Virus record (IMG/VR): IMGVR_UViG_3300020180_000014
Location: 1-64,000 of that record
Strand: one strand, 5' to 3'
Length of the DNA: 64,000 nt
From: a virus
Each line of letters starts with the position of its first letter. Positions within the stretch are counted from its first letter, which is position 1. The notes under the pieces were generated by a model. The model worked only from the letters and a program-made list of their open reading frames with translations, was not told the DNA's origin and did not search any database. Below, in pieces: positions 1-64,000 of the stretch. The position numbers were made by a program, and so were the translations under genes.

Positions 1-44
1 ACGCCCGGCGTCCCGCCCGGCGTCTACATCCTCGCGCCCGGTCG

Positions 45-356
45 CTAGTTCGCGTTCGGGGGCGTACTCGGGCCACGCGTTCGCGTATCGGGGAACTTTC
101 GCGACGCGTAGTAGATCGTCGCGTAGAACGTCACGCAGACGATGCTATCGATCGCGACGACCGTTACGACCGGCCATGACTGCGGCAGCGTGGTCGTGAG
201 GTATGGCGGTACGTAGAGCGCCATCAGCACGAGTACGCAGATCGCGAGGCTGATCGGGTTACCTCGTGCGCGCCACGAGCGGACGAACCGCAGCAGCACG
301 GGAAGCCAGGCGAGCGCGGCGACAAGCGCCACGATGGGTACAGCGGGGTACAGCAC
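45..356 (-). CDS. small membrane protein (about 3 TM)
   Basis: three hydrophobic segments; co-oriented with neighbouring small genes. Confidence 0.7.
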   Translation of the reverse strand: MLYPAVPIVALVAALAWLPVLLRFVRSWRARGNPISLAICVLVLMALYVPPYLTTTLPQSWPVVTVVAIDSIVCVTFYATIYYASRKFPDTRTRGPSTPPNAN

Positions 357-365
357 GTGTGTGAG

Positions 366-596
366 TCACGACTTGAGGTGAACGGGACCGGCCCCGTTCA
401 GGGTCTGTGTGAGGTCTGTGCTCGCTCGGCCGAACCGCTGGACGTGCCGCCGCTGTGCGACTTCAGCGGCGGCGTGAATCTGCTGATCGACCGTGACACT
501 GGCAGCCTTGATCGTGCGCCGTGTGCGCCGTTGCCACAGTCCGAGCACGACCACAAGCACGATGAAGATAGCGACGGACGTGATAGATGACCACAT
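366..596 (-). CDS. small single-TM membrane protein
   Basis: N-terminal TM followed by QRRTRR. Confidence 0.7.
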   Translation of the reverse strand: MWSSITSVAIFIVLVVVLGLWQRRTRRTIKAASVTVDQQIHAAAEVAQRRHVQRFGRASTDLTQTLNGAGPVHLKS

Positions 597-599
597 AGG

Positions 600-803
600 T
601 CAGCCCCCTTCACTGGTTGTGCCGGACGCGAGCGCCACGGCCTTGGGAACGTCGAGTGTCTTCAAGATCACCGCATTGACGACGGTGATCTTTTGGATCA
701 ACAGACGAATTTCCCGCAGCTCTCGCGTGACGCTCATCATGAGCCACACTGCGAAGGCTACGGGAAATCCCCAACGCTCGATGATGGTCTGAAGTAGGTC
801 CAC
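600..803 (-). CDS. YvrJ/holin-like small membrane protein
   Basis: IERWGFPVAFAVWLM pattern followed by an amphipathic helix. Confidence 0.55.
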   Translation of the reverse strand: MDLLQTIIERWGFPVAFAVWLMMSVTRELREIRLLIQKITVVNAVILKTLDVPKAVALASGTTSEGG

Positions 804-825
804 GAGTTGTTACTACGTGGTCGCC

Positions 826-1101
826 TTACATCTTCGCGCGGACGCAGCTGCGGAACGCCTTGGCGCTCTTGCCCTTGCAGGCACGTGCGGCGGCGGCGAG
901 CTTGCGCTTGTACGGCGCGAGGTGGCGCGTCGACGGCTTCTTGCGCGGCGCACAGCCTGCACCGGTCTTGCCGGGGAACGAGACGACCTTGCCGCGCTTC
1001 GTCTTGAAGCGGACGATGCCCTTACGACAGGCGGAAGCCTTGCGTGAACGCTTACGACCGCGCTTGCGTGCACCGAGGGTATCGAACGAGTTGCCGAACA
1101 T
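826..1101 (-). CDS. small very basic Cys-containing protein (candidate core/DNA-condensing protein)
   Basis: K/R-rich with 4 Cys; RBS AGGAG; N-terminus MFGNSFDTLG-ARKR. Confidence 0.75.
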   Translation of the reverse strand: MFGNSFDTLGARKRGRKRSRKASACRKGIVRFKTKRGKVVSFPGKTGAGCAPRKKPSTRHLAPYKRKLAAAARACKGKSAKAFRSCVRAKM

Positions 1102-1123
1102 GCTGCTCTCCTAGGTTGTGCGA

Positions 1124-1279
1124 CTAGCGCTTGACGAACGGGTTCGGACGTTGAACCGGACGCTGCACGGGCCGTTGCGCGGGTTGCGCGTTGGGCATCG
1201 TGCGAACGCAGCAGTTCTTGCCTGTACTGGACTGTGGAGCCTGACGAACAGGAGCCTTGGGGACGCGGCGACCGAACAT
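1124..1279 (-). CDS. small basic P/Q-rich protein
   Basis: MFGRRVPK...QRPVQRPVQRP; TAGGAT lies 7 nt before the ATG. Confidence 0.55.
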   Translation of the reverse strand: MFGRRVPKAPVRQAPQSSTGKNCCVRTMPNAQPAQRPVQRPVQRPNPFVKR

Positions 1280-1307
1280 GGAACCCATCCTAGCAGAACA
1301 AACGGGC

Positions 1308-1323
1308 GATCGCGCAAGCGATC
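1308..1323. promoter_or_regulatory. GATCGC-N4-GCGATC palindrome
   Basis: GATCGC GCAA GCGATC between divergent genes. Confidence 0.6.
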
Positions 1324-1399
1324 GGGTACGCCAACGTGGTGATCCCACCAGCGACTGTTTGACCCTTCCCGAGAGGGCTCGTACAGTCGGACCAATCCT

Positions 1400-2413
1400 A
1401 TGGCGCAGATCAATCCTCGTACGTTCGCGGACGCGAAGCAGCTCGCTGACAACATCTACGAGGTGATCCTGACCAACTGGGGCAACCGAGGTCAGAAGCA
1501 GGATCCGAACAACGGATCGATTCAGTACCCACCGGTCAAGTCGCTGCCCAACCTACCGGGCCGCGCACAAGCGATTCCGATCGTTCCGCTTGCGGGAACC
1601 GGCGACTTTCTACTGCCGCCGATCCCGAGCCTCTCCGCGATCGCGATCGCGCCGCGTAGCAACATCGATCGCTGCATCGTTCACTACGCGGGCTTGCCGC
1701 AGACGCCGTCGACGTTGCTCGCCGACCCATTCATCAGCCCGCTCATGCCGTGCACGATCGAGCAGGGCTTCATCAACAAGGGCGGCATCCTCGAATCCGA
1801 ACAAGTGCTTGCCGTCGGTGCGTCGCTGATCGGACAGCAGCCGGGACCTATCATCATTCGCGCACACCCTGCTGGATGGTTCAACGACGTCTACTTTCCG
1901 CTCGTCGGTGGCGGGCTGTTCGGCGATCCGTTCGGAACGGCGATCCAGGATAGCTACCTGATCGACGTCAACGGAGGTGCGCCTGCACCGTGGCTCAACC
2001 CAGAACTGCGCCTGATGTTGTACTTGAACGGCGCAGCGGCGTTGCCGCCGCAGAAGCGTGCGCCGTTCCGCGATACGTGGCTGTGCCGTCCTCCAGCGAC
2101 GAGCGAGATCATGCGCGTCGTGCCGATCATCGGACGCCGACACGTACAGGTGCTGATCGATGCACTTGCCAGTGACGTGACGTTCCGGATCACTGCAGTG
2201 GTGCAATCGCAGGCGGCGTCCACCAACGACGGCAACGCGGAGTTCGTCAACCTCTCAACCGAAGAGGTCGCGCTCACAGCCTCGACGCTTTTGACGGGCG
2301 GCACCCAGGCGATCGTCAAGTTCGATAACCCGGGCCTGACGTACATGATCATCCGCGCGAGCAGCTTGTTCGTCACGAGTTTCACCCAGGTGACGATCGA
2401 CGCGTTCGACTAG
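1400..2413 (+). CDS. putative virion structural protein (beta-rich C-terminus)
   Basis: 337 aa ORF with typical codon usage; alternating beta-strand pattern at the C-terminus. Confidence 0.75.
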   Translation: MAQINPRTFADAKQLADNIYEVILTNWGNRGQKQDPNNGSIQYPPVKSLPNLPGRAQAIPIVPLAGTGDFLLPPIPSLSAIAIAPRSNIDRCIVHYAGLPQTPSTLLADPFISPLMPCTIEQGFINKGGILESEQVLAVGASLIGQQPGPIIIRAHPAGWFNDVYFPLVGGGLFGDPFGTAIQDSYLIDVNGGAPAPWLNPELRLMLYLNGAAALPPQKRAPFRDTWLCRPPATSEIMRVVPIIGRRHVQVLIDALASDVTFRITAVVQSQAASTNDGNAEFVNLSTEEVALTASTLLTGGTQAIVKFDNPGLTYMIIRASSLFVTSFTQVTIDAFD

Positions 2414-2490
2414 GTATGTGAACTTGCTCGCGACTTGATTGAATTTCCGCATTGCCGACGGCGTCTACATCGTCGATGATCGGAGCAAGT

Positions 2491-2970
2491 ATGCGGAACT
2501 TGGTCTTGTTTTCTTTCCTGGTGGCGTGCACGGGGGACCCGACTTCGGTGGATCCCGATGCACCCGATTCAACAGTGGATGCACCCGACGGGACTCCGAG
2601 CGACGGTTCAGGCGCTGATGCCTCGACGGATGCAGGTGTTGACGCGACGCCGTTGATCGACGGTCCACTCGGTACGCCGGGCATGTGCGCGGTCGCCACG
2701 CAGACCGGATGCGCCACGGGGCAAGGCTGCTACCCGAGCGGTGGTTCGCTGATGAACTTCGACCCGAAGGGTGCCTGTGCAGTTGCAGGCGGGCTTCCTG
2801 TGGGAGGGTCGTGCACGATCCATCCCAACTGCGCCACCGGGCTCGTGTGCGAGGGTGGCGGTGGCGGCAACGGCAAGTGCAAGGCGATCTGCACGAGCAG
2901 CGCGACGTGCCCGACCACGACACCGACGTGCATGCTGTACCAGCACGGCGAGTACGGTCGCTGTCTGTAG
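2491..2970 (+). CDS. myxobacterial-type Cys-rich lipoprotein
   Basis: lipobox LVAC, DAP/DAG/DAS acidic linker, about 10-Cys C-terminal domain; RBS GGAG. Confidence 0.75.
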   Translation: MRNLVLFSFLVACTGDPTSVDPDAPDSTVDAPDGTPSDGSGADASTDAGVDATPLIDGPLGTPGMCAVATQTGCATGQGCYPSGGSLMNFDPKGACAVAGGLPVGGSCTIHPNCATGLVCEGGGGGNGKCKAICTSSATCPTTTPTCMLYQHGEYGRCL

Positions 2971-2973
2971 CCG

Positions 2974-3348
2974 TTAGGTAACGGGCAGGACAGCGGCGCT
3001 GGACTTCGACAGCACGTACCAGTTCGTGAGGCCGTCCGAGACGAGAAGAACGGCGTCGTACTGCAGCGGCAACGCGATCATCGTCGCACCGTCGATGAGA
3101 TCGGCACCTGCACGGAAGATTTCCGCGTCTGCACCGGCCGCGACCTTCTTGATATAGTAGGCCGCATGAGGCTTGCTGGCAGCGAGCGGCAAGTTGAGTG
3201 CACCGCCGGGCGTGCTGACCAGAATGACGGCGTCTGCGCTATCGACGCCGATGTTGAAGGGCGCAGCGTCGACGATGATGACACCGTACCGAAGGTACGC
3301 CTTGTTCATCAGGTCGAAGCGATCGTCCCACGTTTCGTTGTTCTTCAC
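2974..3348 (-). CDS. virion fibre/spike-associated small beta domain protein
   Basis: LNLPLAA...YYIKKV...DLIDGA...LQYDAVLLVSDGLTNWYV pattern, common at phage fibre C-termini. Confidence 0.65.
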   Translation of the reverse strand: MKNNETWDDRFDLMNKAYLRYGVIIVDAAPFNIGVDSADAVILVSTPGGALNLPLAASKPHAAYYIKKVAAGADAEIFRAGADLIDGATMIALPLQYDAVLLVSDGLTNWYVLSKSSAAVLPVT

Positions 3349-3362
3349 GATTCGGCCTTTCG

Positions 3363-3674
3363 TTATGCGAGCGGTAGCGCTTCAGAGGTGCTGATAGACA
3401 GCAGCCCACCTACTGCCGCGCCGATGCAGTAGAGACCTTGCTTCGGAGCCGCCACAAACGACTGTGACTGGCCCGGAAACAGACGAAAGGTTGCCGTTGA
3501 CGGTTGCGGGACGAGGTCCGTGACCGTTGCAGCAACGAAGATCACCACCGGCCCGACGTTGTTGACGAGAACGCGGATCGGCGCTTTCGCGGACTTCACG
3601 ATGGTCGTCGGCGTAGGAGCGCCGATCGGTTGAACCGTGAGCGTCTCGAAGTTCGTGTTCTGCATCGCTGGCAT
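3363..3674 (-). CDS. small beta-sandwich structural protein
   Basis: VLVNNVGPVVIFV...FRLFPGQS...LYCIG pattern. Confidence 0.65.
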   Translation of the reverse strand: MPAMQNTNFETLTVQPIGAPTPTTIVKSAKAPIRVLVNNVGPVVIFVAATVTDLVPQPSTATFRLFPGQSQSFVAAPKQGLYCIGAAVGGLLSISTSEALPLA

Positions 3675-3691
3675 CGTCGTCGATTACCGCG

Positions 3692-4228
3692 TTAGCGGAC
3701 TTCGCTCGGGGGACCGATGATGTCGAGGTAGCCCTGGAAGTTCACCTCGACGCGAATGAGTTGAACCTCGACGCGTTCGGGTTGAATGGTGGCGTCGAGG
3801 ATGACGACGGCGGGGTAGTCAGCCGTGTCGATCTGGACCTGGAAGCCTTCACTGCGCACGATCGTGTAGGGCTCTTCGAGGTCCCACGCTTGCGTGTTCT
3901 GCTGCAGCAGCTGGCTGACGAGCGTCGCGCTTTTGGTCAGGTTCTCGTTCTTCGAGAAGTCGAGGATGCGAATGCGCACGCGCTTCTGGAGCGTCGTCGG
4001 CTGCGGCTCCAGGATCGTCGGCGACGTGAACGTTTCGGGCGTGCCCTTGCCCGTCAGGCCCACCTTCATGCGGTGAACTTCGAACGGCTTGTCGACGTTG
4101 TGCAGGAACGACGCTTCCGGGAACACGACACCCGACTGGTTCGGACCGACGTCCAGCTCGGCGGCGATGTTGTACGGAATGCGGAACGTGATGTCCTTGC
4201 CCGCGAACTGGAGTGGCAGACGGCCCAT
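3692..4228 (-). CDS. candidate single jelly-roll capsid/penton protein
   Basis: RBS GAGGAG before ATG at 4228; all-beta pattern (FEVHRMKV, VRIRILD, PYTIVRSEGFQVQI, VEVNFQGY); fold is inferred. Confidence 0.55.
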   Translation of the reverse strand: MGRLPLQFAGKDITFRIPYNIAAELDVGPNQSGVVFPEASFLHNVDKPFEVHRMKVGLTGKGTPETFTSPTILEPQPTTLQKRVRIRILDFSKNENLTKSATLVSQLLQQNTQAWDLEEPYTIVRSEGFQVQIDTADYPAVVILDATIQPERVEVQLIRVEVNFQGYLDIIGPPSEVR

Positions 4229-4359
4229 GGGGTGATTCTCCTCGGAGGTCGAAAGTCGATCGCTGCTGCGACTGGTGTACGGCAACCCTCACCTAACCAC
4301 TGGAATCCCGCAAGACGGTTCGGTAGCTTTCACATACGAAGAGCTGTAACCCGCTGAAC

Positions 4360-4740
4360 GTGACCACACGAATCGTCAAGACAACCCTGCCCGTCGATGG
4401 GCTGTTCTACTTCACCGCTGTTGCACGGGCCGAAGGCGATGGCGGGCTGCGTGTGGCAGTCCCAGCAGCGATCGTACGCGGGCTTGTGCACGTCGGATGG
4501 GCTGGACGTTGGCTCGACGTGAAGTTCGACGGCGTGAGCTTTCGCGTCGCTGTGCGGCCACATCCGACGAGCGTGATGTTCGGATTGCCACGCAGGTATC
4601 GCGGTGCGATTCACGCAGGCGATCACGTCGCACTCGCCGTCACGCAAGCCAGTGGGCCCCGCGCGCCGCGCGTTCGGCGGGTGCGGGGGCGGTTGCAGAA
4701 GACGACCGCGACGTTGTCGTTGCCGTGGCTGCGTAGCTGA
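4360..4740 (+). CDS. hypothetical protein, possibly DUF1905/AbrB-like beta-barrel
   Basis: duplicated RVAVP / MFGLP...AGDHV pattern. Confidence 0.45.
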   Translation: MTTRIVKTTLPVDGLFYFTAVARAEGDGGLRVAVPAAIVRGLVHVGWAGRWLDVKFDGVSFRVAVRPHPTSVMFGLPRRYRGAIHAGDHVALAVTQASGPRAPRVRRVRGRLQKTTATLSLPWLRS

Positions 4741-4781
4741 CCTGGCTTGTACCTGCGCGGCGGGCTTAGTATCTTGGCCTC

Positions 4782-5681
4782 GTGGCACGCATTCAGGGTC
4801 GGCGAACACCTCGCTTGGAAGCGCGGGATCGCGTATGGATCGCCCGGATGCGCGAGCTGGCGGCACGTGCAGAACATGCCGAGGCGCGTGCACTCGCTCG
4901 CCGCCGGAACGCTGATGTCGAAGACGCCGAGTTTGAGGATCGTCCCGTGCGTGCGCTCGGACGGCAAGAACGTGAGCTGGCTGAGCCTGCCGTGCGCGAG
5001 ATCATCCGCGAGCGCGGCTCGGCGTGGATGCCGCTCGCGATCGGGCTTGGGATCATTGCGGTGATTGGCGTCGCGGGCGTCGTCGTGTACCTGCTCGTAC
5101 GTCGCAAGGACAACGGTGAATCGTCGGTGCTTGGCGCTGTCGATCCGCGTTACCTACCGCAACAGCAAGCGCCGCAGGTGTACTTGATCAACTCGGGTGG
5201 TGGGCAGGCGACGGTGACACGCGCTGAAGCGCCGCAAAGTGACGGCGCGATGCTGTCGATGCTCGGCCGCATCGAGAACGGTATCGGCTCGCTCGTGAAC
5301 CACAACCGCGTTCCATACAACCAGTCGACGATGCGCACGTACCGGCTGCCGTGGCTCGCCGACGCCGACAACCCAGCGATCCGGATCGCGACCGCAGGCA
5401 ACGCCTCGATGGAAGCCGTCGTGCGTGTCGTAGCGCCACCGGGTGCGCTCGCTGCGTTTTCGTTCTCAGCGAACGAGCTGAACCTTCCGCAGCGGACAGT
5501 TGGACCGGGTATGTCGACGGTGCCTGCGGGTGACACGCTTGTTGTACCGTCGGGGCAGCAGCAAGAGATCCACATGAACCCGAAGCAGGTGCTCTACGCC
5601 AAGGGCAACTTCTCGAATGCGAACCCGACAGGGTCCGTCGTGATTTCGATCAGCACCGTTGACAACTACGGTTCGCGCTGA
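4782..5681 (+). CDS. membrane-anchored structural protein with C-terminal beta-sandwich (start uncertain)
   Basis: TM segment followed by RRK; VLG-AV motif; beta-rich C-terminus. Confidence 0.65.
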   Translation: MARIQGRRTPRLEARDRVWIARMRELAARAEHAEARALARRRNADVEDAEFEDRPVRALGRQERELAEPAVREIIRERGSAWMPLAIGLGIIAVIGVAGVVVYLLVRRKDNGESSVLGAVDPRYLPQQQAPQVYLINSGGGQATVTRAEAPQSDGAMLSMLGRIENGIGSLVNHNRVPYNQSTMRTYRLPWLADADNPAIRIATAGNASMEAVVRVVAPPGALAAFSFSANELNLPQRTVGPGMSTVPAGDTLVVPSGQQQEIHMNPKQVLYAKGNFSNANPTGSVVISISTVDNYGSR

Positions 5682-5711
5682 GCGGACGTAGGCACATGAT
5701 AGGCTGAGCCC

Positions 5712-6113
5712 ATGGACCCGGCTCGGGCACTCGTTACATCGCCCACGATTCGTAACGACACGCCTGCAGCACCAGACGACTGGGCGATGGTCGTTCTGAT
5801 CAAGGGCGGCGGCGGCGTTCCGGTTGTCGTTACAGTACTGGGTCCAACGATCGCAACGGTCACGTCAGTTGGCGTAGGTGTTGTCTCGACGACGCTGCTA
5901 CTTGCAAATCCGGCACGCCTGGGTGGGATGATTTGGAATACTGGGCCCACGCCGCTGTATCTCAAACTGGGGCTCGGTGCGGCGGTTGGGCTATTCACCG
6001 CGAAGCTCTACCCCAACAGCTACTTCGAATTGCCATTCCCGGCATTCACGGGTCCGATCACAGCAATTCGTGCTGCTGGCGTAGGCGCTGTGCAAGTGAC
6101 GGAGCTGACGTAA
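5712..6113 (+). CDS. spike/fibre beta protein, paralog of 7279-7800
   Basis: shared C-terminus AN.ARLG..IWN.G...LFTA.L...SY.EL.FPA.TG.IT...TELT. Confidence 0.8.
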   Translation: MDPARALVTSPTIRNDTPAAPDDWAMVVLIKGGGGVPVVVTVLGPTIATVTSVGVGVVSTTLLLANPARLGGMIWNTGPTPLYLKLGLGAAVGLFTAKLYPNSYFELPFPAFTGPITAIRAAGVGAVQVTELT

Positions 6114-6130
6114 CACGGTAGGATAGGGAT

Positions 6131-6406
6131 ATGCCCGCCCAAGCTCTCATTCGTAAGCTCAGCAAGGATCAGATCGCTGCGAAGATCATCGCACTCAAGG
6201 CTGGTGATCTCTTGGAAATCGCACCGCACGCCGAAGGTACGTTGGTGCACTGCAAGACCGGTCCTGGCGGCGCGGCCAGCGTTGCCGGTTCCCCCGAAGC
6301 ACTGCAGGTGATCTGCGACGAGGATTCCAAGATCGTGCAGGCAGAAGCGAAAGCGCGCATCGAAGCTGAAGCTGCGGCGGCGGAAACGGCAGCCAAGAAG
6401 CCCTAA
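6131..6406 (+). CDS. hypothetical protein
   Basis: typical codon usage; TAGGAT lies 6 nt before the ATG. Confidence 0.65.
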   Translation: MPAQALIRKLSKDQIAAKIIALKAGDLLEIAPHAEGTLVHCKTGPGGAASVAGSPEALQVICDEDSKIVQAEAKARIEAEAAAAETAAKKP

Positions 6407-7182
6407 CGCTTCCGGCTCGTCTTCGACTTGTGTAGCTTGGTCGATGACTTCGCTACAGCAGCTACTGGCGGTGGCGGCTCGGTCACTTCGAGCACCTGTC
6501 GAATCGCACGAACCGTCACGAATTGCGGGTTGGGCGGCTCCTTTGCGGAACCCCACTGCCAGGCATCGTAGATGTCACTCTTGATCGTGAAGGCGACATC
6601 GGCGTCGACGATCTGCGCGACCAACACGAGCGCGAGGTAGTGTCCGGCCTCGGGCAGGTACACGTTGATGTACGGCACACGCTGCGGCAGCATCACAGGT
6701 CCGATTTCGGCATCGAAAATCGATCGCACGCAACGTCGTGCTGCAGCTTCACCGGTTTCGCCAATTTGTAGATCGCCCTCGGGGATCGACCACTGCTTGG
6801 TCCGTTTGTGGCGGCAGTAGAGTACCTGATCGTCGGCGTTCTTGACGACGACCGCTACGCACGCCCGGATCGCGACTCGATCGGTTGCATCGATTTCTTC
6901 GATTCGGTAGTCAGCTTCGGCGGTGTACTCACGCGTCGCCCAGCGTTCGGCAACAGACTTTTCGAAGAACGTTGCAAGCGGTTCTTGACTGTCCACGGGA
7001 GCGAAGACGGCCCACACACGACGGTCGCCCGGTAGCAACTCGGGTGGCCGTGGGCTCACGATGACGTAGACGGGACCACCGGGGGTCTCGTAAACCATGA
7101 GTGTAGCTTCAGATAGATCCTTGCGACGCTTGTCGTAGGCATCAGCAAGCATAGCGACACCGAGCGGTGCAAGTTGGGCCAT
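6403..7182 (-). CDS. protein with degenerate C-terminal Nudix-like domain
   Basis: VAVVVKN..QVLY.RH....WSIPEGDLQIGETGEAAARR; the Nudix box lacks the REUxEE glutamates. Confidence 0.6.
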   Translation of the reverse strand: MAQLAPLGVAMLADAYDKRRKDLSEATLMVYETPGGPVYVIVSPRPPELLPGDRRVWAVFAPVDSQEPLATFFEKSVAERWATREYTAEADYRIEEIDATDRVAIRACVAVVVKNADDQVLYCRHKRTKQWSIPEGDLQIGETGEAAARRCVRSIFDAEIGPVMLPQRVPYINVYLPEAGHYLALVLVAQIVDADVAFTIKSDIYDAWQWGSAKEPPNPQFVTVRAIRQVLEVTEPPPPVAAVAKSSTKLHKSKTSRKR

Positions 7183-7278
7183 GGTGTCGCCGATGCGGAT
7201 GATAGTCTTCACGTAAACGGGTTGTACTACGCCCTGTTGGCGGTGTGGTACGTTGGAAGTCAATCAGCGAGGTGATGT

Positions 7279-7800
7279 ATGCCCTTAGAGCAGATGGCTA
7301 CGGTTCTCTACGACAGCACCGATACCGAAACCGGTACGGTCGCAAATCCGTTCACGATCGATGGAACAGTCGTCGCCAATCAAGGCACACCTGCCGTCAT
7401 CGGTAACGCCTGGCCGATGCTCGTCACCGATGGTGTGATCAGCGCCGAAGTCCGAACGACGGCACCGCTCGCGGGTTCGGCAGGTCTCGTAGTCCGCATC
7501 GCGGGCACCGTTACGACATCGATCGCGCAGCCCTCGGTCGGAACCGTCACCAGCGTCGCACTCTCCACTGTCGTCGCGACAATTCTCGCGGCGAACGCTG
7601 CGCGACTGGGTGCCAGCATCTGGAATGACGGTGCCGCCAACGCCTACGTTCGGCTGGGTGCAGGTGCGACTACTGCGCTGTTCACGGCCAGGCTCGCGAA
7701 CAAGTCGTACTACGAGCTGCAGTTCCCGGCGTACACCGGGATCATCACCGGCATCACGAACGCCGCGACCGCAACGGCGATCGCCACTGAGCTGACGTAG
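7279..7800 (+). CDS. spike/fibre beta protein, paralog of 5712-6113
   Basis: RBS GAGG; shared C-terminal domain. Confidence 0.8.
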   Translation: MPLEQMATVLYDSTDTETGTVANPFTIDGTVVANQGTPAVIGNAWPMLVTDGVISAEVRTTAPLAGSAGLVVRIAGTVTTSIAQPSVGTVTSVALSTVVATILAANAARLGASIWNDGAANAYVRLGAGATTALFTARLANKSYYELQFPAYTGIITGITNAATATAIATELT

Positions 7801-7840
7801 TTGTGAGAGGTTGGCGGGCGTCGTAGGGTAGGAGCCTGCG

Positions 7841-8686
7841 ATGCCCGTCAACGACCAGACACCCGACGTCATGCTCTATGACTCCAACGGAGTCGAGATG
7901 GCCGTGGCGAATGGTGTCGCGATCCCTGTCGGGACGCGCGGGTTGTTGTCGGTCGGATCCGACGGTGCAAACGCACGGTTCCTACTCGTCGACGCGAGCG
8001 GTCGTCAGATTGCGGTAGGTGCTGCAGCATCTGGTGCAGTACCTGCCGGTAATCCCGCGCTCGTGGCAGGTTCGGACGGTGCTGCGGTCCGCACATTACT
8101 GACGGACACGACCGGCAGGCTCTACGTTCTGCAAACGCAAGACGAGCGCGCGACATGGTCGGCAATCGCAACAGGGATCAGCGTCGCGAACAACAAGTCG
8201 ATGATCTCGATCTTGAACGCGACAGGTACCGTCGTCGTGGTTCGGCTGCGCGAAATCTGGGTCGAGAACACGCAGGTTACCAGCAATACCGGTATCGTTG
8301 GACGATTCGAGGTCCATCGAATGACTGGCCATTCAGCAGGAACACTGATCACGCCGCTCTCCTATGACACTGCTGATGCACTCGACGTCAACGTTACGGT
8401 ACGTACTGGTGCGACAATCGCAGGCGAAGTTGCTGGCATACTTTGGCAAAAGATCTGGAGTACGGACCAGAAACAGGGCCCGCGTGGTGGCATTGGCGTC
8501 GGTAACAGTGCGGGCACGCTCGTCGATCACACACAGCAAGCACTCACACCGTTTTGGTCACGCAAAGATCTCTTGGAGCGTGCGTTCACGTTGCGATCGA
8601 ATCAGGGCTTCACCGTCAAGTTCGCGACGAACTCGACATCAGGTACGTTTGACCTCACGTTGGTCTTTACCCAGGCGAGCACCTGA
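7841..8686 (+). CDS. spike/fibre structural protein
   Basis: repeated GSDG..R.LL.D..GR fibre-like units; beta-rich C-terminus; RBS AGGAG. Confidence 0.75.
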   Translation: MPVNDQTPDVMLYDSNGVEMAVANGVAIPVGTRGLLSVGSDGANARFLLVDASGRQIAVGAAASGAVPAGNPALVAGSDGAAVRTLLTDTTGRLYVLQTQDERATWSAIATGISVANNKSMISILNATGTVVVVRLREIWVENTQVTSNTGIVGRFEVHRMTGHSAGTLITPLSYDTADALDVNVTVRTGATIAGEVAGILWQKIWSTDQKQGPRGGIGVGNSAGTLVDHTQQALTPFWSRKDLLERAFTLRSNQGFTVKFATNSTSGTFDLTLVFTQAST

Positions 8687-9375
8687 TGCCGCAGTTCACT
8701 TACAGCGCGATCGGCTATACAACGACGGTCGGGACTACGTTCACGCCAATCGTGGCGACGACGTACATCGAGCAGACCGGGAACGCGCAACGCTCGTTCG
8801 TGTCGACAAGCCCTGTCGACTTCGCAGGCGGTACGGGAGCGCGCACCGTCCGGCTCACGTACTTCGACCAGACGATGACCGGACCGTTCACCGAAGACAT
8901 CGTGCTCAGTGGCCTTACGCCTGTCGACACGACGAACGCAAACATCTGCTTCATCGAATCGTTGATCGTGTTGACGGTTGGCGCACAGCTCGGCAATGTT
9001 GGTACGATCGGACTCAAGGCGGCGGCAGCAGGTGCAGGCGCGACCATCGGTTCAATCGCGCCCGGCGATAACCGCACGCAGTGGGCGCACCACTACGTGG
9101 GTCAAGCGCGCGTTGCGTACATCACGGATCTTCACGGCACGATCAAAGGGATTGCGTCGGGCGAGCTGCATGTTCGAACGTCGACACCAACAATTGCGAA
9201 TACACCGGAACAGACCATCGCACCGGTCATCACGTTGCCGCCTGGTACCCCTGAACAGATTCTGTTCCCGTCAACGATCGTCGTGTTCGGTCCCCAGCGC
9301 ATCATCCTCTACGCAAAGAGCGCGATCGGTGTAAACCAAGACTGGCAGGCCGCATTCGGCTATACGGAGTCTTAG
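8686..9375 (+). CDS. structural beta protein, paralog of 9380-10174
   Basis: GTGART.R..Y.D.T..GPFT...NI.F.E...LTVG...NVGTI.L...GSIA..D.RT.W.HHY shared. Confidence 0.8.
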   Translation: MPQFTYSAIGYTTTVGTTFTPIVATTYIEQTGNAQRSFVSTSPVDFAGGTGARTVRLTYFDQTMTGPFTEDIVLSGLTPVDTTNANICFIESLIVLTVGAQLGNVGTIGLKAAAAGAGATIGSIAPGDNRTQWAHHYVGQARVAYITDLHGTIKGIASGELHVRTSTPTIANTPEQTIAPVITLPPGTPEQILFPSTIVVFGPQRIILYAKSAIGVNQDWQAAFGYTES

Positions 9376-9379
9376 CCTC

Positions 9380-10174
9380 ATGAGTCGCACGGATCGCCCC
9401 ATCGTCAACGCTGTCGGTTTTTCCGAGGGCGCATTGATTGCGGCTGGGCAGAGCAGCGGCGCAGCCGGGCTCGTCGCAGCGTACACAGCGGCAGCTGCAG
9501 CATCGATCACGGTCGTTCGTGCGACGGTCTACACCGAACCTGGTGCAGCAGCGCAACTTGAAGTGATTTCGTCGAGTGCGAACGATGACGGGGCACCACC
9601 CGGAACCGGTGCACGGACGATCCGAATCGTCTACTACGACGGGACCTGTGCTGGACCGTTCACGACCGATGTGATCATGAACGGAACGGCAGCTGTTGCA
9701 ACGGGTGTCTCGAACATCCGCTTCGTCGAGTGCATGCACCTGCTGACCGTCGGCAACAACGGCACCAATGTCGGGACAATTACACTGCGTGGGCTCGGTG
9801 GCGGCGCTTATGTGGGTTCGATCGCAGCAAGCGACGGTCGTACGTTTTGGGGACATCACTACATCGCGACAGGCCGTATCGGGCAAGTACTGGAGCTGAA
9901 CGCGGCCCTCACGAACGCTAAAGGTACTGCGTTTCTTCGTTCGATCGACGTGCTGACCGTTGACGCCTTCGAGCAACAGATCACTGCAAGCATGCGCATT
10001 GGCCCGGCAGCTGCTGGTGCTGCTGCAGCACCGTCACCTTTACAACCCTCACTTGTGTTCCCGTTCGGGTGTCTGTTTGTGACGGGTCCAGCACGCGTGT
10101 CTGCGTACGTACGACCTGATGCAGCAGTCGTCGGAAATCTTGCACACGTGAGCTTTAGCTTCCTCGATGTGTAA
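9380..10174 (+). CDS. structural beta protein, paralog of 8686-9375
   Basis: same shared motif block. Confidence 0.8.
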   Translation: MSRTDRPIVNAVGFSEGALIAAGQSSGAAGLVAAYTAAAAASITVVRATVYTEPGAAAQLEVISSSANDDGAPPGTGARTIRIVYYDGTCAGPFTTDVIMNGTAAVATGVSNIRFVECMHLLTVGNNGTNVGTITLRGLGGGAYVGSIAASDGRTFWGHHYIATGRIGQVLELNAALTNAKGTAFLRSIDVLTVDAFEQQITASMRIGPAAAGAAAAPSPLQPSLVFPFGCLFVTGPARVSAYVRPDAAVVGNLAHVSFSFLDV

Positions 10175-10205
10175 CCTGCTGCATCGTCTACTCAGGAGAT
10201 CAACC

Positions 10206-11123
10206 ATGGCCGTGAATCCGCTCACCAACCGTCCCGTTCCACCTAACAGCAACCTGGCGCGTGCAATGTACGTGTGGGTGACGTCGAACGCGACGCAAGA
10301 TCCGCTCGCGAATGACACCAAGCAACAGGCACTGATCAACTTCCTCGACGACGCCAACGTCGGGTGCAACGTGATCTTTCTCGACATCTGGCAATACCTT
10401 GGCGGGTCGAACTGGACCAACGCCAAGCGTGATCTCATGCGCCAGTTCGTGGACCGCGCAAAGCGCTCGGGCTGCAAGGTCTATGCGTTGTGCGGTAACG
10501 TCGACTGGGCCTTGAACCAGGCGTGGGTGATGAAGAACATCATCAACCCGATCGCCGCGTTCAACTCGATGTGTCAGGACGTCTCGGGGCGCTTCGATGG
10601 TGTCTGCTTCGACGTCGAGTACTGGACCGACGAGGGTACCTACCCGCCGTCGTCGAACCTGCCTGCGTTCTGTGATCTCGTGAAGGCCACGAAGCAGATG
10701 ACCAACCTCGAAGTCGGCTGCTTCGCGGCGTTCTATCTCAAGGACAACACCGGCACGCGTCCGAGCATCAGCTACAACGGCAAGAGCGCGCAGGACGGCG
10801 AGCACATGATGGACGTGTGTGACTTCGTCGTCGCAGGCACGTATCGCGATCACGCAGCTGACAACGGCACGGACGGACCCGGCCAGATCTCACTGTTCCA
10901 GCCCTGGTACGACTACGCGAGTGCGCAGGGTCGCAACTTCGGGCTCTACTGCGGCTCGGAGACGATCGACATCGCGCCTGCGTACGTGACGTACTACGGC
11001 ACGACCAAGGCGCTGATGGAAGCGCAGCACACGGTGATCTCCGATGCGTTCCGCGTCGGTGGGAACGCGTCGTTCCTCGGGCAGGCCATTCACAGCTACG
11101 ATGGCTGGAAGGCGATGAGCTAG
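10206..11123 (+). CDS. glycoside-hydrolase-like TIM-barrel protein
   Basis: RBS AGGAG; KVYALCG and FDGVCFDVEYW (DxE acid motif), D.V...TYRD; family inferred. Confidence 0.6.
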   Translation: MAVNPLTNRPVPPNSNLARAMYVWVTSNATQDPLANDTKQQALINFLDDANVGCNVIFLDIWQYLGGSNWTNAKRDLMRQFVDRAKRSGCKVYALCGNVDWALNQAWVMKNIINPIAAFNSMCQDVSGRFDGVCFDVEYWTDEGTYPPSSNLPAFCDLVKATKQMTNLEVGCFAAFYLKDNTGTRPSISYNGKSAQDGEHMMDVCDFVVAGTYRDHAADNGTDGPGQISLFQPWYDYASAQGRNFGLYCGSETIDIAPAYVTYYGTTKALMEAQHTVISDAFRVGGNASFLGQAIHSYDGWKAMS

Positions 11124-11991
11124 TTCGAGCGTAGAAGAACGACCCAGCGAAGAGCGTTGGCAAGCGCTGGGATTTGCAGTCGCGTGACCAGCACACCCCC
11201 CATCGATGGAATTACCATTGAGACACCGCTCGGCAACCGGAATCGGTTGATATCCGTTGAGCCCACATTCTCGTGGGTCAGCGTCATGCTTCCTGCACCC
11301 TTGTTGAAGATCCAGGCGAGCGGAAACCCGTTGGTCATGAGTATGTTGGCCGGTTCAAGGCCATTGACTGTCGAACCGCCACCGGGTGGTTGAACACTGT
11401 TGAAGCACCCGTAGATCGCGACGTTGTTGAACGTGCCGCCTTGAAGTACGACGCGAACGCCATGATCACATCTGCGAGTTCAAGGACGTTGAACGAACCA
11501 GGGACGGCAAGGCCGCGAACCTCGACAATTTCAGTACCGTTACCGCCCTGTGTGTCTTTGATTACGTGAAGCGCTTGTGCGTTTCCAAATCCCGGTACGC
11601 CGATGACTACTGCATCGGTTGGATTAACCAGGGATGTGATCCCGGGCGTAGGTCCAGCATCACGCTCCCACGGGGATGTTCCACCCCCACCTCCACCAGC
11701 GGCTGCCACGAAGGGACGTGGTGTAAGTTCCGTCGTTTGGACTGCACCCAACACGCGCGGGATGCTGTGCTTCAATTCCAACCAGACGTTGACGGTGACT
11801 GGATCCACGTTGTTGTTGGTGACAGTGCAGGTCGTTGTCGTGACAGCGATGGCGAACCCTCCGACGTCGAGTGCTACGAAATCGGGCACCTGCGGTATTC
11901 CGTTGATGTTAATCTGGTGCGGTAACGGGACGGCACCACCGCCACCAGGAACGTCAACGAAGGTGAGAATTTGAATGAGACGATCGGCCAT
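11120..11991 (-). CDS. fibre-like protein split in two ORFs (11335-11991 and 11120-11338), probable frameshift near 11465
   Basis: the downstream frame is open and codon-typical from about 11478 (GVRVVLQGGTFNNVAIYG...). Confidence 0.55.
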
Positions 11992-12006
11992 GCTCCGAGG
12001 ATAGGC

Positions 12007-12022
12007 GATCGCATACGCGATC
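12007..12022. promoter_or_regulatory. GATCGC-N4-GCGATC palindrome
   Basis: GATCGC ATAC GCGATC; on the - strand followed by gcc-TATCCT-6 nt-ATG (11991). Confidence 0.65.
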
Positions 12023-12041
12023 GGCTACTCGGCGTCGGTCA

Positions 12042-14360
12042 CTAGACCTTGATCTCGATCTCGCGTAGCTCGCAGGTACCGACGATGTCCTGCCCATCGA
12101 GCTTCACGGTCAGCTGATTCTCGTCGAGTGACTTGAACTCGGTGAACCACACCTGACCGACGATGATCCCGAACTTGATCTGCGACGTCTGGAAGATCAG
12201 GCTGCGGGTCTCGGCGATACGTGCCTGTGTCTGTCCGGTCAGCCACTTCTCGTGGAGATTCTTCGGGCTCTTCTTGATGAAGGCCTCGACCTCGGTGATC
12301 GCATCCGACATGATCGCGTCGCACGGGTTGAGCTTCTTCTTCGCCGTGATCTTCTCGCGGACAGCCTTCACACTGTCGAGCTTGCTGCAGCCCTTGAGCT
12401 TGATGTCCAGCTCCTTGCCCATGATGAAGTCCACGCTAGCGGCCTGGACCGACTTGGGCGAGAAGCCGTTCGACGTGAGACCTTGCTCCTTGAGCCAAGT
12501 GGCGCCGTCCTCGGTGTAGAGGTCGGTGTAGCCCTGCATCTTGACGCCGGGGAACAGCTCGGTCTGGTACGCCTTGTAGACCTTCTGGAAGCCGCGTGCC
12601 TTCAGCAGCGCCCACTCCAGCTCGATGATCTCCTTGGCGCTGACGGCCTTGACCATCTTACGGTTGATGATCGGCAGCGGCTTGACGTCGATGATGATGA
12701 CGTCCTTGCAGCCTTGGGGCGTGAGTGCCATCACGACGTCTGCCTTGCGGAGCGTCTCGTAGGTCGCCTCGGAGACGCGAACCGGCAGTCGCTCGACGTT
12801 CACAAGACCGTGACTGACGATCGCGTAGTTGCGGAAGATGTGCGTCTTGAAGTCCGTTGGGATCTTGAACTTCGTGTGGTCGGGGCGCGCCGACAAATCG
12901 ACCTTGCCCGTCTTGCGAACGAGCACGCTGATGTTCGGGCTGCACTCGTTGTAGACGAGACCACCGATCTCGTAGCCGTTCGGTGCCTCGTCGGGGACGA
13001 ACTTGAGCGCGTCACGCTTTGCGGCGAGCACCGTGTCGATCTGTGTCTGCAGATCCTTGAGCTTCTTCGCGTTCTTCTCGCCAGCCATCTGCAGACGGAT
13101 CGCTTCGATCTGCACCTGCTCGTCGGCCGTGAGGTTCTCGTCGGCGTCGACGCGACCGCGCGAGATGCGCGAGTACTTGAACTCGGGGTGGCTGAGCAGC
13201 ACGCGTGTGCTGTCGTCGGCGGCGAGTACGCGAAGCAGATCGAGCACCGTGAACGCATCGTCGGCGGGGACCTTGTTCGGATCCCAACCGTTCACGTAGC
13301 GGAGCTTGCTGTCGAACGCAGCGGCCTTCGCTGCGTCCATGAACTCGGAGTACTTCTGCTTGCCGAAGCAGATGCTGAAGCTGTTGATGAACGTGACGTC
13401 ACCGAGAGCTTTCAGTACCGGGTAGACGACTTCGGGCTTCATACGAACGGCGAACAACGACATCGCCGCGTAAGAAGCAGCCATCGCATCAGGTGCTGAG
13501 CTGGAAGTCGTGTTGTTGAGCTTGTTGCCTGCGTCACCGACGACAGTCGGCGACAAGTACCAGATCGTCGTCGTGTGTTCGGGGATGGTACCCTTGCCGG
13601 TCGACACATCGTACGTCGTGATCTCACCGTCGTCGAACGCGAACGCGAAGCCGCCGATCGGATCACCACCGACATCGACCTCGATGCGCTTGCCACCCAT
13701 GGGGCGCTTCTGCATCGCCGCCTCGAACACGGGCTCGAACTTGTCGAACGCGTCGGCGTGGATGTGAACGCCACCGGCCTTCTCGGCCATCGATGCGAGC
13801 AGTGGACGGTCGGCGTAGTAGCCGTACTCGACGAATGTCGCGCTCGCGAGCACACCAGCCGTCTTCTCGACGACCTTGAGCAGCTCGGCGCGGGGCCACT
13901 GGTTGTCGCAACCGTCACTCATGAAGAACAACGCGAACGGGTTCTTGTTCTTCTTGCCGACGCGCGTGACGAGCTGTTCGACTTCGGCGAGCGGCTCCTT
14001 GAAGCCAGTGAGCCCGACAGGGCGTAGCCAGCGATCGATCGCCTTGTTGACGTCGTTGAGGTCCGTGAGTGTTGCGACCGGCTCGGCCTCGATCAGCGCG
14101 CCGAACTCGCCGCGACCGGAGAACCAGATCATCGAGAACGTGTCACCGTCCTTGAGGAGCTTGGGCAGCTTCTTCTTGAGCTGCTCGCGGATCTTCGGCA
14201 GCTCGTACGACATGCTGCCCGAGCAGTCGATGACCGCTACGTGGTTGGTGGGCGTCTCGACGGCCTTGGGCTTGGTGTCACCCTTCGCGATGGTCTGCTT
14301 GACCAGGTGCAGGCCCTTCTCGATCTCGTACGACGTTGCTTCGATCTTGCTCTTGCTCAT
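12042..14360 (-). CDS. vWA domain protein (772 aa)
   Basis: MIDAS DCSGSM, T (GLTGF) and FMSDG; RBS AAGGAG. Confidence 0.85.
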   Translation of the reverse strand: MSKSKIEATSYEIEKGLHLVKQTIAKGDTKPKAVETPTNHVAVIDCSGSMSYELPKIREQLKKKLPKLLKDGDTFSMIWFSGRGEFGALIEAEPVATLTDLNDVNKAIDRWLRPVGLTGFKEPLAEVEQLVTRVGKKNKNPFALFFMSDGCDNQWPRAELLKVVEKTAGVLASATFVEYGYYADRPLLASMAEKAGGVHIHADAFDKFEPVFEAAMQKRPMGGKRIEVDVGGDPIGGFAFAFDDGEITTYDVSTGKGTIPEHTTTIWYLSPTVVGDAGNKLNNTTSSSAPDAMAASYAAMSLFAVRMKPEVVYPVLKALGDVTFINSFSICFGKQKYSEFMDAAKAAAFDSKLRYVNGWDPNKVPADDAFTVLDLLRVLAADDSTRVLLSHPEFKYSRISRGRVDADENLTADEQVQIEAIRLQMAGEKNAKKLKDLQTQIDTVLAAKRDALKFVPDEAPNGYEIGGLVYNECSPNISVLVRKTGKVDLSARPDHTKFKIPTDFKTHIFRNYAIVSHGLVNVERLPVRVSEATYETLRKADVVMALTPQGCKDVIIIDVKPLPIINRKMVKAVSAKEIIELEWALLKARGFQKVYKAYQTELFPGVKMQGYTDLYTEDGATWLKEQGLTSNGFSPKSVQAASVDFIMGKELDIKLKGCSKLDSVKAVREKITAKKKLNPCDAIMSDAITEVEAFIKKSPKNLHEKWLTGQTQARIAETRSLIFQTSQIKFGIIVGQVWFTEFKSLDENQLTVKLDGQDIVGTCELREIEIKV

Positions 14361-14582
14361 GTGCTCTCTTGCTCCTTGAGGACGACGCTACCAGCGCGCT
14401 CTGACAATGGTCGTATCTCGCTGTATCCACAGCGAAATCCCCCGAGCACTGAAGCAGCCGCGCATGTGCGTCACCCGCCGAGTGCGTACCGCCGATGCAC
14501 CCAACTAGTCAAGAGCTTGATGTGTAGGTCGGTTTCAGTAGCGATCTACAATTTCGCGGCATCACACAGGAAGGAGGTTCCC

Positions 14583-14801
14583 ATGTCCAAGCGACTCAAG
14601 AGCAATGCCCCATCCCGTTCCGTGACCGACGTTGGCGCAGGCGACTACGTCAAGATCGGTTCGTCGTGGCAGAAGATTGCTTCGAACGCGGCCCACGGTG
14701 CTGCGTACACACCACGTTCGTGGACCGTTCGTACCGAGGGTGGCGGCGAGTACGGCATGTTCGGGATCAACCGCTACGCCAAAGCAGAAGACCTCGAATA
14801 G
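14583..14801 (+). CDS. small hypothetical protein (SH3-like beta)
   Basis: strong RBS AGGAGG before ATG at 14583. Confidence 0.7.
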   Translation: MSKRLKSNAPSRSVTDVGAGDYVKIGSSWQKIASNAAHGAAYTPRSWTVRTEGGGEYGMFGINRYAKAEDLE

Positions 14802-15413
14802 CTACAGCTTCACGATCGATAGCGCGTGCGCGAAAACAGCATCCGTTGAACGATCGGCCGCGAGCTTGTGTCGACCGCGCATCGAACGCTCAGGCATCGG
14901 ACACGACGGGCGGTCACTTGGCGTCACAGGGATGCCGCGCGGTCGACCGATGATGACTTTCGTGACTTCACCGACGCCCTTGATTGCACGGCGGTAGTGA
15001 ACGCCGTCACGTGCGGGCGCGACGTTCTTGTTCAAGACATCACTCGCATAGGCGGCACAGACGAGCGGTGCGCCCGCATCGAACGCTAGTTCTTCCATGC
15101 GATGCGAGACCTCGGCGTAGTAGCCGAGCGCGAAGAAACTCGACGCAACATAGTCCTTCACGGCGTGCCGCCCGGGACGTGAGCCGTCAGAACCTGCGAG
15201 GCCGAGCTTGCGGCCGTACGGTGTCGCCTTGCTGAGCACGAACGCGACCCACTGATCGTGGTCGCGGTACAGCTCCCAGTGCGTGTACTCGTCGAGTTCT
15301 TCCGGCGAGTCGACGATGAGACCGATCTTGGCGTACGTCGCCTGGACCATGTCCCAAACCACGGGCACCGCATCGTGCCGTTCGCGGCCGGTGACGCTGT
15401 ACCAGTGATTCAC
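14802..15413 (-). CDS. hypothetical phage protein
   Basis: globular part of the ORF from GTG at 15413 (VWDMVQATYAKIG...GYYAEVSH). Confidence 0.65.
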   Translation of the reverse strand: MNHWYSVTGRERHDAVPVVWDMVQATYAKIGLIVDSPEELDEYTHWELYRDHDQWVAFVLSKATPYGRKLGLAGSDGSRPGRHAVKDYVASSFFALGYYAEVSHRMEELAFDAGAPLVCAAYASDVLNKNVAPARDGVHYRRAIKGVGEVTKVIIGRPRGIPVTPSDRPSCPMPERSMRGRHKLAADRSTDAVFAHALSIVKL

Positions 15414-15421
15414 CGCAGACC

Positions 15422-15637
15422 TTACGCGTGCGCGGCGGTCAGCTTCGTGAGTTGCTCGGCGTTCATGCCGTAGAGCCGCGCGATGCGACCGAGCGTGTCG
15501 GCGTCGACCTCTTCGTTGTCGAGCAGCTTCTGGTTGAGACCCAGCATGTGGATCGCAGCCGAAAGCGAGAGGTGGCGGTGCTTGAGGTAGGCGCTGAGCG
15601 CCTTGGTGGTCACGGGGCGCGTCTGCGTCTGCGTCAT
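15422..15637 (-). CDS. small HTH-like protein, related to the N-terminus of 49741-50277
   Basis: TKALSAYLKHRHL...LGRIARLYGMNAEQL; TACCGT lies 6 nt before the ATG. Confidence 0.55.
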   Translation of the reverse strand: MTQTQTRPVTTKALSAYLKHRHLSLSAAIHMLGLNQKLLDNEEVDADTLGRIARLYGMNAEQLTKLTAAHA

Positions 15638-15702
15638 GCGCTGACGGTACCACGTGCGCGGGCACGCCACAGGACGATCGCACGAGCGATCCAGACCCTA
15701 GG

Positions 15703-15738
15703 AAATGAAAAACGGCCCGATCCGAAGACCGAGCCGTT
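15703..15738 (-). terminator. rho-independent terminator after the candidate major capsid gene
   Basis: - strand AACGGCTCGGTC-TTCG-GATCGGGCCGTT-TTTCATTT. Confidence 0.85.
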
Positions 15739-15769
15739 GCAGTTCGCTTCGTCGAGCGACCGTCGTCGA

Positions 15770-16519
15770 CTAGACGACCGTACGCTTGATCAGGCCGTAC
15801 TTGTACAGCTTGACGTCGGCGAAGTTGAGCGCGGTCGCGCCGTCGCTCGCCGCCTGCGCGATGCGGATCGGCGACTCGGGCTGGAACACGCCCTTGTAGC
15901 CGAGGTTCTCGCGCTCGTGCACGGGGAGCACGAGAGCGACGCGGTCACGCGGGCTCGGGACGCCGTTCTGCGCCAGCTCGAACGCGGTGTTCGTCGAGAA
16001 CACGTTGTAGCCGTGTCCCTGCGGGAAGTCCTGGAGGACGCCCTGCGTGTAGAACTTCGCGTTGTACTCGTACTGGAAGAACGTCACGCGATCCATCTGG
16101 AACAGCGTGGTGAGCGTCGGCGGGTCCGACAGCGCGAACGGGGCAACGCCCGTACCCGCACCGGGGATCTGCGCGTTGAAGTCATCCTTCAACGTCGGCG
16201 CGAGCGGGGCGGTGTCCGGGGCGCGCTGCACGCGCACGACCTGGATACCCCAGCCGTACACGAGCATCTCCCAGTCCTTCGGCAGACCGGAGTCGCCGTT
16301 GCGGGGGATGTTCGTGTCGACACGCGTCGACGTACGCGTGCCGCCGGGGATCGGCTGCGAGCGGCCCGTCGAGAACGCTTCGAGCGGCGTGGTGAGGCCG
16401 TTCGCGAACTGGACGGTGCCGTACAGCTTGTCGTCGATCCAGTCGGCGAGGGCGATGGTGCTGCCATCGGGCAGCGTGAGGGTGGTGGTGGATGGCGCTA
16501 CGCCAACTGCTCCGGCCAT
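15770..16519 (-). CDS. candidate major capsid protein (single jelly-roll type)
   Basis: very strong codon bias, own terminator, structured 5' UTR; beta-rich pattern LYGTV...F...DTN....GLP...V.G.GI...FP.G.G...NGVP...LPV...V.LY.YGLIKR.V; fold is inferred. Confidence 0.6.
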   Translation of the reverse strand: MAGAVGVAPSTTTLTLPDGSTIALADWIDDKLYGTVQFANGLTTPLEAFSTGRSQPIPGGTRTSTRVDTNIPRNGDSGLPKDWEMLVYGWGIQVVRVQRAPDTAPLAPTLKDDFNAQIPGAGTGVAPFALSDPPTLTTLFQMDRVTFFQYEYNAKFYTQGVLQDFPQGHGYNVFSTNTAFELAQNGVPSPRDRVALVLPVHERENLGYKGVFQPESPIRIAQAASDGATALNFADVKLYKYGLIKRTVV

Positions 16520-16610
16520 GGTCTTGTGTCCTTGTCGAGAGAAGAACGGCTCAACGCCGTCTGTTGTGGGTGCGCCGAGGATTCGACGCGGCCCTGATCG
16601 CCTGACCAGC

Positions 16611-16678
16611 GATCGCTTCTGCGACTCAACCCGAAGGCTCAGTCGCAGGAGCGATCACTGGGCATTGCTGCCCAGTGA
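16611..16678 (-). other. two strong hairpins between the Gly-rich membrane gene and the candidate capsid gene
   Basis: 16611-16626 pairs with 16641-16656; 16655-16664 pairs with 16669-16678. Confidence 0.7.
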
Positions 16679-16685
16679 ACGGTGG

Positions 16686-17525
16686 CTAGTTGCCACCTCC
16701 GAAGAGCGTCGCGCCGAAGTGTGCGCCCATCGCGGAGATGCCGGGACCGCCCAGCGTGCGGACCTGGGCAGCGCCCGGGTCGTTGCTCATGCCGTAGTCA
16801 CCGGCACCGACGAGCGACGGGGGACCCATCAGGTCGGGACGGTCGGCACCGAAGCCCGCGCCGCCGCCGCTGATCGAGCCCGGCACCGGGTACGCCGGAT
16901 CGATGGTCACGCCACCGAAGCCGCCGCCATACCCGTTGTTCATCATCGACGGCAGGTTCGCCGGAACGACGAAGCCCGGCTCGATCGTTGCGATGCCGAA
17001 GCCGTTACCCTGGTACGGCTGGATGACACCGGTCGGGTTGATCGTCACGCCACCGAACCCGGCACGCGCGAACTGCGCGCCCTGGGCAGGCGTCGCCGTA
17101 CCCTGCGGAGAAGCCGCCGCAGCAGCTGCCGTGGCCGACGCCTCGGCCGAAGTCATCGCCATCGGGTTGAACACCGAGTTCTCCAGCTGGCGCAGACCGT
17201 TGGTCACGAGCGCGGTCGCAGCTGCGGCCCAGCCCATGCGGCGCGTGCCCGGGAACGCCATCATGACGCCGCCCGCGATGCCGCCCGCGAGCAGGCCCGC
17301 CAGCTCGGAGTACTGGTGGATCTTCGAGGTGGGCTTGGTCATCGCGCGAGCGATGATCGCGGCGCCGGTACCGACACCGCCGCCGATGACGGCGCCCCAC
17401 ATCGAGTCGCCACCAGCTGGCTGGCCGAACTCGTCGAGGCCGAACATGTCGACCTCGCCCATGTTGTCGTAGTCGCTCTCGCCGAAGTTGGAAGCGAGCG
17501 CGCCGTTGTTCAGATCGTTCTTCAT
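16686..17525 (-). CDS. Gly-rich membrane protein with repeated FG motifs (candidate major membrane/scaffold protein)
   Basis: 2-3 Gly-rich TM segments, about 10 [GNMEHL]FG motifs; RBS AAGGA. Confidence 0.8.
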   Translation of the reverse strand: MKNDLNNGALASNFGESDYDNMGEVDMFGLDEFGQPAGGDSMWGAVIGGGVGTGAAIIARAMTKPTSKIHQYSELAGLLAGGIAGGVMMAFPGTRRMGWAAAATALVTNGLRQLENSVFNPMAMTSAEASATAAAAAASPQGTATPAQGAQFARAGFGGVTINPTGVIQPYQGNGFGIATIEPGFVVPANLPSMMNNGYGGGFGGVTIDPAYPVPGSISGGGAGFGADRPDLMGPPSLVGAGDYGMSNDPGAAQVRTLGGPGISAMGAHFGATLFGGGN

Positions 17526-17574
17526 ATCCTTGTCCTCTCTACTTTCGGGGTGAAGATGCGTTGTCGACGGCGCG

Positions 17575-17808
17575 CTAGCGTCGCGAGCAGCGCGAAGAGC
17601 CTTGCTTGAACTCCCAGCCGGTCCGGCTCTTCTTGCCGGACTTGGTCCGCGTACCGAGGCCGACGTAACAGAGCTGCATCTCGCAGCCGGTACGCGGGTT
17701 CGTGGTCGTCTTGCAGAAGCCGACGACGGGCGTGTCCCCGAGCTGCGCGTTCTTGCGCTTGCGCTTGGACTTCGTCTCGCCGCCGCTGATCGTGAAGACG
17801 CTCGGCAC
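17575..17808 (-). CDS. small basic Cys-containing protein
   Basis: GTG overlaps the upstream TAG; KRKRKNAQLG-DT; 4 Cys. Confidence 0.65.
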   Translation of the reverse strand: MPSVFTISGGETKSKRKRKNAQLGDTPVVGFCKTTTNPRTGCEMQLCYVGLGTRTKSGKKSRTGWEFKQGSSRCSRR

Positions 17809-18656
17809 TATCGTTGCTCCTTGCGAACAGCGATCTGCTGCGGGAAGACGCGCTGCGGCTGCGGGTAGCGCTGCTGCACCATCTGCGAGCGCGAGTCGAG
17901 CGCAGGCATCGCCGTGCGCTGCGCGTCGCGGATCGGCACCGCGTTGACGGCGTTGGTCGCCGCAATCGCATTCGGCGCGAAGCGCTGTGCGATCTCCGCT
18001 TGGAAGTTGCGTTGACCCCACACGTTGTCGTCGCGCGTGAGGATCCGACGGTACTCGCCGTACGCCATGTACGGGAACTGCGGCACGTTGCCAGGCTGCG
18101 GCAGGTTCGGTAGAACCGTCGGCGCGAGCAGCGGAAAGCCGAAGCCGTTCCGTGCCGACCCGAGACCGTTCTTCTGCTGCTGCTCGGCGCGAACAGGCGT
18201 CGACGATGCGGGCGCTGCACCGGCCGACTGCACCTGCGGTTCGCCGTTGGGCCCGCCGCAGACGATCACGCGGCGCGCACCGATCTGGATTGTTACCGTG
18301 CCCCCGCGCGCCAGCTCCTGCGCTGCCTGGACGATCGTACCGACGATGCCGCCCATCGGGGGTTGGTTCGGACCGACCGTGATCTTCTCGGTGCCTATGC
18401 AGACGACGGCCATCTTGCCGCGCGCAAACTCCTTCGCGAGCTTGCCAGCGGCGTAGGCGACGTCTTCAGGCGACGGGTACGGCGCAACCGCCGGACCGCG
18501 ACCGCGCACACTGTCGATGAACGGATCGATCGTGTGGCGGGCCATGTCGACCGGCGACACCTGACGGGCCCACATCGGCTCGATGACACCCGTGCGCGTG
18601 ATCGCATCGGGACGCCAATGCATCTGCGCGTGCATTTGCCGGGTCAGATGGAGCAT
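17808..18656 (-). CDS. putative virion protein (P/Q-rich)
   Basis: ATG at 18656 lies 6 nt after TACGGT; NGLG-SARNGFG motif. Confidence 0.7.
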   Translation of the reverse strand: MLHLTRQMHAQMHWRPDAITRTGVIEPMWARQVSPVDMARHTIDPFIDSVRGRGPAVAPYPSPEDVAYAAGKLAKEFARGKMAVVCIGTEKITVGPNQPPMGGIVGTIVQAAQELARGGTVTIQIGARRVIVCGGPNGEPQVQSAGAAPASSTPVRAEQQQKNGLGSARNGFGFPLLAPTVLPNLPQPGNVPQFPYMAYGEYRRILTRDDNVWGQRNFQAEIAQRFAPNAIAATNAVNAVPIRDAQRTAMPALDSRSQMVQQRYPQPQRVFPQQIAVRKEQR

Positions 18657-18809
18657 GGAAATACCGTAGGCGATCGCTCGCGCGACTGCAATACGAAACC
18701 AGTGTGATTTCGCTGAGTTAGCCTGATGCTCTCTGCACACGTGTGATCATCTCTGATCACGTTGACGCCTTGATCGCGTGAGCGACTACGCGTACGTTTG
18801 CTTTTCACG

Positions 18810-19028
18810 ATGGCGAAACGTCGACGTCCACGCGCGCTGGGAGATGCGATCCCGCAATCCGTCGAGCGTCCGATCACACCGCGCGAACTTGCGACGTGGC
18901 TCAAGGTCAGCCCGGCGACGGTTCGTCGTCGGATCAGCGAGCTGCCGCACTTCCGGATCGGCAACCGCGTACGGTTCATGCCAAGCGAAGTGATCGCGCA
19001 CTACCGCCGCAAGCCGAGCAGTAGCTGA
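18810..19028 (+). CDS. excisionase/MerR-like HTH (HTH_17) DNA-binding protein
   Basis: ITPRELATWLKVSPATVRR....LPHFRIGNRVRF. Confidence 0.8.
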   Translation: MAKRRRPRALGDAIPQSVERPITPRELATWLKVSPATVRRRISELPHFRIGNRVRFMPSEVIAHYRRKPSSS

Positions 19029-20830
19029 TGTTCGTGGCTAAACGTTCACGTGCGTTCGGTGCGTCAGACCCGACACAGATTTTCGCGACGCGTGCGGAAT
19101 ACAACCCAGTGCCGGTGGCACCTTCGCGCGTCGATGCGTTTCTTCTTCCAGCGGTGACTGCGCAGCTCTATAAAGTTGCGACGCCGACGCTCGGTCCGTT
19201 GATCTGTCAACGACCAGGCTACACGTGGATCGAAGCAGCTGCTGGAGTGCCCGGTCACTGGGAACGTCAAAGGGCAGGCTCAACGGGCGAGGGTCTTCCA
19301 GGTCCCGCTGATCCGGTGACCGGTGCGTGCGGCACCAGCGAAATACGTGTTCACACGTCGGGCTCGGTACCCGGTACTACGGTGACGGCGACGAACACAC
19401 TTCGCACACTGCATTTTCAGTTCGTGCAGGTGCTCAGCGCGTTTCTTCAAGAGCTGAACACGATCAACAAGCAGCTGACGACACTGCTACCTGCATGTTC
19501 TGAAGAGCTGCAGCTCACGAAGACGCCGTGGGTAACAAACCTCAACTCGCGCGGACCAGCAGGCAAGATGGGCTGGGCGTACGACCAGTATCACAGCCCA
19601 CAAGCCGTCGCTGCGTGGGCTGATGCGCGTGAGATGTCCGGCGGGATTAGCAATCCCGCGCTCTGGCAGCGCTCGATGATCCCCGGCACCTTCGGCATCT
19701 TCGGTGTTCCGTTCGCGTTCACAGAACGGAACGAAGCGGTCTATCAGAAGACCTTCACGCCGTCGGTGAATCAGCGCTGGTTGATCGAGTACCAGATCGT
19801 GCTCGCATCCAACAGCGGTGACACGATCGATGACGCCACACGGAAGCTCAAGGTCAGCGACGCGCTCATCAAGCTCAATCAGAAAGGACTGCACTACACG
19901 ACGAACCTGCCAGGGTTCGGCTTGAATCCATCGCCGCCGATGAAAACCGATACGCTCGGCGCGTACCTGGCGAGCGGTGGTTACCTGATCGATCTCGATC
20001 GGACACAGGGCATTCAACCTGCACCGCTCGTCGGAAAATCGATCGGCAAGATCCCCAACGGCCGTCTGGCATGTACGACGTTCTGCAAAGATCCCAGTTC
20101 CGGTCTGCCGTACTGCACCGAAACGATAAATCTCAGCGGCGATGCTGACAACGTCAGCTCCTGGGACATCTACGTCAACATCGGACCCACGTGCACGATC
20201 ACGGCGAAGTACCGCGAGTACGATCCATCGTGGTTCGGTAAAGCGGTCAGTGTCGTTGCAGGCTTCATGGACAAGACGCTCAAGGCGGTTTGTACACCGG
20301 GGACACCGACGAACAGCTATGCGACCAGTGCAACGGGTGCAGCAGCGAGTTCAACGAACCCGTACATGATGGTGTGGGGAAAAACAGGCGGGTACGTACT
20401 GGCGAAGTGCGGTGTCGCGTTCACACCGAAGACGCCGATCACGCCCGTGGAAGCACAGTTGCTGACGCCGCAAGTGTCGCCGCAGCCACTCGCACCGGTC
20501 TCCGCAATCCCGCCGAAGTATCAGGGTTGTCTCTCACGTTTCCACAAGAGCAAGCGCACGTTCTCGGTCTACTGTCCTTTGGACTGGCAACCTACTGGAC
20601 CGGGGTTGGGTGCAGCAGATCTTTTCGGGCAGGTCGTCATACCCGCACCGCCCGCCGGGACGATCAAGGTCGCCAACTTGCCGGTCGCGCCGTCTGAAGC
20701 GCCAAACGTCGGCACCGAAGACGATCCACTCTACGCAAAGTGGTGGTTCTGGACGATCGTCGGCAGTGTTGCGGTTGCAGGCAGTGTCGGTGGCGTTGCA
20801 CTGGTACGGCGACGCCGTCGTACGCGCTAA
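19028..20830 (+). CDS. C-terminally anchored virion membrane protein (family member 1)
   Basis: YQGCLSRFH...FSVYCP...GLG...PLYAKWWFW-TM-RRRRR. Confidence 0.85.
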   Translation: MFVAKRSRAFGASDPTQIFATRAEYNPVPVAPSRVDAFLLPAVTAQLYKVATPTLGPLICQRPGYTWIEAAAGVPGHWERQRAGSTGEGLPGPADPVTGACGTSEIRVHTSGSVPGTTVTATNTLRTLHFQFVQVLSAFLQELNTINKQLTTLLPACSEELQLTKTPWVTNLNSRGPAGKMGWAYDQYHSPQAVAAWADAREMSGGISNPALWQRSMIPGTFGIFGVPFAFTERNEAVYQKTFTPSVNQRWLIEYQIVLASNSGDTIDDATRKLKVSDALIKLNQKGLHYTTNLPGFGLNPSPPMKTDTLGAYLASGGYLIDLDRTQGIQPAPLVGKSIGKIPNGRLACTTFCKDPSSGLPYCTETINLSGDADNVSSWDIYVNIGPTCTITAKYREYDPSWFGKAVSVVAGFMDKTLKAVCTPGTPTNSYATSATGAAASSTNPYMMVWGKTGGYVLAKCGVAFTPKTPITPVEAQLLTPQVSPQPLAPVSAIPPKYQGCLSRFHKSKRTFSVYCPLDWQPTGPGLGAADLFGQVVIPAPPAGTIKVANLPVAPSEAPNVGTEDDPLYAKWWFWTIVGSVAVAGSVGGVALVRRRRRTR

Positions 20831-21156
20831 GTGATCTTGTCGATGCGCGCGACGATGCCTTCGAGATCTTCGATCGTCGTCAGCAGATCGAGGTAGTCGT
20901 CGCCGTCGATCGCAGCACCGCTCGCGTTAGCCAGACGTGCCGCGAAGCGCAGCTCGTCAAGGGCCGCGTGTAGGTTGCGCGGCGAGAAATCGTTCGACAT
21001 GAGCCGGTAGCACGGGCTGTTTTGGCCACCGTGCCACTGCTCGCAGATCTCAACTGCGTCAGCGAGGTCGCCGTCCCATACACGTGCGACCGCCCGGGTC
21101 TCGACGTTCTTGTAGACCAGGTAGCCGTTCTTGTCTTGGCTGTACCGGATCGACAC
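20827..21156 (-). CDS. hypothetical protein
   Basis: QWHGGQNSPCY motif, typical codons. Confidence 0.65.
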   Translation of the reverse strand: MSIRYSQDKNGYLVYKNVETRAVARVWDGDLADAVEICEQWHGGQNSPCYRLMSNDFSPRNLHAALDELRFAARLANASGAAIDGDDYLDLLTTIEDLEGIVARIDKIT

Positions 21157-21160
21157 AGCG

Positions 21161-21469
21161 TTAGAACGGAATGTAATCGGGTTGGCGCCGTGCGCGGTTC
21201 ACTGCTCGACGCTGTTTCGCCGTGGTCGGCTTACCTTTTCGTTTGCGTCGAACAGGTCCCTTGTGCGGCTTGCGTGCTGAGCCGCAGTAGTTTGCGCCTT
21301 TGCACAACGTAAAATGCAGATCTTCGTGACCCTGACGTTGGAGCGCACGCAGTTTCTTCTTGGCGCTTTGCAACCTGGTTGCACAGACTTCCTTGAAGTG
21401 CTGTTCGCCGACGATTTCGTCACGTGAACCGTAACGGGGGACGCTGCCCCAAATGCAATACTTTGCCAT
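21161..21469 (-). CDS. basic Cys-containing protein
   Basis: RBS AGGAGG; K/R-rich C-terminus. Confidence 0.7.
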   Translation of the reverse strand: MAKYCIWGSVPRYGSRDEIVGEQHFKEVCATRLQSAKKKLRALQRQGHEDLHFTLCKGANYCGSARKPHKGPVRRKRKGKPTTAKQRRAVNRARRQPDYIPF

Positions 21470-21478
21470 GACGACCTC

Positions 21479-22282
21479 CTACGCGACGAAGTCCTGATGC
21501 TTGCCGTTCGGTGCTTCGCGACCGAACATGTTGCCCGGCAGCGTCGTGTCGAGCGGCACCCAACGTTGCGGGCGCGTCTTCGGTAGACCCGCGAGCCCGT
21601 AGATGTGTGCCCAGTCGGACGACTTCGACGGTGCCGTGATCCGGAACTTCGCTGGGATGCCGTTGAGTGCGAGCAGTGTCGACGTCACGATGGTGTGACC
21701 GTCGCAGTCTTCGCCGCCGAACTCGACGGTGCGCTTCGCGGTCTGGAACAGGTCGACACCTTCGACGTCACCGCCGGGCATCTTGATGGGTGCGACGTCA
21801 CCCGTGTACCGGATGTTCTGCTTCGTCCAGTTATAGACGGCTTCCGACTCACAGAGTCCGTCGCGCGCGGGACAGTTCGCACCCTTCACGCGGAACTTGC
21901 GCTTGCCGACGGTGACATCACGCGTGCCATTGCCCGTGACAGCAAGGGCAAGCTCGCGCATCTGCGGATCCTGGACACCCTTCCACACCAGATCCTGCAG
22001 GATGCCGACGCGCTGCTCGATCGGCATCTCCGGATCGTAGTGGTGGGTGAGCGTCATCCCACCCTTGGACACGCGAGCCTGTACGCGACCGAGCGTGTCG
22101 CGCAACGTGGCCGTACGACGCTTCGCAGCGATGCCGTACGCGATCGCGCCACCGATGACGGCGAGACCACCGACAATCATCGCAGCGACAGCGATCTTCT
22201 CGGGCTGGGTGGTCCTGAGGCCTTCGGCGGAAGCACCAAGGCCGTTTCCGGCACGTTTACGCACAAGGGCGTGACTGCGCAT
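21479..22282 (-). CDS. membrane-anchored transglutaminase-like cysteine protease (candidate maturation protease)
   Basis: GEDCDGH (Cys), WAHIY (His), WVPLDTT (Asp) triad; IRYTGD; N-terminal TM. Confidence 0.85.
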   Translation of the reverse strand: MRSHALVRKRAGNGLGASAEGLRTTQPEKIAVAAMIVGGLAVIGGAIAYGIAAKRRTATLRDTLGRVQARVSKGGMTLTHHYDPEMPIEQRVGILQDLVWKGVQDPQMRELALAVTGNGTRDVTVGKRKFRVKGANCPARDGLCESEAVYNWTKQNIRYTGDVAPIKMPGGDVEGVDLFQTAKRTVEFGGEDCDGHTIVTSTLLALNGIPAKFRITAPSKSSDWAHIYGLAGLPKTRPQRWVPLDTTLPGNMFGREAPNGKHQDFVA

Positions 22283-22300
22283 GCTTGAAAACTAACACAA

Positions 22301-22316
22301 GATCGCGCACGCGATC
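22301..22316. promoter_or_regulatory. GATCGC-N4-GCGATC palindrome
   Basis: flanked by TAGTTT-6 nt-ATG on the - strand and TAGACT on the + strand. Confidence 0.65.
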
Positions 22317-22331
22317 GACCTAGACTAGCGT

Positions 22332-22361
22332 TTGACAACGCGCGCTTGCGCCGAGTAGCTT
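22332..22361 (+). promoter_or_regulatory. sigma70-like promoter
   Basis: TTGACA-18-TAGCTT; palindrome at 22373-22388 just downstream. Confidence 0.55.
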
Positions 22362-22401
22362 GAAGACGTACCGATCGCTCTTGCGATCGCCCGGAGCCAA
22401 C

Positions 22402-23094
22402 ATGCTTTTCACGCAGCACAACGGTCTCGCTCAAGCAGTGGGTGACGACAACATCAGCCAGCTGCAGGAACTTGCATGCGGCCTCGGTCCGCAGGTCGAC
22501 GGCCTCATCGCCAGCGTCGTGCAGCCACAGTCGATGGGCGCGTTCAGCACGCAGGGTGCGATGAACGCGTGCATGATGCGCAGCCAGCAAGCTGAACAGC
22601 ATCAGCCAACGACGACCACGCAGCGCGGTTTCGGTAACGCGATGGGGGTGAACGCGGCGCTCATCAAGGCCGTGTCGATGCCGTTCACCGAGATGAAGCT
22701 GATGACGGCCATGATGCCGCAGCAGGCTGCAGCGCCGTCGTACATCGACCCGAACACCAATCCGTACGGTCCCGAGACGCCGTTGCCGACGACGACGTCG
22801 TATCCGGCGGGAACGATCACGGCGTTCAGCTCGAAGACGAACATGTGGCGCGTCGCCGTTCCGACGGTCGCAGCTGGGCTCGGGATGTTCGGCGCCGCTG
22901 CAGCGTTCACTGAGATCGCCGCAGTCGCGTCACCGCCACCAGGCGCGACGCAGGTGAGCGAGTCGCAGCTGGAAAAGCAGACCAACCAGCTGCCGATCTG
23001 GAAGAAGTGGCAGTTCTGGGCGGCGATCGGTGGCGGCGTCGTGGTCGTGGGCACGGGCACTGCGCTGCTGTTCCGGCGCAAGCGCGCGGCGTAA
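22402..23094 (+). CDS. C-terminally anchored virion membrane protein (family member 2)
   Basis: YPAGTITAFS...WRVAVP...GLG...PIWKKWQFW-TM-RRKR. Confidence 0.85.
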   Translation: MLFTQHNGLAQAVGDDNISQLQELACGLGPQVDGLIASVVQPQSMGAFSTQGAMNACMMRSQQAEQHQPTTTTQRGFGNAMGVNAALIKAVSMPFTEMKLMTAMMPQQAAAPSYIDPNTNPYGPETPLPTTTSYPAGTITAFSSKTNMWRVAVPTVAAGLGMFGAAAAFTEIAAVASPPPGATQVSESQLEKQTNQLPIWKKWQFWAAIGGGVVVVGTGTALLFRRKRAA

Positions 23095-23114
23095 GCTCAA
23101 CCCGAGCTGCTCGT

Positions 23115-23144
23115 TTGACAAGGTAGGTAGCAACCGCGTAGTTT
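23115..23144 (+). promoter_or_regulatory. sigma70-like promoter
   Basis: TTGACA-18-TAGTTT; palindrome at 23155-23170 just downstream. Confidence 0.55.
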
Positions 23145-23192
23145 TGAGGGGTTCGATCGCTCACGCGATCGCCCTTCAAGGAGCCCACGCGG

Positions 23193-24113
23193 ATGCTGAC
23201 CACCCAGTACAACGGCACGAACGGTTTTGGTGGGCAGCTAGGCGCCCTCGTGTCGAGCGCTGCCACTGCCGATCTGCAGAAGTATCTCGCGAGCATCGGC
23301 AAGCTCGGGCAGTCCAACGTCACGGGTGTGATGAACGACGCCACGATGGCCGTCATCTACAACATGCTCGTGCAGTCAGCGGCGACCGTCGGGAAGATCC
23401 CGCTGTTGCCGCAGAATATCCGCGACGGCATCACCAAGGTGACGAGCGCGCTCAAGTCGGCCGACGACAAGATTCGTAGCGTCTCGTTCGGGCAGGCGTC
23501 ACTGTCGTCGGTGTTCGGCAACTGGGCCACGATCAACGCGGCGGTGCGGCTCATCAGCAGCTCAGCTGCTGATGCAATGGCGTCTGCGCGCGAGAGTGTC
23601 TACAACGCCGTCGCGGGCTACGCGAGTACGGTGCTCGCAGCGGTGAAGGTCTTCTTCCCGCCTGCATCGACAGCGGGTGCCACGCAGCCGAACGCTCAGA
23701 TGCTGACGGCACTGCTTCAACCGGTTCAGGCGTACTTCTCGACGTCGACGACGCCGTCGAGCACGCAGTCGTACCCGACGGGAACGATCTACGCGTTCAG
23801 CTCGAAGATGGGCCGGTACCGCATCGCGATCCCGAAGATCTTCGGTGGCGGTCTCGGCATCCAACAGGACGGCGTGTTCGGCGACTGCGTGTTCGGTGAC
23901 TGCGGTCTGGGCGCCGCCGCGACGATGACCGAGGTTGCACCGTCGACGACGCCACCTGCAGGTGGAATCCCGACGACGGAGACCGAGCTGGAGAAGCGCA
24001 CCGGGACGTTGCCGATCTACAAGCGGTGGGAGTTCTGGGCGGCGGTCGGCGGCGGTGTCGCAGTGATCGGTACAGGCACGGCGCTGCTCATGCGGCGTAA
24101 GAAGGTGGCGTAA
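23193..24113 (+). CDS. C-terminally anchored virion membrane protein (family member 3)
   Basis: YPTGTIYAFS...YRIAIP...GLG...PIYKRWEFW-TM-RRKK; RBS AAGGAG. Confidence 0.85.
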   Translation: MLTTQYNGTNGFGGQLGALVSSAATADLQKYLASIGKLGQSNVTGVMNDATMAVIYNMLVQSAATVGKIPLLPQNIRDGITKVTSALKSADDKIRSVSFGQASLSSVFGNWATINAAVRLISSSAADAMASARESVYNAVAGYASTVLAAVKVFFPPASTAGATQPNAQMLTALLQPVQAYFSTSTTPSSTQSYPTGTIYAFSSKMGRYRIAIPKIFGGGLGIQQDGVFGDCVFGDCGLGAAATMTEVAPSTTPPAGGIPTTETELEKRTGTLPIYKRWEFWAAVGGGVAVIGTGTALLMRRKKVA

Positions 24114-25432
24114 TGCTGCAAGCGACGATGACACGTGACGCTGGAGTGGCACCGGCAGAACCGACGCCGCCGCCACCGTCGAACAACATGATCCTGTATC
24201 AGCAGGCGTTCACGAAGATGCCAACGTCGACACCGACGACGCCAGCACCGTCGAAGAGTGCACCGTTCGTCGAAGGTCGGCTCGTGAAGCAGGTGCTCAC
24301 GCTGCCGTACGCGTGCTCGAACAATGTCTGCACGGCATCCGGTCAGCTCGGCTTCACGTTCCAGACGCTGCAGTCGCTGATCAACATGGCGAACAAGAAG
24401 CTCGGCAACGCAGCGATCGCCGTCGATGGCAAGATCGATGCGCGGACGCTCGCTGCGTACCTGCCGATCTCGCGCGCCGTCGGTGGCGTGCTCGCGATCT
24501 TCGATTTCACGCCGACGCCCGACTACCTCGCGAAGAACGCCGACGCGTTTGCGCGTGCGATCGCACTGTGGCTCGGCATGACGTGGGTCGAAGCGACTGC
24601 TGATGTCCCCGGACACTGGGAGCGTCTGCGTGCAGGCGCAACGACGGCGAATCTACCGACGATGCCGGTTGCGCAGCCGCAGCCCGGCTACAGCGTGGAA
24701 CCGCAGCGGGAGCCGCAGCCGCAGCCGCAGCCGCAGCCGCAGCCGCAACCGCAGCCGCAACCGCAGCCGCAGACGACGATGGTCATGTACGTGTGCCCTG
24801 ACGGTACGCGCGTCTCGGATCTGTCGGCGTGTCCGAAGCCGCAAGCACAACCCGTGGTGCTGCCACCGCAGCCAACACCCGTGCAGCCAGTGATCACGTT
24901 GCCCCCGCCGACATCTCTGGCGGTGTTGCCGCCATCGTGGCAGCCCGCGACGCGGGACGCGGCGACGACCGCACCGACGATCGGACGTTTCCAAGGCTGC
25001 ATCGCGCGCTTCAATCGTACGCGCAAGGTGTTCTCGATCTACTGCCCTGTCGGATCAGCGGCGGCGATGCCGGGACTCGGCACGATCGATCAGGAGTACT
25101 TCCGCTGCTTGCGCGGCAACTGTACCGGTCTCGGTGCCGACGAAGTTACGCCCGCAGTGCCGGAAGGTTTCGTCAAGGCTGCTGAAGTCACGACGTTGCC
25201 TCGTGCAGGCGAGGTCCAAGCCGGTGAGGAGCGCGACCGGTTCTTCCGTCTCGGGAACCCGCTCATGTGGGCGGCGATCGCAGGTGCAGCGACGGTGGTT
25301 GGTGGTGGCAGCTACATGCTGTACCGCCGCAAGCAGCACACCAGCGGATTCGGTGCGCTTCGGTGCCCCGAAGGACAGGTTTGGAGCAAATCGTATGGCG
25401 GTTGCCTCCAACGAGGAAAGCGCGGGCACTGA
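24113..25432 (+). CDS. C-terminally anchored virion membrane protein (family member 4) with PQ linker
   Basis: FQGCIARFN...FSIYCP...GLG...NPLMWAAIAG-TM-RRK. Confidence 0.85.
   Translation: MLQATMTRDAGVAPAEPTPPPPSNNMILYQQAFTKMPTSTPTTPAPSKSAPFVEGRLVKQVLTLPYACSNNVCTASGQLGFTFQTLQSLINMANKKLGNAAIAVDGKIDARTLAAYLPISRAVGGVLAIFDFTPTPDYLAKNADAFARAIALWLGMTWVEATADVPGHWERLRAGATTANLPTMPVAQPQPGYSVEPQREPQPQPQPQPQPQPQPQPQPQTTMVMYVCPDGTRVSDLSACPKPQAQPVVLPPQPTPVQPVITLPPPTSLAVLPPSWQPATRDAATTAPTIGRFQGCIARFNRTRKVFSIYCPVGSAAAMPGLGTIDQEYFRCLRGNCTGLGADEVTPAVPEGFVKAAEVTTLPRAGEVQAGEERDRFFRLGNPLMWAAIAGAATVVGGGSYMLYRRKQHTSGFGALRCPEGQVWSKSYGGCLQRGKRGH
24713..24772 (+). repeat. (CCGCAR)x10 hexamer tandem repeat encoding a PQ linker
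   Basis: direct reading. Confidence 0.9.
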
Positions 25433-25626
25433 TGCTCGCGTTGCATCACGAACCGGCGCTGCAGGGTTGTGCCTGCCACAGGCCGCAACCGCAGCTCGGT
25501 GACGCATCCAGCAAGAAGGCTGCGTGGATTGGTGCAATCGGGCTCGGGCTATCAGCCGCGCTCATGGTCGCGCTGGGCTTCCACAAGCCTGCGCCTCGAC
25601 GGGCCAGTCGCCGTCGACGCACGTAG
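25432..25626 (+). CDS. small membrane protein with basic tail
   Basis: TGATG coupling; QLG-DA motif, TM, RRASRRRR. Confidence 0.65.
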   Translation: MLALHHEPALQGCACHRPQPQLGDASSKKAAWIGAIGLGLSAALMVALGFHKPAPRRASRRRRT

Positions 25627-25664
25627 ACGATCGCTCGCGCGATCCATGGTAGAGTTTGGGTCGC

Positions 25665-26189
25665 ATGCTCACGGCGACTCGCGGCACAGTCTCGTTCGTT
25701 CAAAGCGTCGGTGTGGCGCCGTCGACGACGACGATGAACATTCCCGGTCCTGCAGGCCTGGGCGGTGCGCCTGGTCCCGCGCTCGTGGCCCCCAACAAGC
25801 CGAGGTTCTACGTGCCCTACGCATCGATCGAAGATCTCCGTTCCGCCCAGATCGCCCAAGCTGGGCTCGGCATCATCAACGAAGGTGATGCGTGGCTGAC
25901 CGGTCGGCCGTACGGTTTGCCAGGCACGACAGCGATCACGCTCACGCAGCGGCCCGGCGGGTATCACAGTCCGCAGGGTTTCCACTACAACGCGTCGCTG
26001 CGCGGTGCAGGCTTCGGTGACACCGACAGCATCGCGTTGCAGCTCGCAGCGCTCGTCGAGCAGCAGAAGGCGCAGGAAGCGTCGCTGAAGCGTATCGCGT
26101 TCTGGCAAGCGCTCAGCGGTGGCCTCGCGGTCGGTGCAGTGGCGCTCAGCGCGACGTTCGGTGTGCTCACGTACATGCGGAGCCGTTGA
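25665..26189 (+). CDS. C-terminally anchored membrane protein
   Basis: AGLG, AGLG, AGFG-D motifs, short coiled coil, TM. Confidence 0.75.
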   Translation: MLTATRGTVSFVQSVGVAPSTTTMNIPGPAGLGGAPGPALVAPNKPRFYVPYASIEDLRSAQIAQAGLGIINEGDAWLTGRPYGLPGTTAITLTQRPGGYHSPQGFHYNASLRGAGFGDTDSIALQLAALVEQQKAQEASLKRIAFWQALSGGLAVGAVALSATFGVLTYMRSR

Positions 26190-26191
26190 AC

Positions 26192-26644
26192 ATGGTGGTC
26201 AACGAAATCCAGCGGACGATCAATGGCCTCGGTCAACCACCTGGCCGCACCACGAACACGATCATTCCGTACGGCAGCTGGATGCCATTCCAGCCTGGTG
26301 CGATTGCACGTCGTCCCGGATTCGGCGACGTGCCGAATGACTTCGAGGCGTCGGTCGACCTGCAGTACATCCCCGTGCGCCAAGCCTGGTACTACGGTCA
26401 GCCGGTTGACGGTCGCGGCTACCCGGACGCGGGCTTGCCGAGGCGCGGACTCGGGCGCCATCTCGGTGACGCGGCGTCGGAGCAGGCGCTTCAGCAGCTC
26501 GCCAAGACCGAGCGTCTGCAGACGATTCTGCAGGTGGTCTCGACGCTGTCAATCGCGACGGTCGCGACACTTGCCGTGATCAAGGCAGTTCGCGCACGTC
26601 GAGGTGGCGGTCACACGCCACTGTTCGGCGACGACGACGAGTAG
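26192..26644 (+). CDS. C-terminally anchored membrane protein
   Basis: NGLG, PGFG-D, RGLG, HLG-DA motifs, TM. Confidence 0.75.
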   Translation: MVVNEIQRTINGLGQPPGRTTNTIIPYGSWMPFQPGAIARRPGFGDVPNDFEASVDLQYIPVRQAWYYGQPVDGRGYPDAGLPRRGLGRHLGDAASEQALQQLAKTERLQTILQVVSTLSIATVATLAVIKAVRARRGGGHTPLFGDDDE

Positions 26645-26673
26645 TGCACATGGTGTAGGCTGCAGCCTGCGCT

Positions 26674-27132
26674 ATGGCACGCACGCTCTGTAACCCGCCC
26701 GTCGAGGCCAGCTTGGTCGCGCCGCGACTGTATGTCGGTTCCCGTCCGCGTCCCGGCCGTTACCGCTGGTTCAACATGGTGGTGCTCTGTGCAAAGGAGT
26801 ACCAGCCGCCGAGTTTCGGGTTTCCAGGCATGAACGTGATCCGGATCCCGCTCGTCGACGACTTCGTGCACCCGCTGTCGATTGTCGACCAAGCGCTTGT
26901 CGTCTCGAACGCACGTACGATTGCACGCTACCTCGAAGGCGGTGCGTGTGTGCTCTCGACGTGCTGGCAAGGTTGGAATCGCTCGGCGCTTGTAGCTGCG
27001 ATCGCGATGCAGATCGCGTTCGATATGAGCGCCGACAACGCGATCACACAGATTCGCGAGACACGGTCACCGAACGCGCTTGGGAATCCACGGTTCGAAC
27101 GGTTCGTGCGCGACTTCGAGAAGACGCGCTAG
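26674..27132 (+). CDS. dual-specificity protein phosphatase
   Basis: LYVGS, RIPLVDD (acid loop), CWQGWNRS (CX5R), AI..IR..R...L.N..F. Confidence 0.85.
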   Translation: MARTLCNPPVEASLVAPRLYVGSRPRPGRYRWFNMVVLCAKEYQPPSFGFPGMNVIRIPLVDDFVHPLSIVDQALVVSNARTIARYLEGGACVLSTCWQGWNRSALVAAIAMQIAFDMSADNAITQIRETRSPNALGNPRFERFVRDFEKTR

Positions 27133-27686
27133 CAGCCGCGTGCGATGCGTACGATCTTTGTGCCGCGCGACGTGTCGACCATTGACGCTGCTTCGGACTT
27201 GTTCCGCGCTTCGATGCACAACGCCGTTGGCGTCTTGAAGTGCCGCGACCGTACGGTCACGCGGTAGCGTGTGCCAAGACGGCCACGGCCAGCGAGTCGA
27301 CCACGGAGCTTCTTGAACTCGGCGGTGTTCTGATCGAGATCGATCACGTCGCCGGTCTCCGGATCGACGAAGTAGGCGGGCTGACGCTCTTTCGACGGTC
27401 GCTTGTGGCCGCGTCGTTTGCCAGCGAGTGACTTCTTGTGGCGGCTCGGACGACGACGTTCGACTGCCGTGTAGAGGATCAGGAACAGCGACACGAACGT
27501 CGAGCTGAGCAAGGCACCCGTGACCAGTCGCTTGTCACGGACGCCTGCGATCGCGAGGCCGGGCATCATCAGCGCCGAGCGCAGCATCCAGTGGCCGATG
27601 ACCTTCGGCACCGCCCCCGGTTCGCCGTTGAACATGCCACAGACGGACGCCGAGGATGGGGCAGTAGGACAGCTGCGGATCGCCAC
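27129..27686 (-). CDS. membrane protein with basic C-terminal domain
   Basis: two hydrophobic segments followed by a K/R-rich region; TACGTT lies 6 nt before the GTG. Confidence 0.65.
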   Translation of the reverse strand: MAIRSCPTAPSSASVCGMFNGEPGAVPKVIGHWMLRSALMMPGLAIAGVRDKRLVTGALLSSTFVSLFLILYTAVERRRPSRHKKSLAGKRRGHKRPSKERQPAYFVDPETGDVIDLDQNTAEFKKLRGRLAGRGRLGTRYRVTVRSRHFKTPTALCIEARNKSEAASMVDTSRGTKIVRIARGC

Positions 27687-27744
27687 GGAGTGAACGTACC
27701 ACGCTGTCCTACTGCCCTACCAGATCGCGTGCGCGATCGCCCGA

Positions 27745-30117
27745 CTACTGTGCGTCGTCGGGCGCGTTCGGGTCGCCCGGCTCAACTTCATGGATCAGGA
27801 TGCGCACGCACTCGGCCTTGAACTCGGAGTCAGCGGCCGGAAGCATCACGTCGATGAAGTCTGCCCACCGTTCGGTCTGGAACAGCACAAATGCCGGGAT
27901 GACCAGTTGGTTCGTCACCACGTGCTCGACGCCCTGCAGGATCGCGTCGATGGTCTTGTCGGCCGTGAGCTTGCCCTCGGCGACACCACGACGTAGACGG
28001 TGCACGCTTTCGAGCGCGATGCCGAACACCTCTTCTTCGCTCGGGCCGGTGTGGTTCGGCGGTGCTGGCGGTGCCGGGTACGGATCGATCGGACCCACAG
28101 TTGGGACCGGCGTCGCAGCGGTTACAGCTGCAGCGGCATCCGCGTACGGATCGATCGGACCGGTTGTCTTCTTCTTCGCTGCACCGTTGCCGTTGGCAGC
28201 CGGTGTTGCACCGTTCAGACCGCCACCCGTGTTGGGCTGCTGCTGAGCGGGCCGTGCCTGCTGTGCCTGCGTGTTCGCGACCGGCGGGGGCGGTGCCCAG
28301 CCAGCTGGCGCACGTCCCTGCGCTGCGGCGATGTTCTGCGCGCGGATCGCGACTTCGGCTTGGATGCGCGTCTGATCACGCATCGCCTCGGCGGTCTTCA
28401 CCTTGCCCTCGCTGATCACCTGGTCGCGCTTGACTGCGAGGAACCGCTCGGCGACTTCGCTCGCGCGACCGATACCTTCCTGGATCAGGCGCGCAGCCGG
28501 GGGATCGCCGCCGCCACCCGACATGTTCATGATCGTCTCGGCAGCGTTCTTGTACAGGTTGCCGATCTCGCCGACCGACCGGACGAGACCCTGCATCATG
28601 CCGTCTGCGCCGCCCGCGTTGTCCTTCATGAGCTGCGCCAACTGAACGGGCGAGACCATGAACTGCGACATCTTGCCGTTCGACTCGTTCTGCATGCGCG
28701 CGATCTCGCGCTGCGTGTCAGCGTTGATACGCGCATTCTCCTTCATCATCTCGACGACTGGATCCTGGCGGTTCGAGAGCGACGCCTGCTGCAGCTGCTC
28801 GAAGCGGCGCTCCGAAGCCTCGCGCGTCTCCTTCATCTCGCGCTGCAGCATCTCGTCGCGACGGATCTGCTCGTAGCGCTCGCGCTCACGCTCACGCTCG
28901 GACCGCTCCGCTTCGAGACGCCGCTCCTGCTCCTGGCGCTGGCGCTCGAACTCGGAGGCCTGACGCGTCTGCTCCTCGCGAATGCGACGGAACTCGTCGG
29001 TCTCACCTTTCGGCGTCTCGGCCATGCGCGCGAGGTCGGCGCGGAGTTGGAGCATCGACTGCTCGCTCTGCTGGCGAATCGCGAGCAGCTGCTGCTGCAT
29101 CAGCTCGCGCTGGGAGTTCTCGTGCTGTGCGCGTGCACGCTCGCGCTCGACTTCACGCTCTTCGCGGAGACGCCGAACCTCATCGTCTTCGTTCTTGTTG
29201 CGACCCTCACCGAGACGCCGGATCTCTTCGCGCATCGCTGCCATCGCCTGCTCGTGCGCGGTCTGGTTCCGTTCGAGTGCCTGCTTGTACTCCAGCTCCT
29301 TGCGATCGAGATCGGCCTGCTGGAGCCGACGCTCCAGCTCCTTCTTCTCCTTGTCGTCGCTGTCGTCGAAGAAGCGTGCGCCACGGCGCGCGTTGCGATC
29401 GTCGTCGTCGTGACTGAAACGCGTGCGGCCACCGTACGGCGGCTGCTGCGGGTAGCCGTAGCCGGGCTGTGGACCGTAGCCGGGTGGCGGGTAGCCGTTG
29501 TACGGCTGCTGCTGCGGGTAGCCCTGCTGCTGCGGGTAGCCCCACGGCTGCGGCCCGGTCGCCCACATCGGCGGCGACTGCGGCTGCTGCATCTGCGGCG
29601 CAGGCTGCTGCGGGATCTGCCCCATCACGGGACCACTGTGCGGCGGGTTGCCGTAGCCGAGTTGCGCGCCACTCGGTGGCCAGCCGGTCTGCTGCATGCC
29701 GAGCGGCTGAGCGTTCTGCGGGATGTTCATAGGACCGCCGACCTGTTGAACGTTCGTCGCGGCGCCTACGAGCGCGGCTTCCGCCGTGTTCGGCGGAACC
29801 TTCTCGGGGTACATGCGCGGATCCCACACGCCCTGCCAGCGCATCGTCTCGTTCTTCGCGTCGGTGACGGTGAACTCGTAGTAGCCACCGCCCGCCCACT
29901 TCGTGAGGATGAAGTTCTCCAGCTGCAGAACCTCATCACGCGTCCAGTTCGTACCCGGTGGGGAGAAGCCCTGCTGCTCGCTGCCTTTCGCAGGCAGTTC
30001 GATCGGTTGACGCACGTTGCCGCGCATCTTCTCGACGCGAACGGTCAACGGTTCGTGCATCGATTGCAGCTTCACCTGATCGAAGCGCTGCTCCTTTTCG
30101 GACTTGGGCGCGGCCAT
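27745..30117 (-). CDS. large P/Q/Y-rich and coiled-coil protein (790 aa)
   Basis: RBS GAGGAG; GYPQQ repeats, long E/R/Q coiled coil. Confidence 0.85.
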   Translation of the reverse strand: MAAPKSEKEQRFDQVKLQSMHEPLTVRVEKMRGNVRQPIELPAKGSEQQGFSPPGTNWTRDEVLQLENFILTKWAGGGYYEFTVTDAKNETMRWQGVWDPRMYPEKVPPNTAEAALVGAATNVQQVGGPMNIPQNAQPLGMQQTGWPPSGAQLGYGNPPHSGPVMGQIPQQPAPQMQQPQSPPMWATGPQPWGYPQQQGYPQQQPYNGYPPPGYGPQPGYGYPQQPPYGGRTRFSHDDDDRNARRGARFFDDSDDKEKKELERRLQQADLDRKELEYKQALERNQTAHEQAMAAMREEIRRLGEGRNKNEDDEVRRLREEREVERERARAQHENSQRELMQQQLLAIRQQSEQSMLQLRADLARMAETPKGETDEFRRIREEQTRQASEFERQRQEQERRLEAERSERERERERYEQIRRDEMLQREMKETREASERRFEQLQQASLSNRQDPVVEMMKENARINADTQREIARMQNESNGKMSQFMVSPVQLAQLMKDNAGGADGMMQGLVRSVGEIGNLYKNAAETIMNMSGGGGDPPAARLIQEGIGRASEVAERFLAVKRDQVISEGKVKTAEAMRDQTRIQAEVAIRAQNIAAAQGRAPAGWAPPPPVANTQAQQARPAQQQPNTGGGLNGATPAANGNGAAKKKTTGPIDPYADAAAAVTAATPVPTVGPIDPYPAPPAPPNHTGPSEEEVFGIALESVHRLRRGVAEGKLTADKTIDAILQGVEHVVTNQLVIPAFVLFQTERWADFIDVMLPAADSEFKAECVRILIHEVEPGDPNAPDDAQ

Positions 30118-30273
30118 GTAGAATCTCCTCGGAAGTGGTCGATCGCTCGCGCGATCGAACTCCGATCGCTGACGCGACTCATTGAAAGGTCGAGGCCACT
30201 CTAAGGGTGCGATACGTGGTTGTCAACGCGAGGTCACGCAGGGATACGAGGTTCGATCGCATGAGCGATTGAC

Positions 30274-30750
30274 GTGCCTCGCATCGCTGTGTACGACAAC
30301 GATATGGGACTTCCGATCGTTGCGCCCGAGCGTACGTTCACCCGCGCACGTCGCTGCGCCAACTGCACCTCGTTCGAGTGCGGAGCGATGTCGCACCAGC
30401 AATGGAACGCGCATCGTAAGGCGCGCCAGGACGACTACCTGAAGACGATGCCGATCAGTCGGCTTGCCGACATGGAGAAGCCGGAATGGTCGCCGAACGA
30501 GCAGAAGGATGCACGGCTCCAGCAGCTGATGCAGATGGACCACATGATCGCCCACGGCATGGCCGGGCTGTGCATGAAGGGTGCGCGATCGGCGAAGGAC
30601 GGTGGTCCCGAGGGCGACTTCGTTCACGCGGAGTTCCTGTGCGACCGGTGGACGGGTATCGAGGGTGTCGGCGAGATGACTCGCGGTCATGAGGACAAGC
30701 TCGGCGGTGAACTGCACGAGATCGCGGACGACCGCGCTGAGAAGGTGTAG
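30274..30750 (+). CDS. Cys-containing (possible Zn-binding) hypothetical protein
   Basis: CxNC...GLC...CDRW. Confidence 0.7.
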   Translation: MPRIAVYDNDMGLPIVAPERTFTRARRCANCTSFECGAMSHQQWNAHRKARQDDYLKTMPISRLADMEKPEWSPNEQKDARLQQLMQMDHMIAHGMAGLCMKGARSAKDGGPEGDFVHAEFLCDRWTGIEGVGEMTRGHEDKLGGELHEIADDRAEKV

Positions 30751-30758
30751 GTTCGCGC

Positions 30759-31124
30759 GTGACGTCGCTCGTCCTCTACATGCTCCTGTCGACCGCGCTG
30801 TACTATCTGTTCGCGCGGGCCATGATCACGAAATCGTTGTGGTCGCGCTATCCCGGGTGGCTCGACTACTACACGTCGTGCGCCGCCTGTTCGGGCTTCC
30901 TCTACGGTGGCGCAGTCGCTCTTGCGATCGGATGGACGCAAGATCTGCCGTTTCTAGGCCTGGACGGCCGTTTTTGGGTCACACCCATCGTTGTCGGGCT
31001 GGGATCCATGGTCTGGACCCCCATTTTGGCTGAGATTCACGTACGGGCCCTGTTGCAGCTAGGCGTAGCTGATCCGCAGGGTGATACGGCATCGGATCCG
31101 GCTGTGGAGAGCACAAATGCCTAA
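30759..31124 (+). CDS. membrane protein with CxxC (DUF1360-like)
   Basis: TM segments around SCAACSGF. Confidence 0.6.
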   Translation: MTSLVLYMLLSTALYYLFARAMITKSLWSRYPGWLDYYTSCAACSGFLYGGAVALAIGWTQDLPFLGLDGRFWVTPIVVGLGSMVWTPILAEIHVRALLQLGVADPQGDTASDPAVESTNA

Positions 31125-31578
31125 GCGTCGAGATGAACAGGCCCCGTACTGGCAGCAACTCCGTGTGGCCGAGCGCGGCATCATCGAATATGCGCTCGAA
31201 CACGGAATCACCATCCGTGGTACCGCGACCATCCTAGGGATCTCGCCGAATTACCTCGGAGAGCGTCTACGCCTGCTCGGGATCCCCGTCCCGGATGTTC
31301 GCCCGGGTCCCAAGCCGGGCACCAAGCGGCCCACGACACCCAAGCTACGCGTCGTGGAAGAGACCGCCGTTCCGTCACCCGAGACCCTGGACGAGGACGA
31401 GGACGAGGACACGGCTGAAGCCACGAACGAAGGCGAAGACGACGACGTGCTGGAAGATGAGGCCGAAGAGGGCCAGGAGGACGACGATGAAGAAGGCGAC
31501 CCCTGGGACACGGACGAGGCCGACGACGAAGACGACGGCGATGACAAGAACGAAGACGCCAGCGCGCAAGGGAACTAG
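31117..31578 (+). CDS. Fis-like HTH protein with long acidic tail
   Basis: IEYALEH...IRGTATILGISPNYL..RLRLLGI; D/E-rich C-terminus. Confidence 0.75.
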   Translation: MPKRRDEQAPYWQQLRVAERGIIEYALEHGITIRGTATILGISPNYLGERLRLLGIPVPDVRPGPKPGTKRPTTPKLRVVEETAVPSPETLDEDEDEDTAEATNEGEDDDVLEDEAEEGQEDDDEEGDPWDTDEADDEDDGDDKNEDASAQGN

Positions 31579-31582
31579 CCAG

Positions 31583-31927
31583 GTGCCTCGGCGCCGGAAG
31601 GCGTCCGCGCGTACGTGGCGCCGCCCAGCGGGGGGCCTGCTCAAGCCCGGTGAGGCGATCGTTCTTGTGATCGAACCGCCAATGGGTCCGAACGAACAGC
31701 CTGTGGCGATTACGCCGAACGCGGGCGACATCGTCCTGCTCGATGCCCAGCCCGATCGTGTGACCGTGCACAACCCGACCGATCGTGTAGTCGCCTACAT
31801 GATGTCGGTCGTGCCGAGCGTGTTCGTGAAGGCGGCTACGGTGCCGTGGCGACGTATCGCGGGGGACCTCGGTCACGCGGTGCGCGAGAGCGGGTTGCTC
31901 GATCGATTCGCCCGTCTGCTGCGTTGA
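31583..31927 (+). CDS. hypothetical protein
   Basis: GTG start directly after the previous stop. Confidence 0.55.
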   Translation: MPRRRKASARTWRRPAGGLLKPGEAIVLVIEPPMGPNEQPVAITPNAGDIVLLDAQPDRVTVHNPTDRVVAYMMSVVPSVFVKAATVPWRRIAGDLGHAVRESGLLDRFARLLR

Positions 31928-31974
31928 TCGCGCACGCGATCCGATCGCTGCAGTGATCTGGTAGGCTGCAGGCC

Positions 31975-32241
31975 ATGGGTGCACTAACTGATTTTTGGAG
32001 AAGCGAACGCGGCTTTTACGCGCTCGTGCTCGTCATCGCATCGACCGTTCTGACCGCGCTCGGTCAGATGACGATCGACATGTGGAAGGAGTTCAACCTC
32101 TACATCTTCGGCATCTACGTCACCGGCAAGTCGCTGACTGGTGCTGTCGCGCTGTTCAAGGGCGGTACGTCCGAGCCTGAATCGTCGGCTCCTGCGCCGG
32201 TTCCAGCTCCTGCGCCGACCCCTGAAGCACCGAAGGCGTAA
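31975..32241 (+). CDS. holin-like protein (2 TM)
   Basis: 2 TM segments; lies upstream of the endolysin. Confidence 0.65.
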   Translation: MGALTDFWRSERGFYALVLVIASTVLTALGQMTIDMWKEFNLYIFGIYVTGKSLTGAVALFKGGTSEPESSAPAPVPAPAPTPEAPKA

Positions 32242-32244
32242 TCC

Positions 32245-32535
32245 GTGGCGGTGGACGCTCAAGCGCTCATTGACGCGATCCACACAGACGCTCAAGCCCT
32301 GATCGCGGCAATCGACACGATTCGGAAGTTCGCGCGGACGAACACGGATCGACCGCACGACGTGCTGCAGACCGTCGAGGTGATGCTCGCGAGCTTGCGT
32401 GATGCGCTCAACGGCAAGATGACACTCGACATGCTCACAGCGGAACTCGCTGCGCTCGTGGACGTCCACGGACGTGAAGTCTCGAAGCAACCCACACCGA
32501 TCGACGACAAGTTCGATCCGGAGCGCGATCAATGA
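32245..32535 (+). CDS. hypothetical protein in lysis cassette
   Basis: helical ORF coupled to the endolysin (ATGA overlap). Confidence 0.65.
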   Translation: MAVDAQALIDAIHTDAQALIAAIDTIRKFARTNTDRPHDVLQTVEVMLASLRDALNGKMTLDMLTAELAALVDVHGREVSKQPTPIDDKFDPERDQ

Positions 32536-33530
32536 TTCTTCGTCCAGGTGACAAGGGCCCCGACGTCGAGATGCTGCAGCTCAAGCTGAAGGCGTGCGGT
32601 TACGATCCCGGTGACGTCGACGGCGACTACGGCAAGCTGACGACTGCCGCAGTACTTGCGTTCCAGATCGATCGTCCTGACATCGACGACGACGGCATCG
32701 CCGGTCCACAGACGCTCGGTGCGCTCGACGCAGCCATCGCGAAGCACAAGCGCGACGAGGACACGACGCAGCCGCCGACGCTGTACACGCCGTGCAATGC
32801 ACCCACGTGGGCGGCGTTCCAGTTGCTCGTCGAAGCAATCACGAAGAAACCCGTGCGCTACGGACCGGGGCGCGGGTTGTGGCGGAACGATCAGTTCCTC
32901 ATCACGTATGGCGCTGGCCAGACGAACGGTACCGTGAAGCAGTGGCCGAACGTCCTCAACCGGACGTATCCGGCGTTCCACTGCACGAGCTTCACGAACT
33001 TCTTCATGTCGTGGCTGGAGCGTCGCAATCAGGACTTCACGCACGCAGGCAATATCCCATCGCTGTTCGACCTGCTCGAAAGTTCGCCGGACCTGCACCA
33101 AAACCCTGGCGCGGGACCGTGGCGCGGCTTCGGCGACGTGTGCTTCCGCATTCTGCCCGACGGATCCAGCATCCGTCGCATGGGCATCCCGAACATCATC
33201 GACATCAGGGAGCTGCTCGATCGTCGAGACACGCTCCCGACGTTCCTCGTGTGGGGCCAGTCGACGAAGCTCGCGAACGGCTCGTGGCGGTGGTGGCACC
33301 ACACTGGTCTGTTCTGCGTACGCGACCACAAGCTCTTCCGGATCGCCGCCGACGGTACACGTGGACCGAGCGGCTACTCAGCGACGCCGATGCGCTACAT
33401 CGAGATCACGACGGCGAACATGTCGCAGTTCTCGAACGTCGCGTACCGCGTGTACGGCGTACGTGCGGCAGCTGACGGCTCATACGGTGATCAGAGCCAA
33501 CCGATCGCGCCCATCACGTTCGAGGCGTGA
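32532..33530 (+). CDS. endolysin: peptidoglycan-binding domain plus probable NlpC/P60-like catalytic domain
   Basis: LRPGDKGPDV..LQ..L...GY...VDGDYG..T..AV.AFQ...DGIAGPQT; FHCTSF and HHTG. Confidence 0.8.
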   Translation: MILRPGDKGPDVEMLQLKLKACGYDPGDVDGDYGKLTTAAVLAFQIDRPDIDDDGIAGPQTLGALDAAIAKHKRDEDTTQPPTLYTPCNAPTWAAFQLLVEAITKKPVRYGPGRGLWRNDQFLITYGAGQTNGTVKQWPNVLNRTYPAFHCTSFTNFFMSWLERRNQDFTHAGNIPSLFDLLESSPDLHQNPGAGPWRGFGDVCFRILPDGSSIRRMGIPNIIDIRELLDRRDTLPTFLVWGQSTKLANGSWRWWHHTGLFCVRDHKLFRIAADGTRGPSGYSATPMRYIEITTANMSQFSNVAYRVYGVRAAADGSYGDQSQPIAPITFEA

Positions 33531-33701
33531 TCGCGCACGCGATCAGCGTCGTGTGCTCGTCGGAGATCGCGTTGCGCGCAAATCGCTCTTGACTTGTCAG
33601 GGGCGTGAACGCTAGAACGACAGCTGCCCGTACGTGCTGCGTTGTGTCAGCTCGTTACGACTGAAGGCGCGGCGTACAGCCGTGTCCGGCGAGGAGCTGT
33701 C

Positions 33702-35648
33702 ATGGTCAACGTCAACAACCGCGAGAACCTGGGTCCGGCCGAGCGCATCATCGCGTCGGTCCTCACGTACACCGATCACCTCTATCACGGTCGCCCCGGC
33801 GTTGTGGTCGAGGACAAGCGTACCAACATCGGTGTCCGTTGGGAGCCGGTGACGCCGAAGACGGAAGAGATCAACGGCGCCAAGCGCGAGGTCATCTACA
33901 AGCTGTCGAAGAGCGGCAAGAAGACGCTCAAGACGAAGATCGGCGTGGTCACGCAAGCTGTTGGTACGCATGGCGTGATCAAGCATGTGCGCACGGACGT
34001 GAGCCCAAACCATCCGATCGTCGGTGAGTACCGTGACGCGGGCATCTTCCCCGAAGTCGCAGCGTGGATGTATCGCCAGATCGTCGAGGTCTACAAGCTC
34101 GACAACGAGTTCGCCGCGAAGTGGGCATCGTTCGCGTACGCGCAGGATCACCGTGACCTCAAGGTCGTGCTCGCTGCGTTCATGCTCGTGCAGGCGCGCC
34201 GTGGTGACGCCGTGCTCGACGGCGGTAAGGTCGCGTTCCACGACGATGACTTCCGTGACGTCGGCGAGGCCATGATGCTGATCCGTCGCAAGGACGGTAA
34301 GGATCTGAACCCGAAGCTGCTGCTCCGCATCCGCGAGGTGCTGATGCTGCCCGAGATTGCAGCGATCAACCTGGAGCTGGGCTTCGGCAAGTCGACGCGT
34401 CATCCGTTCCTCGGTCGTTGGCCGGAGGTCACGGAGAAGTGGCTGCGCTATCGCGAGGAGAATCGTCCGCTGCTCATCGGTCTCGTCAAGGCCGGTTTCC
34501 GCAAGACGGTCATCCAGCTCGCGCGCCGCGTGCACTACAAGCCGAACACGCAGTGGTTCTTTGAGGAGCTGCGCTGGAAGCAGGTGCAGTCGGATACGGG
34601 TCACCGCACGATGGTCGACATCAACATCGTGCAGGCCGAGTCGTGGAACGAGCTGACCGAGGCACAGGTCTGCGAGAAGATCGTCGCCGAGAAGCCGGAC
34701 TGGAAGCGCATCACGGGCATGCTGCCGAAGGGCCTCATGACGCGTGCTGTGGTCGCAGCGGCCATCGAGGCGAAGGCGCTCTCGGACCGTGACCTCGTCA
34801 TCGCGACGCCGACGCTGGAAGAGCTGGGGCTGCTCGACGTACCGACGATCAAGGCACGTTGGGAGAAGGCGCTCAAGCACGCCGAAGATTCCCGCGCGGT
34901 CAACATCGCGAAGAACGTCCAGTCCAAGGAGGTGAAGGAGAAGCTCGTCGAGGCATCGGACAACGCCATCAAGAAGGCCGTCGAGGAGGTCTCGAAGAAC
35001 ATCCGCGTCTACTTCTTCGTCGACATCTCGGGCTCGATGAAGTCGTCGATCGAGGCTGCGAAGTTGCACGTCGCGAAGTTTCTCCAGGGCTTTCCACCGG
35101 ACCGCACGCACATCGCCGTGTTCAACACGGTGGGCCGCGAAATCAAGCTCAAGCACGCATCGGCGGTGGGCGTCGCCAACGCGTTCCAGGGTATTGCTGC
35201 GAGCGGTGGCACCGACTATGGCGCGGGCGTGCGCGAGCTGATGCAGTACAAGCCTCTGCCGGAAGAGGATGTGCTGTTCATCTTCGTCGGTGACGAGGAG
35301 GCACACGCGTTCGATCAGCAGGTTGTCGCATCGAGGCTCAACCCGATGGCGTTCGGCTTCGTGAAGACGATCCCGGACAACGGTGCAGCGGCGTATCGCC
35401 ATGGTCTGCACAACGGCGAGAACAACATCGCGGTTCGCGAAACGGCGAACCGTCTGAAGATTCCGTGCTTCATGATCGACGAGAAGACGTTCGATGACGC
35501 GTACGCGATCCCGCGCACGATCAGGAACCTGATCGCGGCAACGCCCGTCAACATGGCGCGTGTGGCGGCAGTCGCTGCGGCACCGCGTCTGACGTTTGTC
35601 GATCAGATCCTCAAGACGGACCTGCTGAAGAAGCCTGTCTGGGCGTGA
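33702..35648 (+). CDS. helical-solenoid plus vWA protein, TROVE/Ro60-like
   Basis: RBS GAGGAG; long alpha-helical N-terminal region followed by vWA MIDAS DISGSM, GGTD, VGDEE; TROVE assignment is from architecture only. Confidence 0.6.
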   Translation: MVNVNNRENLGPAERIIASVLTYTDHLYHGRPGVVVEDKRTNIGVRWEPVTPKTEEINGAKREVIYKLSKSGKKTLKTKIGVVTQAVGTHGVIKHVRTDVSPNHPIVGEYRDAGIFPEVAAWMYRQIVEVYKLDNEFAAKWASFAYAQDHRDLKVVLAAFMLVQARRGDAVLDGGKVAFHDDDFRDVGEAMMLIRRKDGKDLNPKLLLRIREVLMLPEIAAINLELGFGKSTRHPFLGRWPEVTEKWLRYREENRPLLIGLVKAGFRKTVIQLARRVHYKPNTQWFFEELRWKQVQSDTGHRTMVDINIVQAESWNELTEAQVCEKIVAEKPDWKRITGMLPKGLMTRAVVAAAIEAKALSDRDLVIATPTLEELGLLDVPTIKARWEKALKHAEDSRAVNIAKNVQSKEVKEKLVEASDNAIKKAVEEVSKNIRVYFFVDISGSMKSSIEAAKLHVAKFLQGFPPDRTHIAVFNTVGREIKLKHASAVGVANAFQGIAASGGTDYGAGVRELMQYKPLPEEDVLFIFVGDEEAHAFDQQVVASRLNPMAFGFVKTIPDNGAAAYRHGLHNGENNIAVRETANRLKIPCFMIDEKTFDDAYAIPRTIRNLIAATPVNMARVAAVAAAPRLTFVDQILKTDLLKKPVWA

Positions 35649-35656
35649 GGTGAACC

Positions 35657-36604
35657 GTGAGCTGGCGAGATCTACTGCACCAGGACGACGAGCGCATCGT
35701 ACTGCCGTGGATCGGTGGTCGCGAGGTGCGGTCGTTCTCGCGCACGTGGACGCTCGTCGGTGACGTACCGGCTGAGCACGGCTGGTACAGCTTCACGCTG
35801 CTCAAAGGCCGAAGCGTAACACTGCACGCAGTTGCAGAACTGCACGCTGCGACGCTCGGTCAGGTGCACTTCGGTTACCTCGTCGGTGATCACTTCGCGA
35901 CTGAGTCTTTCATCGAGCGCGTTGTAATCGATCCAAAGGACGTCGCCAAGCGTCTGCCGCGCGTGCACCTGATCAACGACGACGTCGATCGGTTTGCACG
36001 CGTCAGCATCGGTTCGGTGACGTCCGACGGTCCACTGTTCTTTCGTCAGGTCGAGATGCCGCTGGGTCCCGAGGACGACGTACTGCGTGCGTACGAGGAC
36101 CAGGCTGCCGACGTCAACGCCATCAAGGGCGTCACGCCCGCACTCGATGCGGCGTTTCGGATGGCAGCGTGGCAGCGTACGGAGGCTGTTCGTCGTCGCG
36201 CGGAACTCGAACGGCTGCGCGTCGAGGAAGAGGCCAAGCGTGCAGCCGAGGAGCGTCGCCAGAACCTGGTCAAGCAGCTCGGTGACGGTGCCGGGCGTCG
36301 CGAGATGGCGAAGGTCGACTTCGAGGCTGCCGCACGTGCTGCACTTACGGTTGGCGGTGCTGAGCTGCTCGACTGGAACAAGGTACGCAACCGCAACGAG
36401 TGGGTCGTGCGCTATCGCCTCGATCGTCGTCGGTTCGAGTGCGTCTGCGACGAGCGGCTGCACATCGTCGACGCCGGAATTTGCTTGGTCGATCACCGTA
36501 CCGGTATCAAGGGCGACACGCGCTTCACGTTGGAGTCGCTACCGGCGGTTGTTCGTCAAGCCATGCGCGAGGGCGTGCTGGTTGTTTTCAGGAACGTCAA
36601 CTAG
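35657..36604 (+). CDS. putative E2-like ubiquitin-conjugating domain protein
   Basis: C-terminal LHIVDAGICLVDH...TLESLPAVV resembles the E2 HPN...G.ICL active site plus the following helix; operonic with JAB, Ubl and E1. Confidence 0.5.
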   Translation: MSWRDLLHQDDERIVLPWIGGREVRSFSRTWTLVGDVPAEHGWYSFTLLKGRSVTLHAVAELHAATLGQVHFGYLVGDHFATESFIERVVIDPKDVAKRLPRVHLINDDVDRFARVSIGSVTSDGPLFFRQVEMPLGPEDDVLRAYEDQAADVNAIKGVTPALDAAFRMAAWQRTEAVRRRAELERLRVEEEAKRAAEERRQNLVKQLGDGAGRREMAKVDFEAAARAALTVGGAELLDWNKVRNRNEWVVRYRLDRRRFECVCDERLHIVDAGICLVDHRTGIKGDTRFTLESLPAVVRQAMREGVLVVFRNVN

Positions 36605-36611
36605 GAGTGTT

Positions 36612-36791
36612 ATGGCGAAGAAGATCGAAGGTACGTTTCACATCTGCACACGCGATCAGGCTGGGCGGTACTGCATCAAGGGCGAAGGGCGTGTCGACGA
36701 GCACAACAAAGTCGACGTCGAGATCATCGTGCACGATCACGAAGCGACGAAGCCGTACACGGGACGCAAGTTCACACTCATCATCGAATAG
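36612..36791 (+). CDS. small hypothetical protein
   Basis: RBS AGGAG. Confidence 0.6.
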   Translation: MAKKIEGTFHICTRDQAGRYCIKGEGRVDEHNKVDVEIIVHDHEATKPYTGRKFTLIIE

Positions 36792-36795
36792 CACT

Positions 36796-37149
36796 ATGGA
36801 CGTCGAAAAACTGCAAGCTGACATGCGAGCCGCTGCTGAAGCAGGCCTCAAGCGCGATGCTGCAACGGTGCGCGCGAAGATCAACGAACGGAAGCCGCCG
36901 ACGCCCCACCTGTTCGACGCGCTCGAATCGATCGGCGCAACGATGGATCCGATGTGGGAAGGCGAGTGGGAGGGCCCGGTCCTGTTCAACGATCCCAAAG
37001 GCGCCTCGCGGTTGATCCTCGTCACGCCTGCCGACCACGACGAGTTCCTGACGTGGGCGACAGCGCATCCGAACTTCACCGACGAAGAATTGCAGGAGCA
37101 AGGCCGTGCGTTCCTCGTGCGCATGTGCGCGAGGCCAGTCAACCCGTGA
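36796..37149 (+). CDS. hypothetical protein
   Basis: operonic, typical codons. Confidence 0.6.
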   Translation: MDVEKLQADMRAAAEAGLKRDAATVRAKINERKPPTPHLFDALESIGATMDPMWEGEWEGPVLFNDPKGASRLILVTPADHDEFLTWATAHPNFTDEELQEQGRAFLVRMCARPVNP

Positions 37150-37577
37150 GCGTTGAATGGTCGATGGAGAAGGTCGCCGAACAGTTCCGGCTCGACGTTC
37201 GCGCACGCTTCGAGGCTGAGAACGCAGAGTGGCTCGCCGAAGAGCGTACAGGCATCGCGAAGATCAAAGCCGACTGCGATGCGGCAGGCGAGGCGTACCC
37301 GGACTGGCTTACGCCCGAGCGCAACAGCTTCTACTGGGAGATCTACAGCACCAGTGAGATCGCGATCGTCAACAACTCGGTCGACGTGCTGTTGCCGACG
37401 AACTTCGCGGTCTACCCCAACTTCATTGCGATGTTCGGCAAGACGTCAGTCGGTTGGTCGATCCCGTCGGTCGAGGCGAAAATCGTCGACGGTGAAGCGC
37501 GCCTGTTCGTGCACTTGATCCTGATCGACTACTGGGATGACGAACGCCACGCGAAGTGGCTGAAAGAGAACCCGTGA
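37146..37577 (+). CDS. hypothetical protein
   Basis: GTGA coupling. Confidence 0.6.
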   Translation: MSVEWSMEKVAEQFRLDVRARFEAENAEWLAEERTGIAKIKADCDAAGEAYPDWLTPERNSFYWEIYSTSEIAIVNNSVDVLLPTNFAVYPNFIAMFGKTSVGWSIPSVEAKIVDGEARLFVHLILIDYWDDERHAKWLKENP

Positions 37578-38314
37578 CAACACCACCCCGCTACTACCTC
37601 GACACTGAGTTCATCGACGACGGCGTGACCGAGACGTTGCAGCTGATCTCGATCGGTATCATCTGCGACGACGGCCGCGAGCTGTACCTCGTCAACAGTG
37701 AGTTCGACGAGAGCCGCTGCGACGACTGGCTCAAGGAGAACGTCCTCAAGCAGCTACCGCTGTGCACGTGTCCGGGCGGGGGCGCGTTGGATCATCTCGG
37801 CCACAACGCGCCGGACTGCAAGTGGCGTACGCGCAATCAGATCCGGGATGCGATCATCGCGTTCGTTCCCGATCCCGGCAACGAAGTGAAGCCCGAGTTC
37901 TGGGCGTTCTTCGCGAGCTACGACTGGGTACTGTTCGCACAGCTGTTCGGCAAGATGATCAACTTGCCGAAGCACTTCCCGTGGCTCGTCAACGACCTCA
38001 AGACGTGGGCCAAGCACCTGGGCTACACCGGCAAGTTCAAGGAGCTGTTGCCGAACACCGGTCATCATGATGCTCTCGCGGATGCGCGCTGGAACCGCGA
38101 CGTGCACAAGATCCTGATGGAGAAGCTCACGTCCACGCAGAAGCTGTTGGGGACGACACTCGTCGAAGCGATGGCGCTCTACGACGAGAAGTGCACCGGT
38201 TGCAACCTGCAGACGTCCTGCGAATGTCCGAGCAGTGGACACGGCGCAGACTGCCGTCGCGATCGTGAAGCGGCCGTGCGCAAGGTCATAACCGATCTGG
38301 GGCTGACGTCGTGA
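37574..38314 (+). CDS. DEDD 3'-5' exoribonuclease (Rv2179c-like)
   Basis: YYLDTEF, LISIG, ASYDW, HDALADARW. Confidence 0.85.
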   Translation: MTTPPRYYLDTEFIDDGVTETLQLISIGIICDDGRELYLVNSEFDESRCDDWLKENVLKQLPLCTCPGGGALDHLGHNAPDCKWRTRNQIRDAIIAFVPDPGNEVKPEFWAFFASYDWVLFAQLFGKMINLPKHFPWLVNDLKTWAKHLGYTGKFKELLPNTGHHDALADARWNRDVHKILMEKLTSTQKLLGTTLVEAMALYDEKCTGCNLQTSCECPSSGHGADCRRDREAAVRKVITDLGLTS

Positions 38315-38589
38315 ATCCGGTCATCGAGAAGCTCATGCCAGATGCACGCGATACGTACTGCACGGGCGCATTGTTCAAGTACGTCCAGCACAAGTACAAC
38401 TGCGACTGGCTGCAGCCGATGTGGCACAAGGGTCCGTGCGACTGCGGACTCAAGGAGTTGATCCAGCAACTGCCTGAAGGTTTGCTGCGAATCCTCGTCG
38501 AAGCGAGCGAACACGTGCGCGCGACCGTCGAGGGTATCAAGCAGGACAAGGAACGCGACGAGCGAGAAGCCACGGAGAAAGCACCATGA
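38311..38589 (+). CDS. hypothetical protein (H-x-x-x-C...CDCG)
   Basis: coupled ORF. Confidence 0.6.
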   Translation: MNPVIEKLMPDARDTYCTGALFKYVQHKYNCDWLQPMWHKGPCDCGLKELIQQLPEGLLRILVEASEHVRATVEGIKQDKERDEREATEKAP

Positions 38590-38990
38590 TGGAGACCGGA
38601 GTCGTCGTCAGCATTCACCACGAGCCCATCTTCTGGCACGAACCCGGTGGACGTTCGAGCGGCGCGTTGCCGGATAGTCGCATGCTGTGGGACGTGTTGT
38701 GGCAGGCGAACCGCGACGGTTGGCTTTCGGGTTTCGCGCACACGCATCCAGGTGGCGGTCTGCCGGGTCCATCGCGCGAGGACATCTCGTCGTTCGTCGC
38801 GATCGAGAACGCGATCGGTCGGCCGCTCAACTGGTGGATCGTCAGCTCGGACATGACCGTGCTCGTGCGCAAGTCGACGATGGACAGCATACCGGGTCGC
38901 GAGATTTTCGGTACGACACGCATCGACGATCCTGTGTGGACGCCGGATCTGCGTCGTCGCTCGGGCATGGGCCGGACGCCGTATCGCTGA
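38586..38990 (+). CDS. JAB/MPN+ (JAMM) metalloprotease
   Basis: N-terminal E plus HTHP-x5-PSREDI (HxHx7Sx2D). Confidence 0.85.
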   Translation: MMETGVVVSIHHEPIFWHEPGGRSSGALPDSRMLWDVLWQANRDGWLSGFAHTHPGGGLPGPSREDISSFVAIENAIGRPLNWWIVSSDMTVLVRKSTMDSIPGREIFGTTRIDDPVWTPDLRRRSGMGRTPYR

Positions 38991-39010
38991 TCCCTGCTGC
39001 GACGTAGCTC

Positions 39011-39039
39011 TTGACTTGCCGAGCCTTCGTCGTTAGGGT
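39011..39039 (+). promoter_or_regulatory. sigma70-like promoter
   Basis: TTGACT-17-TAGGGT. Confidence 0.65.
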
Positions 39040-39064
39040 CAGGGTTCATCGAGAGGACTGTGCC

Positions 39065-39508
39065 ATGGCTGATAACGAGCTGATGCGTGTGATCAAGGAC
39101 GACGAGGCCCGCGTGAACGTCACGTGGAAGAACGCGAACGGCGACCTGCCGGATCCGGTGTTCCGTGACTCGTCCGAGGGTGACGTCCGTGGTTGGGTGA
39201 CCGAGGCCGTCCGTAACGGTGGCGTGCCCGGTATCACTGCAGACCGCGATGCGAACTTCGCCGACTACATCGTGGATCGCTTCCCGCCGACGGAAGCGCG
39301 CCCGTACAACCTGATCCAGGTGCGCCCGAAGACGGCGTTCGGCGCTGACATCGAGGATGACGGTCCGAGCGACGCCGAGATCGAAGACCAAGAGATCGAA
39401 CGGCAGATCGAGGCTCAAGAAGAGGCTGCGATCGAGCAGCGTGCCGAGGATCAAGAGATCGAACGGCAGATCGAGGCTCAAGAAGAGGCCGCGATCGAAC
39501 AGGTCTAG
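39065..39508 (+). CDS. ubiquitin-like (beta-grasp) protein ending KTAFG plus acidic C-terminal extension
   Basis: ARVNVTW...GDLPDPV...helix...LIQVRPKTAFG; between JAB and E1 genes; RBS GAGG. Confidence 0.65.
   Translation: MADNELMRVIKDDEARVNVTWKNANGDLPDPVFRDSSEGDVRGWVTEAVRNGGVPGITADRDANFADYIVDRFPPTEARPYNLIQVRPKTAFGADIEDDGPSDAEIEDQEIERQIEAQEEAAIEQRAEDQEIERQIEAQEEAAIEQV
39383..39502 (+). repeat. 63-nt tandem duplication (EDQEIERQIEAQEEAAIEQ x2)
   Basis: copies start at 39383 and 39446. Confidence 0.9.
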
Positions 39509-39510
39509 TC

Positions 39511-40011
39511 GTGCTGCGCGTCGTCTCAGGTGCACTGATCCGCGACGGCTACGTGCTGATGGGTTTGCGTAAGAAGAGCGCATACCGACCTGACCTCTGG
39601 GAACTTCCCGGAGGAAAGATCGATCCGGGCGAGTCGCCGCACCAAGCGCTTGTCCGCGAGTGGAGTGAGGAGTGTGGTTGCCGCGTCGAGCCCGGCCAGT
39701 TTCTCTCGATGGCGATACTGCACGTCGACATCTCGTTCGTCATCGAGCTGTACACGATTCGGCTCGTCATGGGCACGCCGATGGCGCTCGACCATCAGGA
39801 GCTGCGTTGGGTCAATCCGTTGTACGCCGTCCAGCGGCTGCCGTGCTCGCCTGCATTCTACCTGCACTACCCGCAGCTCGTGAAACACATCGAAGCCAGC
39901 TGGTCGATGTCGACGTGCGACGTCGTCGGAGACAGCGGTTGCACGAACGATGAGTGTTCGCGTTGCCACCCTCTCGCGAAACCTGTACGGGCTCTTCACG
40001 AGTCGTGGTGA
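39511..40011 (+). CDS. Nudix hydrolase (MutT-like)
   Basis: WELPGGKIDPGESPHQALVREWSEECG. Confidence 0.9.
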   Translation: MLRVVSGALIRDGYVLMGLRKKSAYRPDLWELPGGKIDPGESPHQALVREWSEECGCRVEPGQFLSMAILHVDISFVIELYTIRLVMGTPMALDHQELRWVNPLYAVQRLPCSPAFYLHYPQLVKHIEASWSMSTCDVVGDSGCTNDECSRCHPLAKPVRALHESW

Positions 40012-40349
40012 TGCCGACCGTCGGTTGGTCCGGTATTCGTCGTGCCGTCGTATGGGCGTTCGAAGCGAAGACGCTCTGGGGCAAGCTGCTGTATGCGGTC
40101 GACGAGCGCGGTTACGACGCTGTCGATGCAATTTCGGCGGCGCTGATCGTGAAGCATCCGGCAATCGCGCGAGAGATCCGACTCACCAGTACGCTGACCG
40201 CACGCACGACGAAGTCGATGGACTTCCACTCAACGTCGGTACATGGCATCGGCTCGACGGACAATTGGCCCTGGAAGGGTCAACTTGTTGAGGTGCACTT
40301 GAACGATGATCAACGACTCGTTGCCGTGTGGTACCAGGAGAAAGGATGA
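40011..40349 (+). CDS. hypothetical protein
   Basis: TGATG coupling. Confidence 0.55.
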   Translation: MPTVGWSGIRRAVVWAFEAKTLWGKLLYAVDERGYDAVDAISAALIVKHPAIAREIRLTSTLTARTTKSMDFHSTSVHGIGSTDNWPWKGQLVEVHLNDDQRLVAVWYQEKG

Positions 40350-40546
40350 CCGTGCAGCTCAGTCTCAGTGAAGTTCAGGTCGCCGTCGCTGACTATCTTC
40401 GCAAGCGTGGCGTGGTCGTCGAGGACGCTGACCAGGTGCAGCTCGTCAACTTCAGCACGCATACCGGCTACGTCAACATTGCTCATGTCACGCCGATGGT
40501 CGTGGTCCGTGATGCCAAACTGCCGGAGGGCGGGCCGTACCGATGA
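40346..40546 (+). CDS. small hypothetical protein
   Basis: ATGA coupling, RBS AGGAG. Confidence 0.6.
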   Translation: MTVQLSLSEVQVAVADYLRKRGVVVEDADQVQLVNFSTHTGYVNIAHVTPMVVVRDAKLPEGGPYR

Positions 40547-40851
40547 TCGAGACCGTGTTCCATACCGTGGTCTGGACCGAGACACCGACGAACATCACGA
40601 TGTCGCTCGGGCTCGAAGGTGCGCTCACGACCCGTGAAGCAGCCGAACGCGTGGCGACTGCGTACCGTGAGTTTCTGCAAGCCGACTCCGACGACGGGCT
40701 CGTACAGGCGTACTTCGCGCGTGTGGGCATCCTGGAGATTTCGCGCGCACACCCACAGCTCAAGCACCCCGAACCGCGCGTGGACGTCGACGCGATCGTC
40801 GCCGAGATCGAAGCGCGAACAGCACGCAAACGCGAAAAGAGGCTCTCGTGA
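40543..40851 (+). CDS. hypothetical protein
   Basis: ATGA coupling. Confidence 0.6.
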   Translation: MIETVFHTVVWTETPTNITMSLGLEGALTTREAAERVATAYREFLQADSDDGLVQAYFARVGILEISRAHPQLKHPEPRVDVDAIVAEIEARTARKREKRLS

Positions 40852-41345
40852 GACCGGACTGGGATACGTACTTCATGATCATCGCCGACGCGGTGTCGAT
40901 GCGTGCGAGCTGCGACCGTGCGCGCGTTGGTGCGGTGATCGTCGTCGATAAGCGCATCATGTCGACCGGCTACAACGGCGCACCGAGCGGCGTGTCGTCG
41001 TGCGACGAGGTCGGCCATGACCTGGTCGACATCAACGGTCGTCAGAGCTGTGTGCGTGTCATCCACTCTGAGAAGAACGCCATCATCACGGCGGCGCGGC
41101 ACGGGGTTCGTCTGGCAGGTGCGACGCTCTACACGACCGCGAGCACGTGCCGCGACTGCTACATGGCGGCGCTGCAGACCGGCATCGTTCGGATCGTCTA
41201 CGGCTCCGAGTACATCGGCGGCAAGTCGTTCGATTTCGTTTCGGCGGCGCAAGCGAACGGCATAGAGCTGCGGCACTTACCGATCGCGGATGCGATCAAG
41301 AACTGGACGCCGCCGCCACACGCGGTCTCTGTCAAGGCGCCATGA
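40848..41345 (+). CDS. dCMP deaminase family protein
   Basis: RPDWDTYF, VGAVIV, GYNG, HSE.NAI, CRDC. Confidence 0.9.
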   Translation: MRPDWDTYFMIIADAVSMRASCDRARVGAVIVVDKRIMSTGYNGAPSGVSSCDEVGHDLVDINGRQSCVRVIHSEKNAIITAARHGVRLAGATLYTTASTCRDCYMAALQTGIVRIVYGSEYIGGKSFDFVSAAQANGIELRHLPIADAIKNWTPPPHAVSVKAP

Positions 41346-41575
41346 AGTTCGGGGCGTACCACTGCGAGCGTGGTTGGGTCGTAGACACGGGCGTGGGCGG
41401 TACGTACGCATGGGACGTGGAGCAGGCTCAGTGGCATGACAGTGTTGAAGCGGGGATCGATGAATTGGTTGCGACTGACATCGTCGATGCAGTGGATGCG
41501 TCAAGGTTCCCGGATGAACCAGCGACGGCAAAGTCTCTCGAACAGGGCGGCTGGCGATTCTTGCGATTGCTCTAG
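41342..41575 (+). CDS. small hypothetical protein
   Basis: ATGA coupling. Confidence 0.55.
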   Translation: MKFGAYHCERGWVVDTGVGGTYAWDVEQAQWHDSVEAGIDELVATDIVDAVDASRFPDEPATAKSLEQGGWRFLRLL

Positions 41576-41587
41576 GGGAAAACAACC

Positions 41588-42184
41588 ATGAAGACCGTAA
41601 CCATCGTTGGTGTCGGCGCGCTCGGCTCGCACGTCACGCAGTTTCTCCGCAACGAGGCGAACCTGCGCGTGATCGACTTCGATCGCGTCGAGGCTAAGAA
41701 CATCCTGTCGCAGTTTCATGGCAAACCGGGCGGCGGCAAGCTCAAGGTCGAGGCACTCAAGGGTGCGATGCAGTTCCTGTGGGGAACGAAGCTCGACGTG
41801 CGCAGTGCGAAGCTGGAGTCGAACAACGTGATCACGATGCTGGCGGGCAGCGACCTGATCATCGATTGTCTCGACAACGGTGCTGGCCGTCGTGTGCTTC
41901 AGGCGTACGCACGCGGTGACGTTGCACATGCACCGGGGCATCGCGAGCAGACGCCGTTGCTCCACGGCGCACTTGCTGCTGACGGTGCGTTCGGCCGTGT
42001 GATCTGGGATGAGAACTTCGTAATCGACGAGAACGACGGCGGTGCCGCGACATGCGAGGACGGCGAGCACCTGCCGTTCATCGTGATGGTGTCGAGCTTG
42101 ATCGCACAGTCCGCGAAGGTCTACCTGAAGACGGGCAAGAAGCTCGGCTGGTCGATCGCACCTACGAACATCGTCGGGGTGTAG
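41588..42184 (+). CDS. ThiF/E1-like adenylyltransferase
   Basis: GVGALGS, IDFDRVE.KN..SQ, K.KVEAL, DLIIDCLDN, C-terminal ATCE. Confidence 0.9.
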   Translation: MKTVTIVGVGALGSHVTQFLRNEANLRVIDFDRVEAKNILSQFHGKPGGGKLKVEALKGAMQFLWGTKLDVRSAKLESNNVITMLAGSDLIIDCLDNGAGRRVLQAYARGDVAHAPGHREQTPLLHGALAADGAFGRVIWDENFVIDENDGGAATCEDGEHLPFIVMVSSLIAQSAKVYLKTGKKLGWSIAPTNIVGV

Positions 42185-42196
42185 TAGGCTCGCTAC

Positions 42197-42406
42197 GTGA
42201 ATGAGATCGTGATCAGATCGACGTGGATCGTCGGTAACGGTGACTGCATCGAAGCTGGTGCGCGCAAGCTGAGTGGCAAGAAGATGAAGCCCCGCAAGAA
42301 GCGTGGCAAGCCGATCTCGCCTGCAGCACGGTTGGAGATGCAGGCGAACATCGCTGCAGCTCGCGAACGCCGTCGTTGTGGGAGCGAGATCACGCGAAGG
42401 AGCTGA
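42197..42406 (+). CDS. small basic protein
   Basis: K/R-rich ORF. Confidence 0.5.
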   Translation: MNEIVIRSTWIVGNGDCIEAGARKLSGKKMKPRKKRGKPISPAARLEMQANIAAARERRRCGSEITRRS

Positions 42407-42789
42407 TGCCGCTCCCCGCCGGTAAGCCTCGGACGTTGACAGGTCGTGTCGCCTATCGCATGGTCGACGCGCTCGAAGAAGCATTCAAGCGGGTTAACCA
42501 GGCCGACTTCGAGTACATCCTCATGCTCGGTGCAGCGCAGGCGACAAAGACAGCGCTCACGCCCGAGGACTTCGACAACGATCAGGGCATCGACGCGTTG
42601 ACAGCGATCTTCGCGATGCTGACGAAGGAACACGATCGCGACGTGATCCACGTGACGCCGGAGTGGCGACGCGTCGTGGTCTCCGCGCGGCGGTTGATGC
42701 CGCAACGAACAGGTGAACGGTTCTGGCGTTGGAAGGCGAACGGCGAGGCAAACCTGGTGCACGTCGTCGTGATCCCGGGTTTGCCATGA
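42406..42789 (+). CDS. hypothetical protein
   Basis: TGATG coupling, RBS AAGGAG. Confidence 0.6.
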   Translation: MPLPAGKPRTLTGRVAYRMVDALEEAFKRVNQADFEYILMLGAAQATKTALTPEDFDNDQGIDALTAIFAMLTKEHDRDVIHVTPEWRRVVVSARRLMPQRTGERFWRWKANGEANLVHVVVIPGLP

Positions 42790-42794
42790 ACCTC

Positions 42795-42823
42795 TTGACA
42801 AGGTCAGAACCCTTCGCTAGGGT
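42795..42823 (+). promoter_or_regulatory. sigma70 promoter driving the ncRNA array
   Basis: TTGACA-17-TAGGGT, about 8 nt upstream of RNA1. Confidence 0.8.
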
Positions 42824-42831
42824 GCTTTTCA

Positions 42832-42925
42832 GCTGGTCACCACCAGCGTCGAGCTTACAAGCGCCCGCATGGGCATCATTCCTACCATCTGGAAAGAAAC
42901 CAGCTCGACGCACTCGGTGACCGGT
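42832..42925 (+). ncRNA. Y-RNA-like RNA 1
   Basis: terminal stem GGTCACC/GGTGACC, internal loop ACCAG/CACTC, 9-bp stem CGTCGAGCT/AGCTCGACG, two inner hairpins. Confidence 0.7.
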
Positions 42926-42931
42926 CATCAC

Positions 42932-43056
42932 GAAGGATAAGGAGACTGGGTCTCCGCTTCCCTTACCCGGAAAGTTACCCTCACAGTAACAACTCGCTGC
43001 TTCGGCAGCACCCGCGACTGTGCACACGCTGGTTGGTTCGATTCCAACATCCTTCA
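42932..43056 (+). ncRNA. tRNA-like RNA 2 (acceptor stem plus T arm, enlarged body)
   Basis: GAAGGAT/ATCCTTC+A; T arm GTTGG-TTCGATT-CCAAC; AACTC-[GCTGC TTCG GCAGC]-ACCCG. Confidence 0.7.
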
Positions 43057-43092
43057 CGACGCTCTGTTTGCGACACTGACAACTGAAGACTC

Positions 43093-43224
43093 GGGGATTT
43101 ACCGCCGGTCGGTTCCGGCACTTGAATACGGATCAAGCTATCCAACAGCGGCACTCGGCGCCTTCAAAACACGCCACCAGTCGATTGTTTACAAGCCCGA
43201 GGTTCGACTCCTCAAATCCCCACC
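43093..43224 (+). ncRNA. tRNA-like RNA 3 (acceptor stem plus T arm, enlarged body)
   Basis: GGGGATTT/AAATCCCC+ACC; GAGG-TTCGACT-CCTC; CACTC-[GGCG..CGCC]-ACCAG. Confidence 0.7.
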
Positions 43225-43346
43225 GAGACCGTCACCGCATACGCGCTCACACGCAAGCTCAATTGGTAGAGCAACGGCCTTATAAGCCGTAGGATTCGGT
43301 TCAAATCCGAAGCTACACAACACAGCGCGTATCACTCGACGGTTTC
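43225..43346 (+). ncRNA. Y-RNA-like RNA 4 with tRNA core (D, anticodon UAU and T arms; no acceptor stem)
   Basis: GAGACCGTC/GACGGTTTC, loop ACCGC/CACTC, ATACGCGCT/AGCGCGTAT, enclosing tRNA arms at 43257-43311. Confidence 0.75.
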
Positions 43347-43350
43347 ACTA

Positions 43351-43405
43351 TGACCCCGAAGTCCAAGCGACACTGCATTGCAGTCTAGCCCACACGGAGG
43401 GGTCA
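43351..43405 (+). ncRNA. possible fifth small structured RNA or terminator hairpin
   Basis: TGACCCC/GGGGTCA closing stem, short T run downstream. Confidence 0.35.
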
Positions 43406-43426
43406 ACCCTTTTTCGGAGAAGTGTC

Positions 43427-43873
43427 ATGCGTACCAGCGATCCCAAGCCGTACACGGCACCGCACGAACGCATCGCAGCGCACAAGCAGTGGAACATCGA
43501 GTACAACGCACACGTCGCGGCGCTCGAAGCGGAGTACGGTGTTCCGTACGAGAAGCTGCCGATGGCGTTGAAGCACGGGGCGCCGAAGCATCCACGCCGG
43601 ACGAAGGCTCGCCGTTTCGACTACCGCGTGTATGACCGCACGTGGCGCATCCGCTCGCTCATCGAGCAGCGTCGTCGCGGTGTCGAGCGCAATGGCTGGC
43701 GCACTGAGCGTCGTACGTTCCTCGCCGACGTCGAGCGGTTCCGCCGCGCCGAGGTCGAGGTCCGCAAGCAGCGCGCTGTGAAGAAGGGCCGTGGCAAGCC
43801 GCTACCGAAGAACCACTTCGCGTCGCGGCGTAATGCCGTCGAGAAGCGTGAGTTCCGCGAGAAGAGCTGGTGA
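43427..43873 (+). CDS. basic hypothetical protein
   Basis: RBS GGAG; R/K-rich. Confidence 0.7.
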   Translation: MRTSDPKPYTAPHERIAAHKQWNIEYNAHVAALEAEYGVPYEKLPMALKHGAPKHPRRTKARRFDYRVYDRTWRIRSLIEQRRRGVERNGWRTERRTFLADVERFRRAEVEVRKQRAVKKGRGKPLPKNHFASRRNAVEKREFREKSW

Positions 43874-44069
43874 AGCGCGGAACCCGGCGGTGGCGACGCT
43901 TTCTGCGTCGCGAACCACACAACGCGAGCTGGTGCGACTCGATGTGCGATGCGCACAGCGGCCGTGGTGATCGTCGACACGCACGCGCACGCGGTGATCG
44001 TATAACGGATCACGAAATCGCATCTGGCATCGAAGTCCACGCGATCGAGCACGTCGACACCGTCATCGC

Positions 44070-44426
44070 GTGTATCGTACCGGCGTGTTGATTCAAGGTG
44101 GAATCGTCCTCTGCAAGTGCGGCGAGAACGCTGCACGCTACATCAACGAGCGTGGCGAGCTGTGCTGCGGGATCTGCCCGATCAAGCAGGGTCTTGATGC
44201 GATCAAGCTCGACGACGTGCCGCAGCTGCTCGGTTGGGCGCGTATCACGCTGGAGTACCTGCACGGGCAGCACGTACCGGCGGGCGATTCGATCCGGAAG
44301 ATGCTCGGTGAACGTGCTGCTGTCGTGTGCACGGATCTCGAATGCAACAAGAAGTGCAACTGTCACAACCGAGGCTGGGGCGGTCACAGTGAATCGATGT
44401 GCGTGCACTTGACGGCTGCGTTGTAG
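44070..44426 (+). CDS. Cys-rich hypothetical protein (start probably about 44088)
   Basis: CxC, CCxxC, CxxxCxC. Confidence 0.5.
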   Translation: MYRTGVLIQGGIVLCKCGENAARYINERGELCCGICPIKQGLDAIKLDDVPQLLGWARITLEYLHGQHVPAGDSIRKMLGERAAVVCTDLECNKKCNCHNRGWGGHSESMCVHLTAAL

Positions 44427-44453
44427 CTCTTGACTCGTGGTAGCGTCGCGCGC

Positions 44454-44966
44454 ATGGACGAGCCCACCGTCAGCATCAAGTACTCCGACTACAACAAGCT
44501 CCGTGAAGATCTGCGAACCGTGCAGAACCAGAACTACGAGCTGGAAAAGAAGCTCGCAGCGGCGGCACTCGGTGACGACACCGTCGCGAAGCTGCTCCAC
44601 AGCGCGTTCCACTCCGCGATCAAGGTCGTGCAGTTCGCCGTCGGCAACCTGGAACCCTCGACGGTGGCAGGCTGGCCGCACGCCGCACTCGTCGAGATCG
44701 CTGACGCGATCGAGAAGATCCCGGGCATCGATCAGCACGTCGCGGAGATGCCGCCCGAGCTGAAGCACTTCGCGGCGCTCGCGGCGAGCCTCGAAGAGAT
44801 GCGCAAGGAGCGCGACAAGAACAAGGTCGTCACGATGGCGACGGCGGCTGACTTCGGTCCGAAGACACCCGAGGCACAGGCAGTTCACGACGCGTACGAT
44901 GCGAAGCGCAACGCACAGAACGAAGAGTCGAAGCTGTCCGACGCCGAGTCAACCACGTTGACGTAG
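44454..44966 (+). CDS. hypothetical coiled-coil protein
   Basis: strong codon bias; TAGCGT lies 7 nt before the ATG. Confidence 0.75.
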   Translation: MDEPTVSIKYSDYNKLREDLRTVQNQNYELEKKLAAAALGDDTVAKLLHSAFHSAIKVVQFAVGNLEPSTVAGWPHAALVEIADAIEKIPGIDQHVAEMPPELKHFAALAASLEEMRKERDKNKVVTMATAADFGPKTPEAQAVHDAYDAKRNAQNEESKLSDAESTTLT

Positions 44967-44975
44967 ACGTAGGCG

Positions 44976-45100
44976 TTGACAGCGAAAACGCAGTTCGGTA
45001 CACGTAGAGGGTCGGCGGGCGTTGTAGCTCCAGCGTCCGTAGCTCTCTGCTCGACAAAGTCCCCATCAGGAAGACGGTCCCCTAGCCGCCCTGATGGGGC
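44976..45100 (+). ncRNA. possible promoter-driven small RNA or bidirectional terminator
   Basis: TTGACA-17-TACACG followed by hairpins 45016-45039 and 45061-45099. Confidence 0.4.
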
Positions 45101-45112
45101 CACACAGCTTTC

Positions 45113-45454
45113 CTAGAGCTTCTGGGTGATGCCGGTCGCGAGCAACGTGAGCTTGCACAACGGACACACCGAGCCCCAGCTCGACATGATGCCGAGGTCG
45201 GACAGCGCCGTGCGTGGTGCAGCATCGTAGCGAACGCCGTTGGTGGGATGGTCAATGAACTGTCGCGCACACCGAACGCAGACATCGAGCGCGTACTGCA
45301 CGCTGAGCTGGTGCGCGAGCAGATAATTGCCGATGATGCCTGCAGCTGCGATCGCGTCGACGACGTCACCGAGCACGACACCGTCGGGGAACATGTGATC
45401 CCGGCGGTGACCGTGCACGCGCTGATCAGCAAATGCGACACTCATCGCGCTCAC
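45113..45454 (-). CDS. Zn-finger-like hypothetical protein
   Basis: CVRC...CPLC. Confidence 0.55.
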   Translation of the reverse strand: MSAMSVAFADQRVHGHRRDHMFPDGVVLGDVVDAIAAAGIIGNYLLAHQLSVQYALDVCVRCARQFIDHPTNGVRYDAAPRTALSDLGIMSSWGSVCPLCKLTLLATGITQKL

Positions 45455-46095
45455 GAGAGCGTCCCGTCATCGTCGGGGTCCGGATCCAGGCGCATCGGCG
45501 TAGGTGTTGACTCGCGCCGGTAGAGCGTTTTCGACGGCCGATCGATCAGCGGCGTCGATGCGTCGATCGATGGGCCTTCGGGACGCACGCTCAGCGGTGC
45601 GTCGAGCACCGTCGCGGCGGGCTGTTGCTGCTGCCACTGCTTCCACTCGATGTCGTTGAGCTGGCGCCCGCTCGCGAACTGTTCGATGAACGGCGCGTTG
45701 GTCTGCGCAGCGGTGTCGCCCGGACCGGGAAAGTTCACGGCTGCGTTCGGATCGCCGGTCTGCGCGATCAGGTACGCATCGTACGCGCGTGCAGCGGCCT
45801 CGGCGGTGTCGTAGACGCCCAAGCGCTGACGTCGGCCACCGACGTACGCGACAGCTTCCCAGCGCTTGCCGTACGCGTAGACGCCCTTGTAACCGCTGCG
45901 CGAGGCGCGCGGACCCTGCGTGACCGTGGGTCCGGCGGCGACGGTCTGTGGCCCGCGTTTACTTGCGATCAGGTACTGCCGTAGATACTCAGCTACGCCC
46001 GTATATAGATGGCTTGCATCGTCGCCGTACTCGGCGAGAATGTCATCTGGTAGTGAAATCACTACCTTGGACTCTTTCCACGGACGCTTCGCCAC
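45451..46095 (-). CDS. AP2-domain DNA-binding protein (start uncertain)
   Basis: SGYKGV...RWEA......RLGVYDTAEAAARAYD......A.VNFP. Confidence 0.85.
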   Translation of the reverse strand: MAKRPWKESKVVISLPDDILAEYGDDASHLYTGVAEYLRQYLIASKRGPQTVAAGPTVTQGPRASRSGYKGVYAYGKRWEAVAYVGGRRQRLGVYDTAEAAARAYDAYLIAQTGDPNAAVNFPGPGDTAAQTNAPFIEQFASGRQLNDIEWKQWQQQQPAATVLDAPLSVRPEGPSIDASTPLIDRPSKTLYRRESTPTPMRLDPDPDDDGTLS

Positions 46096-46199
46096 ATCTA
46101 CGTCGTAGCGTGATCCGTTCGATCTCGTCAATGATCGAGCGCGATCGTGCGTAATTGGTTTGCGATCCCACCCCGTTTGCACGGTTTTAGAAAGGGGTC

Positions 46200-46480
46200 T
46201 AGGTGCCGATCCCGGGTCATTCGAATTGGTATAGCCACTGAACCACGAATGATCTTCCGAAGATAACGTAGGGGGATTCTCCTCCTAGTTCCAAGAGAGT
46301 CTTTGTAAATTTGCTATAGATATAGATAGCAAATCTACGGGCACTAAGCAGGAACTGGGCAGGAGGAACCAACTGATTTAGTAGTGTCAACTACTAAATG
46401 TATCAGTAACTCTGCGTAGTCTCGTCGCACTCCAGAACGTAGGCTTGCCTACATTCGAGCGGCTTGACGAGAAATCAACT
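46200..46480. other. AT-rich non-coding region with nested inverted repeats (candidate replication origin)
   Basis: clear drop in GC; hairpins 46277-46368, 46372-46407, 46435-46456. Confidence 0.5.
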
Positions 46481-46493
46481 ATTTACGTCGCGT

Positions 46494-47228
46494 CTACGCG
46501 TAGCCGTCGCGTGCGAGGGCGTTCGCGAACTCATTCGCGCCCGCGATCAGGGCCGCTTCGAACGCCGCCAGGAGGTCATCGTCGATTCCCTTCACCGGCA
46601 TGCGCCCAGCGGCCACCACGAAGCGCCAGACGCGTTCCACGCCCCCCGCCTGCTCGCGCGTCACAGCGGCCTCGTCGACCTCGGCCAGTGTACCCAGCAC
46701 CGCATCGTGGGCGTAACTGCCGCTGTACCGGCCCGTGCCAGCGTCGATCTCCTTCTCGGTGCCGCCAGCGAACTTCTCCGCGAGGTTCGCGGCGTACCAG
46801 GCAGCGCGTGCGGCGCGCATGGACCGTGAAACCGCCTCACCCTGGTAGCGCTCGGCGTCGTAGTAGCTGTCGCCACTCCCGTCGCAGCGCTCCTTCCACG
46901 CACGCCCCCACCAGTCTTGACGCTGCAGGAACACGCCGTCGTCGACGATCCGCGTGAGCTTCTGCTTCGCCTCCTTCGCCTTCCAGTACGCGTCGGAGAT
47001 CACCGCGCCGAGTTCAAGGCCCTCGGGTCCGAACCGCGCGATACGCGGGATACCGGCGAGCCCAGCTGCTGCTTCGGTCGCGAGCGCGATCGCCGCGTCT
47101 TGACCTTCGGGCGGCGTGCGCCGTGGACGCTTCTCGTTCAAGAAGTTCGCGAGACCTGCGATCGTACCGATTGCCGGTCGCGGATCGTCCCAGACGTCAC
47201 CCGTCAGCGGCGAACGATACTTCGACAT
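46494..47228 (-). CDS. hypothetical protein
   Basis: typical codon usage. Confidence 0.7.
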   Translation of the reverse strand: MSKYRSPLTGDVWDDPRPAIGTIAGLANFLNEKRPRRTPPEGQDAAIALATEAAAGLAGIPRIARFGPEGLELGAVISDAYWKAKEAKQKLTRIVDDGVFLQRQDWWGRAWKERCDGSGDSYYDAERYQGEAVSRSMRAARAAWYAANLAEKFAGGTEKEIDAGTGRYSGSYAHDAVLGTLAEVDEAAVTREQAGGVERVWRFVVAAGRMPVKGIDDDLLAAFEAALIAGANEFANALARDGYA

Positions 47229-47281
47229 GTCCGTATCATGCGCTCCGCGCATGGCCCTGTCGAGCCTCCGTAGGCGAACCT

Positions 47282-47314
47282 GATCGCTCGCGCGATCGAT
47301 GATAGATTCTCAGG
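47282..47314 (+). promoter_or_regulatory. palindrome plus -10 box, leaderless promoter
   Basis: GATCGC TCGC GCGATC-gatga-TAGATT-6 nt-ATG. Confidence 0.65.
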
Positions 47315-48961
47315 ATGCTGATCGCGAACTTCGGCGCCATCAACCCGGCGATGATGGCGACCGTCAACACGGCGATGTTCAGGCCAGGTGGTGCGCAGCC
47401 GCTGGTCTCGACCGGTGCAGCACCGGGCTACAGCATCAAGCAGCACACGCTCTACCAAGTCTGGCGCGAGCAGCTGCCGCCCGACTTCGGTTGGTTCAGC
47501 GAGATGGGTGTCACTCCGGTCACGATGACTGGCGGCACGACCGATCAAGCTGTCATCTCTGCACGCGCCGACGCGTGGCGCGACAAAGTCCGCGCTGCCG
47601 CCGCGTCGCTGCCTGAGTGTCCTCCAGGCTCCGTCACCGATGGCGGTTCGAGCTGCTACTACGGCCGCGCGGGCATGGGCGCATATCAAGAGATGGCTGA
47701 CGGCGCGATTCAGCTGATGGCGCCGGGCACGTTCCACGTCTACGGCGTGACGTTCACGGTCAACGATCTGCAGAACGGTCGGTTCACGAAGGCGTTCAAG
47801 CCGGACGCGACGCAGCGCAAGCGCATCGAGTGGGCTGTCATCAAGCGTTCGATCGGACGGTTCTTCGGCGATCGCGCAGGTCGCTACAGCGGCGCACCGC
47901 CGGTCATCGGCGACGGCATGATCAAAGATGCGATCATGAAAGAGGTCCAGGCGGGCCGAAAGAAGTCCGGTTGGGATCCGTCTGTCGACGAGATCCTCGC
48001 GATCGTCCCGGACATGGCGCTCTACTGGGTCAACTTCGATCGCAATCCGATCCAGCCGACGCCGACCGAGCGCACGCAGCCTGGCGGCTGGGTCTCGTGG
48101 ATCCGCAAGGGCGGCTATCCGCTCTCGCGCGCGATTCTCCAGAGCAAGGTCTCGGTCAGCGACGGCGCACTCGGCATCGAGTTCTGCTCGTCGATCCTCT
48201 GTCGTTGTCCGACGTCGATGGGCAAGGAGCCCGGCACCGGCCGCGCGATGAAGATCGGCGGTTTCCCGTCGTGTGTGCCGATGGGCTTCACGAAGAACGG
48301 CGTCGGGCAAGAAGAAGGATCCGGATCGTTCTTCCCGTTCGTATCTGTCCATCAGGGCATCAATGATCCCGTCTTCGAGGTGACCCTCATCCACGACGAC
48401 CCGTCGTGGATCGAGAAGATCGGGATGGCGGGCCGCGACTGGATGATGAAGATCGTCGACACGGCGTGCTCGAACGAGAGCATCAACACGAACGCACAAG
48501 CGAAGATCATGTGCGCCGCATGGGGCGTCGGAAAGGTTCTGCAGGCGAAAGAGAACCTGCCGAGCGCGAACCTGATGCCAGCGCCCGAAGCGCCGATCGT
48601 CCCACCGACGATGGATCAGTCACTTCCTGCGTCGCCGAACACACAAACGCGCCGCTACGCGGGTTGTGTCGCGCGCTTCAATACGTCGCGCAAGAGGTTC
48701 GTGATCTACTGCCCGACGGTATTCGCTGGCTGGGGAGGCAATTTCGGCTCGGCCGATGCCGTCACGCCGCCACCGCCGATCGGCTTCATGCGTACGACGG
48801 AACTCGACGTTCTGCCGAATGAAGGCGAACAGGTCGTCGGCCAGGAGCGCGACAACTTTTTCCGGCTCGACAACCCATGGATGTGGGCCGCGATCGCCGG
48901 AGCAACAGCTGTTGCGGGGGGCGGCGGGTACGCGTTGTACCGTCGCAAGCGCGCTGCGTAG
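47315..48961 (+). CDS. C-terminally anchored virion membrane protein (family member 5)
   Basis: YAGCVARFN...FVIYCP...NFG-SAD...NPWMWAAIAG-TM-RRKR. Confidence 0.85.
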   Translation: MLIANFGAINPAMMATVNTAMFRPGGAQPLVSTGAAPGYSIKQHTLYQVWREQLPPDFGWFSEMGVTPVTMTGGTTDQAVISARADAWRDKVRAAAASLPECPPGSVTDGGSSCYYGRAGMGAYQEMADGAIQLMAPGTFHVYGVTFTVNDLQNGRFTKAFKPDATQRKRIEWAVIKRSIGRFFGDRAGRYSGAPPVIGDGMIKDAIMKEVQAGRKKSGWDPSVDEILAIVPDMALYWVNFDRNPIQPTPTERTQPGGWVSWIRKGGYPLSRAILQSKVSVSDGALGIEFCSSILCRCPTSMGKEPGTGRAMKIGGFPSCVPMGFTKNGVGQEEGSGSFFPFVSVHQGINDPVFEVTLIHDDPSWIEKIGMAGRDWMMKIVDTACSNESINTNAQAKIMCAAWGVGKVLQAKENLPSANLMPAPEAPIVPPTMDQSLPASPNTQTRRYAGCVARFNTSRKRFVIYCPTVFAGWGGNFGSADAVTPPPPIGFMRTTELDVLPNEGEQVVGQERDNFFRLDNPWMWAAIAGATAVAGGGGYALYRRKRAA

Positions 48962-49273
48962 CTACTGCACGTCGCGCTTGAACAAGCCCTGCGTGTACAT
49001 CTTCACGTCGCTGAAGCTCACGTTGCGCTCGGCGAGCTGGTGAAAGCACGTGATGCAGACGCGCCGAATGATATTGTCGCGATCGTAGTGTGCCGTCGTC
49101 GCGCTCTTGATCGCACAGCACAGGCAGAGCCCGGTCAGCCCGTGGCGGTCGGCGATCTCTTCGGCGATACCGAACTCGTCCGCGATCGCAGCCGCCTGAA
49201 TCGCCGCGACGATGTCATCTACCAGAATGCCGTCACGGATCGCACGACCGTTCGCGTCGTAGAGCAGCGCCAC
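48962..49273 (-). CDS. Zn-finger-like hypothetical protein
   Basis: CLCC...CITC. Confidence 0.6.
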   Translation of the reverse strand: MALLYDANGRAIRDGILVDDIVAAIQAAAIADEFGIAEEIADRHGLTGLCLCCAIKSATTAHYDRDNIIRRVCITCFHQLAERNVSFSDVKMYTQGLFKRDVQ

Positions 49274-49285
49274 ACCCGAACAGTA

Positions 49286-49708
49286 CTACGTCTCGGGCTT
49301 AGGAATCGGCACCTCGACGGGTGTCTTCTCGTCGTCGGTTTCCGGCGTCCGAATCACGTCGCGCGTCGTCGTCCGGCCGACTGGTAGTTCATCGAGTGGA
49401 ATCCGAACGAGCGGTGCTGACCAGTCTTCGTTCGTGTTGAGCGGCACACGTACGGGCGTCACGTCGTCGTCGTTGATGAACGGCGGAATGATCAGGTGCA
49501 GTTTGCGCTCCGGGTGTTCCGCAACATCGACGAGGATCAACAGGTCACGTCCAGCCTTCGGACGTAGACCCGGCAGCTCGCCGATCTGGCGCAACTGGAC
49601 AATCTCGGCCCAAATGTCGATGAGCGTCTCGCGATTGATCGTCGTGCTCGCGTATGCCAGAAACCGCCCTGTCGGACGAAAGTACGCGAGATGCACCAGG
49701 TACGACAT
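49286..49708 (-). CDS. hypothetical protein
   Basis: YFRPTGRF...GELPGL pattern. Confidence 0.7.
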   Translation of the reverse strand: MSYLVHLAYFRPTGRFLAYASTTINRETLIDIWAEIVQLRQIGELPGLRPKAGRDLLILVDVAEHPERKLHLIIPPFINDDDVTPVRVPLNTNEDWSAPLVRIPLDELPVGRTTTRDVIRTPETDDEKTPVEVPIPKPET

Positions 49709-49740
49709 TCGCTCAACCGTAGCGAGCGGATGCCCGCCGG

Positions 49741-50277
49741 TCAGCTCTTCTTCTTGCGCTTCTTCTTCGACTTCGCGGCCGGACCATCTGGCATTGTCGT
49801 CGCTGCTGACGCAGCCTCGGCACCTTCAGGGATCGGTGTCGCCTCGACTTCATCGAACGAGATTTCGACCTCATCATCGTCATCGATTGCCTTCGCGTAG
49901 CCGACCACGACGGCTGGCCCCAAAGCCGCGCTGAGGATCGGCTCGGACACGGGCTCGGACTGCGTGGCCGGTGGGATCGTGACCGTCGCGAACGACGTGG
50001 GCACAGGTGCTGGCGGTGGCGACGGCAACGGCAACGGCGACGGAACTGGTCGCGGAATCGGCCGTGGCGGTGCCATGGCCTCGACCGCAGCGGTCAGGTC
50101 GTCGACGGTCATCTTGCAGTAGCGCGCGACCTCTTCGAGCACTGCACCGTCGATCGTCGCGCTCACGCCGTCGTGCGACAGCTGCCACATCTTCAAGATC
50201 TTCCCGAGCGTCACGGGCGCGCCCGCAAACCTCAGGTTGCGGCTCTGGACGTACGCGGCTAGCGCGGCTGTCTGCAT
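49741..50277 (-). CDS. HTH-like protein with Pro-rich, acidic and basic tail
   Basis: N-terminus similar to 15422-15637; ends KSKKKRKKKS. Confidence 0.65.
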   Translation of the reverse strand: MQTAALAAYVQSRNLRFAGAPVTLGKILKMWQLSHDGVSATIDGAVLEEVARYCKMTVDDLTAAVEAMAPPRPIPRPVPSPLPLPSPPPAPVPTSFATVTIPPATQSEPVSEPILSAALGPAVVVGYAKAIDDDDEVEISFDEVEATPIPEGAEAASAATTMPDGPAAKSKKKRKKKS

Positions 50278-50335
50278 GCCGCAACCGTAACACGATCCCT
50301 GGATCGCTCGCGCGATCGATGGTTTACTAGGCTCC

Positions 50336-51310
50336 ATGTTCATCGCGACGTCGTCCGGCGCGTTCGGTCGTGCCCAGTTCGGCCAGGTCACGGCTACGTC
50401 TGCTGAAGAGGCGCAAGTTCCACGTCTCACCAACGCAGTGAGTACACTCACGCAAGCCGAGACCCAGCTCCGCACGACGTTCGCGAAGCTGATCCCCGAT
50501 CTGACGACGCTGCAGGTCGCGGGCAAGGATATTCCCGCGCCGCTGCTCGACCTGCTGCAGCGCTACAACGCGGCCGTCGGCAGCCTCATGGAGGCATCGC
50601 AGATCTGGCTACAGGCACGCGCGCAGACGCCTGCCAGTGACCTGCCCGATCCGAACTCGCAGGCGATCGCCGTCCCGACATTCGATCTGCCAGCACCGAG
50701 CGGGTTCGGATGGTTCGGCGGCGTCGCAGCCAGCGCGGTCAAGGTCCGGCACGGCATCGTCGGCAAGGAGATCACGACGTCGCTCTCAGGCTACATGAAC
50801 AGCCCATTCGCCGGTTACTTCACGGGCGGTCAGCTCGGGCTCGGTCCACTCGGCATCGTGGTCGCCATCCTGCTCGGACTCGCGATCGTTGGCGCGACGA
50901 TCATCCTGACCGCGAAGCTCACACAGACCAGTGACACAGCTGCCGCGAATCAAGCGATCACCGAGCAGGCACGCACGCGTGTCGAAGAGGTCAAGAGCGA
51001 TCGCGATCTGTTCGTGTCGACGCGCGACTCGTGCATGGGCAACTCGACGGATCAGACCGTGCGTCTGCAGTGCATCGCTGCTGCCAAGGACGTGCTCAAG
51101 GCCGCGAAGGAGGGTCGACCGCAAATCCAACGGCCGATCTCGCCGATCGTGATCAGTACGGTTGCGGTGCTCAGTGTACTCGCTGTCGCGGGTGGCGTCG
51201 GCTATGTGATTTACCGCAAGCACCGGAACGGTTCGTTGCTGCCACCGGCACATGCCCGTTCACGTGCACGTAGCGGCTACGACGTGGACGTTGACGACAC
51301 GGAGTCCTGA
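50336..51310 (+). CDS. virion membrane protein (2 TM)
   Basis: AFG, QFG, GFG, QLGLG motifs; two TM segments, basic tail. Confidence 0.8.
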   Translation: MFIATSSGAFGRAQFGQVTATSAEEAQVPRLTNAVSTLTQAETQLRTTFAKLIPDLTTLQVAGKDIPAPLLDLLQRYNAAVGSLMEASQIWLQARAQTPASDLPDPNSQAIAVPTFDLPAPSGFGWFGGVAASAVKVRHGIVGKEITTSLSGYMNSPFAGYFTGGQLGLGPLGIVVAILLGLAIVGATIILTAKLTQTSDTAAANQAITEQARTRVEEVKSDRDLFVSTRDSCMGNSTDQTVRLQCIAAAKDVLKAAKEGRPQIQRPISPIVISTVAVLSVLAVAGGVGYVIYRKHRNGSLLPPAHARSRARSGYDVDVDDTES

Positions 51311-52122
51311 TGCTCGTCGTCTCTGGTGCCAACGCGCTGGGCGGTTTCGGCGCAGCGATGCCCGAGCTGACGACGCTCAAGAAGCGCGTCGATCAGTGCG
51401 TCAAGTCGTTCCCGATCGTGAGCGCGACTGACAGCGGCGCGAGTCAGGCGCTCACGTGCGCGATGTTCGTCGGTGGCCAGAACGGTGAAGAAGGTATTCG
51501 CGCCTTCGAGAAGGTCACGCTGCTCGAAGCCGTCGACAACGCGCTGCTGTTCAACATCGCACAGACCCTCATCACGAACTGGCGCAACACCGATCTCGGT
51601 CCGGCGGTCAGCTCGACCGAAGTCAACGTTCGGCGTATCGCAGCGCAGAAGCTCGGTGAAGCGAGTGTCTTCGACGTTGTGTCACCGACACTCGCGGTGC
51701 AGGCATTGTCGTCTGCTGGCCGTGTCGAATCGAACGACAAGGTCAAGCTCGCCATCGTGCAGAGCCTGCACGTGCTGCTCAAGAACCGCGACATTCCACC
51801 GAGCGTCCGCACCGAAGCGATCACGACGCTCAAGATCTTTGCCGATCCGTTCACCCAAAACGACGTCTTCGTGCTCAACGCCGCGAACGGTGCCTTGAAA
51901 GATCTCGCCCCGAAGATCAACATCGGCCCAGTCACGACCACGCCGGTTCCGTCTGCAGTCTCGAAGTACAAGATCCCGCTGATCGCCGCCGGGATCACGG
52001 CTGCTGTGGCGACGACTGGGCTCGTGCTGTTCTTTCGACACCAGCACGCGACCGGGCTCAGCGCTGCAGGGCCTTTGCGGCGCCGAGCAGAAGCAGCACT
52101 GCGACGACGAAGAGCCCGATGA
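51310..52122 (+). CDS. C-terminally anchored helical-repeat membrane protein
   Basis: ALGGFG-AA N-terminus, HEAT-like helices, TM plus R-rich tail. Confidence 0.8.
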   Translation: MLVVSGANALGGFGAAMPELTTLKKRVDQCVKSFPIVSATDSGASQALTCAMFVGGQNGEEGIRAFEKVTLLEAVDNALLFNIAQTLITNWRNTDLGPAVSSTEVNVRRIAAQKLGEASVFDVVSPTLAVQALSSAGRVESNDKVKLAIVQSLHVLLKNRDIPPSVRTEAITTLKIFADPFTQNDVFVLNAANGALKDLAPKINIGPVTTTPVPSAVSKYKIPLIAAGITAAVATTGLVLFFRHQHATGLSAAGPLRRRAEAALRRRRAR

Positions 52123-52344
52123 TCACTGGCACAGTCGCGCGCGTTTCCGCAACCAGCGGACCTGCGCCGCTGCCGTACCGCGCGCAGCTTGCTTGTCAGA
52201 CTCGAACGCGCCGCCGTCTTTGCCGCCCTGAACCTTGCCGCCGATGACGGTCTTGACGACGTACTCGCCCCACTCGTAGTTGCGGTAGATGCGCACGGCG
52301 CAGCTCGCACCGACGCGTGTTTCGTGGATCTTCTTGAGCGCCAT
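52123..52344 (-). CDS. small basic protein
   Basis: VRIYRNYEWGEYVVK; leaderless start. Confidence 0.7.
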   Translation of the reverse strand: MALKKIHETRVGASCAVRIYRNYEWGEYVVKTVIGGKVQGGKDGGAFESDKQAARGTAAAQVRWLRKRARLCQ

Positions 52345-52392
52345 GAGGTCGAAACTACCACGATCCCTTGCGCGATCGGGTCAGGTTCGGGA

Positions 52393-52740
52393 CTAGCGAC
52401 GGCGCCGTTTCGTGCGTCGCGCCGTCAGATCTTTGCCTGGATACGGATCATCGGTCCACGGCGAGAGCTTGACGCTCGTGCAGCTGACGCGATTGCCCTT
52501 GTCGGTGAGTCGCAGCGTCTTGCCGTAGCGCTGACCGCCGACTTCCAGTTTGCCCTCGCGGACCAGCGCACGCTCAGCCGCGTTGATCTGCTTGGGCGTG
52601 AAGCCCTGTTTCCGTACGACATGACGCACACCGCTCGAAAGTGTGGGCGTCGCGTTGTTACGCTCGCGCCAGCCTGTCGACCAGAAGCGCGTAGCGCACA
52701 GAAGGGTCGTCTTTGCGCTGGCCTTGCGACGGGGTGGCAT
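52393..52740 (-). CDS. small basic (winged-helix-like) protein
   Basis: R/K-rich; L.REG.L...LRLTDKG. Confidence 0.65.
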   Translation of the reverse strand: MPPRRKASAKTTLLCATRFWSTGWRERNNATPTLSSGVRHVVRKQGFTPKQINAAERALVREGKLEVGGQRYGKTLRLTDKGNRVSCTSVKLSPWTDDPYPGKDLTARRTKRRRR

Positions 52741-52755
52741 AGGCCAAGTTTACCA

Positions 52756-52771
52756 GATCGCGCGAGCGATC
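52756..52771. promoter_or_regulatory. bidirectional palindrome promoter element
   Basis: + strand: gtgt-TAGCTT-6 nt-ATG (52788); - strand: tgg-TAAACT-6 nt-ATG (52740). Confidence 0.7.
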
Positions 52772-52787
52772 GTGTTAGCTTGAGGTC

Positions 52788-53174
52788 ATGAAGCTCATCG
52801 TCGCACTCGCGCTCGTCTTCGGTCTCAGCGTCACGCAGCCCAGTTGCCCCGGACCGGGTCCGGGACCTGTCGTCATCGGCGCCGTCGTCGACTGCACCGT
52901 CCAGAACCGTGACCAGATCACGTCGCTGATTGCCGAGTTTCAGACGCTGCTCCACGGGCAGATGCCGGACTGGGCTGCGATCTACCAGCGCGCGAAGAAC
53001 GCGGGCAAGGCGATCGGCGGTTGCGCGCTCGCCGAGATCGTCCAGAGCTACCTCGGCAACCGCACGGCACCGCCGCCCCAGGCCGACAGCTGGAACGCGT
53101 ACAACGCTCTGGAGAGGTTCAGGCGCGAGGAAGCGGGCAACGCGACGTTCAAGACCTCGGCAGGCGACATCTAG
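52788..53174 (+). CDS. secreted or lipoprotein-like protein
   Basis: signal peptide followed by Cys. Confidence 0.7.
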   Translation: MKLIVALALVFGLSVTQPSCPGPGPGPVVIGAVVDCTVQNRDQITSLIAEFQTLLHGQMPDWAAIYQRAKNAGKAIGGCALAEIVQSYLGNRTAPPPQADSWNAYNALERFRREEAGNATFKTSAGDI

Positions 53175-53176
53175 TC

Positions 53177-53956
53177 ATGCAAATCGGCAAGCTCGGACGC
53201 TCGCAGCTCTCGCCGCGTGAGTTGCGCACGCCGTGGTTCGCGCGCTACGCCGCGACCGAATCGACGCCGGGCTACACGGCGCCGCCGCCGATCGACGACT
53301 GGACCGGCCCGACGTCCGACTACACGTTCCTCGGCAATGATCGCGTCGGCAACTGCACGCGGGCATCCTACGGTCACGTCGTGCAGCAGCGTTGTGCACT
53401 GCTCGGCGTGAAGTGCGAGCTGCAAGCCGACGACGTCAACAAGTCGTACAAGGACGGCACGGGCTGGGATGGTGTCCCCGGGTCGTCGAGCGATCGCGGC
53501 GACATGATCGTCAACGCGCTCACGCAGCTGCGCAAGGTCGGGTTCCGCGACGGTCAGTACAAGCTCCGTGGCTTTGGCCGCGTCAATCACAACGACACAC
53601 TGGAGATGCGCGCGGCACTGCGCTTGTTCGGCTCGGTGATCGTCGGCGCGAGCTTGCCAGCGTCGATCAGTCGACAAAACACGATCTGGGATGTCAGTCC
53701 CGTCGGACAGCGCAAGCCTGATGAAGCGCCGGGCTCGGCCGGTGGCCATGCGTTCATCCTAACGAAGCATCAGCGCGGGCGCTGGGCAGGTATGCCGTGG
53801 ATCCACAAGACGGATATCACGTACGCGTGGGATGACCTCTACATCGAGGAGGCCTGGTTCGTCGTCGATGACCTGTGGATTACGCACATGCGCAACGCTC
53901 CGAACGGGTTCGACCTCGAACGGTTCGAGCACGATGTCGCGCTGATCGCTGCCTGA
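53177..53956 (+). CDS. papain-like (C1-type) peptidase
   Basis: GND..GNCT.A (Cys) and GGHA (His). Confidence 0.65.
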   Translation: MQIGKLGRSQLSPRELRTPWFARYAATESTPGYTAPPPIDDWTGPTSDYTFLGNDRVGNCTRASYGHVVQQRCALLGVKCELQADDVNKSYKDGTGWDGVPGSSSDRGDMIVNALTQLRKVGFRDGQYKLRGFGRVNHNDTLEMRAALRLFGSVIVGASLPASISRQNTIWDVSPVGQRKPDEAPGSAGGHAFILTKHQRGRWAGMPWIHKTDITYAWDDLYIEEAWFVVDDLWITHMRNAPNGFDLERFEHDVALIAA

Positions 53957-53958
53957 AC

Positions 53959-54456
53959 ATGTTCGAGCTAGAAGGATGGCGCGACATCACACCCGCCATG
54001 CGGAAGCGGGTAGGGCGCGTGCTACGCGATTGGCGGCAACACCACCGGCCGTTTGAGGACACCGAATACTGGGCTGCGCGATTTTTGCCGTTCGACGACG
54101 TGTTTGCACACACGCGAGGAACACAACCCGTTCGACTGTGGCGTAGCGAGCGCACCGACATCGACAACCGCTACACGACGCGGTTCACGTCATGGGCACG
54201 CAGTGCAGCCGCGATTCACAGCTTCGGTTGGGGCACGCGCCGCATGGTCACGGCAGTCTTCGAGCCTGACGACATCTTGGTCGACTTCGTGAACCTGGAT
54301 CTCGACCCCGAGCAGATGCAAGAGGTCATCGTCCGACCGGGCGACTACCAGATCTGGCCGTGGCGGGAGATCTGGGACCGCAACGGCCACTTCAATCTGT
54401 ATGAGCAGCCTGAGCGTGCTCGCGCTGCGGGCTATACGCTTGGTCGACAGCGCTAG
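53959..54456 (+). CDS. putative ADP-ribosyltransferase-fold protein (R-S-E type)
   Basis: LWR ... FTSW ...A..F ... QEVIV. Confidence 0.5.
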   Translation: MFELEGWRDITPAMRKRVGRVLRDWRQHHRPFEDTEYWAARFLPFDDVFAHTRGTQPVRLWRSERTDIDNRYTTRFTSWARSAAAIHSFGWGTRRMVTAVFEPDDILVDFVNLDLDPEQMQEVIVRPGDYQIWPWREIWDRNGHFNLYEQPERARAAGYTLGRQR

Positions 54457-54719
54457 GTAACACGCTCGAAGCGCTGGACGAGCGTCTCGCCGACCAGTGC
54501 CTTGCCCGTGAACGCGGCCAGTGCGCGCGTCCACACCGTCGCGTACTCGTCTTCGGCGTCACGGTAGTGCACGAGCGGTTCAAGGTCAGGCTCGTTCAAG
54601 CCGACCGCGACGACGAGGTACACACCGCCGTCCATCTTGTAGTGCTTGTACGTCTGCCCCGGCAGCACGCCGCAGTCACGGAGCTTCGCGAGCGCTTCGA
54701 CGACATCCTTGAAACTCAT
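54453..54719 (-). CDS. DUF1653-like protein
   Basis: YKHYK..G.Y.V......EPLVHY......WTR. Confidence 0.75.
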   Translation of the reverse strand: MSFKDVVEALAKLRDCGVLPGQTYKHYKMDGGVYLVVAVGLNEPDLEPLVHYRDAEDEYATVWTRALAAFTGKALVGETLVQRFERVT

Positions 54720-55015
54720 GACGGTCCTTCCCCGAGCTTCACCATCTCGGCGATCAGCCATGCGCCACAGGCCTCTTCGCTCGGTGGCTCGACGTTCTGC
54801 CGGAACCGCGACAGCGGCTGGTCGTGCGCTGCGAGCCACATCTCGTCGGGCCCAAGGCCACCACGCGACACGAGCACTTCGAGCGTTTGACTGTGGTTGC
54901 TCTCGGCACGCTCGCGGAACGTCTCCGCGAAGCTCCACGGGACATCGCGCGGCCATCGCGCAGTGACCTCGCGCGGGCACCGACTCTGGCCTCGGATGAC
55001 GGGGAAACGCTTCAC
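54716..55015 (-). CDS. hypothetical phage protein
   Basis: A..NHSQTLE.L..RGGL...E. Confidence 0.7.
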   Translation of the reverse strand: MKRFPVIRGQSRCPREVTARWPRDVPWSFAETFRERAESNHSQTLEVLVSRGGLGPDEMWLAAHDQPLSRFRQNVEPPSEEACGAWLIAEMVKLGEGPS

Positions 55016-55731
55016 GGCCCGGCGATCGTATCAAGATCGTCGAGCAGACGGTATGCGAACTCGTATTCCCCGGCCGACCACGCTGCCTCGAACGCCGCGC
55101 GCAAGTTCGCGTTCAGGTCCGTGGGCAGCGCCTTGCCTTTGAGCGCGTCTTTCACGCGCCAATAGAACATGTGCCCGATAATCTCGTCGGTCGGTTTTCC
55201 CGCGTACGCGAGCAGACCGCCGATGCGATTGAGTGTCCCACTCGCAGAGCCGTCAGCGGCACCGATCACCGGGTTGCTCGTCGCGAACTTGCGAATGAAC
55301 TCGGTCGCGCACTTCGCCGCTTCGCCGAGCCCGCTCCAGCTGAGCTGCGTACTTGCACCTTTGGGTGTACTCGCCGCACGATTGCACGCTTCGACGGTCC
55401 TGGAGCCCAAATATCCCGCGTACCAGTAGAGCCGCGTCAGCGGATGTTCGTCGGGTTGCCCGAAGTCTTCCGGTGGATCGGGCACGCGTCCTTCGACGAA
55501 CGCGGTGATGTAATCACACACGAACGACACATGGTCACGCGCGTTGGTGATCTCGGGCGAGTCCGCATTCAGTACAGGCATCGCCCAGTGCAGCAGCTCA
55601 CACGCCAGCGCAGCGGCGTTCATCGCGTCGTGCCAGGCCCACCGGAGCGCCATGTGCTCGATGGACAGCTCGACACGACGTTCCTGGATACGCACGACAC
55701 CGTGCGGGTTGCGAATGCCGTGCAGTGCCAT
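55012..55731 (-). CDS. hypothetical protein
   Basis: coupled ORF. Confidence 0.65.
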   Translation of the reverse strand: MALHGIRNPHGVVRIQERRVELSIEHMALRWAWHDAMNAAALACELLHWAMPVLNADSPEITNARDHVSFVCDYITAFVEGRVPDPPEDFGQPDEHPLTRLYWYAGYLGSRTVEACNRAASTPKGASTQLSWSGLGEAAKCATEFIRKFATSNPVIGAADGSASGTLNRIGGLLAYAGKPTDEIIGHMFYWRVKDALKGKALPTDLNANLRAAFEAAWSAGEYEFAYRLLDDLDTIAGP

Positions 55732-56088
55732 CTACTTCGCGGTCTCGCGGTTCTTGATCGCGTACAAGACAACCGGTTGGATGTCCATGCCCGGCTGCAC
55801 GACGCAGATGAAGTCCTCGTATGCTTCGACGTCCTCGACCTGACCGAACTCGTCGACCACCATCGGACGAATCGCGCGTGCCGGGATCTGTGCGACCTCG
55901 GGGTTCTGCGGAACGAACTCGACGAGCGCGAAGCATGCAAGCCCGAGCACGCGCTGCGGATCCTTGCCGTCCTGGAACACGGCGCGCCAGCCCTCAGCAG
56001 GGATGATCTGCGCGATCACGTACTCCGCGCCCTCGTCGTCACCTTCGCCCATTCCGAATAGATCCTGCTTCGCGTCTTGCTTGGCCAT
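55732..56088 (-). CDS. hypothetical protein
   Basis: QIIPAEGWRAVF...LACFALVE. Confidence 0.7.
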   Translation of the reverse strand: MAKQDAKQDLFGMGEGDDEGAEYVIAQIIPAEGWRAVFQDGKDPQRVLGLACFALVEFVPQNPEVAQIPARAIRPMVVDEFGQVEDVEAYEDFICVVQPGMDIQPVVLYAIKNRETAK

Positions 56089-56130
56089 ATAGTCTCGCTT
56101 TGTAGCTCGGGGTGGACCCGAACTCAAGCC

Positions 56131-56523
56131 TTAGCGCTTCGCGACTGTGATGTAGCTCTGCTTGATCTCTACGGCAACGGTCTTGACGCCGGGCCCACGC
56201 GTGGTCTGTACGACGCGTTGCTTGGGACCTTCCATGTAGACCTCGCCGCTGCTGTTCATGTCGTTCATGAACTGTCGATCGGCCGCTAGAATCGTCGCGC
56301 ACGCCGGACAGACGTGGAACGTGCCCTCGCTCGTGTTCACACGCCACAGTTCTTCTTCCATCGCCGAGCACCGCATGCAGCAGAACTCGCCGTTGGGGTC
56401 GATGTAGCGCCGGATCAACTCGCGCGCGAGCTTGTGGTCACAGGCAAGCCACGCTGCCTGTGCTGCAGCCAGCACGTCCATGAACCCGGTGCCGTCGGGC
56501 AGCGCGTCAGGCTCACGATGCAC
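56131..56523 (-). CDS. Zn-finger hypothetical protein
   Basis: CMRC...CPAC. Confidence 0.6.
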   Translation of the reverse strand: MHREPDALPDGTGFMDVLAAAQAAWLACDHKLARELIRRYIDPNGEFCCMRCSAMEEELWRVNTSEGTFHVCPACATILAADRQFMNDMNSSGEVYMEGPKQRVVQTTRGPGVKTVAVEIKQSYITVAKR

Positions 56524-56866
56524 GGTAGCGCTCCCAGTTCACGGGCAGTATGCAGTTCTGCGGTGCACGCGCGAACATCGGACCGATCTGAGCATCCTGG
56601 TAGCCAGCAAGCCCGCAGCCTACGCGGGTCACCTCGTATGTCAGCTCGGGCGTGTCGCGCGCGAAGTCGAGGAACACCTCGACGCTGGCCTTGATGTCAT
56701 CGAGCGTTCTGGGACGCAGCTCGCGATCTTTCGTCGCGATGCCGTACGCGTTGCCCATCAGGCCCTCGGCAACGCCGTAGACGGCGCCGTGCTTGCGCCG
56801 TGCTTCGAGCGCAGCACCCGCACCGTGGCGTCCCGCGAGGTTGGATCCGAAGACGAAGATTTTCAA
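56513..56866 (-). CDS. A1S_2505-like phage non-structural protein (macro-like)
   Basis: IFVFGSNLAGRHGAGAA...YGIATK...VTRVGCGLAG. Confidence 0.8.
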   Translation of the reverse strand: MKIFVFGSNLAGRHGAGAALEARRKHGAVYGVAEGLMGNAYGIATKDRELRPRTLDDIKASVEVFLDFARDTPELTYEVTRVGCGLAGYQDAQIGPMFARAPQNCILPVNWERYRAS

Positions 56867-57312
56867 TCAACACCTCCGGCTATCTTGATAGCGCATGCAC
56901 GTTGGACAGCGAGCGCGTTTCGCTTGTTCTTGTACAACACTGTCTGTGCAAGATAGCGTTTGCGGCCCCGCAAACTTTGCAAGTTGTCCCCGGTCCACTC
57001 GATGCCGTCGGCAGCTAACGCTAAGGTTGCAACCTGCGCACTATAGTGCGGACCTTCACGACGAATGTTGCACACAGTTTCAATGATCTGTGCGGACATC
57101 TTGAACCACTCGCCATGCAACCGTTCAGCTGCGAACAGCTCATGGAAATGTTTTTCTACGTACGTGTACCCTGCGACGTCGGCGATCAACATCAAGTGAT
57201 GCGCATTCTGATTTTGTAGTTCGTAGACGCGCTGTTCCAGGTTACGTGTCTTGCCGATTTTGACACGCTGTAGATCACCGGTTGCGACGAAATACACACG
57301 GTCCGCGTTCAC
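56863..57312 (-). CDS. GIY-YIG / T5orf172-family protein
   Basis: VYF....VKIG.T.NL..R...LQ...E..FH..F...R..GEWF; lower GC than flanks. Confidence 0.8.
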   Translation of the reverse strand: MNADRVYFVATGDLQRVKIGKTRNLEQRVYELQNQNAHHLMLIADVAGYTYVEKHFHELFAAERLHGEWFKMSAQIIETVCNIRREGPHYSAQVATLALAADGIEWTGDNLQSLRGRKRYLAQTVLYKNKRNALAVQRACAIKIAGGVD

Positions 57313-57842
57313 GGCGTCGCGCTCTTCATGAGTTCGTCGTACTTGAACTTGTCGCCGAGCGCGTCCTTGATCGTCGTCATCTCTTCGGACAATCGCAGCA
57401 GCAGTTGGTTGTACAGGTACACGTAGCGCGGCACCGCCACACGACCCTCGACGAACTGCTTGCCCAGATCTGTGATCTTGTAGCGGCCGACGCGGTCACT
57501 ACCATCGTCGCGATCACCGGCCGCACGTTCGAGCAAGCCCCAGTAGCGGAGCTTGACGACGTCGCCGCCTGCGATCGAGCTGTCGCGCTTGACCTTCACC
57601 AAGAACGCCGCGACGTGCAGCCAGTCGGCGCGCGGGTGCGTCTTGAAGTACTGGTAGATCAGCACGAGCGCGAGCGCCATCGTCGAGTTCAGCTTGCGCT
57701 TGTAGACTTTCGCAAACTGTCCGCAACACGGACACGTGACGCCGTCGCGCAGGTTCGTTTGCACGAACGCCTTGGCGCTTTCGAGTTCTGTGCCCTGAAA
57801 GCTCGTCGGGATCGGTCCGTCTTCGTCGTCGTCGGTGTCCAT
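57309..57842 (-). CDS. Zn-ribbon/winged-helix phage protein
   Basis: CPCCGQ..K.YKR; KLRYWGL; Y.IT..G..F. Confidence 0.75.
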   Translation of the reverse strand: MDTDDDEDGPIPTSFQGTELESAKAFVQTNLRDGVTCPCCGQFAKVYKRKLNSTMALALVLIYQYFKTHPRADWLHVAAFLVKVKRDSSIAGGDVVKLRYWGLLERAAGDRDDGSDRVGRYKITDLGKQFVEGRVAVPRYVYLYNQLLLRLSEEMTTIKDALGDKFKYDELMKSATP

Positions 57843-57844
57843 GG

Positions 57845-58543
57845 TTACCTCGTCGTGTAGCGCCAACCCTCGATCGCGATCAGCACGGTCGACGGCGATT
57901 CGTCTTCTAGCTGTTGCCGCGTCATCAGGACTTCGAGCAGTGTGTACCCAGGGAACCACCAGAAGCATGGCATCGCATCAACGGTGAGTGCCCACAGCTT
58001 GCCGTCGTGCAGGATGCGATTCTCGCCGATGTTGGTGAATCGAATGCGTGTCGCCTTGAGCATCTTCGGAATCACGCGTGCCCACACTGTTGTGACGAGC
58101 CACGTCTCGCCGCCGTGCGGCTTCACTTCCCAGCGATTCTCTTCGCCGATCAGTCCTCGGGTGTCGATAGCCTCGGCGAGGCTGAGCGAGTGCAGGTTCC
58201 GTGGATCGAACTGCCCACCCGGTGCGAGCGCGCGTAGCAGCGCGAACGGCACGGAGAACGGCGATACGCGACCGGGTCGCGCGCGATCGACGAGCCTGCG
58301 ATCGGCTGGTCGTTCGCCGTAGAGTGCCTGCACCGCGAAGTCGCGGAGCGCATCGACGGACTTCCACGGCCCGACGGCCGACTGCAGTACAGCTTCAGCG
58401 GCTTCGAGAAACTTCTGATCGTCGAGCGTCCGCGTGACCAACGTCGTCGTGTCGAGCCCGAAGAAGTCACGGATGAAGTGAAACAGCTCGGTGACGACCT
58501 CTTGACGCTGTTCGATCGTCTCGTTCGTGCGCGCGACCCTCAC
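57845..58543 (-). CDS. hypothetical protein
   Basis: GTGA coupling; start approximate. Confidence 0.6.
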   Translation of the reverse strand: MRVARTNETIEQRQEVVTELFHFIRDFFGLDTTTLVTRTLDDQKFLEAAEAVLQSAVGPWKSVDALRDFAVQALYGERPADRRLVDRARPGRVSPFSVPFALLRALAPGGQFDPRNLHSLSLAEAIDTRGLIGEENRWEVKPHGGETWLVTTVWARVIPKMLKATRIRFTNIGENRILHDGKLWALTVDAMPCFWWFPGYTLLEVLMTRQQLEDESPSTVLIAIEGWRYTTR

Positions 58544-58908
58544 GGTTCGCTCACTGCGATCTTCGCACCTGTCACGAGTGCCTGCATGACCATGTTGCGC
58601 AGGTCGGGCCGACAGTTCTCGCACGTCAAACCGTGGCGCCAGTCCAGTTTCTCGTCGGTGATCGTCGCATCGAGCAGGTCGTGCGCCGTCTTCGTGCGTA
58701 GGAACAGATCAACACGATCGGGCGCATCGAAGCTGTCACGAGCCTGAAAGTGCACACCGAAGCACAGCTCGACGCAGAACACGCGCGAGCAGACCGGGCA
58801 CTCGATCGCCTCGTTCGCCTCGCCACAGAGCGCGCAGAGTGGTTCGAGGATGACACCTTGGCCGTTCGCCAGCTCGCCGATGACACGATGGGGCTGGTGC
58901 GGGTTCAC
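58540..58908 (-). CDS. Cys-rich Zn-finger protein
   Basis: CALC, CPVC, CxxxC, CENC. Confidence 0.6.
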   Translation of the reverse strand: MNPHQPHRVIGELANGQGVILEPLCALCGEANEAIECPVCSRVFCVELCFGVHFQARDSFDAPDRVDLFLRTKTAHDLLDATITDEKLDWRHGLTCENCRPDLRNMVMQALVTGAKIAVSEP

Positions 58909-59423
58909 GATGCAACTCCAGGCGCCAGCAGACGTCGCAGCTCGTTCGGGTTGATCCTGTGAATCGGGCGCCGCAGCTTGTCCGCGTAGTTCACCGTGCC
59001 TGCCGTTCCGCCCTGTGAACCGTCGAAGCACGCGATCAGATCGCTGCAGTGATCGACCATCCACTCGTTGCGGGCCTGCATCTTCCACCGCTCGTACGAA
59101 CCCGGCGTCACCATCACGACCTCGTACGCGAGCTTGAGCAGCTTCTGGTAGTACGCCCGCGCCTCCGGGGGCCACTGGCTATCCTGGCCTTCGCACGGCA
59201 CCGCTGCGATGAACGGGATGCCCATGTCGACGCAGACATCGGCCAGATCCTGGTCGAATCCGAGCGCCATGCCGCTGATCACGTGGATCGGCTGCAGTGC
59301 GAGCAGCTTGGTGCGCGTCTGTGCCTTCACCCAAGCGCGCAACGGGTTCAGCTTGTGATGCCCCGAATAGTCGCCGATCCAGAGCTTGTCGGGTCGATGT
59401 CCTGTACCTGCGACGATGCTCAT
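58905..59423 (-). CDS. SLOG family protein (YpsA/DUF1273-like)
   Basis: GTGHRP, ISGMALGFDQ, RNEWMVD, GGT..TV.YA. Confidence 0.85.
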   Translation of the reverse strand: MSIVAGTGHRPDKLWIGDYSGHHKLNPLRAWVKAQTRTKLLALQPIHVISGMALGFDQDLADVCVDMGIPFIAAVPCEGQDSQWPPEARAYYQKLLKLAYEVVMVTPGSYERWKMQARNEWMVDHCSDLIACFDGSQGGTAGTVNYADKLRRPIHRINPNELRRLLAPGVAS

Positions 59424-59785
59424 GCTTCTCCCCTAGGTGCGTACAGCGCATCGGCCATGTCATCACGGTCGATGATGCGCAAGAACAGCTCAGCGGCGAA
59501 CCGCGACTCACGAGCATCACAAGCAGCTTCGAGTGCGAGCCGCTCGTCTTCGTTGACGACGGTCGAGAACTTGAGCGACACCCACTCGGGCGGGTGATTG
59601 AACTGGATCTGCGCTTCACGTGCGCGCAGGTCAACCGCGAGCGCAAACTTGCCCCACTCGTTGTGGACGAACCGGTTCAGGTCACGGATGACATCGCTCG
59701 ACCACCAGTCGACTTGGTTGCCGTTCGCACAGCGCCAGCTGAACCATCGCTCGCCGCCGCTCATGCTGCAGCTCGCTGTCGCCAT
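59420..59785 (-). CDS. hypothetical protein
   Basis: coupled ORF. Confidence 0.55.
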   Translation of the reverse strand: MATASCSMSGGERWFSWRCANGNQVDWWSSDVIRDLNRFVHNEWGKFALAVDLRAREAQIQFNHPPEWVSLKFSTVVNEDERLALEAACDARESRFAAELFLRIIDRDDMADALYAPRGEA

Positions 59786-60135
59786 GCGGTTAGCACAGCT
59801 TCGAGCGCCGAGAGTACGTTGTCGGCCGTTGCGTCACCGCGAACGCCGACATCGATCAGCTCGTAGAGCTTGTCGATCGTCCGCTCGTCGAATGCGCCAT
59901 CCGGTGGCGCCTGCCCGGTCTGCGATGGGTAGCCCATGACCGCTGAGTGCTTGTTGCACGCATAGCTGCAGAACACACTGACGTTGCCGTGTCCGCGTGA
60001 CTCGTAGAGCAGCCAGCCCTCGGGCAACTTCCACGTGAAGCTCGTCTTGTTCCATGCCTCGCCGATGTACGCCGATGCGTTCACGGACCTTTTGCAACCG
60101 TTGCAAACGAGGTAGCCACGGACGTACGCGGGCAT
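59761..60135 (-). CDS. Cys-containing hypothetical protein
   Basis: CNGC...LPEGW...FCSYAC. Confidence 0.6.
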   Translation of the reverse strand: MPAYVRGYLVCNGCKRSVNASAYIGEAWNKTSFTWKLPEGWLLYESRGHGNVSVFCSYACNKHSAVMGYPSQTGQAPPDGAFDERTIDKLYELIDVGVRGDATADNVLSALEAVLTAWRQRAAA

Positions 60136-60464
60136 CAGCGCTTCCTCTTCTTGAGCTTGCGTACGCGGTCGAGCTTGAGTGTCGACGCCCGACGACGAAT
60201 GACCGTCGCCGCGCTGTAACGGTTCGCAGCGAACGCGAGCGCCTTCGCGACTGGACAATCGAGGTAGACCTTGCATGCGCAGTTCGCGACCCAGATGATC
60301 GCGCCGCCGTCACTCTCCGGTGCTGGTCCAACGAACGCGAGCCCGGAGTCACCGTTGTCACGAACCCAACGACCGTCGTGCTCACGAAGACGTAGGATCG
60401 ATCCGTGAACCGACGGTGGCCGACACTTTGGATGCGTCTTGCGTGGTACGCAGCGAGCCTTCAC
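60135..60464 (-). CDS. basic hypothetical protein
   Basis: coupled ORF. Confidence 0.45.
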   Translation of the reverse strand: MKARCVPRKTHPKCRPPSVHGSILRLREHDGRWVRDNGDSGLAFVGPAPESDGGAIIWVANCACKVYLDCPVAKALAFAANRYSAATVIRRRASTLKLDRVRKLKKRKR

Positions 60465-61090
60465 GCGAAGTAGTCCTTGTGCGCGAGCTTGTGCACCTCG
60501 TTGATGACCTCGCGATCCTCGGGCAGGTGCGTCGTTGCACGCTCGCAGGCAGTGTGAATCCCCCGCTGCAGCTCCTTGATCGCCTCGTACAGCGTCTTCA
60601 CACCGCCGATCACACCGCTGACGGTGCGCTTCGTCGCGCGTGGCATGAACGGTCCGATGCCCGCGAGCACATCGTCGAGGAATTGCCGATCCGTGAGCGC
60701 TTGCTGGAACAGTGGTTCGTGCTCGGCGATCGCAGCCTTCAGTGTCCCGACCTCGGCGAGTAGTACACCGCGCTGGTTCAACGCCTCGCCGACCTCGGAG
60801 TCGAGCGGAACGCTCTGCGAGAGCTTGGCGACCATCTCCAGCAGCTCGTCGCGGCGTTTGCGACAAGGCATGTGCAGGTCGACGCCGACCGTACCGACCG
60901 TATACGGCTGCCAGATGTGCCCGCAGTTGTGGCAGAGGTGTTTGCGGTGCGAGATCGTGGTTGCCCACTCGTCCTGGTCGACGTGCTGTGCCTTGCACTC
61001 CGGGCAGTGGATCTCGACGGGCACGAATGCGTCGCGAGCCTGTTGAACGGCTTCACGCAGTCGGGTCAGTTCATAATCGACGTCACTCAT
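60461..61090 (-). CDS. Zn-ribbon plus coiled-coil protein
   Basis: HCPEC..QHVD..EW....HRKHLC..CGHIWQP. Confidence 0.7.
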   Translation of the reverse strand: MSDVDYELTRLREAVQQARDAFVPVEIHCPECKAQHVDQDEWATTISHRKHLCHNCGHIWQPYTVGTVGVDLHMPCRKRRDELLEMVAKLSQSVPLDSEVGEALNQRGVLLAEVGTLKAAIAEHEPLFQQALTDRQFLDDVLAGIGPFMPRATKRTVSGVIGGVKTLYEAIKELQRGIHTACERATTHLPEDREVINEVHKLAHKDYFA

Positions 61091-61470
61091 GCTGCAGACT
61101 CCTGTACGGCAGGTTCTTCGTCGTCGGGTGGGAAGATGTTGTCGCCAGCGGATTCGATCGCTCCGTCGCATTCTTGTAGTAGGTCGACTTGCCCCGCGAC
61201 GGACTCTTCGATCACGGTCATCGCGCGGCGCAACAGCGTGCACAGCTCCGTGACCTGTTCGTACGATTCCTTCTGTAACTCTTTCAGGCGTTGTTCCGGC
61301 GTCGGCAACGGCGCCGACACCACGACCGTGAAGTTCTTCTCGACGATCACGCTCGCGAACCGTGCTTCACGCGGTCCGTACAAGTTCAACTTGATCATCT
61401 CCTGCGCCGGGCGCGCGTACAGCTGAAGCACCTCGCGAGCTTCGCGAAGCAGTGATGCGTCGATCGTCAT
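61087..61470 (-). CDS. hypothetical protein
   Basis: ATGA coupling. Confidence 0.6.
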   Translation of the reverse strand: MTIDASLLREAREVLQLYARPAQEMIKLNLYGPREARFASVIVEKNFTVVVSAPLPTPEQRLKELQKESYEQVTELCTLLRRAMTVIEESVAGQVDLLQECDGAIESAGDNIFPPDDEEPAVQESAA

Positions 61471-61844
61471 GTGAGAATTGCTCGGAGCTTCTCGGGAACG
61501 AGCAAAGGTGGCTCGTTGCCGATCCACGTCAAGTCGAAGATGCGGAGCTGTGCAGCGATCGCGACAACAGACTCGTCCTGCATACCGTTCGACACACGAC
61601 CACCGCACATCCAGAACTCCTTACAGCACGGGATGATCGCCTTGTTCATTTCCATGCCGTGCTTGCGGTGTTCGGGGTTGAAGTCGTCGAGGACTTCCAC
61701 GGTGATCAGCCAGTCGGCGACGACGGCAACGTCCGGGAAGTTGTCGTAGATCCACCGGACCCAACGTTTTGCACGCGCAATGTTGGCGGTAACACCTTCA
61801 GGTGTCGGTGCTCCAAGTGGATGCGCGAAGTAGATAACTCTCAT
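61467..61844 (-). CDS. DUF4406/nucleoside-deoxyribosyltransferase-like protein
   Basis: IYFAHP...NI..A; C.E.W..G...S.GM..E. Confidence 0.7.
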   Translation of the reverse strand: MRVIYFAHPLGAPTPEGVTANIARAKRWVRWIYDNFPDVAVVADWLITVEVLDDFNPEHRKHGMEMNKAIIPCCKEFWMCGGRVSNGMQDESVVAIAAQLRIFDLTWIGNEPPLLVPEKLRAILT

Positions 61845-62956
61845 GCGACGTTTCCTTCTGTGTTGCGCTTGCTGCGCTTGGGGGTGTTTTCCAAGCCAGC
61901 GGTCGGTGTGGGGTTCGATTCTTCGGTGACTTCCCAGAGCGTCTCGACGCCGCCGAACTCGCGATAGCACTCGTCATAGATCGCCTGCACGGCACGACCT
62001 GCAGGTGACAGGTCTGGCGCCGGGATACGAAAACGCCACGGGTAGCTCTCATCCGATACGGCGTATTCGGCGCTCTCGATCTTGTGCATCAGCTCCTCGT
62101 GCGACCACGACGGGATGCACAGCGGGTTGTAGACGCTCCAGAGCAAATCGAAGGCCTCGTCGCTGTAGAGGCAGTAGCCGCGAATCAGCAAGATCGTCGT
62201 CTTCAGGCACGCGCCGTGGCCGTTCTGTCCCGAGATCGCGGGCTTCGCCTCGCGGATCATCGTGTCGCGCGCGACGAGTACGCGACGCCAGCGTGGCCAG
62301 CCGTCAGCTTCGAGCGCTGTCTCTGTCGGACGGCCCGCATTCGGATCGATCGCGATCTGGCGCGTCTTCTGCGACGTCGCGAGCTTGATCAACCACGATG
62401 GCATCGAGGCGACGGGGGTGCTCGGGTTGCGCCACGCGTACTGCGCACCCGTCGGGTGAATGCTTGGCGCCGCGACGATCAGACCGCCCTCGGCGCGGAT
62501 GTCGATCCCCGGCGCCATCTTGGTGCGGTTGCGGATCTTGTCCATCTCGAAGTCGTCGTCGACGATGAACAGGAAGTGCTCGCCGCCGCCTTCGCGGCCC
62601 GTAGTCTGGCGTAGCGTCTCGGGCAACGGCTCGTACATCTGTTCGAGCGCAGCGAGGCTCTCACGGCCGATCTCACCGTCGATGTCGATCGCGACCAAGC
62701 GCACGAGCCCCCCAGTTACGAGCCCGACATTGGCGCGGGGCCAGACCCGCCACCACTGTGCGACGAGCACGACGTCGTTCGACGCTGTCTCGCGCCAGTT
62801 CTTGATCATCGGATGCTTGCCGGGCGTGCCGCAGTCCGCACGCTTCCAGCAACCACACACAGGCTGCTCGCCGGTCTCGCGCACGTTGTACAGCGGGATC
62901 ACGCGCCAGTTCCGGCGCGCGTACTCCACTGCAACCATGCCGAACGGCGAGAGCAT
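61841..62956 (-). CDS. bifunctional DNA primase/polymerase (Prim-Pol)
   Basis: WRVIPL, CGC....C..PGKHP, ANVGLVTG, IDID, TG..GG.H, GIDIR..GG..VAAPS.H. Confidence 0.9.
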   Translation of the reverse strand: MLSPFGMVAVEYARRNWRVIPLYNVRETGEQPVCGCWKRADCGTPGKHPMIKNWRETASNDVVLVAQWWRVWPRANVGLVTGGLVRLVAIDIDGEIGRESLAALEQMYEPLPETLRQTTGREGGGEHFLFIVDDDFEMDKIRNRTKMAPGIDIRAEGGLIVAAPSIHPTGAQYAWRNPSTPVASMPSWLIKLATSQKTRQIAIDPNAGRPTETALEADGWPRWRRVLVARDTMIREAKPAISGQNGHGACLKTTILLIRGYCLYSDEAFDLLWSVYNPLCIPSWSHEELMHKIESAEYAVSDESYPWRFRIPAPDLSPAGRAVQAIYDECYREFGGVETLWEVTEESNPTPTAGLENTPKRSKRNTEGNVA

Positions 62957-62959
62957 GAG

Positions 62960-64000
62960 CTAGGCCGTTTTCTCCGTGATCGTCTGCTCGCCGCGACGGA
63001 CACTCCAGTCGTCCGGATCCATGTCGACATGGAGTGCGACCGTGGGGTACTCGTGCTGGAACTTCTTGACCATCGCGTGGATGACCTTGCGCAGGCTCGG
63101 ATGCACCGTCTTGCCTGAGCGCAGCTCCAACACGTAGAGCAGTGCTGGTAGCGCGTACGTCACCGAGCACGGCACGCGGAACCCGAGTGCGATGTAGTAC
63201 TGGCGCATCACCTCGCGGCTCGGTTCACCGGCACCGAGCTTGATGATCGCGAAGCGCTGTTCGTCGATCAACGTCTCAGCCTCCGCACGCAGGTCACCAA
63301 GCTGTTCGAGGTACCACGGCTCGAAGCCCCAACTCTCGTCGAGCAGTGGCATGCGGCACACGCCGTTGCGGTGACGCTGGATGTCTCTGAACGAACCGAA
63401 GTCGAGCAGGAAGTCCCACGTGAACGAGCACAGGTCGCTCATGAAGTGCGGCAGCACGGCGCCCTTGGGGCGCGTCTTGAGCAGCTCGTTGTAGCGCGTA
63501 CCGTCCTGCATGATCTCCGAGAGCGGCATCCCCGGGCGGTTCCACGCCGGGTACATCTTCACGCCACCCTCGTCGTGGAAGTGGTGATAACGACGATCAA
63601 CGGAATACGTGAACTGCTTCGCGACGCGATGTTCCCAGTCCTGACGTACGTCGCGCGCGACCTCGTCCTTGTTGCTGACGCCACTGACCGATGCGAGGTT
63701 GAGCCCGAGCCCACTCGACGGATAGCGCTCCTTGAGCTGTCCGCGCAGTGCAACTGCAAGCTGCGAGATCTCGGGCGACGGGTGCGCGTAGAGCCCTGTC
63801 AGGTGATCGCCAGCCTGACGCAGGTTGGTGTGCCACGACAGCTGCGTCGTGATGCCTGCAGGCAGGAACCCGCGCAGGATGTCGAACGTACGGGCCTTGA
63901 TGGCACCGTCGTACGCCGTCTGCTTCTCGGTCTCGCGCTTCGGGTACTTCGCGCGCAGGATCTCACCGACGATGTTCTGCTTGCCCGTGTAGAACGCCAT
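62960..64000 (-). CDS. thyX: FAD-dependent thymidylate synthase (5'-truncated by the window edge)
   Basis: FDILRGFLP...TNLR, DFGSFRDIQRHR, ELRS....H. Confidence 0.85.
   Translation of the reverse strand: MAFYTGKQNIVGEILRAKYPKRETEKQTAYDGAIKARTFDILRGFLPAGITTQLSWHTNLRQAGDHLTGLYAHPSPEISQLAVALRGQLKERYPSSGLGLNLASVSGVSNKDEVARDVRQDWEHRVAKQFTYSVDRRYHHFHDEGGVKMYPAWNRPGMPLSEIMQDGTRYNELLKTRPKGAVLPHFMSDLCSFTWDFLLDFGSFRDIQRHRNGVCRMPLLDESWGFEPWYLEQLGDLRAEAETLIDEQRFAIIKLGAGEPSREVMRQYYIALGFRVPCSVTYALPALLYVLELRSGKTVHPSLRKVIHAMVKKFQHEYPTVALHVDMDPDDWSVRRGEQTITEKTA

What the first reader, a model, noticed from the sequence alone, without database searches (positions are those of the whole stretch)
42832..43346. 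Four tandem ncRNAs share the same ACCNN / NACUC internal loop, twice linear and twice circularly permuted
All four follow a TTGACA-17-TAGGGT promoter. RNA1: GGTCACC-ACCAG-CGTCGAGCT...AGCTCGACG-CACTC-GGTGACC. RNA4: GAGACCGTC-ACCGC-ATACGCGCT...AGCGCGTAT-CACTC-GACGGTTTC. In RNA2 and RNA3 the same loop sits inside the molecule in permuted order: AACTC-[GCTGC TTCG GCAGC]-ACCCG and CACTC-[GGCG..CGCC]-ACCAG. Stem sequences all differ but still pair, while the loop is kept, which is the signature of a protein-binding site carried on interchangeable RNA bodies. From memory, RNA1 5' AGCUGGUC and RNA4 3' CACUCGAC resemble the Ro-binding ends of vertebrate Y RNA (GGCUGGUC / CACUUGAC); this needs checking.
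Basis: seen in the sequence. Interest (0 to 1): 0.9.

Follow-up and report, generated by a model that had tools for sequence, protein, structure and literature searches.

The report
tRNA-shaped RNAs with Ro60-type handle
A phage encodes four small structured RNAs that graft one conserved two-stem "handle" onto different, mostly tRNA-shaped bodies; the same RNA family sits beside a hidden Ro60-like protein gene in about 50 other phages and in myxobacteria, so it is probably a new form of the Ro60/Y-RNA particle.

Summary
One promoter-like site (42795-42823) is followed by four strongly folding RNAs: 42832-42925, 42932-43056, 43093-43222 and 43225-43346. All four carry the same stem / internal loop / stem module. 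In RNA1 and RNA4 it is open-ended; in RNA2 and RNA3 it is capped and sits inside the molecule.

Comparison with relatives redefines the module. Three features are conserved across the family:
- CUC just 5' of an invariant C-G closing pair.
- Both helices, which covary.

The ACC half of the loop is specific to this phage lineage.

A covariance model of the RNA4 type finds full-length copies in 49 of 63 phage contigs and in about a dozen of the 26 bacterial (mostly Myxococcota) loci that carry a homologue of the 33702 protein. In whole bacterial genomes the strong hits occur only next to that gene.

Pfam TROVE does not detect the protein. Its predicted helical domain matches only Ro60 structures well (Z about 10, next best 6.7), and an intact vWA/MIDAS domain follows.

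The RNAs are not YrlA or vertebrate Y RNA by model or by motif.

Best reading (confidence 0.6): these are Y-RNA-like partners of a divergent Ro60-like protein. This is a new variant of a known kind. Binding is inferred, not shown. The scan has already noted this system on at least six other genomes.

The parts
42795..42823 (+). Promoter-like site (TTGACA, 17 nt, TAGGGT) for the whole RNA array
   Evidence: Read. The same hexamers and spacing precede the array in both related phages. The motif with <=1 mismatch occurs 3 times in the window against 0.12 expected. The generic sigma-70 scan does not score it. No transcript data.
42832..42925 (+). RNA1: open-ended module with a small non-tRNA body of two hairpins. 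It is the most Y-RNA-like in outline.
   Evidence: MFE -47.8 kcal/mol, z -6.3. Conserved in 2 relatives, with compensatory changes in the inner stem and first hairpin. Junction motif at 42856.
42932..43056 (+). RNA2: tRNA-shaped RNA. Acceptor 42932-38 / 43049-55, T arm 43032-48, anticodon-like arm 42957-73. The capped module (42982-43029) sits in the variable-arm position.
   Evidence: Fold. Two-sequence alignment with compensatory changes in the acceptor and the D-like hairpin. Absent from the third phage. Same architecture as bacterial copies that score 50-60 bits as tRNA.
43093..43222 (+). RNA3: tRNA-shaped RNA. Acceptor 43093-43100 / 43214-21, D-like arm 43104-19, canonical anticodon-like arm 43121-37, T arm 43199-43213. 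The capped module (43144-43196) sits in the variable-arm position.
   Evidence: Fold. Conserved in both relatives. In the third phage the loop letters differ while the stems are kept.
43225..43346 (+). RNA4: open-ended module enclosing a tRNA core (D, anticodon and T arms). The acceptor stem is reduced to about 2 pairs and flanked by CA-rich single strands.
   Evidence: Rfam tRNA 49.4 bits over model positions 9-63 only. z -6.7. Alifold gives 21 of 35 pairs with compensatory change. It is the founder of model R1, which finds about 80 distinct relatives.
43354..43412 (+). Conserved imperfect hairpin followed by a U run; probable end of the array transcript
   Evidence: Alignment of three phages with 3 compensatory pairs. 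Not scored by the terminator scan.
33702..35648 (+). Ro60-like protein (648 aa): N-terminal beta domain, helical ring domain, vWA with intact MIDAS. It is the proposed partner of the RNAs.
   Evidence: Pfam gives only weak VWA_2, no TROVE. With Foldseek on the full model the nine best hits are all Ro60. The helical domain alone has its best three hits, out of 48,161 chains, to Ro60: Z 10.1, 10.0, 9.8 with 247-268 residues aligned, next best Z 6.7. DxSxS, T and D of MIDAS are invariant.
35657..36604 (+). Conserved 315-aa partner gene of unknown fold, always directly after the Ro60-like gene
   Evidence: tblastn hits in 24 of 28 loci, directly downstream. No Pfam, PHROG, NCBIfam or Atlas hit.
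38586..38990 (+). JAB-like peptidase gene of the conserved operon
   Evidence: Pfam Prok-JAB 19.4 bits, below cut-off. Conserved in 14 loci.
39011..39508 (+).
   Evidence: Conserved in 21 loci between the 315-aa/JAB genes and the ThiF gene. The fold was not verified here.
41588..42184 (+). ThiF/E1-like adenylating enzyme, last gene of the conserved operon. In bacteria the RNAs start within about 50-300 nt of it.
   Evidence: Pfam ThiF 55 bits. Conserved in 20 loci.

Best explanation
The four RNAs belong to a conserved family of tRNA-derived non-coding RNAs. Each carries a portable docking module: a distal stem, a 4-5 x 4-5 internal loop with CUC next to a fixed C-G pair, a proximal stem, and the single-stranded junction YACAMGC.

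The module is grafted in different places:
- at the acceptor end of a tRNA core (RNA4);
- in the variable-arm position of an otherwise complete cloverleaf (RNA2, RNA3);
- on a minimal two-hairpin body (RNA1).

Most likely the module is the binding site for the Ro60-like ring protein encoded at 33702-35648. The tRNA-shaped part would then be the effector or decoy end, as in bacterial Y RNAs. That gives a Ro60/Y-RNA-type particle made early in infection from a single promoter and cut into four RNAs.

Shown: the structures, their conservation and covariation, the genomic linkage, and the Ro60-like fold.

Inferred: transcription, processing, binding, and any downstream role with the adjacent ubiquitin-like / E1 / JAB genes or the phage DEDD exoribonuclease.
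For: Structure: folds. For the family alignment of 21 RNAs, 94.4% of cells pair against 31-48% when partners are slid, and 8 of 9 pairs in each module helix show compensatory change.

Fixed letters in unpaired positions: CUC-G 21/21; A, C, A, G, C of the junction 21/21.

Same half-module in all four window RNAs.

Linkage:
- Model R1 finds full-length copies beside the Ro60-like gene in about a dozen of the 26 bacterial (mostly Myxococcota) loci and in 49 of 63 phage loci.
- In five whole 4.5-12 Mb genomes every hit of at least 48 bits lies next to that gene.
- In 121 genomes of one order, the two true hits are both adjacent to the gene, and the third hit was an ordinary tRNA-Thr.
- The RNAs directly flank the operon Ro60-like / 315-aa / JAB / small protein / ThiF.

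Protein: Ro60 structures are the only strong matches to the helical domain and the best matches to the whole model. vWA with intact MIDAS.

Precedent: bacterial and phage Ro60 proteins bind tRNA-like Y RNAs encoded beside them (PMC4201824, PMC12135203, 10.1101/312249).

The anticodon-like loops keep tRNA features while the triplet varies. Of 70 seven-nt loops, 59 have U33 and 67 have a purine at 37, with more than 30 different triplets.
Against: - No binding, expression or processing data.
- The known Ro-binding motifs and the Rfam Y_RNA and YrlA models do not match.
- Pfam TROVE does not detect the protein. Foldseek on the helical domain alone is not significant. Z about 10 is in the range where helical repeats can match by general arrangement.
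- The Ro60-like gene always comes with four other conserved genes, so linkage cannot say which protein binds the RNA.
- In this phage the gene lies about 7 kb from the array.
- The alignment used for pair counts was fitted to the model structure.
Confidence: 0.6

Rival explanations
1. The module is recognised by another protein of the conserved operon (the 315-aa protein, the ThiF/E1-like enzyme, the small ubiquitin-like protein or the JAB peptidase). The RNAs would then be substrates, scaffolds or regulators of that machinery, for example an E1 / sulfur-carrier type RNA modification pathway. The Ro60-like protein would play another role.
For: The RNAs co-occur with the whole five-gene set, not with the Ro60-like gene alone. 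In many bacterial loci they begin just after the ThiF gene. From established knowledge, ThiF-type enzymes with small beta-grasp carriers act on tRNA in known pathways (TtuB/TtuC, Urm1/Uba4).
Against: No PP-loop or other RNA-modifying domain was found in the operon proteins. In several loci the RNAs lie directly upstream of the Ro60-like gene instead (L046, L048, L051). Ro60 is the only operon protein with a fold known to bind structured RNA stems.
Confidence: 0.2
2. RNA2 and RNA3 are working tRNAs with an extra arm, and RNA1 and RNA4 are precursors. On this view the long stems with the internal loop are processing signals for an endonuclease (RNase III-like or other), not a stable protein handle.
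For: RNA2 and RNA3 have 7-8 bp acceptor stems, normal T loops and a discriminator. RNA3 has a canonical anticodon loop conserved in three phages. Bacterial counterparts score 50-60 bits as tRNA. The array must be cut from one transcript in any case.
Against: - ARAGORN calls none of the four.
- RNA4-type bodies have only 2-5 acceptor pairs and no 3' CCA context, so cutting cannot give a chargeable tRNA.
- RNA2 has a pyrimidine at position 37 and a 3-nt D loop.
- RNA1 has no tRNA body at all.
- A processing stem would not need a fixed single-stranded junction, nor exclusive linkage to one operon.
Confidence: 0.1
3. The RNAs are free-standing tRNA decoys. They would soak up host anticodon nucleases or other tRNA-directed defence enzymes, with the module serving only to stabilise them.
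For: The anticodon-like loops are tRNA-like yet highly diverse in triplet. The family lives in phages and in tRNA-array islands.
Against: This does not explain the strict linkage to the operon or the fixed loop and junction letters. It is compatible with, rather than exclusive of, the Ro60-like particle model.
Confidence: 0.1

Closest known systems
Bacterial and mycobacteriophage Rsr (Ro60) with YrlA Y RNAs (Rfam RF02553; Chen et al. 2014, PMC4201824; Wang et al. 2018, 10.1101/312249)
   Same: The non-coding RNAs are encoded beside a Ro60-type ring protein. They pair a protein-binding stem carrying an internal loop with a tRNA-mimicking domain. They occur in bacteria and phages, often several RNAs per locus.
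   Different: - No hit to RF02553, and no GNCGAAN0-1G motif.
- The handle is defined by CUC-G plus YACAMGC.
- It is grafted at several positions, including inside a complete cloverleaf, whereas YrlA has one fixed topology with a closed acceptor-like stem.
- The protein is too divergent for Pfam TROVE and has an extra N-terminal beta domain.
- The operon partners are ThiF/JAB/small protein, not RtcB/RtcA.
Thermus phage phiLo Ro60 with Yrl1/Yrl2 (PMC12135203; PDB 9KOP, 9L5Y)
   Same: A phage-encoded Ro60-fold protein with phage-encoded partner RNAs of stem / bulge / stem design. 9L5Y is one of the three best structural matches to the helical domain.
   Different: The phiLo RNAs were picked by their CGAA motif and lie immediately upstream of the gene. 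Here there is no CGAA in the handle, the bodies are tRNA-shaped, and the array is about 7 kb downstream of the gene.
Deinococcus radiodurans Rsr / Yrn1 / PNPase (RYPER) machine
   Same: The Y RNA tethers the ring protein to a 3'-5' exoribonuclease. This phage lineage has a DEDD 3'-5' exoribonuclease gene (37556-38314) inside the same block. 2NVO is the best structural match.
   Different: No evidence here of any tethering. The exonuclease is specific to this phage lineage and is absent from the bacterial operons.
Vertebrate Y RNAs (Rfam RF00019)
   Same: Terminal stem, internal loop, second stem, and a variable distal part.
   Different: No model hit, no GGUCCGA.
Class II tRNAs with long variable arms, and circularly permuted tRNA genes
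   Same: RNA2 and RNA3 are cloverleaves with a large extra arm between the anticodon and T arms. Relatives in L057 and L138 have bodies in permuted order: T arm, closed acceptor, D arm, anticodon arm.
   Different: The extra arm is about 48 nt, with a conserved internal loop and junction. The D arms are atypical. There is no sign that the permuted forms are rejoined into tRNAs.

Membership tests
YrlA (Rfam RF02553) | Match to the family covariance model at or near the gathering score (69 bits) | tested here: not met
   No hit at E<=10 in 42600-43600. No hit at E<=1 in the three phage records.
YrlA (Rfam RF02553) | GNCGAAN0-1G motif in the 5' strand of the Ro-binding stem (PMC4201824) | tested here: not met
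   The pattern is absent from 42832-43346. The only CGAA in or next to that stretch are at 42931 (spacer) and 43308 (T stem of RNA4).
YrlA (Rfam RF02553) | tRNA-like domain with T and D arms | tested here: met
   RNA4 core scores 49.4 bits against Rfam tRNA. RNA2 and RNA3 have canonical T arms and acceptor stems. RNA1 has none.
YrlA (Rfam RF02553) | Encoded next to a Ro60 orthologue | tested here: inconclusive
   The RNAs are linked family-wide to a protein with a Ro60-like predicted fold, but Pfam TROVE does not recognise that protein.
Vertebrate-type Y RNA (Rfam RF00019) | Model match and the conserved bulged helix with GGUCCGA | tested here: not met
   No Rfam hit at E<=10. The motif is absent.
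tRNA (Rfam RF00005) | Complete cloverleaf with a 7-bp acceptor stem, recognised by tRNA finders | tested here: not met
   ARAGORN finds 0 tRNAs in the window and in the 91-kb record. Rfam matches only positions 9-63 of RNA4. RNA2 and RNA3 are not called.
Ro60 / TROVE protein (for the 33702 protein) | Match to Pfam TROVE (PF05731) | tested here: not met
   No hit in hmmscan or in six-frame searches of G000, G001 and G002. The control rang in D. radiodurans.
Ro60 / TROVE protein (for the 33702 protein) | Helical-repeat ring domain of Ro60 architecture | tested here: met
   With VIA-align over 48,161 chains, the best three hits are 2NVO, 1YVP and 9L5Y: Z 10.1-9.8, 247-268 of 341 residues aligned, next best Z 6.7 over 109 residues. 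This rests on a predicted model with pLDDT 81.
Ro60 / TROVE protein (for the 33702 protein) | C-terminal vWA domain with MIDAS | tested here: met
   vWA matches at Z 14-15. Pfam VWA_2 scores 25.3 bits. D441, S443, S445, T504 and D531 are invariant in 35 homologues.
Ro60 / TROVE protein (for the 33702 protein) | Binds Y RNA on the outer ring surface | not testable with these tools
   Needs EMSA, RIP or a structure.

The most novel reading that the evidence does not exclude
The Ro60-like ring uses interchangeable tRNA mimics with fast-changing anticodon loops as sensor or guide subunits. The particle would be functionally coupled to the adjacent ubiquitin-like / E1 / JAB machinery. That would be an RNA-surveillance particle directing or controlled by protein tagging during phage-host conflict, a link not described for any Ro60 system.
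Probability: 0.25. Interest if true: 0.9.

Novelty: new variant of a known kind. Interest (0 to 1): 0.75.

Why it matters
Ro60 and its Y RNAs are conserved from bacteria to humans, yet what the RNA's effector end does is still unclear.

This family offers a natural experiment. One fixed handle is attached to many tRNA-like bodies, in at least three arrangements across the family and with dozens of anticodon-like triplets. It is present in about 50 large phages and in some myxobacteria.

It shows that Ro60-type particles are more widespread than TROVE-based searches indicate. It provides a defined RNA motif for binding studies. It also places the particle in an operon with ubiquitin-like conjugation enzymes, which suggests an unexplored connection between RNA quality control or tRNA mimicry and protein modification in phage-host conflict.

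Tried and rejected
- **Rfam searches.** At the gathering threshold and at E<=10, only the tRNA core of RNA4 was found. The other weak hits (HOTAIR_3, GlsR16, AS1890) are noise.
- **blastn against 50,697 phage records.** It found only the tRNA-like 55 nt of RNA4.
- **Exact 16-17-mer scans of IMG/VR.** They returned mostly chance hits in AT-rich phages. Only two contigs were true relatives.
- **First generic stem / loop / stem descriptor.** It was far too permissive and gave no information. A stricter sequence-anchored one missed RNA2 and RNA3, and a later junction-anchored version worked.
- **MAFFT alignment of the RNA2 and RNA3 modules.** MAFFT could not align them structurally, so I built no covariance model of the capped form.
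- **The stem-ACCA idea.** I considered that stem-ACCA mimics a tRNA 3' end, or that the loops mark a splicing-type excision site. I rejected this because the fourth loop letter varies (A, C, G) and the wider family has no ACC there.
- **Weak fold evidence.** Foldseek on the helical domain alone was not significant. VIA-align on the whole model reported only the vWA domain.
- **The 315-aa protein.** No hit in Pfam, PHROGs, NCBIfam or the ESM Atlas.
- **A false positive.** One R1 hit of 54.7 bits away from the operon was an ordinary tRNA-Thr, so only hits of about 60 bits or more, or hits adjacent to the operon, should be trusted.
- **Tools and papers not available.** The Ro60 review (PMC10870794) and the 2016 RNA-repair survey (10.1093/nar/gkw722) are not held.
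- **Literature searches.** Searches for TROVE with JAB, ubiquitin-like, RtcB or vWA found no description of this system.

Full report
**What is in the window.**
The window is the first 64 kb of a 91,395-nt IMG/VR virus contig (about 62% G+C, estimated 68% complete). At 42795-42823 there is a promoter-like site, TTGACA / 17 nt / TAGGGT. It is followed by about 520 nt without a plausible ORF.

- RNA1 (42832-42925) and RNA4 (43225-43346) are closed by a 9-10 bp terminal stem, a 4-5 x 4-5 internal loop and a second 9-10 bp stem. Their z-scores are -6.3 and -6.7.
- RNA2 (42932-43056) and RNA3 (43093-43222) have a 7-8 bp acceptor-type stem and a standard T arm. They carry the same stem / loop / stem unit internally, capped by a small loop, in the place of a tRNA variable arm.
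- ARAGORN calls no tRNA anywhere in the contig.
- Rfam finds only the D, anticodon and T arms of RNA4: tRNA model positions 9-63, 49.4 bits.

**Conservation in close relatives.**
Two IMG/VR contigs carry the same array behind the same promoter hexamers. One is a 35.7-kb fragment with all four RNAs at 84% identity. The other is a 196-kb phage with RNA1, RNA3, RNA4 and a fifth RNA of the RNA4 type, but no RNA2. Compensatory changes occur in the module stems, in the first hairpin of RNA1, and in the acceptor and D-like stems of RNA2.

In the 196-kb phage the loop letters of RNA3, RNA4 and RNA5 differ from those in the window. The ACC side becomes AUCC or ACUC, and the ACUC side becomes CCUC. The stems are kept.

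**The module redefined.**
I built a covariance model (R1) from five RNA4-type sequences. It recovered 21 full-length members from the phages and from bacterial loci.

On that alignment 94.4% of cells form standard pairs, against 31-48% when partners are slid by 1-3 columns. Eight of nine pairs in each of the two module helices show changes on both sides. The caveat is that the alignment was fitted to the model.

The invariant features are:
- the C-G pair that closes the distal stem on the loop;
- CUC immediately 5' of that G (CUCG in 21 of 21);
- five letters of a single-stranded junction, YACAMGC, directly 3' of the proximal-stem strand.

The other loop strand is only A-first and C-rich. The 3' junction is CA-rich and without G.

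It always has the same position relative to the module, whichever topology is used. The half-module (C-AYC, 7-15 nt, YACAMGC) occurs in each of the four RNAs within 400 nt. In 200 Markov simulations of the contig, no 600-nt span held more than two.

**Family-wide distribution and linkage.**
The 648-aa protein at 33702-35648 has more than 1,900 homologues.

In one-genome-per-species bacterial contigs it was found in 26 loci. Nearly all are Myxococcota, with one Gemmatimonadota and one Methylobacter-labelled MAG. Several of these loci sit inside large tRNA gene arrays.

Four further genes follow the protein gene in fixed order: a 315-aa protein, a JAB-like peptidase, a small protein and a ThiF/E1-like enzyme. 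R1-type RNAs lie immediately after the ThiF gene or immediately before the Ro60-like gene in about a dozen of these loci.

The linkage is specific:
- In five whole genomes of 4.5-12 Mb, every hit of 48 bits or more is at the operon. Elsewhere only ordinary tRNAs score, at 35-45 bits.
- In 121 genomes of one order there were three hits at E<=1e-7. Two are adjacent to the gene, and the third proved to be a normal tRNA-Thr.
- The two other genomes of that sample that carry the operon have divergent or capped-type module RNAs next to it.
- In IMG/VR, 65 contigs carry the gene, many of them 200-600 kb. R1 finds at least one full-length copy in the flanks of 49 of 63.

The capped, variable-arm form of RNA2 and RNA3 is also common beside the bacterial operons. 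There the bodies are good enough tRNAs to score 50-60 bits despite a roughly 50-nt insertion.

A third arrangement occurs in L057 and L138. The module is open-ended and the body is in permuted order: T arm, closed acceptor, D arm, anticodon arm.

**The protein.**
Pfam sees only a weak vWA domain and no TROVE domain. TROVE is also absent from six-frame searches of the three phage records, while the control rang in Deinococcus.

The AlphaFold2 model (pLDDT 79) has an N-terminal beta domain, a helical domain and a vWA domain.
- With Foldseek on the whole model, the nine best hits are all Ro60 structures (E 4.5e-7 to 9e-6, 530-590 columns), ahead of vWA-only hits. The TM-scores are low.
- The helical domain modelled alone (pLDDT 81) gave no significant Foldseek hit.
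- In an all-against-48,161-chain VIA-align search, its three best matches are D. radiodurans Rsr, Xenopus Ro60 and Thermus phage phiLo Ro60. These have Z 10.1, 10.0 and 9.8 with 247-268 residues aligned. The next chain is at Z 6.7 over 109 residues.
- The MIDAS residues are invariant in 35 homologues.

I read this as a divergent Ro60-fold protein, with a probability of about 0.8.

**Comparison with known Y RNAs.**
Bacterial and phage Ro60 proteins bind Y RNAs encoded beside them. In these RNAs a stem with a bulge carrying GNCGAAN0-1G or CGAA is joined to a tRNA-like domain (PMC4201824, PMC12135203, 10.1101/312249). The design principle here is the same, but membership fails:
- no hit to Rfam YrlA or Y_RNA;
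- no GNCGAA or GGUCCGA in the array;
- different and multiple topologies.

That resemblance lies mostly in outer-stem letters, which covary freely in the family, so I give it no weight. I could not fetch a vertebrate Y RNA to compare letter by letter.

**How it most likely works.**
One early transcript from 42795-42823 to the U run at about 43408-43412 would be cut into four RNAs. RNase P and RNase Z acting on the tRNA-like RNA2 and RNA3 would also free the 3' end of RNA1 and the 5' end of RNA4. This step is inferred.

The module, with its widened internal loop and fixed single-stranded letters, would dock on the Ro60-like ring. The tRNA-shaped ends would present anticodon-like loops. Of 70 seven-nt loops in 78 distinct family members, 59 keep U33 and 67 keep a purine at position 37, while carrying more than 30 different triplets. 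This pattern fits mimicry of many tRNAs (bait, sensor or tether) better than decoding.

In this phage lineage a DEDD 3'-5' exoribonuclease gene lies in the same block, which recalls the Ro60 / Y RNA / exonuclease machines.

Which operon protein actually binds the handle, and what the ubiquitin-like / E1 / JAB genes contribute, cannot be decided from sequence.

**Novelty and standing.**
I found no paper describing this RNA family or its link to a Ro60-like protein with ThiF/JAB genes. Two relevant reviews are not held.

Within this scan the same system has already been noted and followed up on at least six other genomes, with the same reading. Those are AI notes that I saw only after reaching my own conclusion, and they are not independent evidence.

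This window adds three things: a compact four-RNA array with a body-less member (RNA1), loss of the tRNA-Met gene that follows the array in relatives, and lineage-specific insertions in the operon.

I class the finding as a new variant of a known kind.

Noticed in passing
window 43354-43412: A fifth conserved structured element lies between RNA4 and a U run. It is an imperfect long hairpin with three compensatory pairs across three phages. It may be the terminator of the array or a further small RNA.
   Followed up: partly
L001 2855-2928; L029 about 1845-1916: Both relatives have a genuine tRNA-Met (CAU) just after the array (Rfam 62.5 bits in L001). In the window only its first few bases remain, after the U run, so the gene was lost. 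The 91-kb contig has no canonical tRNA at all.
   Followed up: partly
window 43057-43092: The spacer between RNA2 and RNA3 holds a 12-nt stretch conserved in all three phages (around 43078-43089), with no obvious pairing partner.
   Followed up: no
window 39011-39039 (+) and 30198-30226 (-): Two more copies of the TTGAC-17-TAGGGT type site (1 mismatch each), against 0.12 expected. One lies at the start of the small ubiquitin-like gene. This looks like a recurrent promoter type of this phage or its host.
   Followed up: partly
window 37556-38314, 39511-40011, 40848-41345: A DEDD / Rv2179c-like 3'-5' exoribonuclease, a NUDIX hydrolase and a dCMP-deaminase-type enzyme are inserted between the conserved operon genes. 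They are shared only with the two related phages, not with the bacterial operons.
   Followed up: partly
L057 about 13941-14096; L138 11110-11270 (minus strand): A third topology of the family. The module is open-ended and encloses a circularly permuted tRNA body: T arm, acceptor stem closed by a loop, D arm, anticodon arm. This is the arrangement closest to YrlA.
   Followed up: partly
L033-L037 (Myxococcota and Gemmatimonadota MAG contigs): In several bacterial loci the Ro60-like operon is embedded in very large tRNA gene arrays, with 5 to 26 tRNAs within 10 kb. This suggests a mobile tRNA island or a prophage-like element.
   Followed up: no
window 33702-34040 (residues about 30-111 of the 648-aa protein): An N-terminal all-beta domain precedes the Ro60-like ring. 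It has no counterpart in the matched Ro60 structures, and its fold was not searched separately.
   Followed up: no
window 42880-42895 and 42957-42973: The second hairpin of RNA1 and the anticodon-like arm of RNA2 have the same UUCC/GGAA stem. Both loops contain UACC and are fully conserved in relatives, so this may be a second shared recognition element.
   Followed up: no
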